Below are positions 1-64,000 of a DNA stretch of 64,000 nucleotides, one piece after another. The position numbers and the translations under genes were made by a program. This DNA is from Eledone cirrhosa. Its lineage: Eukaryota. Location: contig OZ024752.1 in NCBI GenBank assembly GCA_964016885.1, positions 28,272,001 through 28,336,000 on the forward strand, in the 5' to 3' direction. How positions within the stretch are numbered: position 1 is the stretch's first letter; each line of letters opens with the position of its first letter. The notes under the pieces are model-generated. The model was not told where the DNA came from. It made no database searches and saw only the letters and a program-made list of their open reading frames with translations.

Positions 1-25329: not shown

Positions 25330-25519
25330 AATAACTGTTTCTACTTTTGGCACAAGGCCAGCAATTACCCAGTGCATTACTGGTACTTTATTTTATCGAC
25401 CCCGTAAGGATGAAAGGCAAAGTCAACCTCGGCGGGATTTGAACTCAGATCGTAAAGGGACGTAACTATGCTGGAAAGCATGGCGTCCGACCCTCTACCG
25501 ATACTGCCAATCCACCGCC
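25330..25519 (-). mobile_element. tRNA-derived SINE, near-consensus, with TSD
   Basis: Flanked by cagaaaataac on both sides. Confidence 0.88.
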
Positions 25520-26035
25520 CAGAAAATAACGACATGATTTCGATATCGAGGAAAACTTGCACATTTTATTTGCTTACGTCTCGACAACTTCGGCTCAATA
25601 TTGGTTGTTGAAATAATTAAATCAAGATAATTTAATTAGATGTTTAACCTTTTAGGCACGATTGCAGGAAAGATTAATTTCACCAAATAAACAGAGTATG
25701 AATAAATCATGCAACAATCTGATATATCGGAAAACGATTAAAAATAAAAACACTCGTCTATTTGTGAGTTCCATACATGGCTCAGAAAGGTGTGACATTA
25801 ATCGAGTATAGTTTTATATAATGTATTTCGTATGTGTATGTAACGAAATAACCTGTGGTAGTAAGCAACTAAAGGTCTAGGTATGAGTGAGTATGAAAAG
25901 CGATAAAATACACTGAATGACTGGTGAGGTAGATCATATCACACTGACAATGACAAGATCCTCTGATATAAGACACGAATCAAGTGAAAAGAACGTAATG
26001 GTTTCCCAATTATAATAATACACCACGTAGGTTTG

Positions 26036-26090
<55 letters not shown>

Positions 26091-26281
26091 ATGTGTGTGG
26101 GTATGTGTGTGTATGTTAAGTGTTTCCGTAGAAAAGGTAAAGTAAAGAAGAATGCTCTATATATCTTATATCCATAATAAAGATATTTCATCTGATGAAC
26201 GAACTCAGGCGTTTCTGTTAGAATCGTCTAACTACGCGAAACCTTGGGTAATCGAATAATTATATTGTGTTGTTTATTACA

Positions 26282-26316
<35 letters not shown>

Positions 26317-26417
26317 TTATTGAGCCCTCTTCGGAATTTAGTTTTCACATTTATTATTATTACTGTATATATATATATATATTAGTCTTCAAATTTACTA
26401 TATATATATATATATAG

Positions 26418-26608
26418 TAATAATTGTTTCTACTTTAGGGACAAGGCCAGCAATTACCCAGTACATTACTGGTACTTTATTTTATCGACCCCGTAAGGAT
26501 GAAAGGCAAAGTTAACCTCGGCGGGATTTGAACTCAGACTGTAAAGGGACGTAACTATGCTAGAAAGCATGGCGTCCAACCCTCTACCGATACTGCCAAT
26601 TCACCGCC
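26418..26608 (-). mobile_element. tRNA-derived SINE
   Basis: Same family; flanked by tatatatatagtaataat. Confidence 0.85.
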
Positions 26609-27142
26609 CTTTATATATATAGTAATAATGAATACAAAGACCAAAATCCGAAGAGGACTCGATAAGGATTCTATATATCTTAATCTGTGCTCATAATAAA
26701 TATATATATATGTGTTTATTCTTGACGAAAATGTATTAATGACTCGGACCGTTAAGTGCTTTGTATATACCTCAAACAATTCAAGTAAACAGAAATGATA
26801 AAGCAAGCAACACAGTACAATGAAGAAATATATTATCTGTGAACAAGTCTAACGTGAACAGAGCAATATCAGCAACATCAACAACAACTACAACTACTGC
26901 TTCTGTCGCTCTGTTATTACTACTGCTGCAATAACAAATCAATGTTATGTTTTCTGGAAATTTCGAAAAATCTCACATTTAATGCGGTATGTTATCTCTC
27001 TTTCAATGAAGGCCGCTATGTCTACTAGGGTAGCATTAGCACTCAAAGGGTAGAAGATAGATTATAGAATACCTAGTGGACAAGAGAGACAGACGAAATA
27101 GTGGAGCCGTTAAACTCCCAGCCTGAGACTAAAATATAAGTA

Positions 27143-27784
27143 CAGTAATCCCCCGTTTATCGCGGGGGATACGTTCCAGAACCAACCGCGATAAATGAAA
27201 ATCCGCGATATAGAGAGACCATAAAGACAACCGTTGTTTTCGTAGTTTAAACCTTAAAATACTCCTTCTACATGCTTTAAGTACTCATTAAAACACACTT
27301 TTCTATTTAAACACCGAAAGCAGCCAGGAGCGATCGTAAGAAACAATCACCAATGATCGTACCACCAGTTACTACTGGCCATTACCAGCCACGTTAGTTT
27401 CAATTTTAAACACTTTTTATTCAGACGTACGTACCACGATAAGAAAATAGATATGTTTTTATCGATCCCGGAGGCATGAATTACAAAGTTGACCTCGGTG
27501 AGATTCGACCTCGGGACATAGACATTCGTAACTAAATACCATGAAACATTTTGTCTGACTCTCTACGGATACTGCCAATCCACCGCCTTCCCCATCGTCT
27601 TAATAATTATTTCTAGCATTGGCACAAGGCTAGCAATGTTGGAGGAGGAGAGATTATTATATCTAACCAAAAATCCACGATGTAGCGAGGATTACCGTGA
27701 TGGGCAATTAGATACGTTCCAAAGAAAAATCCGCGTTGTAGCGGGACCGTGAAAACTGAACCGCGATATAGCGAGGGATTACTG
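27143..27784. mobile_element. Non-autonomous Tc1/mariner (pogo/Tigger-like) MITE with nested SINE fragment
   Basis: TA|CAGTAATCCCCCGTTTATCGCGG ... CCGCGATATAGCGAGGGATTACTG|TA terminal inverted repeats with TA duplication. Confidence 0.8.
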
Positions 27785-28293
27785 TATTATGATACTTTTT
27801 TGGGGGGAAAACATTACACATGTAAGCAGCAGTCCCCAAATAACCCTATCACATTATATCTATATGTAGCATACCAAACCAACATACAATAATATCTATT
27901 GTAAGGTGTGTCTTGGGAGAAATGACGTGGAATGCATATACATATATAAAACGTAAACAACATTATGGTTTTGGTGACATAAAAGAAATTCTTTATTATT
28001 GCGGAATTCAGCTCCAAACGTACGGGAATATATCATTCCTAATTAATGAAAAGTGACATTTTTATGATCAAGAGATTAAAAGGATATAACTTCTCAAGAC
28101 AAGTTATGAATGGATATTTGTAATAAAGCGTTCCCCTATCTTGATATGTTATTAAATTCTCCAAAATTAACGAGGGAAGCTAAGCTTTTCAAGAAAAGAA
28201 AGGAATAGGTAAACTAGAAATCTAATCTATAAGTGAATTAAATAAAACATGCAAGATATTTTAAAAATTCAACATGTTAAACTTTATTAATGT

Positions 28294-28611
28294 TGTTGAT
28301 TAAATTCCAATGATCGGGCATTTACAAAAGTTGGACGTACACACAATTATTTGAGCACGCACGTACGGTACACTCATAGATACATACTCACGCACAAACA
28401 CATAATGAAACAAATAAACAGATACGCACACACATAAACGCATGCAAATACTGAAATATACATTAAGATACACAAAAACAAATATGAATATATATATATA
28501 TTATTTGTTTGCGTATGTGTTTGTGCATGAGTACGTATCTACGTGCGTGCTCAAATAATTCTGTGTACGTCCACCTTTTATAAATGCCCGATCATTGGAA
28601 TTTAATCAACA
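28294..28611. repeat. Fold-back inverted repeat (arms of about 85 bp)
   Basis: tgttgattaaattccaatgatcgggcattta.. / ..taaatgcccgatcattggaatttaatcaaca. Confidence 0.8.
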
Positions 28612-28752
28612 ATACATACACACATATATATATATATATAAAGAATTAGTATATCTACTAACATATATATACAGATGCATACCTATGCTAGCAAATATAT
28701 AGGTTTTGTCTTAGTAACTTTGTGGTTCAATGCATGGGGATGCAGAACAATA

Positions 28753-29311
<559 letters not shown>

Positions 29312-30624
29312 CATATATATGTATGTAAAATATATATATATGTATGTAAAAGGTAAATAGGAATAACAACACAATCGGTACAGTATATGGAAGGAATATA
29401 TTAGGTTAACGCTTGAAATAGCAGGAAGAGGGTCTTAACGTTTTCTACACTAGTCGTTCATCAGAAGAAAGAATGAGAAATAAGATAGATTGAAGGGATG
29501 AGCGGGCTGGAATTGGAAAAAATGTCTTTAGATAAAAATAACAGGTCCATTCACATTGACATCTCTTGGAAAACTGTTGATGCTGGCGTTTTATGTATGA
29601 TTTATTTTTTTAGAAAAGTGGTTGATGGAACGCATCTACCCGACATAGAAAAACCGTTTTGTAAAATGAGCTATACTTGTTCGCGTGCGTATGCATGGGT
29701 CTGTGTGTGTTATTATTCGTCCGTACGAAGCTAAGAAGAAATGTGTCTGTATATATAAGTAAAAGAGTGTGCGTGTGCTTGTAAGTACGAAGCTATGAGC
29801 AAAAGTATGTTAATATATTGTCTTCCCGACAATTTATGTCCGGTTTCTCCCCGCCGTGAACGGATATTTCCAAACTCACCAAAGTAACTACATCATTTAT
29901 GTTGAGGCAAACCACCACCAGTTTGTGCGTGCTTTATTCAGTAATGGGACAGTTATTATTTTTTATAAATGATTATTAGATTTTTTATGTTTTCTCCATG
30001 ACAATCTTTACAGTTTACAGCTTTTCCTTATCGAAACATAAGTCGTTATTTATTTCAGATCAATTTTGATCATCACTGCTTTCATCATTCGTGGTGTTCT
30101 CTAGAAAACCTAATAAAAGTGAGTATGAATTCAGCAATGACTCCAATTACAAATGTGCCAAAGCTACTAAAAGAAGATGTAACTTAAATAATATGCATTA
30201 TTTAGAATTAGTTTTAGAAATTAGATAAAAAGTAGAAGAAACTTAGACGTAGAAGAAGCTTATAAGATTTGTAGAAACAACGGCTAAAATAATTAATAAA
30301 GTATTTTATAGAAGCACACAATTATTCAAAACGAAACCCACTGCCATAAATATGGTTATATGTGCAAATGTACCGCTTGTATTCTAGTTACAACTTCAGC
30401 ATGATAAACTAGAAGATATGTAAACTGATGAGAAAAGCAAAGAAAAACTACTCGTTAATATTATGTAATTACTTAGCACACGAAGAGGAAGAGCTTAGTG
30501 GAGGAGAGCTTCATACTTATATAAAACTATCACAAAGTAATTACAATTTGTCTAATAGAAGAAAACGAAAATAGATTAATATAACAAAACATACTATCTC
30601 TCCTTCTCTCTCTCTCTCTCTCTC

Positions 30625-30698
<74 letters not shown>

Positions 30699-30737
30699 GG
30701 CTAGTCGATGCTACAACTTCGATTTTACTCACATTAC

Positions 30738-30787
<50 letters not shown>

Positions 30788-30841
30788 ATATTTATATATG
30801 TGTGTGTGTAATCATGAAGATATACATATGTATATGTGTGC

Positions 30842-30914
<73 letters not shown>

Positions 30915-31819
30915 AGGACACACTAGATGTTAATTACGACAAAGAAACCTAGTTTAAAAGATGGTGAAGATAAAGAAAGATATTTAATCGACATACAACG
31001 TGAAAAGACACTGATAAAGATGGAGATAGTGAAACAGATCAACTGAAATTTAAATACTTTGGAAGCTTACAATGAATTAAAATCTTTGCCTAGATACACA
31101 ATCATGAATCTATAAATATGAAGAGATCAGGATGAAAGGCAGAATATGGAAATCAGCATGAGAAAACAATTGTTCACATATTTTATAGCTGACAGGTCCT
31201 GACATAGACACAATGGCCATAGACATGACTAGATACGTAGACGTATTGATTTGTAAATATCTAGTCGTTTCTAGATTTACATTGAGAATAATTGGCTTAA
31301 GGACACATATAATCCAGTATGGGCCAATGTTAGGACTTCAATAACCAGGGACATAAGATAAAAGCAATTTGCATAGATAATCAAAGGCGGGAAACTTGTT
31401 AATATCTTGATACTTTCCAGCCAAAACGTTTTCTGATACAAATCTAAAATCTATCAATGCATCAAGATTTCGAAACGGCAATGAGCAACATAAGAGTAAA
31501 AACAGTACAGAAAGTAATGCAGCAAAATCTATAACCAGGAACATAAACAAAACCGTAAATAACACAAAGCAAAGCTTATAATATTACGTTTAATCCCAAA
31601 ATAAACATAACGTAAAGGGTATATATATATATATATGTTTTTATATCTGTATTTTTAGCCGTTGGTCTTTCAACAATAAACGTTGATTGCCAAATAAATT
31701 AACTATGGAGTTATAAAAGATACAGAAGCGAAAACCAACCAAACAGTGAGTGTGTTCTGTTATTATTTCTGGCAATAGTATTACAACAATATGACCCTCC
31801 CCAAGTATAACAATATATA

Positions 31820-31851
<32 letters not shown>

Positions 31852-32002
31852 AATATATATATAGTAAGAAACACAGTAAATCGTGTGTCTAATATTACGA
31901 GGGTTGAAAGACCACATTTGTTTGAAATAGTTAACCATGAAGCAGACAGAATGATAAATAAAATAAAATTATATTATACAAACCGCCTCAATAACAATTA
32001 TA

Positions 32003-32084
32003 TCTCTCGGACAGATTAGGGATTAATCTGTTTCGCCCTGGGTGTGTTTGTAACAGATAATCCATGGGCATCATCACCGAGAGA
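32003..32084 (-). ncRNA. Type I hammerhead fold with G at core position 3
   Basis: Minus: ucucucg GUGAUGA u gcccaugg..ccagggc GAAA cagauua-auccc-uaaucug UC cgagaga. All three stems pair. Confidence 0.65.
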
Positions 32085-32240
32085 ATTTAATTAAATGCGA
32101 CAAACACCTAGTACCAACGTTCACACAGAAAAATGAATTCATCACCTCGTGTGCCGTAAGTCAAAAGTGGTATGAGTGTATTGGTTAGAAACAACAGTCC
32201 AACACACGCAACTTAATAAGCTCACCTCTTGAGGGAGCCG

Positions 32241-32360
<120 letters not shown>

Positions 32361-32539
32361 TATGATTTAGGGACTTTGTTGGTATGTAATCAACAGAGTT
32401 ATGTTCATAACAGATACGAAGCACTCGACCAGTAAATTTGTCTGGAGTATTATGATAATAATAGTAATAAACGAAAGATATAACACTATATCATCACTAT
32501 TTATAACAAACAAGAGACAATACATCTATCCGTAGCGCG

Positions 32540-33782
32540 CCCATAAATTATGCTTCGATTAGTACAAAACTATGTTTCATTCTTTAAGTTAACAAGCATT
32601 TCCCTAATTCCCATAAATACAGTAAAATTCTAAACTCTAAGAATGTTAAGCTATCATACTCCACTGCACCAAACCTTGAAGCATACATAAAAAATTTTTA
32701 ACTTAAAGCAATTATTAAACAACACTACAAAACAAAATATTTTAGAAACAGATGGGCATAACGTAATATCAGCCTCCCAACCACCAAATGGGAGACGGGT
32801 ATTACACAACCCACCTGAACTGTTATCCCAACCTATCCATGGAACACCTGCTACCCACAACAAAAACTGCAACTGCCACCTACCCGAAAGTTGCCCATTG
32901 AAGAATAAATGCCTAGAGTCCAACATTGTTTATCAATGCACTGTCGAATCGAACGACCAGAAATGGTATTACATCGGGTCTACCACTACCTCCTTTAAAT
33001 CTCGCTGGTATCATAATCGATTTTCGATTAAACATCCTGAACACCGTCTTGTAACCACGCTCGCCAATAAGACCTGGCAACTCCGTGAATGCAACCGGCA
33101 GTTCACTTTGAAATGGGATAAATTATCCAGCGCTAGTGCATATTGGAGTGGATTGAATTACTGCAGATTATGCAACCTTGAACTCTTTTATATCTTGAAA
33201 TCCAAAAACAACTTACTAAATGACAGAATCGAACGATCGTTAAACTGCAACCATAAACTGAAGGCTAAATTTTCTCACTATAAAATAACTTAACATTCGA
33301 ACCCGAGAATACAACATCACTTTCTCGCTAACTAATTTCATTCAATAACTACTTCCTAACTATACCCCCCCCCCCACACACACACACACTGCAGGGCAGT
33401 ACCCTGCTTATCATTATAATTGGATACTTGAGTACGATCAGCAGACTACAACTATTAACTCGGTGTATACCACCATTCGTTCCCCTTCTCGTAGCTTTTC
33501 TCTGTCCCCTCTCTCTTTCTCTTTCTTTCTCTATCTCCCTTCCTCTCCCTCTATCCCTCTCTCTCTCTCTCGCCTTCTGTCTCCCCCCCCCCTCCACATC
33601 TATCAACCTGCTCTCTGTGGCAATAAATAATTCCAAACTTGACAATATCAACACAATGCCTAAGTTGTCACTTTGAGAGTGATCAGTATAATAAAACCAC
33701 TTGTTGGACCCTATGACAACATTTAGATTAAGCTATCTGTATTCTTCAAACCACTCTCTCCCATTTCTCCGATCCCTACATA

Positions 33783-33814
<32 letters not shown>

Positions 33815-34067
33815 CCCTTCTTTCTCTCTTCCTTTTCTACTCTATCTTCCCCAATAACTCCCTTTAAGAAATACAAGGGAATTTACACTTTAGCCATTTG
33901 CTCTGAAGACACGGTAGGATGAACAACATTTGAAAATTGAGTATCTGCAAATAAATAACTAGCAATTTGCACATAGCATGATTAGGCTGTGTAACTACTA
34001 TAGAAACATGTGTAAGCACTCAGAATAAATTACCTTTTTATGATGTGTACCTGTTTTATTATTCATT

Positions 34068-34070
<3 letters not shown>
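32540..34070 (+). mobile_element. Penelope-like element remnant A (GIY-YIG endonuclease, Naiad-like linker)
   Basis: KHFPNSHKYSKILNSKNVKLS, CNCHLPESCPL, IVYQCTV..YYIGST..FKSRW, CRLCNLE..LLN; 3' region carries a hammerhead. Confidence 0.8.
33899..34018 (+). ncRNA. Minimal type I hammerhead with long stem II (PLE A)
   Basis: tgct CTGAAGA c-acggtag..ctactat-a GAAA catgtg TA agca. Confidence 0.6.
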
Positions 34071-34107
<37 letters not shown>

Positions 34108-34109
<2 letters not shown>

Positions 34110-34220
34110 CGAAGGAAATGTGGTAAGCAACCAGGTGGACCGTAACGCACCAAAGTACTCAATACTTAGGGTAGTAGAGTGGGTAATAGGAACGAGTAGG
34201 ACCCCTGGGTCCTACTCGTT

Positions 34221-34225
<5 letters not shown>
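34108..34225. mobile_element. Miniature head-to-head PLE terminal insertion in (TA)n
   Basis: 34108-34205 is the reverse complement of 42508-42605; 19-bp hairpin 34186-34204/34207-34225. Confidence 0.75.
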
Positions 34226-34263
<38 letters not shown>

Positions 34264-34264
34264 G

Positions 34265-34292
<28 letters not shown>

Positions 34293-34296
<4 letters not shown>

Positions 34297-35350
34297 CTGG
34301 CAACCCCACCAAGGTTTCTTGGTGAGGAGGGTGACTTTGGACATCCTGCAGGACTAAAAACAAGACCTGTCAAAGGGAAAAGGAGCTCTTAAGAGTCAAT
34401 GGCCATCCAAAATCACAGGGAGAGATGACCCCTTAGCCTTTGTCAAGGCAGAATTCTAGGAGAAGGAAAACTCTGATATAACACCTGCAACCCTGATGGT
34501 ATCCAATGATGTTGACTTGTTCTTCTTTTTGGTAAATATCATCTTGGTTAAGAGAGTGGGACTGGCTTTGCTCACTATAAAAGCTTCACGGCACAGGCAT
34601 TGCTTTATATCTGGAGATATCTCTGCACTTGTCATCACATGTACTATGGGCCCAGCACTATATGTCAATAATGGTCACAAGTGGGGTGTTTGTGCCAGAG
34701 TTTTCAAGTCGCTGGCTGGACTAAAAAGTCACACTCGTTCAGCGCATCGGTAGGGGTTCTCCTAAATGAATATAAAGTAGTGGCCGTACTCGAAAACGAG
34801 TTGGCAGTCACCATGTATGTATGTATATGTGTCGGGTCACTCTTGATTGCTAATGGTAACATGTAACCCAGTACAACTTGTCGCATGGTTGGGTCGTCGG
34901 TGACTAAACCGGCAACTCCACCAAGTTTACTTGGTGAGGAGGGTGATTTTGGGCACCCTGCAAGACAAAAAGCAAAACCCGACAAAGGGCGGAAGAACTC
35001 ATAAGAGTCAACGGCCATCCAAAAATATGTAAATATGTATATACACATATATGTATGTATGTGTGCATGTGTATGTATATGCGCGGGGACATAGAAATAG
35101 TTGGGCTGGATACCCGATCGCGCGGTCAAACCACTGAGAGTGAAGGACCCCTAGTCTTTGTCAGGGCATTCTTCTAGGAGACGGCAACTCAGGGAACTGG
35201 GATAACTTCGACATAAAACCTGCGTCTCAGTAGTTACCGATGATGTTGATCTTTTCTTCTTTTCGGGTTATAACTACTGTCGATTAGATAGTAGGATTGG
35301 CTCAGTGCACAGTCTTCACTTTAGAAAAATCTTCACGCACAGGCATTGCA
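34293..35350 (+). mobile_element. Two related RTE-like leader fragments plus an RTE 3' end with C2H2 finger remnant
   Basis: About 34293-34610 and 34905-35350 share ggcaac(c/t)ccaccaag..ggtgaggagggtga..aagagtcaa(t/c)ggccatccaaaa..ttctaggaga. 34680-34830 encodes VCARVFKSLAGLKSHTRSAH followed by an (ATGT)n tail. Confidence 0.55.
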
Positions 35351-35691
35351 CGATAGAATTAATTAATAATTATTAATAATCGTATATCGTGCAATGGTGA
35401 CGATTTTTTTTAAAGTGAAGAAATACTGTGCACTGAGCCAATCTCACTCGCTGACCGACAGTATATATATATATATTTATATATATATATATATATATAT
35501 ATCGTATATATTTAATACATTAACAGAGAAAGCTTTAAGCCATATTCCGACCGGCTTCCGTCTCACTCAACAAACATTAGGATATACCTTAGTATAATCC
35601 CAATTATACGTTTGAGGTGCTAACTATACGTATTTTGCGGATAGCCAGTTGTATTATTTTATATGAGACATAATTAAAATACATCTCTCTT

Positions 35692-35813
35692 TACAAACGA
35701 TCGTTTCATTATAAGTTTTCTACAAATTGGAAAAATAATGTCCAGGTTATGTAGAAGCGTACACATAGTCCGTAGGAATATATGTAGGTGGGCACTTATA
35801 AATCATCAGTGGA
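35692..35813 (-). ncRNA. Minimal type I hammerhead (slightly degenerate stem I)
   Basis: Minus: ucca CUGAUGA u uuauaagu..acuuauaa u GAAA cgaucg UU ugua; palindromic ACGAUCGU. Confidence 0.55.
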
Positions 35814-36099
35814 TGCCCGACAAATATCGATAAAAAAAACCTTACCAATATTAATGTTTAGCGATGGTACACCTCCGTGCCAGAATGACCGCCAAATTTG
35901 AAATTCCAGCAGTCTCACAATGAGAAATCTCACACTGCCATCAAGCGGAAAGGGGAGGTCATCGCAAAACGTAAAAAAATAAAATAATATGCACGCGGGT
36001 CAATTAATTCTTTCAATAATGTTAACCATGCGTGAAGAACTCAATTGGATATAAAAAAATAAATATATGCATGTATTATTTATACACGCATATAGGTAT

Positions 36100-37783
36100 T
36101 TTCTTAGGCTAAAAACAGAGATAAGATACCGGAAGAACAATCAATATTTCATACAAAGAATAAATACGGAAAGTCATACCTAAAAAGTATCTGGAAATAT
36201 TCATCCCTGGCCAAATCAAGAGTATAATATCGTATATATATATAGACTCTTTCCACACACACCTCAAAGCCAATTGGAAAAGATATCTAGACTTTATCCT
36301 ATGGCAAGAAGACATGAACTCACTTACTATGTTTAAAAACATGATAAACAACATAGATAATAACATACAATTCACAATGGAATCCAATCCCAAGGAATTA
36401 ACCTTCTTGGATAGTCTCATCTCTGTAATAGACGGGAAATTAGATACAGATATATTCTATAAACCCACAGATTCCAAGCAATACCTCTTTTTCACATCAA
36501 GTCACCCAAAACATACAAAACTTAACATTCCTTACAATTTGGCCAAACGTATATGTACCATAGTATCAGATCCAACTAAACGGGAGCAAAGACTAAAGGA
36601 ACTAAAAGACACCCTTATCTTAAGAGCCTTTCCACTTGAAATAATCAACAATGGAATAGACAGGGCAAAACACCTAAATCCCCATCAACTTAACAATCCA
36701 AAACAGAAAACCACACTCAACACCCTGCCATATGTATCCACTTTCAACCCCAGAAATACCGAAATGTTTGATCACCTACACAAAAACCTCCCCATCCTAC
36801 TTAAAGATGTAAAAATGAAGTCTATTCTTGAAACACACAAGATCCTTAAAAGTAAAAGACAACCCAAATCACTAAAACGCATTCTCACTGGACCAAATAT
36901 ACCCAAACCAATCCTCAACCCTACAGTTACCAAATGTGGTAGAACAAACTGTGGAACGTGCCTCTACCTCACTGAAGGACAAAAATTTACATTTAAAGAT
37001 GGCCAAACATTTACAGTAAAAAACAATTTCACCTGCAACTCGGAGAACTTGATTTACGCAATAACTTGCGGTGGGTGAAAACACAACTACATAGGACAGA
37101 CGGGCGCCTCATTACGCAAAAGAATGACCATCTACCGCCAACAAATCCGGGACGCTAACACAAGAAAAATCCCCTTGAGCAGCCATATTGCGAACTGCGC
37201 AGGAATGACACTACCCAACTTTAAAATCTTCCCCTTCTACAAGTGCTCAGATTCGTTCACACAGCAACAAAGAATAAACAAAGAAAATCTATTCCTTAAC
37301 AAATTTAAACCAAAACTAAACGGGTTATCACCCCAATAGAATTGTCATAAAATATAAACTCACATACGCACGGAGTGACAGATATATGTGTTTGTATGTG
37401 TGCATGTATATAATTATCACTACTATTAAAGACCAGAGACCAATTCTGTAGAATCAGGTTTATTCGTTGACAGACCATGACTTTGTGTGACCAACACATC
37501 CATGTTAAACCCTGCACGTGCACACACATATATCTATATATATATATATGCGCACACAGAATTCACCACTGTCGGTTGCGGGGCCCAATCTACATGAAGA
37601 ACTCAATGTGATCAGAATGACTTGTATTTTAATTTCACTGTCCTAACTTCTTATATTATGGAAAAAATATATGTGTATGTATGTATATATATATATTTGG
37701 AGGCCATTTCTCTATGTGTGTGGGTGTATGTATGTATATGTGTGTGTGTGTGTGTGTATGTGTGTGCATGTGGATGTATGTAT

Positions 37784-37816
<33 letters not shown>

Positions 37817-37942
37817 GCATGTGGATGTATGTATTGTGTGTGCGTGTGTGTGTGTGTGTGTGTATGTGTGTATCTGGATGTATGCGTATGTGTATATATA
37901 TATATGTGTGTGTGTGTATATATATATGTGTGTGTATGTGTG

Positions 37943-37975
<33 letters not shown>

Positions 37976-38218
37976 TTGTATGTGTGTATGTATATATATG
38001 TGTGTGTGTGTGTATGTGTGGGTGTGTGTGTATATATATATATGTGTATGTATATGTGTGTATATATGTGTATGTACACACATATATATATATATGTGTG
38101 TGTGTGTGTATGTATGTGTGTATCTGGATGTATGTGTATGTATATATATGTGTGTGTATGTGTGTATATATGTGTGTGTGTTTGTGTGTATGTATATGTA
38201 TGTGTGTATGTATGTGTG

Positions 38219-38293
<75 letters not shown>

Positions 38294-38841
38294 ATGCATA
38301 TGTATATGTATGTATGTGTGAATGAAGGTATGTGTGTATATATAGGTGTAAGTGCACTAAATCCCTTTCTATCACTCTCCCCTCTCCTACCGACCACAGG
38401 GAGATATATGTATGTATATTGCTTCCACCTCATCACTGACCAGCAGCTGGCCATCTGGCCATTGCTAAATCTGACCTTTATAAAATAACCCACACCCCCA
38501 AATAACTCCTCATTCACTACCAGAAAGTCACACAGCAGTCAACTTGCTGCTACCAAGATGAAAACTGCTATGAAAACCCACAATGAATTTTATACTTGAA
38601 TTTTCAAATCTCAAATTTTAACTCTTCTTATTATTAATTTTTCTTAATATTAATCAACATTTGAAAAGATGGCTTTTGCAGACCCATCGAAACCGGTCAT
38701 TTTTTATACCCTTTATTATTTCCTTACCTTATAAAATTATATGTTTTTTCACAAAAAAGTATTCTGTCTCTTATATATTCCATGTGCCATTACCAACCTC
38801 AATTTTCTCTATAACCTTCGTTTTGTGTAGAAAATTACACT

Positions 38842-38846
<5 letters not shown>
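36100..38846 (+). mobile_element. Penelope-like element remnant B (RT C-terminus + CxxxxCxxC + GIY-YIG; Neptune-like)
   Basis: IQFTMESNPKELTFLD, IFYKPTDSKQYLFFTSSHPKH, KCGRTNCGTC, FTCNSENLIYAITCGG*KHNYIGQT..LRKRM; long microsatellite-containing 3' region. Confidence 0.88.
38656..38703 (+). ncRNA. Minimal type I hammerhead, U3-A8 core variant (PLE B)
   Basis: aacat TTGAAAA gatgg..ccatc GAAA ccgg TC atttt; identical core in all three copies. Confidence 0.6.
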
Positions 38847-38872
<26 letters not shown>

Positions 38873-39078
38873 AGCCAAAGGGATATTTAATTTGTTGGTA
38901 ATTCAACAAATATATATATTTATAACTGATTCAAAGCACTCGACAAGTTTTCTAGAGTATAATATCAATGATATTAATAAATGGAAACTATATTTATAAA
39001 ACCATATTTATTCTAGGAAAAACTTGAACCGTTATGATCTCCTTTCTGGATCTGTCAATATTTATAAAACAAACTTTG

Positions 39079-39139
39079 TATTTTATCTGATGAGGGCGTA
39101 CCAAAGTTTTGGTACCCTTGAAATACATATAATAGAATA
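39079..39139 (+). ncRNA. Minimal type I hammerhead
   Basis: tattttat CTGATGA ggg-c-gtaccaaa-gt-tttggtac-cct t GAAA tacata TA atagaata. Confidence 0.7.
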
Positions 39140-39226
39140 AATATGGTTTTATAAATATAGTTTGCATTTATTAATATCATTGATATATATATATATATAT
39201 TTTATGATATATATATATATATTTTA

Positions 39227-39299
<73 letters not shown>

Positions 39300-39327
39300 T
39301 GTAATAAAAAACATAAGCCAATTATTC

Positions 39328-39381
39328 CATTTACCAGTGATTTCTTAAAAGCAAAAAATTTTGCTTTCAATCCTGAGAATG
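39328..39381 (-). ncRNA. Degenerate hammerhead (relative of PLE D motif; G5C)
   Basis: Minus: cauu CUCAGGA uugaaagcaaa..uuugcuuuuaa GAAA ucacugg UA aaug. Confidence 0.5.
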
Positions 39382-39562
39382 AAAAAATCCTGGTCTGTTT
39401 ATTGAATTTAGATTTAAAAAAAACAAAAATGCAATCTATATGAAAGTGAAGCTGGAGAAAGAAGAAGGAAAGGAAAAATAAAATAAAACCACACATGCAA
39501 ACACACGCACACAAACACACACACACACAAAAGCATATATACGCACACACACACACACACAT

Positions 39563-39615
<53 letters not shown>

Positions 39616-40249
39616 CACTCATACATACACACACACATATACACATATATATGTGTATATAAACACACATACACATACATATACACATACATACATACGC
39701 ACATAAATATCAACACATCCATACATACACACACATATATACACACATATATATACACAGAAATATAAATATATATATATATATATATACATGCATACAC
39801 ATACACATACATAGCCTTACACACATACATATACATGCATACATACATGCACACAATCATACCTATATACACACGTACATACATACACATACATAAATGC
39901 GTTCATATACATGTACAAAATTAGAAAATATACACTCCTCTACATATTCACACACGCAAATAAATATAAGAAAAAATATATATAAAAAATAAAAAATAAA
40001 AATAATAAAATAATAATAAAGAATATTATTCAGTAGACAGCGATACAGACGACGGATAGATGAGCAGGCACGCGTGGTAAGCAATACACACAAATGCACG
40101 TACACATACGTACGAAAAAGTAAATACATACACACACTCTCACACATAAATATACATATACAAATACATAAACACATACATACACATACACAAATACATA
40201 CACAAACATGCACACACACACACGTATACAATTATACACACACATATAC

Positions 40250-40308
<59 letters not shown>

Positions 40309-40318
40309 AACAAGTAAG

Positions 40319-40412
40319 ACCCCGACGGCTGAGCTCAAGCCGTTTCGACGGCTAATTCTGTACTGAATGAAAATTTATTCTGGTATTTAAATAGCCGAAC
40401 TTATCAAGGGGT
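40319..40412 (-). ncRNA. Type I hammerhead ribozyme, U3-A8 core variant, stable stem III (PLE C)
   Basis: Minus: acccc UUGAUAA guu-cggcua..uagccg-uc GAAA cggc-u-uga-gc-uca-gccg UC ggggu. Confidence 0.75.
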
Positions 40413-40798
40413 AATTCCATATATGGTCAAAGAGATAATCACCAGGATTGGTCACATCACAAGTTAGTAGTAAATCTGTGATGGCAAGTTGGTGGGGGAA
40501 GGGGTAGCTAAACCTGTCGGTAGGAGAAAAAGGGAGAGGGGGTGGAGTAGACCCATTCATGCGTTGGTAGTGCCAGCTACAGCTGGGTGTGAGGTCAAAG
40601 AGGATACTGGGGAGGGGGAGGGGGAGGAGGACGAAACGGTGAGTAGAACAATGAAAGGTAAAACTATAAAAGGTACTGAGAGAGAAAAAATAAGCAAAAT
40701 CTGGTTACTAAGACATAAGTCTCTCGCTATTGCTAGGCTAAAGAAATACATAAATAAATAAATAAACAAATAAGTGAATAAAAGAATAGATAAATACA

Positions 40799-40829
<31 letters not shown>

Positions 40830-42418
40830 ATGTAGAATAAAAAAATAAATAATAATGATAGAAATAAACTAGGTGGGACGGAAATAAAGGGACCCTTATA
40901 CGAGGTATAAGTGCGTGTATCGTACGGTGACGGGTCAACAAAGGGGGAGCCCAGAATACTAAAGAGACTACCACGAAAATAATAAAGGTTTCTACCCCAA
41001 TCACAGGGCCAGCAACCACCCAGTGCAAGAAAGTAAACTAGTACGAGAATATAATTCAGGGTCCCGCAAAAAAATACTAGTGCTAACTCTAAAGGTACCG
41101 CCACGAAACAAAAAGTCTTATACAAGCTACATGAACGATCGTACGAAGTAAAAGTAAAGAACGGAAAAATAATACAGGAACAAGTACGAGAAAAAGACGA
41201 CGACAAAGAAAGGGAACTGGGGTAGAAGGACTAGGGAGGGATGGGGGAAGGAGGAAATATAGAGGAAGCGATAAAAGAATGTAAAAGAAGATCTTACGTC
41301 TCCATTGGCAAGCAGGGGTTACCCATTACAAAATAGGCAAGTGGGGTGTTATAGCCCTAGTCTACCCCCCCCCCCGGTCATTATGGGGTTTGAGGGCGAG
41401 GTAAGTCCTACGTAATCGGTGTTTACATGTAGTAACCAGTTCATCTTTCTTGTTTAGGAGTTGGTCCGTCGAAAACAGCATTTGTAATGTTTCCTCCGAG
41501 CATAAATTGCACGGACGGCGTCCTCCCGTGTAAGAGTTAGCTCTGGACAGTAATTTCCAAGTGAGATCATAGTTGATGTTGTTGTCCTTGAGGTCCCATA
41601 TGTGGCCCGAAAGTGTAGTGGCGTGACGCCGGGCCGGGTTTCGGAAGGTATGTCTGTGTTGGTATAGCCGGGTCTTGAAGTCGCATGCGGTTAATCCTAT
41701 ATAGGCTTTGTTGGAGGTGTCGGTGCTCACGTTGCACTGGTAGATCACATTACGGTCTCTGCATCTGTTGTCGAGGGGGCAACTGGATCTATCAGGACAG
41801 TTGCACCTCCTGGTCGGCTCTCCACTGCTATTTAGGTTGTTTCTTCCATCGAGGTTGAGTTTTTTGTTGTTGGAGGAGACGATGTTTTGTGCGAAGTTAG
41901 GTGTAGTGTTGTAAGAGAGTTTGATGGTATTTTTGTTAATTATGTTGTGGTAGCGGTGTTGTGGTGGGAAGTGTTTTTCAATGAGCCTAAAGAAAATTTT
42001 CCCGATGGGAGTTGTCACCTTTTTTAAATTTATTTATCTATTCTTTTATTCACTTATTTGTTTATTTATTTATTTATTTATGTATTTCTTTAGCCTAGCA
42101 ATAGCGAGAGACTTATGTCTTAGTAACTAGATTTTGCTAATTTTTTCTCTCTCAGTACCTTTTATAGTTTTACCTTTCATTGTTCTACTCACCGTTTCGA
42201 CCTCCTCCCCCTCCCCCTCCCCAGTATCCTCTTTGACCTCATACCCAGCTGTAGCTGGCACTACCAACGCATGAATGGGTCTACTCCACCCCCTCTCCCT
42301 TTTTCTCCTACCGGCAGGTTTAGCTACCCCTTCCCCCACCAACTTGCCATCACAGATTTACTACTAACTTGTGATGTGACCAATCCTGGTGATTATCTCT
42401 TTGACCATATATGGAATT

Positions 42419-42512
42419 ATCCCTTGATAAGTTCGGCTATTTAAATACCAGAATAAATTTTCATTCAGTACAGAATTAGCCATCGAAACGGCTTGAGCTC
42501 AGCCGTCGGGGT
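42419..42512 (+). ncRNA. Type I hammerhead ribozyme, U3-A8 core variant (inverted copy)
   Basis: atccc TTGATAA gttcggcta..tagccatc GAAA cggcttgagctcagccg TC ggggt. Confidence 0.72.
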
Positions 42513-42705
42513 CTTACTTGTTCCTATTACCCACTCTACTACCCTAAGTATTGAGTACTTTGGTGCGTTATGGTCCACCTGGTTCCTTACCACATTTCCT
42601 TCGTTATATATATATATATATATTGTATAGCTATGTATGTATGTGTGTGTGTATGTATACATATATATATGTGTGTGTGTATGTGTGTGTGTGTGTGTGT
42701 GTGTG

Positions 42706-42767
<62 letters not shown>

Positions 42768-42895
42768 CACACACACACACACACACACACATACACACAC
42801 ACATATATATATGTATACATACACACACACATACATACATAGCTATACAAATACAAATACGTACATATCATAAACACGCACAACCAAATACAAAC

Positions 42896-42943
<48 letters not shown>

Positions 42944-43004
42944 GTGTGTGTGTGTAAAACTCAATCTTAGATAATTCATATGAACCTTACATATACATAT
43001 ATAT

Positions 43005-44757
<1,753 letters not shown>

Positions 44758-46217
44758 CATTTATAACGCATATAATGTACCATTTCGTTCAATAAATGAT
44801 GAAAGGTAGCTTGGCCCATTTTTTTTTTACACGAGTGTATATATATATAATACTCAAGGCAATCTAATACCACAACCTACAGTGTATATTCCCATGACAT
44901 GTTAAAGTACAGTTGACACCAGCCTTTGAAGTTCTAAATCTAATCTTGTACAGAAAGATTAAATTATATCTTGTGTCACACACTCTAAGCGTTTACACCT
45001 TAAAGGATGATTACTTGACTTAACACACACGCAAAGTGATAAAAAAAGGCATTGCAAATGATTCTCAGACTCGGAGAATATCAAACACTGGGTTATAGTA
45101 TCTGTTGCAAAGATGTGTACAGTTCTGAAATTTCCTCAACCATAAAAAAACTCTGATATGTACCACACAATCACCACGTAAATATGTGAAAAATCAAAAT
45201 AATATATCATAGAGCAACTAAATGCACCGCTCCTCCTCCGTTTAACCTCCAACAACTCTAACCTGATGGGTATGAACTCCTTCTTTCTGCTAGCCTTCAA
45301 TCAGTACACCGTGTTTACACAGTAACTACGTGTTAAAGATTTCCCTAATTGCTTTAACTTAATGAATTAACTGGTCTTGAAGTCATCCATTCTAACATCT
45401 ACAAACAACATGCAATCTAATCTTCCCCACGGGAGTCAATTCTAATACTTGGAAATAGGCCACTGTCATATAAATCCTAAAATAGACATCTTTGAGATAT
45501 CAAACAACGAGCTGTCGCTTTAACTACCAACATATAAAAAACAAGTCCTCGAAAATGCCTTCCAGAGGATCCTGTCAGAAACAACCGTCTGGACATGATC
45601 CGGCTGGATCCCCAAGTGAGACCAACCGAGCTCATGGATGTTATACGACTATTTTTCTCGAGATCTAACCCCTATCGAGTAACGTTATTCCAAAACCTCT
45701 CCGGGGAACCCCATTTCACTCTCTTTAATTTGCGATCGTTTTATTTCAGTCCTTACCCAAGATTTATAAGCATAAGTACAGACATGATCACAGAATTCAA
45801 TATAGGGAGTTTAGCTTCCACCCTTTTCTTATGATGACCGAGTGCTGAAGCTGAGCTGGCACATTACTGCACCGGTTCAAACATTCTCTGCATTTAAATT
45901 AGCCTCCTGCCTTCCATCACTGATGAAAACGCACTCCTGGTAACCAAATATTTCTCGATATTAAGCAAATTTTAATCATTTTTTCTGGCGTACAGTGTCA
46001 TATACTTTATGATGGTATTGGGCTAGGAAGGAATGATTATATCAACCTTATACTTGACTGGGATTTAAGTTATTGACCCTTAAATATGAAAGTCAAAGAC
46101 AGGGTTTTACGACAGACTATAATAAAGCGATATGATTAAACATTGTCCAAGGCACTATAGGTGAAAATTTAAGAAAGTAAATTGGTTTCCTTATAGAACG
46201 TCATACATATATTTTAA

Positions 46218-46400
46218 ATAATTGTTTCTACTTTCGGCACAACGCCAGCAATTACCCAGTACATTATTGGTACTTTATTTTATCGACCTCGTAAGGATGA
46301 AAGGCAAAGTTAACCTTGGCGGGATTTGAACTCAGATCGTAAAGGGACGTAACTATGCTGGAAAGCATGTCGAACCTTCTACCAACTCTGCCAATCCACC
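46218..46400 (-). mobile_element. tRNA-derived SINE
   Basis: Same family. Confidence 0.8.
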
Positions 46401-46599
46401 AATGGTTGTTGTTGTTTTTAACACTTATGATGATTGTATTCTTGGCATATTATTTATTCATTGATATTTAGTTATATATTAAATGGCTAATTCAGTTTTA
46501 GGATGTTCACATAATGTCTCGTATATTTAAAATTACTTATCGTGGTGAACTTTCTTGAAATACTATCAGACAAACGAGAATGTATGTGTGCGTATATAT

Positions 46600-46671
<72 letters not shown>

Positions 46672-46712
46672 TCACACACAAACATGCACTCACAAACACA
46701 CACATATGTATA

Positions 46713-46791
<79 letters not shown>

Positions 46792-47077
46792 TTGTGTATA
46801 TATATATATATATATATATATTATACATATATATATATGTGTGTGTGTGTATGTGTGTCTGTATATGTGTTTTGCTAGATGTTAATATGAATGTAATTGT
46901 GAGCTAGTACATTAAAAGTACATTTGAACTTGTACACCAAAAATATCCATTAGTTTCTTTGGAAATTGTCATTGCTCCAATTAAATGTTGAATCATTACT
47001 GGTGTCTCATACTTCTGCACCAGTATTGTAAAAAGATTTTCGAGGACATTGTGTAATCATGTGTAATTTTCAGCGCT

Positions 47078-47085
47078 TATATAAA
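47078..47085 (+). promoter_or_regulatory. TATA box of S-crystallin gene 2
   Basis: TATATAAA 131 nt upstream of the ATG. Confidence 0.7.
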
Positions 47086-47208
47086 CTGGATGGTTGGTCA
47101 ACAGAGTAGTGAACAGTGAGCCATCTACAAAGTTAGAAGTCATCTGAAGCAGTCCAGATCTTCCTCTGTGCCAGTTTACGTTTCACCGTACAAAATCCAA
47201 AATCAAAT

Positions 47209-47341
47209 ATGCCTTCCTACACTCTCCACTACTTCAACCACCGTGGCCGTGCTGAGATCTGCCGTATGCTCTTTGCAGCTGCTGGTGTCCAGTACAATGA
47301 CCGCAGGATCGAATGCTCAGAATGGAACAACATGAGAAGCC
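47209..47341 (+). CDS. S-crystallin gene 2 exon 1 (coding part)
   Basis: 133 nt as in gene 1; GTACGT donor. Confidence 0.93.
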
Positions 47342-48666
47342 GTACGTATAACACTATTATTATTTTCCCATTTTTACTATGATTGTTATTAGTATTATTA
47401 TTATTACTATTAAACCGGCAATGGTGGATTGGCAGTGCTGGTAGAACTTCCTGCAACATGCTTTTCAGCATATACTTACGGCCCTTTACGAGCTGTGTCC
47501 AAATCCCACCGAGCTTTGCCTGTCATCCTTCTGATTTTAAATCCTACCGAGATTAGCTTTGCCTATCATCTTTACGAGGTTGATAGAATAAAGCACCAGT
47601 AACGCACTGGGGTCGATTTAAACGACTTATCTCCCCACTACTCAATATTGTTGGCCTTGTGCCTAAATTAGAAACCATTATTAAGATCGTAATAGCGTCG
47701 GACAAAATGCCTTGCGGTATTCGTTCTGGCTCTTTTGTTTTTGATGACAAAAGCTGTCATGGTCATTTTATCGTTCATTCTTCGGGAATTAATACAATAG
47801 AATGCCAGTAAAGTATTGGAATCGATTAATCGACTAAAAACAAAGTCGAAACGTGAGGCCTTTGTCTATGATGAAAGGTATTTATTGGATTGGCAGGAAC
47901 AGTTTAGTATTGGCAGCATTTTTATTGCACTCGATAAAACGACTTGCATTATTCGTTCCGTCTGTTTAAGTTGTAATTTCAAATTCAAATGATGTCAATT
48001 TTGCCTTTATCTTTCTAATGTCGATTAAACCAAATCCCAGTGAAGGTGTGTGACATAAGGGTTAGAGAATTGCGAGTTCGATTCCCGGACCGAGCGATAC
48101 ATTATGTCCTTGAGCAAGACACTTTATTTCACGTTTCTTCTTCTGCCAGGAGTTGCAACCGGTAGATAGTATTAGCAATTGGAAAGAACAACGGAAACAT
48201 TGTTTTCTCGGTCCAATTTGAAGAGCTCCATCCTACACAGAAAGTGAATGAGGTCTAGGAATATTATTGATTGACGACCATCGTTAAGTTCCATGCAATT
48301 GTTGGCGTTCATTTACTAGTGTAACCTTTGAGCAAATTTCTGCTTTTGTGTTTTTATTAGAAGTTCTTAGTAGTTCTTAGAGTCATCAAGAGCAGAACGA
48401 GAATGTTGCTTTCAATTATGTTCCCTCACATTCTGAATGTGACGATTTGAGTATTATCATACAACGAATCAAAAGATGTATACTAGTCGAGGAATATAGA
48501 CTAATAATCTGCAAACATGTCACTCACACACTCACAAAAGCATTGTGACAAAGAAGCAAACTCCCATTATAATATAAAACATATATAAATATATTCTATT
48601 CTATAATATTTTAAAAGGCAATTTTTCTTCATAATTGAGTTTTATGCTTTACTGGTTCGAGCATAT

Positions 48667-48745
<79 letters not shown>

Positions 48746-49881
48746 GACTTAGAGTTTTCGTTCTCTCCCCTTCTCTCTGTCTCCTCTCTCTCTATATATC
48801 TTTCTCTCTCTGTTGTTTTGGTCTCTCTCTCTCTTTTCTCTCTCTCTCTCTTTCTCTCTCTCCTTCTTTATCTTTTTCTTTCTCTGTAACCCAACGGCTT
48901 ATTTAAAAAATAAAAATATCCAATACTAATAATAATATAATTAAACAACTCCACTATCCGGGAGCTTCCAACAGTAATGGTTGCATTTTTTAAGGGTATG
49001 TCAATATTTATTTATAAAACTGATCTATATTATATTTTGTCTGATGAAAGTACACCATAATTTAACTTGGTGTCCTTGAAATATGTATAATGAAATAAAT
49101 ATGGTTTTATAAATATAGTTTCCATTTGTTAATATCGTATATATATATATATATCGCACATGCGAAACTTATAAAGAGGTCTTAGGTTGCAATTAGTAAT
49201 AAGCTAGATGTTCTATATGCGTCCGTTCTGGAAAAAGACAAGATTACGTTAAATATTTCAATATATTGTTCATAATATATTAATCTTGCTCATATATAGG
49301 TCGCATTCTTCTTTCTGAAGCCCAGTAGTTCTTACGAATCCTATGTACCTAAACACTTTATAATTGTTTAACACTTTATATTTGATAAACGGCTCTGGAA
49401 TCAACTATTTGTTTTTTTATCTCAAAGCTTTAATGAATATATACAATTCTGGAACCAACAGCACTGTTTTACATTTTCCACTAAAGCATACGGTTTCGAG
49501 TTTGCGGTGTTCAAACATTTGTACTTCATTATTCTAACATCTATTAAATAAATGTCCAACAAAACCACGATCAGATATAATCTACAATATCCGTTCATGA
49601 AATATAGCTATAAAACAACTTAGATGTAAATGAATAGATAAAATATCTAGATCTATAGTTTACAGCAATCCTGTCACCTCAGAAACACTCAATATTTTTA
49701 TTCCTTATCTGATTCCAAAGAAATTTTGCGGTTTAATTAGAGTGAACATTAAAGATGCCATTTTAAATGTTTAATTATCCACAAGTTTATATATAAATAT
49801 ATATAATATATATATGATATGATATATATATCATATGATATATATATATATATATAATATATATATGATATGATATATATA

Positions 49882-49970
<89 letters not shown>

Positions 49971-50515
49971 TACATGCATCTATATATATCTGTAAATATA
50001 TATATATATATATGCATACATACATGCATCTATATATATCTGTATATATATATATATATATATATATGCATACATACATGCATCTATATATATCTGTATA
50101 TATATATATATATTTCGTTTCTGAATTTGTTTAGCAAGATTCTTTATCTGAAAACATGTGTTGAAACCGATATTGTTATACTTTGGGAGGGTCATGTTGC
50201 CAATAAGAAACACACGCACCAGTGCTTTCACTTCAATTTATTATAATAAATTGATAAATTTAGGAATTTATAAATTTCCGGTTGGTTGGTTCCACAACCA
50301 GATGGTTGTTTATATATTGTCAAAGTTCTTTCGTCACACATTCTGTGACCTCTTCAGTGACTGGGGATTCTTTTCTTTGTTTTGTGTGCCTCTCCTTTGT
50401 TCTGTCCTACGCCATCTTGTATGTATGCTTATATATATATATATATGCATACATACGTGCATCTATATATATCTGTATATATATATATATGCACACATAC
50501 ATGCATCTATATATA

Positions 50516-50546
<31 letters not shown>

Positions 50547-50667
50547 GCATACATACATGCATCTATATATATATGTATATATATATATATATAGTCACAT
50601 ATGAATAAACATAATTATGCTATATTGATACCTCTTTCCTACTCCTTATTATTATTCGCACTCTGCT

Positions 50668-50746
<79 letters not shown>

Positions 50747-50777
50747 TATCGTAATGGAAAATCCTCTCTCTCTCTCT

Positions 50778-50819
<42 letters not shown>

Positions 50820-53800
50820 ACAAACACTCACACACAGACTCATATGTTTATCATAACTTTTCCATAAAGAAGTAAGATCACCACCACCACCAACAACCAC
50901 CTCTTTCTCTATGTATCTAGCTATCTATCTGTCTATCAATTTATCTATCTCTCAATCCTCAGTTCAAATCTACCTGATGTGGGTTTGTTTTGTATTTCAA
51001 CTTTCACTGATTCATACAGTAAATAACTGAGCTTAAAACGTGCAATTCATTGTATTGTCTCCAGTAATGTCTGCCTTGGTAATAAAATACTTTTTCTATT
51101 TCTTCTTTCTAGAGATGCCTTGCTCTATGATGCCAATGCTGGAATTGGACAACAGGACCCAGATTCCTCAGAGTATGGCTATGGCGAGATATTTGGCCAG
51201 GGAATTTAGTAAGGAACTTCCTTCGTTGCGTGCATATTTCTAAAATTACCATATTTCTTTAGAATTATATTTTTCTTAACTTTCATTAGTTAGTGTTTTC
51301 CCTACATTTAAATTCTGGTCATCACCAGAAAATCGATTGTTAATTTAAGATATAATCAGACACTATTATTCGGTGGATTGGCAGTATCGGTAGAGCGTCG
51401 GACACCATGCTTTGAAGCATAGAGTTACGGCCCTTTACGGTCTGAGTTAAAATACCGCCGAGGTTAACTTTGCCTTTTCATCCTTACGGGGTCGATAAAT
51501 TAAAGTACCAGTAACGTACTGGAGTCGATTTATCGACTTTCACCTCCCCCCAAATTACTGGCCTTGTGCCTATACTAGAAATCATTATTATTCGTTGTGG
51601 ATTGGTAGTATCGGTAGAGGATCGGACGCCATGCTTTGCAGCAAAGAGTTACTGCCCTTTATGGTCTGAGTTCAAATCCCGCCGAGGTTAACTTTGCCTT
51701 TCATCCTTAGGGGGGGTCGATAAAATAAAGTACTAGTAATACACTGGGATAATTGCTGGCCTTGTGCCAAAAGTAGAAACAATTATTATTCGTTGATTGG
51801 CAGTATCGGTAGAGCGTCGGACAACATGCTTTACGGCCCTATATGTTCTGGATTCAAATCTCGCCGAGGTTGGCTTTGCCTTGCATCTTTACGGAGTCGA
51901 TAAAATAAAATACCAGAAATGTACTGTAGTCGATTTAATCGACTTCCCCCTCCTCCCAAATTGCTGGCCTTGTTCCTGTAGTAGAACTCATTATTATTAT
52001 GGTTGGTCCTGTTATTGCTATTATTATACGATTTTTCCAGGTTTCCATGGCAAGAACAACATGGAGATGGCCAGAGTTGACTTCATCTCAGACTGTTTCT
52101 ACGATATTTTGGATGATTACATGAGAATGTATCAAGACGGTAACTACAGAATGATGGTACGCATTTAATGGTTTATCAATAATTTGGCTCTAGATTTTCA
52201 TCTGAGTTTAAAACTTTCGGCTAATTCTGTGTTTTACTGGTTCACAGACTACATCTAATCAATGGGATTTCTAATTCTTGAGGACCCAATTATTAACCTG
52301 GTATATACATATACATTAAAATACATATATATTAAAACAATCATTGAAAACATTGAAAAATCTAGGTTTTGCTAATGAAATGGGGAGGTTGGAGGAAGAG
52401 GTGAAGGGGGCTCCTCTGTGTATGTATATATATACAAGGTGTGCCAAAAAATGTATACACACTTTGATTACCTGTACAGGCAATATTTCTTAGAATACTG
52501 TTGAAATGTGTATATATATTTGGAGACACCTTGTGTGTGTGTATATATATATATATATCTTATACATATATATATATATATCTTATACATATTTTATTAT
52601 ATTTCAGTTCCAGAGATCCAGAGATATGATGAACAACTCAGTAAGTGCTTTACATTTCGTTTATATATTCATTATTGCGTTGTCTGTTGAGAAATCCGTA
52701 ACATTCCGTCAGTATGTGATATTGATAGTAATTTTACTAGTAATATTTGTTTCTACTTTTGGCACAAGGCCTGCAATTATCCTAGTGTATTACTGGTACT
52801 TTATTTTATCGACCCCGTAAGGATGAAAGGCAAAGTTAACCTCGGCGGGATTTGAACTCAGTCCGTAAAGGGACGTAACTGTGCTGCAAAGCATGGCGTC
52901 CGACCCTCCACCGATACTGCCAATCCACTGTAATATTAATATTTAACTACACATATTAATATGAGTGCTATCTGAATACTATCTGACAATTGTTACTACT
53001 CACAGAAAAAGTAGCATGAAAATATTTTACCCAAAGACTCGACGCTACTCGATTCAGTCCGGCATTCTCTACACCTTAGACCGCGTAATTGAAAAACCAA
53101 TGGAAACATTGTTCCTTTGTCGGATATGATGATCGGCACCTTTATATATTTAATAGTTTTCGAGTGAAATTATCTCACATAGCAACCCATCTCACTTGGA
53201 ATATATTCTTATCATCTTAAGATACTACATACAATTTGAATAGAAACAAATAAGAAAGGTGAAGCAGTATATTTGAGAACCATTACTCTAAATTTCAAAA
53301 ACATTTTACTTCGATAGTTTTTTTTCTATAGAGCAAAGTTGTTTATGTTTATCCCTCTAAACATGCCACTCGTCAGCTGATGATTAGAATGAAACATTGT
53401 TGATATCGGCGATGAGTGTTCCAATGGTTCAGTCATGAAATTTATGTGAAGGTTGCTGAGTAATCCACAGACACGTACCACATTAATGTAATTCTCAAAA
53501 CGATTCGTCGACATGATACAATGGTTGGCAAGTCTAGCCTTTTGAATTACTGGTACAGTCTATCTAACGGTCTTCTTACCTATTTCTGTCTGTCTAGATT
53601 CACTGGGGTCTTACCCAGGGAACTATGTATCTTCCATCATTTTATCTAAGTATCGGTTTTTGTATGCATTTGGCAATATCGGTAGAGGATCTGACGCCAT
53701 GCTTTGCAAGCAAAGAGTTACGGCTCTTTATGGTCTGAGTTCAAATCCCGCCGGGGTTAACTTTGAATTTCATCCTTACGGGGTCGATAAAATAAAATAC

Positions 53801-55233
53801 CAGTAATGCACTGGCATAATTGCTGGCCTTGTGCCAAATGTAAAAACAATTATTACATATACACGTATCCAAATGTGTTACATTCTAACAAGATAATTAC
53901 ATTTTCATAGTGCCATTACTTACCTGTGAATGAAATAGGAAATCAATCGCCCGGTGATTAAAAATAATTCATTGGATATTTTCTTTCTTTTTCTATTATT
54001 TCCTCCTCCCCTACATAGTCTGAACAACGCATGAGATACAGGGAAACCTGCCGTAGAATTCTTCCATTCATGGAAAGAACTTTGGATATGTACAATGGTG
54101 GCAGCCAATACTTCTTGGGTGATCAGGTAAGAAAATATTTTATTTTGTATGTATTTTAATTTACTCCTTGATGCTGGGAAACACCTCTTCAACAAATAAA
54201 ATCAGTTCGGTGAGAACGATCTTCGTCTTGTGTTTATAGACGAAGCCATCGCATGTGGGTTACATTCAAAGCATTGGCAAAACTTATCCAAGGCAAATGA
54301 TCGAATCTAGTTTAACGATAAAATTATATTATGTCTTACTTTTCATCGCTATTTAACGTATGTTTGTTACTCTAAGATGTAACCTATCGCTTTATCGATA
54401 CATTCTTATTGAGTGCTTCATGCAAGCTCCTAATTATTTTTTCGCGGATGTTGGCCGACTGCCACAACTTCGATTTTACTAACCGTCCACTCTTATATAT
54501 ATATACAAGGGTGAAAGCGGCTATTCTTTGCTTAAACTTTAATCTGTTATTTTAATAAATATTTTCTCTAGAGTTCTTATATATTTGATATATATTTATT
54601 CTTATCGAGCCCTCTTTGGATTTTAGTCTTCAAATTTATTATTATTACTATATATATAGGTTGTGAGTTCCACAATACTGAAGAGTGATTCTTAATCATA
54701 TCAAATGTCCACATGGTAACCTTTATTTATCAGATTAATAAACGTCATCCCAGGTTTTAAGACCACATCATCCAATGAGTCCTACCAATTTACAGATCAA
54801 GCATTGCGTAACACCGCGAAACGCTAAATATTTTGGAAGTCATATCGAAAAGACGATGCTTTAAATAATAGTGTCCCACAGTTTATTGAATAACGCATGC
54901 CTCCTAAATATATGAAGCGAAAATATTACGAGACATTTGATATAATTTGATATAATCATTTGATCTATCGATATCCGTTGATATATTATACTATTGTTAT
55001 TTAATTACATACATATCTATCAAAATTTATTATGAATATCGATTAAAATATAACTGTTCGTAATAGAATATAATTATTGAAATATTAAGTAGTGTGCAAG
55101 ACTCAATTTCATATTTTTAATATGAATTAAAACGAGCCATTAGAAATTTACACCATACACAGCAGTTGCGTTACTCACAAGTATACATTCATGAATAAGA
55201 CTATCCAAATCTGTCAGAACTATGCCACATCTA

Positions 55234-55310
<77 letters not shown>

Positions 55311-56030
55311 TGTTCTAGTTTCCTTGAAACATTGTTGAATAGGTAACACAAGCTTAAATGATTTTGAAAACCATACAATGCACTAGAAAATATTTGGGTT
55401 ATTAAATTTGCTAAGGTAAGATTCTTCCGTTATCTTACCAATTTTTAATTTTCTTTCTACTGCATTGTATGGTTTTCAAAATTATTCAAATTTGTTTTTC
55501 ATATATATATAATATATATATATAACGAAATAGACTTGTTAGTACGCTTATATCCTAGACACATATGTGCACCTGCACTTACACCCATATACATACACAT
55601 ACACACACAATCTCACGACCCTGTGACAAACATGCGAAACTGTAGAATAGGATGACTCACTATTTAGCCTTAATACAATGAATATGTATATATATATGTG
55701 TGTGTGTATGTGTATATATATGTGTGTGTGTATGTCTATATGTGTGTGTGTATGTCTGTGTATCTCGGTTCAAGAATATAAAAGTTCTCAGATTGTTTAT
55801 TCCAAACTAGATTCACTGAACGAATCCCTCTTCTATTTATTCATGTTTCAATTTTAATTTTTCAGATGTCCATGGCTGATATGATGTGCTACTGCGCTCT
55901 TGAGAACCCACTTATGGACGAACCATCAATGCTCAGCAGCTACCCCAAACTGATGGCACTGAGAAACCGTGTAATGAACCACCCCAAGATGTGCAACTAC
56001 CTGAAGAGACGATGCCGTACCGACTTCTAA
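47209..56030 (+). CDS. S-crystallin (GST sigma-derived lens crystallin), gene 2, 6 exons, 216 aa
   Basis: join(47209-47341,51113-51208,52041-52156,52608-52640,54019-54126,55866-56030) = 651 nt, all introns GT-AG. Translation: [216 protein letters not shown]. Confidence 0.95.
49033..49097 (+). ncRNA. Minimal type I hammerhead in intron 1 of gene 2 (sense strand)
   Basis: tattttgt CTGATGA aag-t-acacca..tggtgt-c-ctt GAAA tatgta TA atgaaata; same family as 39079-39139. Confidence 0.65.
50319..50361 (-). ncRNA. Minimal hammerhead candidate (degenerate)
   Basis: Minus: guca CUGAAGA g gucaca-gaaug-ugugac GAAA gaac UU ugac. Confidence 0.5.
51113..51208 (+). CDS. S-crystallin gene 2 exon 2
   Basis: ttctAG acceptor, 96 nt, GTAAGG donor. 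Confidence 0.95.
51372..51998 (+). mobile_element. Three tandem tRNA-derived SINEs filling intron 2 of gene 2
   Basis: Copies at about 51372-51588, 51597-51788 and 51794-51998, each preceded by tattattcg. Confidence 0.85.
52041..52156 (+). CDS. S-crystallin gene 2 exon 3
   Basis: ttccAG acceptor, 116 nt, GTACGC donor. Confidence 0.95.
52435..52533. mobile_element. Small Tc1/mariner-type MITE
   Basis: TA|CAAGGTGTGCCAAAAAATGTATACAC ... TGTGTATATATATTTGGAGACACCTTG imperfect terminal inverted repeats. Confidence 0.6.
52608..52640 (+). CDS. S-crystallin gene 2 exon 4 (33-nt micro-exon, [11 protein letters not shown])
   Basis: tttcAG acceptor, GTAAGT donor, phase 0-0. Confidence 0.9.
52741..52929 (-). 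mobile_element. tRNA-derived SINE
   Basis: Same family. Confidence 0.85.
53670..53853 (+). mobile_element. tRNA-derived SINE
   Basis: Same family. Confidence 0.82.
54019..54126 (+). CDS. S-crystallin gene 2 exon 5
   Basis: catAG acceptor, 108 nt, GTAAGA donor. Confidence 0.95.
55866..56030 (+). CDS. S-crystallin gene 2 exon 6 (to stop)
   Basis: ttcAG acceptor, [10 protein letters not shown]...RCRTDF TAA. Confidence 0.95.
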
Positions 56031-56240
56031 GTTGAATGCGATTATCTGACCAACGAGAGTCCATTACATTACAGAATTAAAATGAATTCTTAAGAGATTT
56101 TGACTGAGTATATATATATTGGTGTATATATATATGTATACACCAGGGATTGGTACAAATCTAAATATTGAACTTTATTCCCAATATATATATTTAGATA
56201 TTGTTAAAATGAAATTGTATCTTTTGATTTGATTAATCAA

Positions 56241-56246
56241 AATAAA
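56241..56246 (+). promoter_or_regulatory. Polyadenylation signal, gene 2
   Basis: AATAAA about 210 nt after the stop, T-rich downstream. Confidence 0.65.
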
Positions 56247-56745
56247 ATACGTTGAAGAATTCAATTCTTATTTTTTGTTTTCTATTCATATTTAAAATTG
56301 TATTGGCTTTCTTGTACTTCTCACTGTATAAACGTCTGCTATAAAATAGAATCTGACTGGTTTACAAATATTATTACTTCTGGTAGAAATTTGGGGAAAG
56401 AAAACAACGAACAAAGAAACTTTGTAACTGAAGACATCACCTTCAGCGGCGATCATGGGTACTCGTATGGGTCTTGTAGGATTCATCTCCTCTCCACGCT
56501 ATGCAGACTTCCACTAAAGAAGAGATTATGGGCCAAAAGATGATGTAGTTAACCTTGGAAGTAGAAAGGGAGTACAAATTAGATTGACCACTGTTTTCTT
56601 AGATTACATGTTTTCTTAGAGTTAATATTGCACATCAGATGGCAATGCTAGATGTTGACTCGGCAACACACCAATTGCAACTCAAAATTCAGGACGGAGC
56701 ATACAGTTACTAAATATGTTAAAGAATCAGGACCCGACGGCTGAG

Positions 56746-56777
<32 letters not shown>

Positions 56778-56778
<1 letters not shown>

Positions 56779-56972
56779 GAAAGATTCAGGACCCCGTCGG
56801 CTGAGCTCCTATCGTTTCAACAGCTAGATCCGAATAGTTCGTATCTAGCCGTTGAAACAGCAGGAGCTCAGCCGTCGGGGTCCTGAATTTTTCATATTAC
56901 CCACACTACTACCCCAACTATCGTGTACTCTCGTGAGTAATGGTTTAACTGGTTTCTACCGCTTTCATTCTG
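56778..56972. mobile_element. Head-to-head PLE terminal fragment (family related to PLE C) with two inverted hammerhead 3' halves
   Basis: ttcaggaccccgtcggctgagctcct..ctagatccgaa / ttcgtatctag..GAAAcagcaggagctcagccGTCggggtcctgaa. Confidence 0.65.
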
Positions 56973-57040
56973 ATATATATATATATATAAAATAAAATTA
57001 AATAAAAAAGTCAAATGTTTAAAATTTAGCTTCGTTTATT

Positions 57041-57095
57041 ACTGCTATATATATTTCGGTGACAGCCATCTTTGGCTGTGACCTCTTCAGGCAGT
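57041..57095 (-). ncRNA. Minimal type I hammerhead ribozyme, canonical core
   Basis: Minus: acugc CUGAAGA ggu-c-acagcca-aaga-uggcugu-c-acc GAAA uauaua UA gcagu. Perfect stem I and palindromic stem III. Confidence 0.8.
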
Positions 57096-57190
57096 CCGAA
57101 TTAGTGTGGTATAGACAAGTACATATGTTGTTGAGTTCGAGTGCTCCTATTTGCATACTGAGGTGTTGGTATACAACCAACATATACTAA

Positions 57191-57230
<40 letters not shown>

Positions 57231-57465
57231 AAGTATATATATATAAAGTAAGTAGGATCGAATTCTCTGTTGCAGGATATATATAAACTTTATTGGCATA
57301 TTACAATCGTATCAATATCGATCAGCGCAGGGTACAATCATACAAACCAACACGAGACGGATCTTGCAGCGCCTGAAACTGTAGTTTCACACTTAACTAA
57401 CTCTCACACACACACACACACACACACATACACATACACACACACACATACATACATAGTTTAGT

Positions 57466-57508
<43 letters not shown>

Positions 57509-57519
57509 TCTCTCTCTCT

Positions 57520-57564
<45 letters not shown>

Positions 57565-57571
57565 ATCTCTC

Positions 57572-57655
<84 letters not shown>

Positions 57656-57725
57656 CAAAGAGAGAGCGAGAGATAAAAAGAGAGAAAGACTTAACTAAAC
57701 CTTTTAGAAGGTTTAGTTATGTTTA

Positions 57726-57827
<102 letters not shown>

Positions 57828-60452
57828 GAATGTAAAAACGATATTGTCTTTGAATATATTACACATAATATCCACTTTCCTGTTGCAAAATATTTATTGT
57901 CTATTTAATTACCCCTCCGATCAATATGGATTATACATATTAGATTGTTCATTTCAGTTTTATTCTATTTGGTGTTTGATATAATGGCGTTTGAATGTAG
58001 CTAAGTTTGTGAACATAGAGATAAATGAACTTATCTAATGAACGGAGAATTAATCGTAAAATGTCATTTCTGTGTACATAGAGAGTAACAAAAGGATCTT
58101 CAAAGTTATACCTCATATCTAAAGTTTACCTTACGTTTTCTAATTTATTCTGTGATGTGTTTAGTCTGAGAATAACTTTACAACTTTAAAGACAACGATG
58201 ATTCCTCTAATGTTGTTAAAAGATTATCTTCCATATCATCCTTATTCGATTACTTTCTTCCTTCTTTTAGATTTCAGCTCGAGATCAATATTTATTTCTT
58301 GTTGATAACTGTGCTCCAAATAATTTTATCATGAGTAACACACTCTGATTTTGATGGATCAGTATGGCATACTTTCAAGATGCTCATACAGTCATCTTTT
58401 AAACACAGTTTGGGTCTTTCTCGTCTCCAAGCTTCTCGAAAAGCACATAGAATGGCAGCTTTGGCTTCATTTTAGTCCCTATACGTTTAACCCTTTAACA
58501 TTTACATTAATCTATAGTATTTTCATGGTAAAGTCTTTACCTCACGTAGTTACCTCACATAATATCGAATCTATGAAATATTATTCATTTTGAAAACAAT
58601 GCTTTAACTTTAATATGAGTGGCCAGTTACAGCCAGTTTGAACAGAAAGAGGTGAGAGAAATCTGGCCGGATACAGCTGGTTTAAATGCTAAAGGGTTAA
58701 CATGTACTAGCCATCTTAGTAGCCGTCTACACATGGTTGTTGACATCGCTCGCGAATGTTGCGCTAGCTTAAGCTTTTTGGTGTTAGTGATATTATCTTG
58801 TCAAGAGTTATTTAGGATATGAGAAATCCATTTTTTTTTTAGTAATGGAATGAAGTTGGATTTTTCGTGTATGGTAAATCGGCTGACTAGAAACCATATT
58901 GCATATACTGAAAGTGCAAGTCTCCTAGATTCTAACATGTGTCTTTATAGTCAACATTATATGGCTGTTTGAGAAGAGAAGTGAGAAAGAGATGTAGAGG
59001 AAGAATCGACTCCAGTACTTGACTGGTACTTTTTTGTCGACCTGGAATAGATGAAAGGCAAATTTAACCTCTAAGTAAAAGCCTAAAATAAATCAGTTAC
59101 ATTTATATGAAGATCACGAACGAGTAACATCAAATAACAAACTCATTATTCAACAAATTATCTCATTGTTTTCGCTTAATTGCACTTCGTAGAATTAGGA
59201 AACAACAATGATGTATACAATGTTCTATACAGACTCAAACATTAAGTCAATTCCGACATACAAGAACCCAACAGCTCAACCAATTACCTAACACCTCAGG
59301 CTAGAGTGAGTAATTGAATAACAATTATTGAAAATTAAACTATTGGGGAAAAACAACACGTTGATTTGATAATGAACAACATATTGATTTGATAACTGTT
59401 GAAAAAAGAACACGTTGATTTTATAATGTAATGACCTATGTCAGTTTTAACAAGTATTCCAAGTGATCGATCAACGGAACTGCCTACTCATGAAATTAAC
59501 ATGTATGGTGACTGAGCATTTTATAAATGTGTCTACTCTTAACGAACTTCATAAGAAGATCCAGGTTCACGCATTGTGTGACAAGAATGGCCCTTTGAAT
59601 TGCAGCTAGAGACCATCCGACGAGCTTCTAAACAGTTGTTTCTCTAACCAATTCTACTCAAAAGGCATGGAATTACCCGTGGCTGTGGTAAAGGTACTCT
59701 ATGCAAGATGGAATTACCCGAAACTGTGGTAAATAGCCCCTATCCAAGATGCCAAGCAGTGAAGTGGAAAATAAAGTCTTATAAAGCGTTGAGAAAACTA
59801 CACTAAAAAATGACATATGCCTGCATGTATCCTTCTTTAGACTTTCTCTGATACTTGAATTTATTTCCACCTAGATAAGTTCAATAGTTAAGAGATTCCT
59901 GAGAAATCGTGTTGATTTTTTCCCGGATATGATTGCATATTGGGTTAGATTTATTTTGTATTAGCTGAGTTACCCGGCTTCGCCCAGGAGAACAGTTAAG
60001 AGAAGATGAATAAAAGATAACACGTCTGTATTGGATGTGTTGTCTGGTATGAGGTGAGACCGTAATGTGTGGGTGAGTGTGTGTGTGTGCCTGTGTGTGT
60101 GTCTGTGTGTGTAGTTTTCGTGTGATTCAACCAACCAACCAACCAATATAACATGTATAGATATTTTATATAAATTTGATTTCATTGCTGCTTTCAGTTT
60201 CGACTTCTTAAATAGATCTCTCAATCTCCCAATAAATCTACAACTACGCCTCCACTAACATGGATATATGGCTGAAGTTATCACAAACAATTTGAATAAT
60301 TTCCCACTTCTCCATAGAAACAGGTGACACATGATCGTATGGCATATCTGTCTTATGATAATATCTAGGTTCTACTTTACTTAAGTATGGAATATTAGAT
60401 TTAATTAGTGTGAATAATGATATTACAGGTCTTAATTAGTTCGTTCTCTCTC

Positions 60453-60531
<79 letters not shown>

Positions 60532-60545
60532 TATATGTATGTATG

Positions 60546-60601
<56 letters not shown>

Positions 60602-60604
<3 letters not shown>

Positions 60605-63213
60605 TTAATTGTACTATTTATTGTTATGAAAATACAAAAACCTTTAGCAGTTATATGTATTTTTTATACAAACCCTAAATAGTGGTAGGCAGTAATGTAT
60701 TACTAGCTTATTACCAGTAAGTTAAGTAGCTCAATGTAAAAACACCAGATGATTTACAGAGCAGTTATATGAAATATAAGAATCAAAGAACTGTTCAAAA
60801 CATTATTGTGCTTACAGCTGTTTCCTCCAAACCGAGGTTTGGATTCTTCGGAGCAATTTATTAATGAATGGACAGTTATATGACCTCCTTTTCAGCCAAG
60901 AGACATACCGATACATATGCAAATATTGTGGGTCAACATTCATTACAGCATTTAGAGTGGCAGTACACACTTCGAGATTACATTTATAATAAAAGGTACA
61001 ATCAAAAATCAAAAATACAGGTTAAAATACAACATGAAGATAAGCGGTTATATAGTGCAAATGTTATATGTGTGGCAAGCACGTGCGTCTTGTTTATATA
61101 GTGTGGCAGAGAGATATGTGTGGTAGGAGCACTTAGGTAGGTAAAGAAGAGTGTTAGGTTGGTTGATCTGGTGGGAAATTCTTTATATGATTGTTATAGT
61201 CTGTGTGTGGAGAAAAGATATAAGCATTAAAAATAGTGCAAGCTTTAAAAGTATTAAACGTATTGGAGATGCACAGCGAAGGGATGACAAGGACCTCATG
61301 TACTTCGACATTTTCATGGTCAGGGGAGTGTATTCTTCGATTATATGCCCCTCACATAATCCACGGCAATTCTATATTGAGCGTTTGACAATCCAGTTAG
61401 AGAATCGTAGTCCGATGTTCTTTAGTTCAATACAGGAGGCTGTTACGTTTCGCGAAACGACATTGAATACTACCCGGAAGTGTGTGTGTGGCTAAGGGGA
61501 GTTAATGCATGAGGGGAGGTAACTCCGGGGTTTCTATACCTAGCTATTGAAATGTCTCAATATAGACCCTAATTTCTATGGTTATGCGCAACTTCCAAAA
61601 GATTCCTAAAGCATAAAGTGTTTTAACTATAAGTAGTTTATTAAGTTGTGCTGAAGGTGTTCGTATTATTATGGTGAATTAACCCCCATCCTAGGGTGCT
61701 CCAAATGAATATTATAGGTGATGAGCGAGGATTCTAAATTAATGATCCCTGTGGTTGTACCCTACTCATAGGACCAGGCGCGGTGATTGCAGAATCACTT
61801 CAAGACACAATGATCTCTGGTAAGTTCTGGGTCATCGCTTGCTACATTGGATGTCGAAAGGTAATCATCATCAGGGCCGGCCAGAGGTCAATCCGCAGTC
61901 CTCATGACCCCACTCTGACCATCAAATCATCCATATAAGTACAACCCGCACGGCAGTTGCAATACATTCATTCTCTGCACTCAGCGTCCTGGTCCTACTG
62001 CTCAACAGCGTAACTAGATTAAATCGTTTTTCATCTGTCTAAGGAAGGCACTTCCTCCGCACAACACCACCAAAACTAATCAATTCATGCTTAAATTACC
62101 TATAGAGCGGTGTAGTGCAGTTCAGGTGGGTGGATGTTGTCACCCCTAACGTAGAGGCATAAATGGGTATTCTCCCAGCGAAGGGTTCCGGAGGGATGTC
62201 GTAGTTTGTGTTATATTAGATCAGTTAGTGTTGTGTATGTGGTATAAGGTGTGCCCCTGGTGTTTGATGCTAGATGTGGTGTTTGGTTCAAGTCCGACAT
62301 TGCTATATATTGGGCTTAAAGTTTTGGAAGGAATGTCTGAAGCGGTGCTGGCAAGTTGCAAACACCTCAGATTTTTTGTTAAGTAGGTTACGGTTGGAGA
62401 AGATAATGTTGTGGGTCTCTAGTATACAGAGGTTACAGAATTTATTAGGTGGTTTGTACGAAGTCGCGCTGCCTATCACTTCCCATTTGAGTGTGTATGG
62501 TTTATTTTTAGTTTTTAGATAGTGTATGTAGCTAGATAGTGAGGTGGAGTTGGCTAGGCTGTGCTTTTTGAACGAGTGGATGTGCGAATTATATCTGATT
62601 TTGAAGCTGTTAGAAGTGGAGCCTACATAGGTTTCTGAAGAGTTGCTAGTTGTGACGGTGCATGAGTATATGATATCCTTGGTTAGGCATTTTTTATCCA
62701 AAGGGCAGGTTCTATTAGCTCTACAGTTACAATTATCCTGTGTGTTAGTCTGCTGGTTATAATGCAGTGCAGAAGTCTGGGTGGTAGCTATAGGATTTTG
62801 GACATTCGGGTTGTCAACCCCGGTGTTATTTCTTATACTAGTGTTATTTCTATTGTTACTGCCGTTACTATGGTTGCTTGCTACAGAGGTATTTAGAAGG
62901 TTTGGATTCTGTTGTGATTTCGTTTGTTGGAAGTAAGAATTAATTTTATTTTTATTGCTGCTAGCTATGTGGTATGCTAAGTTAGGCGTCGTAGAGTATG
63001 AGATTTTAATAGTGTTTTTGTTTAAAAGGTTGTGGTACTTGTGTCCTAGAGGGAAATGTTTATCTAGTAGTGAGAAGAAAGCCCTAGGTATGTTGGTGGA
63101 GACATTTAGGTTGAAAGGAGGGTTGAAAAATGTATTATTTCTTCTTCTATTTTTGCTTTTAGTGTTTGGTGTGTTGTTTCTTCTTACGGCACCACAGTAG
63201 TTTCCGTGGTAAT
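60602..63213 (-). mobile_element. Penelope-like element remnant E (GIY-YIG, Naiad-like) with long 3' region
   Basis: FFNPPFNLNVSTNI..HFPLGHKY..IKISYSTTPN, CNCRANRTCPL, IIYSCTV..YVGST..FKIRY, CNLCILE..LLNKKSE. The left boundary is approximate. Confidence 0.82.
60809..60855 (-). ncRNA. Minimal type I hammerhead (PLE E), U4C core change
   Basis: Minus: ugcu CCGAAGA a-uccaaacc-uc-gguuugga-g GAAA cagcug UA agca. Confidence 0.6.
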
Positions 63214-64000
63214 ATTAAACTCTATCAATATTAAACTCTATCTCTAATGGGGTATCCAATAGAATCGCTAGCCTGTCCTATGAGGCAAACATATTTAGCA
63301 AAGACTCACAATATTAAAATCAAACATTAGCTAGATCCGGCCATAATATAGAAATTGAGTTCCTACCTAAGAAAACACATAGCTACAACATCATCTCGCA
63401 CAATATGTCCATGAGGAAACCTAATAATAGGAATAGCAACCACAAGTACACCAAAGCGGAGGGTGCCACCGGAAGTAACCATTACCACGGAAACTACTGT
63501 GGTGCCGTAAGAAGAAACAACACACCAAACACTAAAAGCAAAAATAGAAGAAGAAATAATACATTTTTCAACCCTCCTTTCAACCTAAATGTCTCCACCA
63601 ACATACCTAGGGCTTTCTTCTCACTACTAGATAAAAACTTCCCTCTAGGACACAAGTACCACAACCTTTTAAACAAAGACACTATTAAAATCTCATACTC
63701 TACGACGCCTAACTTAGCATACCACATAGCTAGCAGCAATAAAAATAAAATTAATTCTTACTTCCAACAAACGAAATCACAATAGGATCCAAACCTTCTA
63801 AATACCTCTGTAGCAAGCAACCATAGTAACGGCAGTAACAATAGAAATAACACTAGTATAAGAAATAACACCGGGGTTGACAACCCGAATGTCCAAAATC
63901 CTATAGCTACCACCCAGACTTCTGCACTGCATTATAACCAGCAGACTAACACACAGGATAATTGTAACTGTAGAGCTAATAGAACCTGCCCTTTGGATAA
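63214..64000 (+). mobile_element. Second, inverted copy of PLE E running off the window
   Basis: 63481-64000 is the near-exact reverse complement of 62694-63213. Confidence 0.85.

What the first reader, a model, noticed from the sequence alone, without database searches (positions are those of the whole stretch)
34108..34225. Mini insertion whose 5' end coincides exactly with the predicted ribozyme cleavage site
Seen: 34108-34205 is the minus-strand copy of the PLE C-type terminus, starting precisely at GGGGT, the first bases after GUC in the 42419-42512 hammerhead. It then folds back into a 19-bp inverted copy. Inference: this is a fossil cDNA of the 3' self-cleavage product, i.e. genomic evidence that this hammerhead family cut in vivo and that the roughly 100-nt cleaved RNA was retrotransposed.
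Basis: partly seen in the sequence, partly recalled or inferred. Interest (0 to 1): 0.72.

Follow-up and report, generated by a model that had tools for sequence, protein, structure and literature searches.

The report
Penelope stubs start at ribozyme cut
This 118-base insert is one of about 200 stubs of a Penelope-type jumping gene in this animal genome that begin exactly at the predicted cut site of the element's hammerhead RNA, likely because the ribozyme cut the RNA in the cell before it was copied into DNA, although most stubs begin about 41 bases further up and lineages with a mismatched ribozyme core make such stubs just as often.

Summary
Observation confirmed: 34108-34205 starts at the base after GUC (+1); one extra base and a 19-bp inverted arm follow. 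The two-armed shape is the family's standard insertion (13,111 anchor copies). Most copies start 35-47 nt upstream (53 of 90; likely the transcription start), but there is a sharp minor peak at +1: 212 genome-wide hits against 38-56 at four neighbouring positions; 15 of 31 untemplated junctions; and one insertion (L206) with three cDNA ends at +1. So an RNA 5' end at the scissile bond is likely, in about 2% of copies. Corrections: the RNA was not about 100 nt (it runs on into the ORF; +98 is likely an internal RT start), and the mini belongs to another lineage than the 42419 ribozyme. Against self-cleavage: lineages with a C3·A8 core mismatch, this copy's included, give +1 ends as often (16/48 vs 27/90); a hairpin base may reach +1; a second family shows no clear peak; no RNA data. 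The scan noted the two-armed form and the upstream peak before on other DNA, not this +1 peak. Hammerhead cleavage about 57%.

The parts
34108..34205 (-). Direct arm of the mini insertion: +1..+98 of the element, from the predicted hammerhead cut site to the far reverse-transcription start (end of the 'tail')
   Evidence: 94 of 98 identical to 42508-42605; lineage S3 (C7, C12, T94, G78)
34206..34206 (.). One untemplated base between the arms
   Evidence: 1-7 nt inserts are typical of the class
34207..34225 (+). Inverted arm: +2..+20, from the near reverse-transcription start (+19/+20) back to the cut site
   Evidence: the same outer end is seen in 157 of 310 arms examined (142 go on into the tail, 11 other)
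34071..34107 (.). (TA)n target, tail side
34223..34260 (.). (TA)n target, inverted-arm side (overlaps the last bases of the arm)
42419..42512 (+). Type I hammerhead of the related longer element; U3-A8 core variant; predicted cut 42507/42508; lineage S1
42467..42467 (+). Position -41, centre of the family's main 5'-end peak; likely transcription start (inferred)
   Evidence: the same register in the related family at 56747-56982 (read by eye)
42020..42605 (+). Tailed arm of the longer insertion (pseudo-LTR, hammerhead, tail to +98)
40304..42033 (-). Other arm of the longer insertion: endonuclease end of the ORF (41362-42033), 3' region, second hammerhead copy (40412-40319, +1 at 40323), ending at +19/+20

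Best explanation
The insert is a complete two-armed Penelope-like (PLE) insertion in a (TA)n tract whose arms both end at the hammerhead's predicted scissile bond, likely because both were reverse-transcribed from an RNA whose 5' end had been made by hammerhead cleavage. Shown: structure, copy numbers, the peak at +1, the coupling of the arms, and the continuation of the element past +98 into the ORF. Inferred: the element's protein nicks both strands of the TA tract and primes one cDNA at +98 and one at +19/+20 of an RNA several kb long (two internal starts, as for PAc, PMC11167929). Each cDNA runs to the RNA's 5' end and gains a few untemplated bases, and the two ends are joined. Most RNAs likely start at about -41, inside stem II, and so lack the ribozyme's 5' half; they give the common 200-bp stubs. 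Read-through RNAs carry the whole ribozyme; a small share would be cut and give the +1 stubs, about 2% of copies. For this copy's lineage (C3·A8 core) the cut would have to be slow and protein-assisted, or made in trans by the 5' half of another lineage's RNA.
For: Peak: 212 genome-wide hits for a start at +1 vs 53 (+2), 56 (-1), 38 (-2), 43 (-3); 4 of 30 sampled +1 hits were intact copies with point changes, against 5-7 of 30 for each neighbour. Of the first 100 of 813 short fold-backs, 31 have untemplated inserts; in these the direct arm starts at +1 in 15, the inverted arm ends at +1 in 12, both in 11, none starts at -1, -3 or -4, and 14 of the 15 inserts differ, so the events are independent. 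Copies joined straight to the TA run: 7 at +1, 4 over -1..-8 (27 loci, by eye). Coupling: with the direct arm at +1 the inverted arm ends at +1 or later in 12 of 19 fold-backs (by eye) vs 2 of 62 in the unbiased set. L206 holds three cDNA ends at +1 (inverted arm; unit +1..+246 reaching into the ORF; second unit from +1), while the analogous tandem L369 restarts at -41/-42. Untemplated bases on running off a template end and ribozyme-set 5' junctions are established for R2 (PMC3774820). The hammerhead is conserved, with a compensatory stem II pair, in a related family (one copy).
Against: No lineage effect: U3-A8 lineages are 16 of 48 +1 copies vs 27 of 90 background (p = 0.70); 11 of the 15 untemplated +1 junctions come from lineages whose long copies have C3·A8, a state expected to cleave poorly (PMC9901934; single 3/8 mutants abolish PAc cleavage). 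An S1 excess among symmetric minis (26 of 49 vs 20 of 78, p = 0.002) did not hold in the broader set. Stem III may extend to -1/+1 (pairing probability 0.37-0.60), so hairpin arrest predicts nearly the same position. +1 begins a G4 run, and G5 variants occur. A second PLE family with a canonical minimal hammerhead shows no clear +1 peak (5 of 40 loci at +1, 8 at -4/-5; by eye). In PAc no RNA-seq reads begin or end at the hammerhead site, and cleavage is not needed in vitro. In the unbiased sample only 2 of 90 copies start exactly at +1 (8 of 90 within -2..+2).
Confidence: 0.57

Rival explanations
1. The RNA was uncut. Reverse transcriptase stops or falls off after copying the G4 run at the foot of the stem III hairpin, and a molecule folded that way stops both cDNAs at the same place.
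For: Stem III is paired from -2 (0.91) and partly at -1/+1 (0.37-0.60). It needs no catalytic core, which fits the equal rate in all lineages and the lack of a clear peak in the family without hairpin or G run. Recurrent 38-nt GTC-to-GTC deletions show that RT jumps at the hairpin foot.
Against: Those jumps map to -3, not +1. No untemplated junction starts at -1, -3 or -4. Independent stalls at a rate of about 2% would not give 12 of 19 coupled arms or three ends in L206.
Confidence: 0.2
2. The RNA did end at +1, but the end was made otherwise: a minor transcription start at the C/G step, 5'-to-3' decay halted by the G run or by bound protein, or a protein nuclease.
For: Explains the peak, untemplated bases, coupling and L206 as well as cleavage does, and is blind to the core state. 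C(-1)G(+1) fits the pyrimidine-purine start rule (recalled).
Against: It must hit the scissile bond by chance; several other pyrimidine-purine steps between -41 and +1 show no such peak among untemplated junctions. An extra G (cap trace) precedes +1 in only 2 of 15, though it is also rare at -41 (6 of 43), so this does not decide.
Confidence: 0.16
3. The minis are DNA-level products: longer palindromic insertions collapsed, or longer cDNA ends were trimmed to the CC/GG microhomology during end joining, or the inverted arm arose by self-priming (as proposed in PMC3846280).
For: 67 of 100 short fold-backs are joined at microhomologies, many at CC/GG or in stem III; several inserts look copied from nearby arm sequence (by eye).
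Against: Copies joined directly to the TA run, with no CC/GG partner, also peak at +1. Symmetric junctions at other G+C-rich positions are rare. Many inverted arms reach further upstream than their direct arm, which simple fold-back copying cannot give. L206 is a tandem, not a collapse.
Confidence: 0.07

Closest known systems
EN+ Penelope-like element insertions with inverted 5'-truncated copy and one-sided tail (PMC8557442, passages and section 11; PMC3846280, passages)
   Same: Two opposed arms, a tail on one side only, (TA)n target, hammerhead in the pseudo-LTR, C-terminal GIY-YIG-like endonuclease. Motifs read by eye fit the Hydra clade (CxCX5C linker, CxxC and CxH around E and N, RW[R/K], DKS for DKT).
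   Different: Tail of 79 nt rather than 30-40; most copies are stubs of about 200 bp; a subset starts exactly at the ribozyme cut site, which the passages read do not describe.
PAc, Poseidon PLE of Anolis carolinensis (PMC11167929, parts 1-2 of 4)
   Same: Two internal RT starts downstream of the hammerhead that delimit the tail; both DNA strands cut and extended; AT-rich targets.
   Different: There no RNA-seq reads at the hammerhead site and no need of cleavage in vitro; here genomic copies mark that site. The ORF starts at +191, not inside the ribozyme.
R2 elements with 5' HDV-like ribozyme (PMC3774820, abstract and passages)
   Same: Genomic 5' junctions, with untemplated bases and microhomologies, record where a ribozyme cut the template.
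   Different: In R2 cleavage sets the end of full-length copies and is shown biochemically; here it is a side class of about 2%, a hammerhead, and untested.
Metazoan non-LTR retrozymes (PMC7229834, passages; bioRxiv 10.64898/2026.07.22.740005, part 1 of 5)
   Same: Type I hammerheads related to PLE pseudo-LTRs; cut RNAs thought to be copied by PLE machinery.
   Different: Retrozymes are tandem non-coding units from cut site to cut site, with circular RNAs; this insert is a stub of a coding element and holds only the three bases' worth of ribozyme helix that lie after the cut (stem I 3' strand).

Membership tests
EN+ Penelope-like element | ORF with PLE-type RT and C-terminal GIY-YIG endonuclease | tested here: inconclusive
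   Broken ORFs in long copies show RT-like (DIESYY, LYRDD) and GIY-YIG-like (VIY..AYIG) motifs by eye; Pfam and PDB searches gave no significant hit; 35 mostly unnamed homologues at 32-50% identity; no tree built
EN+ Penelope-like element | Pseudo-LTR with inverted 5'-truncated copy and one-sided tail | tested here: met
   62 of 90 unbiased copies are fold-backs; fixed ends at +19/+20 and +98; window element 40304-42605
EN+ Penelope-like element | Type I hammerhead in the pseudo-LTR | tested here: met
   1,706 complete copies match the pattern
Hydra clade of PLEs | CxCX5C linker, no CCHH, CxxC and CxH motifs, RWK and DKT motifs, (TA)n targets | tested here: inconclusive
   Motifs fit by eye with RWR and DKS variants; phylogenetic placement not done
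Active type I hammerhead ribozyme | Three helices around the conserved core | tested here: met
   MFE gives stems I-III; one compensatory stem II pair in a related family, single copy
Active type I hammerhead ribozyme | Watson-Crick pair at positions 3 and 8 | tested here: not met
   Met (U3-A8) in the 42419 copy and lineages S1, S2; not met (C3·A8) in 14 of 15 long copies of the mini's lineage S3 and in 42 of 84 complete family copies held
Active type I hammerhead ribozyme | Self-cleavage after N17 giving a 5'-OH product | not testable with these tools
   Only the indirect genomic peak; no RNA run listed
Non-LTR retrozyme | Tandem non-coding units running from cut site to cut site | tested here: not met
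   Single stub; the element continues into an ORF at +191

The most novel reading that the evidence does not exclude
The 13,000 copies act as a fossil 5'-RACE library showing that a Penelope-element hammerhead cuts its RNA in the germline and that the cut RNA is reused as template, up to three times in one insertion; and since two thirds of the +1 copies come from lineages with a mismatched core, the cut is made in trans or with help from the element's protein.
Probability: 0.35. Interest if true: 0.75.

Novelty: new variant of a known kind. Interest (0 to 1): 0.52.

Why it matters
[quoted passage not shown] A sharp genomic peak at the scissile bond would be in vivo evidence of cleavage and gives its rough share among insertions (about 2%), which suggests that cleavage happens but is a side route. 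The census can be repeated in any PLE-rich assembly without RNA. Four searches found no paper reporting PLE copies that start at the hammerhead site; supplements were not read, Lunse 2017 (PMC5785218) is not held, and most subscription papers are outside the library.

Tried and rejected
Best-hit DNA search: 0 of 29 other top copies start at +1 (40 of 868 candidates scored); too small for a 2% class. RNA evidence: no RNA holder listed. Laying four unlabelled contig runs of one study on 34108-34226 showed low-depth cover of the inverted arm in 2 of 4 runs and no piece spanning the stretch: not used as evidence. Rfam, Pfam and PDB gave nothing for the ribozyme or the PLE proteins. Cap-G test at -41: G in 6 of 43, T in 26: inconclusive, so 'transcription start' stays an inference; a splice acceptor or nuclease cut at -41 was considered and not excluded. 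The S1 enrichment was dropped. The automatic classifier misfiles arms shorter than 7 nt; only its share of intact copies is used. Coupling of long arms: only 3 of 8 long copies had a second arm within 1.5 kb, inconclusive. CpG decay as source of the T before +1: rare in intact copies (by eye) and excluded by the pattern. The five patterns are not exactly equivalent (the +2 pattern excludes T at -2 and undercounts, by my estimate up to about 90), so the p-value (7e-48) overstates precision. No paper with a direct rate for a natural C3·A8 core was found.

Full report
Numbering: +1 is the first G after the hammerhead's GUC (window 42508; 34205 on the minus strand in the mini); -1 is the C before it.

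1. The observation. 34108-34205 read on the minus strand is +1..+98 of the repeat end that also lies at 42508-42605 (94 of 98 identical). One extra base (34206) follows, then +2..+20 in inverted orientation (34207-34225), and both sides are (TA)n. 42419-42512 folds into stems I, II and III around a core with U3-A8 in place of C3-G8 and a predicted cut at 42507/42508. U3-A8 is a known natural variant (PMC4209133, parts 1-2 of 4; PMC3088659, passages).

2. What the family is. The window lies in a 3.0-Gb animal assembly. A 30-base anchor (+8..+37) matches 13,111 places. The longer insertion at 40304-42605 has the same two ends as the mini: one arm ends at +19/+20, the other at +98, both in (TA)n. 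Its minus arm carries the endonuclease end of an ORF, 91% identical to that of long copy L276, whose upstream frame has RT-like motifs. Six of 419 tail ends examined run on past +98 with one shared sequence that leads to an ATG at +191 and a PLE-like N-terminus. So +98 and +19/+20 are not RNA ends but likely two internal RT starts, as shown for PAc, whose protein also cuts and extends both DNA strands (PMC11167929, parts 1-2 of 4). The inverted arm plus one-sided tail is the published PLE structure (PMC8557442, passages; PMC3846280, passages). Motifs read by eye fit the Hydra clade (section 11); Pfam and PDB gave no hit and no tree was built.

3. In the first 90 of the 13,111 anchor matches (contig order, blind to the 5' end), 62 are fold-backs and 53 direct arms start at -35..-47; 8 hold the complete ribozyme; 8 start within -2..+2, 2 of them exactly at +1 (two apparent +1 calls were intact copies with a fifth G, and one +2 call a lost G, and were removed by eye). 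The main peak centres on the A at -41 (42467), inside the 3' strand of stem II, in an initiator-like TYAGT (consensus recalled), and the related family at 56747-56982 folds back in the same register. Penelope has an internal promoter (PMC2377424, passages), so -41 is likely the transcription start; the cap-G test was inconclusive. RNAs starting there lack the ribozyme's 5' half.

4. The +1 peak. Parallel genome-wide patterns (start position preceded by two non-reference bases) give 212 hits for +1, 53 for +2, 56 for -1, 38 for -2 and 43 for -3. Of 30 loci sampled per pattern, 4 (+1) and 5-7 (others) are intact copies with point changes. The patterns are not exactly equivalent, and +2 is undercounted. 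Most -1 and -2 hits are microhomology joins and many -3 hits are a recurrent 38-nt deletion from the -41 class. A cleaner set: 813 fold-backs have arms within 40 nt; all of the first 100 were fetched and parsed. 67 are microhomology joins, 2 blunt, 31 carry inserts. Among the 31 the direct arm starts at +1 in 15, at +2..+7 in 13 (several of these are point changes scored as inserts), upstream of +1 in 3; the inverted arm ends at +1 in 12; both in 11; 14 of the 15 inserts differ. Single-armed copies that abut the TA run: 7 at +1, 3 at +2, 4 over -1..-8, 1 at +5, 11 at the TA microhomology +8/+9, 1 unclear (27 loci, by eye). 161 loci fold back within 8 nt of the site. About 200-300 copies, about 2%, start at +1.

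5. Template end or polymerase stop. With the direct arm at +1, the inverted arm ends at +1 or later in 12 of 19 fold-backs (by eye), against 2 of 62 in the unbiased set (p = 5e-8). Locus L206 has three ends at +1 in one insertion: the inverted arm, a unit from +1 to +246 that reaches into the ORF, and a second unit from +1; the analogous tandem L369 restarts at -41/-42 (1 such case each among 241 and 34 junctions screened). This is what one expects if each cDNA runs to the 5' end of the RNA, adds a few bases and jumps or is joined, as for R2 (PMC3774820, abstract and passages). It also shows that an RNA starting at +1 was at least 246 nt long.

6. Results against self-cleavage. Tail markers split the family into lineages: S1 and S2 have U3-A8 (9 of 11 and 13 of 13 long copies), S3, S4 and S5 have C3·A8 (14 of 15, 4 of 4, 4 of 4). 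The mini is S3, so it does not derive from the 42419 ribozyme's lineage. U3-A8 lineages make up 16 of 48 +1 copies and 27 of 90 background copies (p = 0.70; the 48 pool several selections). An S1 excess among symmetric minis (26 of 49 vs 20 of 78; 49 of 50 listed loci parsed) was not borne out. Single changes at 3 or 8 give low activity (PMC9901934, passages, where even most double changes do; PAc mutants), so C3·A8 should cut poorly in cis. Second, stem III is paired from -2 and partly at -1/+1 (0.37-0.60), and +1 opens a G4 run, so a stall would fall close to the same place. Third, another PLE family in the window (minimal hammerhead at 50362-50322, canonical core, no hairpin, no G run) shows 5 of 40 TA-flanked loci at +1 and 8 at -4/-5 (first 100 of 130 rows, by eye): no clear peak, which fits either the poor monomer activity of minimal hammerheads or the stall rival. 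Fourth, PAc RNA-seq shows no reads at the site.

7. Verdict. An RNA 5' end at +1 is the best reading of the peak, the inserts, the coupling and L206 (about 73% with the second rival); that the hammerhead made it rests on the exact coincidence with the scissile bond (57%), and then needs slow protein-assisted cleavage, as PAc's ribozyme needs protein, or cleavage in trans of the -41 RNA, which is a ready half-ribozyme (inference). RT arrest 20%, another source of the RNA end 16%, DNA-level origin 7%.

8. Novelty. The insertion type is known. That genomic copies mark the cut site of a PLE hammerhead was not found in four searches; reviews call its in vivo activity open (PMC7761336, passages); in vivo cleavage is accepted for retrozymes (PMC7229834, passages; bioRxiv 10.64898/2026.07.22.740005, part 1 of 5). 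No supplements were read, and they may hold junction data. Earlier notes of this scan describe two-armed inserts in this genome and an upstream start peak in other genomes; none listed reports a peak at the cut site of a coding PLE family, and a look-up by sequence found nothing.

Noticed in passing
window 42467; family-wide -35..-47: Main 5'-end peak of the family (53 of 90 copies) lies inside hammerhead stem II, in an initiator-like motif; arms ending there often carry A tails of up to 17 nt (L051, L068). The likely promoter splits the ribozyme, so only read-through RNA holds it whole.
   Followed up: partly
L206 (G000:C2:42127850-42128482): One insertion with three cDNA ends at +1 and a template jump from +1 to about +246 in the ORF.
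   Followed up: yes
L367, L368, L372, L377, L382, L387, L393 and others: Recurrent precise 38-nt deletion between two GTC triplets (-40..-38 and -3..-1) in the direct arm; looks like an RT jump at the foot of stem III.
   Followed up: partly
family-wide: About half of the complete hammerhead copies (42 of 84 held) carry a C3·A8 mismatch fixed in three successful lineages; U3-A8 is shared with the related family and is likely ancestral.
   Followed up: partly
window 50111-50430 (minus): A second abundant (TA)n-inserted family with a canonical minimal hammerhead (50362-50322) and two fixed ends at +153 and +212 (59-nt tail); many two-armed copies in the loci held.
   Followed up: partly
window 56747-56982 and 19008-19169: Diverged relatives (about 78%) of the same repeat end; the first is a fold-back centred at -41, the second has arms in a rearranged, partly deleted order.
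   Followed up: partly
window 32691-33293, 36164-37078, 43141-44756, 62303-63785: Further broken PLE-like ORF pieces (GIY-YIG-like ends; a 520-bp inverted duplication at 62694-64000).
   Followed up: no
window 2056-4431 and 37297-38872: A 1.7-kb repeat present twice in opposite orientation, with a 697-bp inverted repeat at 2115-2811/3677-4373.
   Followed up: no
window 9195-9383, 12947-13136, 14431-14620, 25330-25519, 26419-26608, 52742-52928 and more: A 190-bp SINE-like repeat in more than ten copies.
   Followed up: no
window 6865-6948: 84-bp near-perfect palindrome next to a TA-rich array; similar sequence flanks several fetched loci.
   Followed up: no
window 199-1942 (minus) and 5266-6300 (minus): Pieces of LINE-type reverse transcriptases (Pfam RVT_1 hit for 710-1279).
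   Followed up: no

What the first reader, a model, noticed from the sequence alone, without database searches (positions are those of the whole stretch)
40319..42512. Hammerhead ribozyme with compensated U3-A8 core (UUGAUAA) in a Penelope pseudo-LTR, two inverted copies
Seen: both copies fold as a type I hammerhead with stem I acccc/ggggu, stem II cggcua/uagccg, GAAA, a real hairpin stem III (cggc..gccg) and a GUC site. The core reads UUGAUAA rather than CUGAUGA. Established: positions 3 and 8 form a Watson-Crick pair in the active hammerhead, U3-A8 is a known but uncommon natural covariant, and PLE pseudo-LTRs carry hammerheads. Inference: the double change is compensatory rather than decay, so this is a functional variant that CUGAnGA searches would miss. 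The full stem III suggests it could cleave as a monomer, unlike the minimal dimer-type PLE hammerheads.
Basis: partly seen in the sequence, partly recalled or inferred. Interest (0 to 1): 0.8.

Follow-up and report, generated by a model that had tools for sequence, protein, structure and literature searches.

The report
Relaxed hammerhead core in Penelope lineage
This is the end piece of an abundant animal jumping gene carrying a hammerhead RNA fold with a U-A pair in place of the usual C-G in its active site, a swap already published for such elements; its family spent a long period with that pair mismatched and kept spreading, so the RNA is likely a slow or dispensable cutter rather than a finely compensated one.

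Summary
The motif is real. The minus copy (40412-40319) folds as a type I hammerhead with core UUGAUAA; the plus copy is the inverted arm of the same insertion and has two private stem changes. The host is a 5'-truncated Penelope-like retrotransposon with Hydra-clade motifs, inserted in (TA)n. UUGAUAA is the subfamily state (36 identical copies), not decay. U3-A8 in Penelope repeats is published (PMC4209133), and this scan has noted it on other DNA, this genome included.

Within the family it is not clean covariation. Of 3,614 exact core matches, 1,478 read C3·A8 (mismatch) and 8 read C3-G8. A tree of the protein-coding DNA gives U3, then C3, then U3 again (AU p=1.4e-6 against one C3 clade), with the ORF under purifying selection throughout. 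Stems and the other core letters stayed fixed. Related elements elsewhere keep a Watson-Crick 3-8 pair (24 of 24 distinct motifs).

Stem III is predicted to fold as a monomer but keeps an invariant palindromic loop, so dimers remain possible. Insertions extend past the GUC site. Best reading: fold selected, chemistry relaxed. Cleavage is untested.

The parts
40304..42033 (-). 5'-truncated body of a Penelope-like element (Hydra-type): end of ORF, 3' UTR/pseudo-LTR, hammerhead, ending in a (TA)n tract
   Evidence: matches in all 30 own-genome loci
41362..42033 (-). Stop-free frame of 223 aa: RT thumb end, CxCX5C linker, GIY-YIG-type endonuclease (VIY...YIG, CxxC, CxH); its first few codons come from the inverted arm
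   Evidence: 96% identical to the RT+EN frame of L090; no Pfam hit above cut-off
40319..40412 (-). Type I hammerhead fold, subfamily-typical copy
   Evidence: identical in 36 of 40 scored genome places
40401..40407 (-). Core strand U3 U4 G5 A6 U7 A8 A9
   Evidence: sequence, coordinates
40347..40400 (-). Stem II: G10.1-C11.1, 2x1 internal loop, 6 bp, then a 37-nt variable, partly paired loop II
40325..40346 (-). G12 A13 A14 and stem III (6 bp, 7-nt loop holding the palindrome GAGCUC)
40323..40324 (-). Predicted cleavage bond after C17 of GUC
   Evidence: inferred from hammerhead numbering; cleavage not tested
40307..40418 (-). Extended stem I: distal helix (40418-40414 with 40311-40307) closes the fold just inside the insertion end
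   Evidence: 4 pairs invariant in 17 hand-picked copies
42020..42527 (+). Inverted, 5'-truncated arm of the same insertion
42419..42512 (+). Second hammerhead copy with private changes at 42420 (stem I, gives U-G) and 42482 (stem II, gives C·A); GUC ends at 42507
42528..42607 (+). About 80-nt 'tail' on one arm only; it is the start of the element's 5' UTR
   Evidence: in tandem copies L023, L026, L053, L194 it continues to the ORF start, about 279 nt after the start of the motif
40256..40306 (.). (TA)n target tract at the left junction; a shorter TA run follows 42607

Best explanation
The two copies are the ends of one truncated, doubled-back insertion of a Penelope-like retrotransposon with Hydra-clade motifs, and the hammerhead fold they carry is conserved across the family while its 3-8 pair is not, so it likely works as a slow, probably protein-assisted cutter and binding scaffold whose cleavage is not needed in each round of transposition. 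Shown: the fold, the family-wide A8, the order U3 then C3 then U3 on the ORF tree, purifying selection on the ORF during the C3·A8 phase, and insertions that run about 20 or 100 nt past the GUC site. Inferred: transcription through an upstream pseudo-LTR; occasional cleavage there, about 190 nt before the start codon, trims the 5' end; reverse transcription starts at two internal sites downstream of the uncut 3' hammerhead, primed by nicked (TA)n DNA, and the second start makes the inverted arm with its tail. U3-A8 in this window is then a return to pairing from a tolerated mismatch. A deeper C-G to U-A change, possibly through U·G, is inferred from relatives.
For: Counts: with one flank 981 U3-A8, 465 C3·A8, 24 with G8 (17 U·G, 6 C-G, 1 A·G) and 30 other of 1,500. 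With the other flank 1,013 C3·A8 and 13 with G8 (11 U·G, 2 C-G) of 2,114. C3-G8 is 8 observed against about 15 expected if independent. The ORF tree (40 rows kept of 63) is a ladder with the young U3 copies nested in C3 copies (same result with 43 rows, and on a pseudo-LTR tree with positions 3, 7, 8 masked, 103 of 146 rows). AU test rejects one C3 clade, p=1.4e-6 (36 rows). Fixed ORF differences have pN/pS 0.10 within the C3 phase and 0.11 across the return, against 0.47 for private changes. Among 8 subfamily majorities U4, G5, A6, A9, G12-A14 and C17 never change and stems change at 2 of 39 sites, against 16 of 37 in loop II and 81 of 150 upstream (p about 1e-7 for stems, 0.002-0.05 for the eight core sites). 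44 of 44 sampled ends continue past GUC. PMC11167929: in a lizard element, hammerhead mutants did not affect insertion in vitro, uncut RNA was the main substrate, cleavage needed protein, and the tail lies between two RT start sites. PMC9901934: in one hammerhead only the G-C swap rescued the 3-8 pair. A sister family in this genome has a fixed CAGAAGA core.
Against: No activity or RNA data for this element. The eight single-stranded core positions are conserved, which suggests catalysis still matters. The return to U3-A8 and a still younger subfamily with a better-paired stem II look like selection for an active fold. Across relatives the 3-8 pair is strictly Watson-Crick (24 of 24), so relaxation is not general. 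Natural U3-A8 is called active in PMC3088659. The root of the ladder is weak (support 62 and 54), and only one old U3·G8 copy had ORF sequence. Recombination between ORF and pseudo-LTR was not tested, though both trees agree. The C3·A8 share depends on the pattern: 41% in the strict patterns, 24 of the first 100 listed of 7,176 in a looser one (hand count).
Confidence: 0.55

Rival explanations
1. One reading: a fully functional hammerhead with a compensatory U3-A8 pair that cleaves as a monomer. The C3·A8 phase would be a handicap that the lineage survived and then repaired.
For: Stable monomer fold; reversion to U3-A8 and expansion of young U3-A8 subfamilies; Watson-Crick covariation across related families; U3-A8 reported natural and active (PMC3088659); fungal Penelope hammerheads with long helix III cleave as monomers (PMC4209133).
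Against: The C3·A8 phase spans about 0.12 synonymous changes per site with 1,478 counted copies and a selected ORF. All sampled insertions run through the cleavage site. U-A did not give strong rescue in the one pairwise scan seen.
Confidence: 0.17
2. A catalytically dead scaffold: the three-way junction is kept only as a binding or folding signal for the RT-endonuclease near the reverse-transcription start sites, and never cuts.
For: Positions 3, 7 and 8 drift; the distal stem I ends at the insertion boundary; cleavage was dispensable in vitro in another Penelope element; the sister family carries U4A; 35 of 44 sampled ends lack the 5' core.
Against: C17, U16.1 and the UGA and GAA letters stay fixed over about 0.38 synonymous changes per site; the window's subfamily holds a pair reported as active.
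Confidence: 0.17
3. The mismatch is only apparent. In CUGAGAA, C3 could pair with G7 in a slipped register (a loop one base shorter, with a bulged A before stem II), or form a protonated C·A pair; or a U3-A8 partner could cut it in trans through the palindromic stem III. Cleavage would then have been kept throughout.
For: C3 goes with G7 in 95 and 97 of the 100 listed matches (hand count); U7 appears only after the return to U3; one insertion with old-type flanks has U3/G7/A8 in both arms (L374); loop III is invariant (0 of 7 columns) and a double hammerhead folds at -66.3 against 2 x -24.9 kcal/mol; an extra base after A9 is usual in Penelope hammerheads.
Against: One lineage and one event, so hitchhiking explains C3 with G7 equally well. 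No natural or tested shortened core turned up in the searches. The energies are standard-state predictions.
Confidence: 0.11

Closest known systems
U3-A8 minimal hammerheads of Cercyon Penelope-like elements, Schistosoma mansoni (Cervera and De la Pena 2014, PMC4209133; parts 1-2 of 4 read)
   Same: Type I hammerhead in a pseudo-LTR, U3-A8 instead of C3-G8 (about 1,300 hits there), long helix II with unpaired base near its start, G10.1-C11.1, palindromic loop 3, pairs of motifs on opposite strands.
   Different: Here stem III has 5-6 bp and is predicted to fold as a monomer, loop II is 37 nt, and a C3·A8 subfamily makes up a quarter to two fifths of core-bearing copies.
Hydra clade of Penelope-like elements (Craig et al. 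2021, PMC8557442; section 11, passages, File S1 Hydra sheet and File S2 read)
   Same: C-terminal GIY-YIG, CxCX5C linker, DKT, RW[K/R], CxxC and CxH near the end, (TA)n targets, hammerhead near the 3' end, inverted 5'-truncated arm with tail.
   Different: All 26 Hydra rows of File S2 have CUGAnGA and a stem III of 3-4 bp with a 1-3 nt loop. This family has A8 and a stable stem III, and its unit is 3.1-3.4 kb rather than under 3 kb.
Poseidon element of Anolis carolinensis (Frangieh et al. 2024, PMC11167929; passages and second half of main text read)
   Same: Tail between two internal reverse-transcription starts downstream of the hammerhead; AT-rich targets; insertions include the uncut site.
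   Different: Different clade, canonical C3-G8 core, hammerhead overlapping the start codon; tested in vitro, whereas nothing is tested here.
Long-helix-III hammerheads of fungal and protist Penelope-like elements (PMC4209133)
   Same: Stable helix III allowing a monomer fold.
   Different: Those belong to endonuclease-less telomeric elements; the Serpula one was shown to cleave as a monomer.
Natural U3-A8 core variants (Perreault et al. 2011, PMC3088659; section 8 read)
   Same: Same 3-8 swap, described as seen in several natural examples and active in vitro.
   Different: The section read gives no lineage history and no fixed C3·A8 state.

Membership tests
Type I hammerhead ribozyme | Three helices around a junction, open at stem I | tested here: met
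   (minus copy); 97% of cells paired in 17 hand-picked copies
Type I hammerhead ribozyme | Literal core C3 U4 G5 A6 N7 G8 A9 | tested here: not met
   U3 and A8 in both copies; C3-G8 in 8 of 3,614 genome matches
Type I hammerhead ribozyme | Watson-Crick-compatible 3-8 pair | tested here: met
   U-A in both window copies; not met by 1,478 of 3,614 family matches
Type I hammerhead ribozyme | G12 A13 A14, A15.1-U16.1, NUH site, G10.1-C11.1 | tested here: met
   invariant among 8 subfamily majorities; G10.1-C11.1 has predicted probability only 0.10
Type I hammerhead ribozyme | Loop I-loop II tertiary contact | tested here: inconclusive
   an internal loop in stem I exists; no consistent complementarity seen by eye
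Type I hammerhead ribozyme | Match to Rfam hammerhead models | tested here: not met
Type I hammerhead ribozyme | Site-specific self-cleavage | not testable with these tools
   needs a bench assay
Minimal, dimer-only Penelope hammerheads | Helix III absent or too short to fold alone | tested here: not met
   6 bp, -7.1 kcal/mol, against 0 to -0.8 for 35 loosely matched stem III segments of relatives
Minimal, dimer-only Penelope hammerheads | Palindromic helix III/loop 3 | tested here: met
   palindrome with one extra U; loop unchanged in 7 of 7 columns
Penelope-like element | Single ORF with RT and GIY-YIG-type endonuclease; pseudo-LTR; inverted 5'-truncated arm; tail | tested here: met
   tandem pseudo-LTR before the ORF in L023, L026, L053, L091, L194
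Hydra clade | CxCX5C linker; DKT; RWK-like motif; CxxC and CxH flanking E and N; C-terminal endonuclease | tested here: met
   read in translations: CNCPDRSSC, SDKTG, RWR (K in the paper), CNLC, CKH; definition
Hydra clade | Insertion in (TA)n | tested here: met
Hydra clade | Canonical CUGAnGA hammerhead | tested here: not met
   A8 core against 26 of 26 canonical rows in File S2; described there as a trait, not a criterion
Hydra clade | Placement within the clade in an RT tree with named reference families | not tested
   no named reference protein was held as a stored sequence; likeness to the published octopus family was judged by eye

The most novel reading that the evidence does not exclude
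A hammerhead with an unpaired-looking core (CUGAGAA, C3·A8) is an active natural variant, through a slipped C3-G7 register, a protonated C·A pair or cutting in trans by a palindrome-paired partner. The dated subfamily ladder U·G, U-A, C·A, U-A would then be a natural record of a ribozyme active site walking through intermediates while its retrotransposon stayed active.
Probability: 0.12. Interest if true: 0.7.

Novelty: new variant of a known kind. Interest (0 to 1): 0.36.

Why it matters
The U3-A8 core alone is known and matters little. The family history is the useful part. What hammerheads do in Penelope elements is stated to be unclear (PMC8557442), and one in vitro study found cleavage dispensable (PMC11167929). 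Here an autonomous lineage carried a mismatched 3-8 pair through more than a thousand insertions while keeping every stem and the other core letters. That is genomic evidence that the fold is under tighter selection than fast chemistry. It also supplies a dated natural series (U·G, U-A, C·A, U-A in one scaffold) that can be assayed directly. In practice, motif searches that demand CUGAnGA, and Rfam, miss this whole family.

Tried and rejected
Rfam: no hammerhead hit. Pfam: nothing above cut-off for the endonuclease or the RT+EN frame. Sequencing runs: no RNA holder listed; no reads were laid, so this says nothing on expression. My first genome pattern was biased to one flank; exposed further subfamilies, so both strict and loose counts are given. 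U3-A8 with the second flank was not counted directly (at most 1,088). The idea that a stable stem III always goes with a weakened core was rejected: a family with an 8-bp stem III (window 32077, minus) has CUGAUGA in 53 of 57 matches, and its apparent G3·G8 in the window is a single-copy change. Pair counting on 17 hand-picked copies showed no two-sided changes at all; the stems are simply invariant, so support comes from conservation, not covariation. Rooting with the sister family was weak. Rows dropped: 43 of 146 (truncated), 23 of 63 and 23 of 66 (under 400 aligned bases), and 4 of 40 (two outgroup rows, two singletons). In one search, 59 of 78 metagenome loci had enough 3' sequence and 26 of those gave no motif; 8 of 1,180 shuffles gave a hit, none with U4 and a Watson-Crick pair. 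One A·G hit (L347) was set aside as a second, weaker hit in a locus that has a canonical motif. Literature searches for a natural C3·A8 or shortened core found none. Lunse et al. 2017 and Przybilski and Hammann 2007 were not held and could bear on both novelty and activity. The supplements of PMC4209133 and PMC3088659 were not looked at. Also read without effect on the verdict: PMC6765202, PMC3884650 and PMC7151607 (passages) and bioRxiv 10.64898/2026.07.22.740005 (part 1 of 5).

Full report
Observation. The plus copy at 42419-42512 has the same core but two private changes, at 42420 in stem I and 42482 in stem II, and folds worse. The copies are the two arms of one insertion, 97.4% identical over 508 nt. 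That is about what the subfamily's 1.3% spread predicts, so they count as one observation. Rfam does not detect the motif.

The element. The minus strand carries a 223-aa frame ending in a GIY-YIG-type endonuclease, 96% identical to the RT+endonuclease frame of another copy. Family frames show DKT, RWR, CxCX5C, CxxC and CxH, which match the description of the Hydra clade of Penelope-like elements, as does insertion in (TA)n (PMC8557442 section 11). No tree with named references was made. Pfam gives nothing; 1,462 unnamed homologues exist, the listed best at 40-58% identity. In tandem copies the 80-nt tail seen on the plus arm continues to the start codon, about 279 nt after the start of the motif, so it is the start of the 5' UTR. 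All 44 sampled ends run past GUC, 24 into TA repeats and 20 into the tail. This fits the two internal reverse-transcription starts and the use of uncut RNA reported for a lizard element (PMC11167929). The 3' half of the motif has 45,900 exact matches against 7,176 for the 5' core; 35 of 44 sampled ends lack the core.

Is UUGAUAA decay? No. Of 40 scored places 36 are identical over 121 nt. Across eight subfamily majorities the stems change at 2 of 39 sites and U4, G5, A6, A9, G12-A14 and C17 at none, while loop II changes at 16 of 37 and the upstream flank at 81 of 150 (binomial p about 1e-7 for stems, 0.002-0.05 for the eight core sites). N7 takes all four letters, as expected of the free position.

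Is it compensatory? At depth, probably. All 26 Hydra rows in the published table have CUGAnGA. Among 78 related metagenome loci, 59 had enough 3' sequence and 33 gave a motif, 24 distinct: 22 C-G, 1 U-A (L315), 1 G-C (L331), no mismatch; 8 of 1,180 shuffles gave any hit, none with U4 and a Watson-Crick pair. Within this family, no. With one flank, 1,500 matches split into 981 U3-A8, 465 C3·A8, 17 U·G, 6 C-G, 1 A·G and 30 other. With the other flank, 2,114 matches include 1,013 C3·A8, 11 U·G and 2 C-G. C3-G8 is 8 observed against about 15 expected under independence. A looser pattern lists 74 U-A, 24 C·A, 2 U·G and no C-G in its first 100 rows (hand count).

Order of events. A tree of the protein-coding DNA, which does not use the ribozyme, is a ladder: old U3 forms (UUGAAGA, UUGAAAA, UUGACAA), then CUGAGAA, then UUGAGAA and UUGAUAA (40 of 63 rows; 43 of 66 rows). 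A pseudo-LTR tree with positions 3, 7 and 8 masked agrees (103 of 146 rows). Holding the C3 copies together is rejected (p-AU 1.4e-6, 36 rows). Within-group spread falls from 0.079 through 0.062, 0.035 and 0.025 to 0.013 along the ladder, and fixed ORF differences have pN/pS of 0.10 within the C3 phase and 0.11 across the return, against 0.47 for private changes. So the protein-coding lineage itself carried C3·A8 for about 0.12 synonymous changes per site, and the window's U3-A8 is a reversion. The root is weak (support 62 and 54) and only one old U·G copy had ORF sequence, so the first steps away from C-G are inferred.

Monomer or dimer. Stem III is predicted to fold alone (-7.1 kcal/mol), unlike 35 loosely matched segments from relatives (0 to -0.8). 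But it is a palindrome with one extra U, its loop is unchanged in all eight subfamily majorities, and two molecules fold into a double hammerhead at -66.3 against 2 x -24.9 kcal/mol. Both routes stay open. I tested whether a stable stem III forces a weak core. A sister family with intact 713-aa frames has a fixed CAGAAGA core and a 5-bp stem III, though its fold is poorly predicted. A third family has an 8-bp stem III with CUGAUGA in 53 of 57 matches, so the rule fails.

Literature. U3-A8 in Penelope pseudo-LTRs was reported for Schistosoma with about 1,300 hits, and long helix III for fungal and protist elements (PMC4209133, parts 1-2 of 4). Natural U3-A8 is described as active in vitro (PMC3088659 section 8). 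In a full pairwise scan of one hammerhead only the G-C swap rescued the pair, and the other single and double changes there were low (PMC9901934 passages). I found no report of a fixed natural C3·A8 core, but two key papers were not available. Earlier notes of this scan describe U3-A8 Penelope hammerheads many times, in this genome too; my word and sequence look-ups for the C3·A8 history returned nothing.

Verdict. A real hammerhead fold in a Penelope-like element, with a known core variant. The best-supported reading is that the fold is selected and the chemistry relaxed (0.55). Rivals are a fully active compensated monomer (0.17), a dead scaffold (0.17), and hidden pairing or rescue in trans (0.11). 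The headline is known; the U, C, U history at position 3 against a fixed A8 is the new part and is directly testable. Interest 0.36.

Noticed in passing
genome-wide; L126-L154: The 3' half of the motif has 45,900 exact matches. Most sampled ones are tiny palindromic insertions, truncated and inverted inside loop II, with the tail on one arm; they could be mistaken for MITEs.
   Followed up: partly
L238-L269 (e.g. L243:2322-2378 and 5582-5638): A second Hydra-type family, 54% identical in protein, with many intact 713-aa frames and a hammerhead-like motif whose core reads CAGAAGA (U4A) in nearly all copies seen; its fold is weakly predicted.
   Followed up: partly
window 32084-32005, minus: Hammerhead of another family with an 8-bp stem III; canonical CUGAUGA in 53 of 57 genome matches, the window copy has C3G. 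The loop III segment occurs in both orientations among copies.
   Followed up: partly
window 39087 (+), 49041 (+), 57090 (-): Three further canonical hammerhead motifs with short palindromic stem III.
   Followed up: no
L331 and L315 (metagenome): Related elements with a G3-C8 core (both pseudo-LTRs of L331) and an independent U3-A8 core (L315).
   Followed up: partly
L356-L371, L375: The youngest subfamily (terminal branches 0-0.005) has U3-A8, an A-U pair next to G10.1-C11.1 and a G-U in stem III.
   Followed up: partly
window 32691-33290 (+), 44043-44756 (-), 62306-63214 (-), 63318-63782 (+), 36164-37075 (+), 710-1279 (-): Other retroelement fragments: several Hydra-type RT or endonuclease pieces, one other RT fragment and one LINE-like RT, all judged by eye.
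   Followed up: no
window 56780-56960 and about 34100-34230: Short palindromic end pieces of this or a related family, the second reduced to little more than the two ends and the tail.
   Followed up: no
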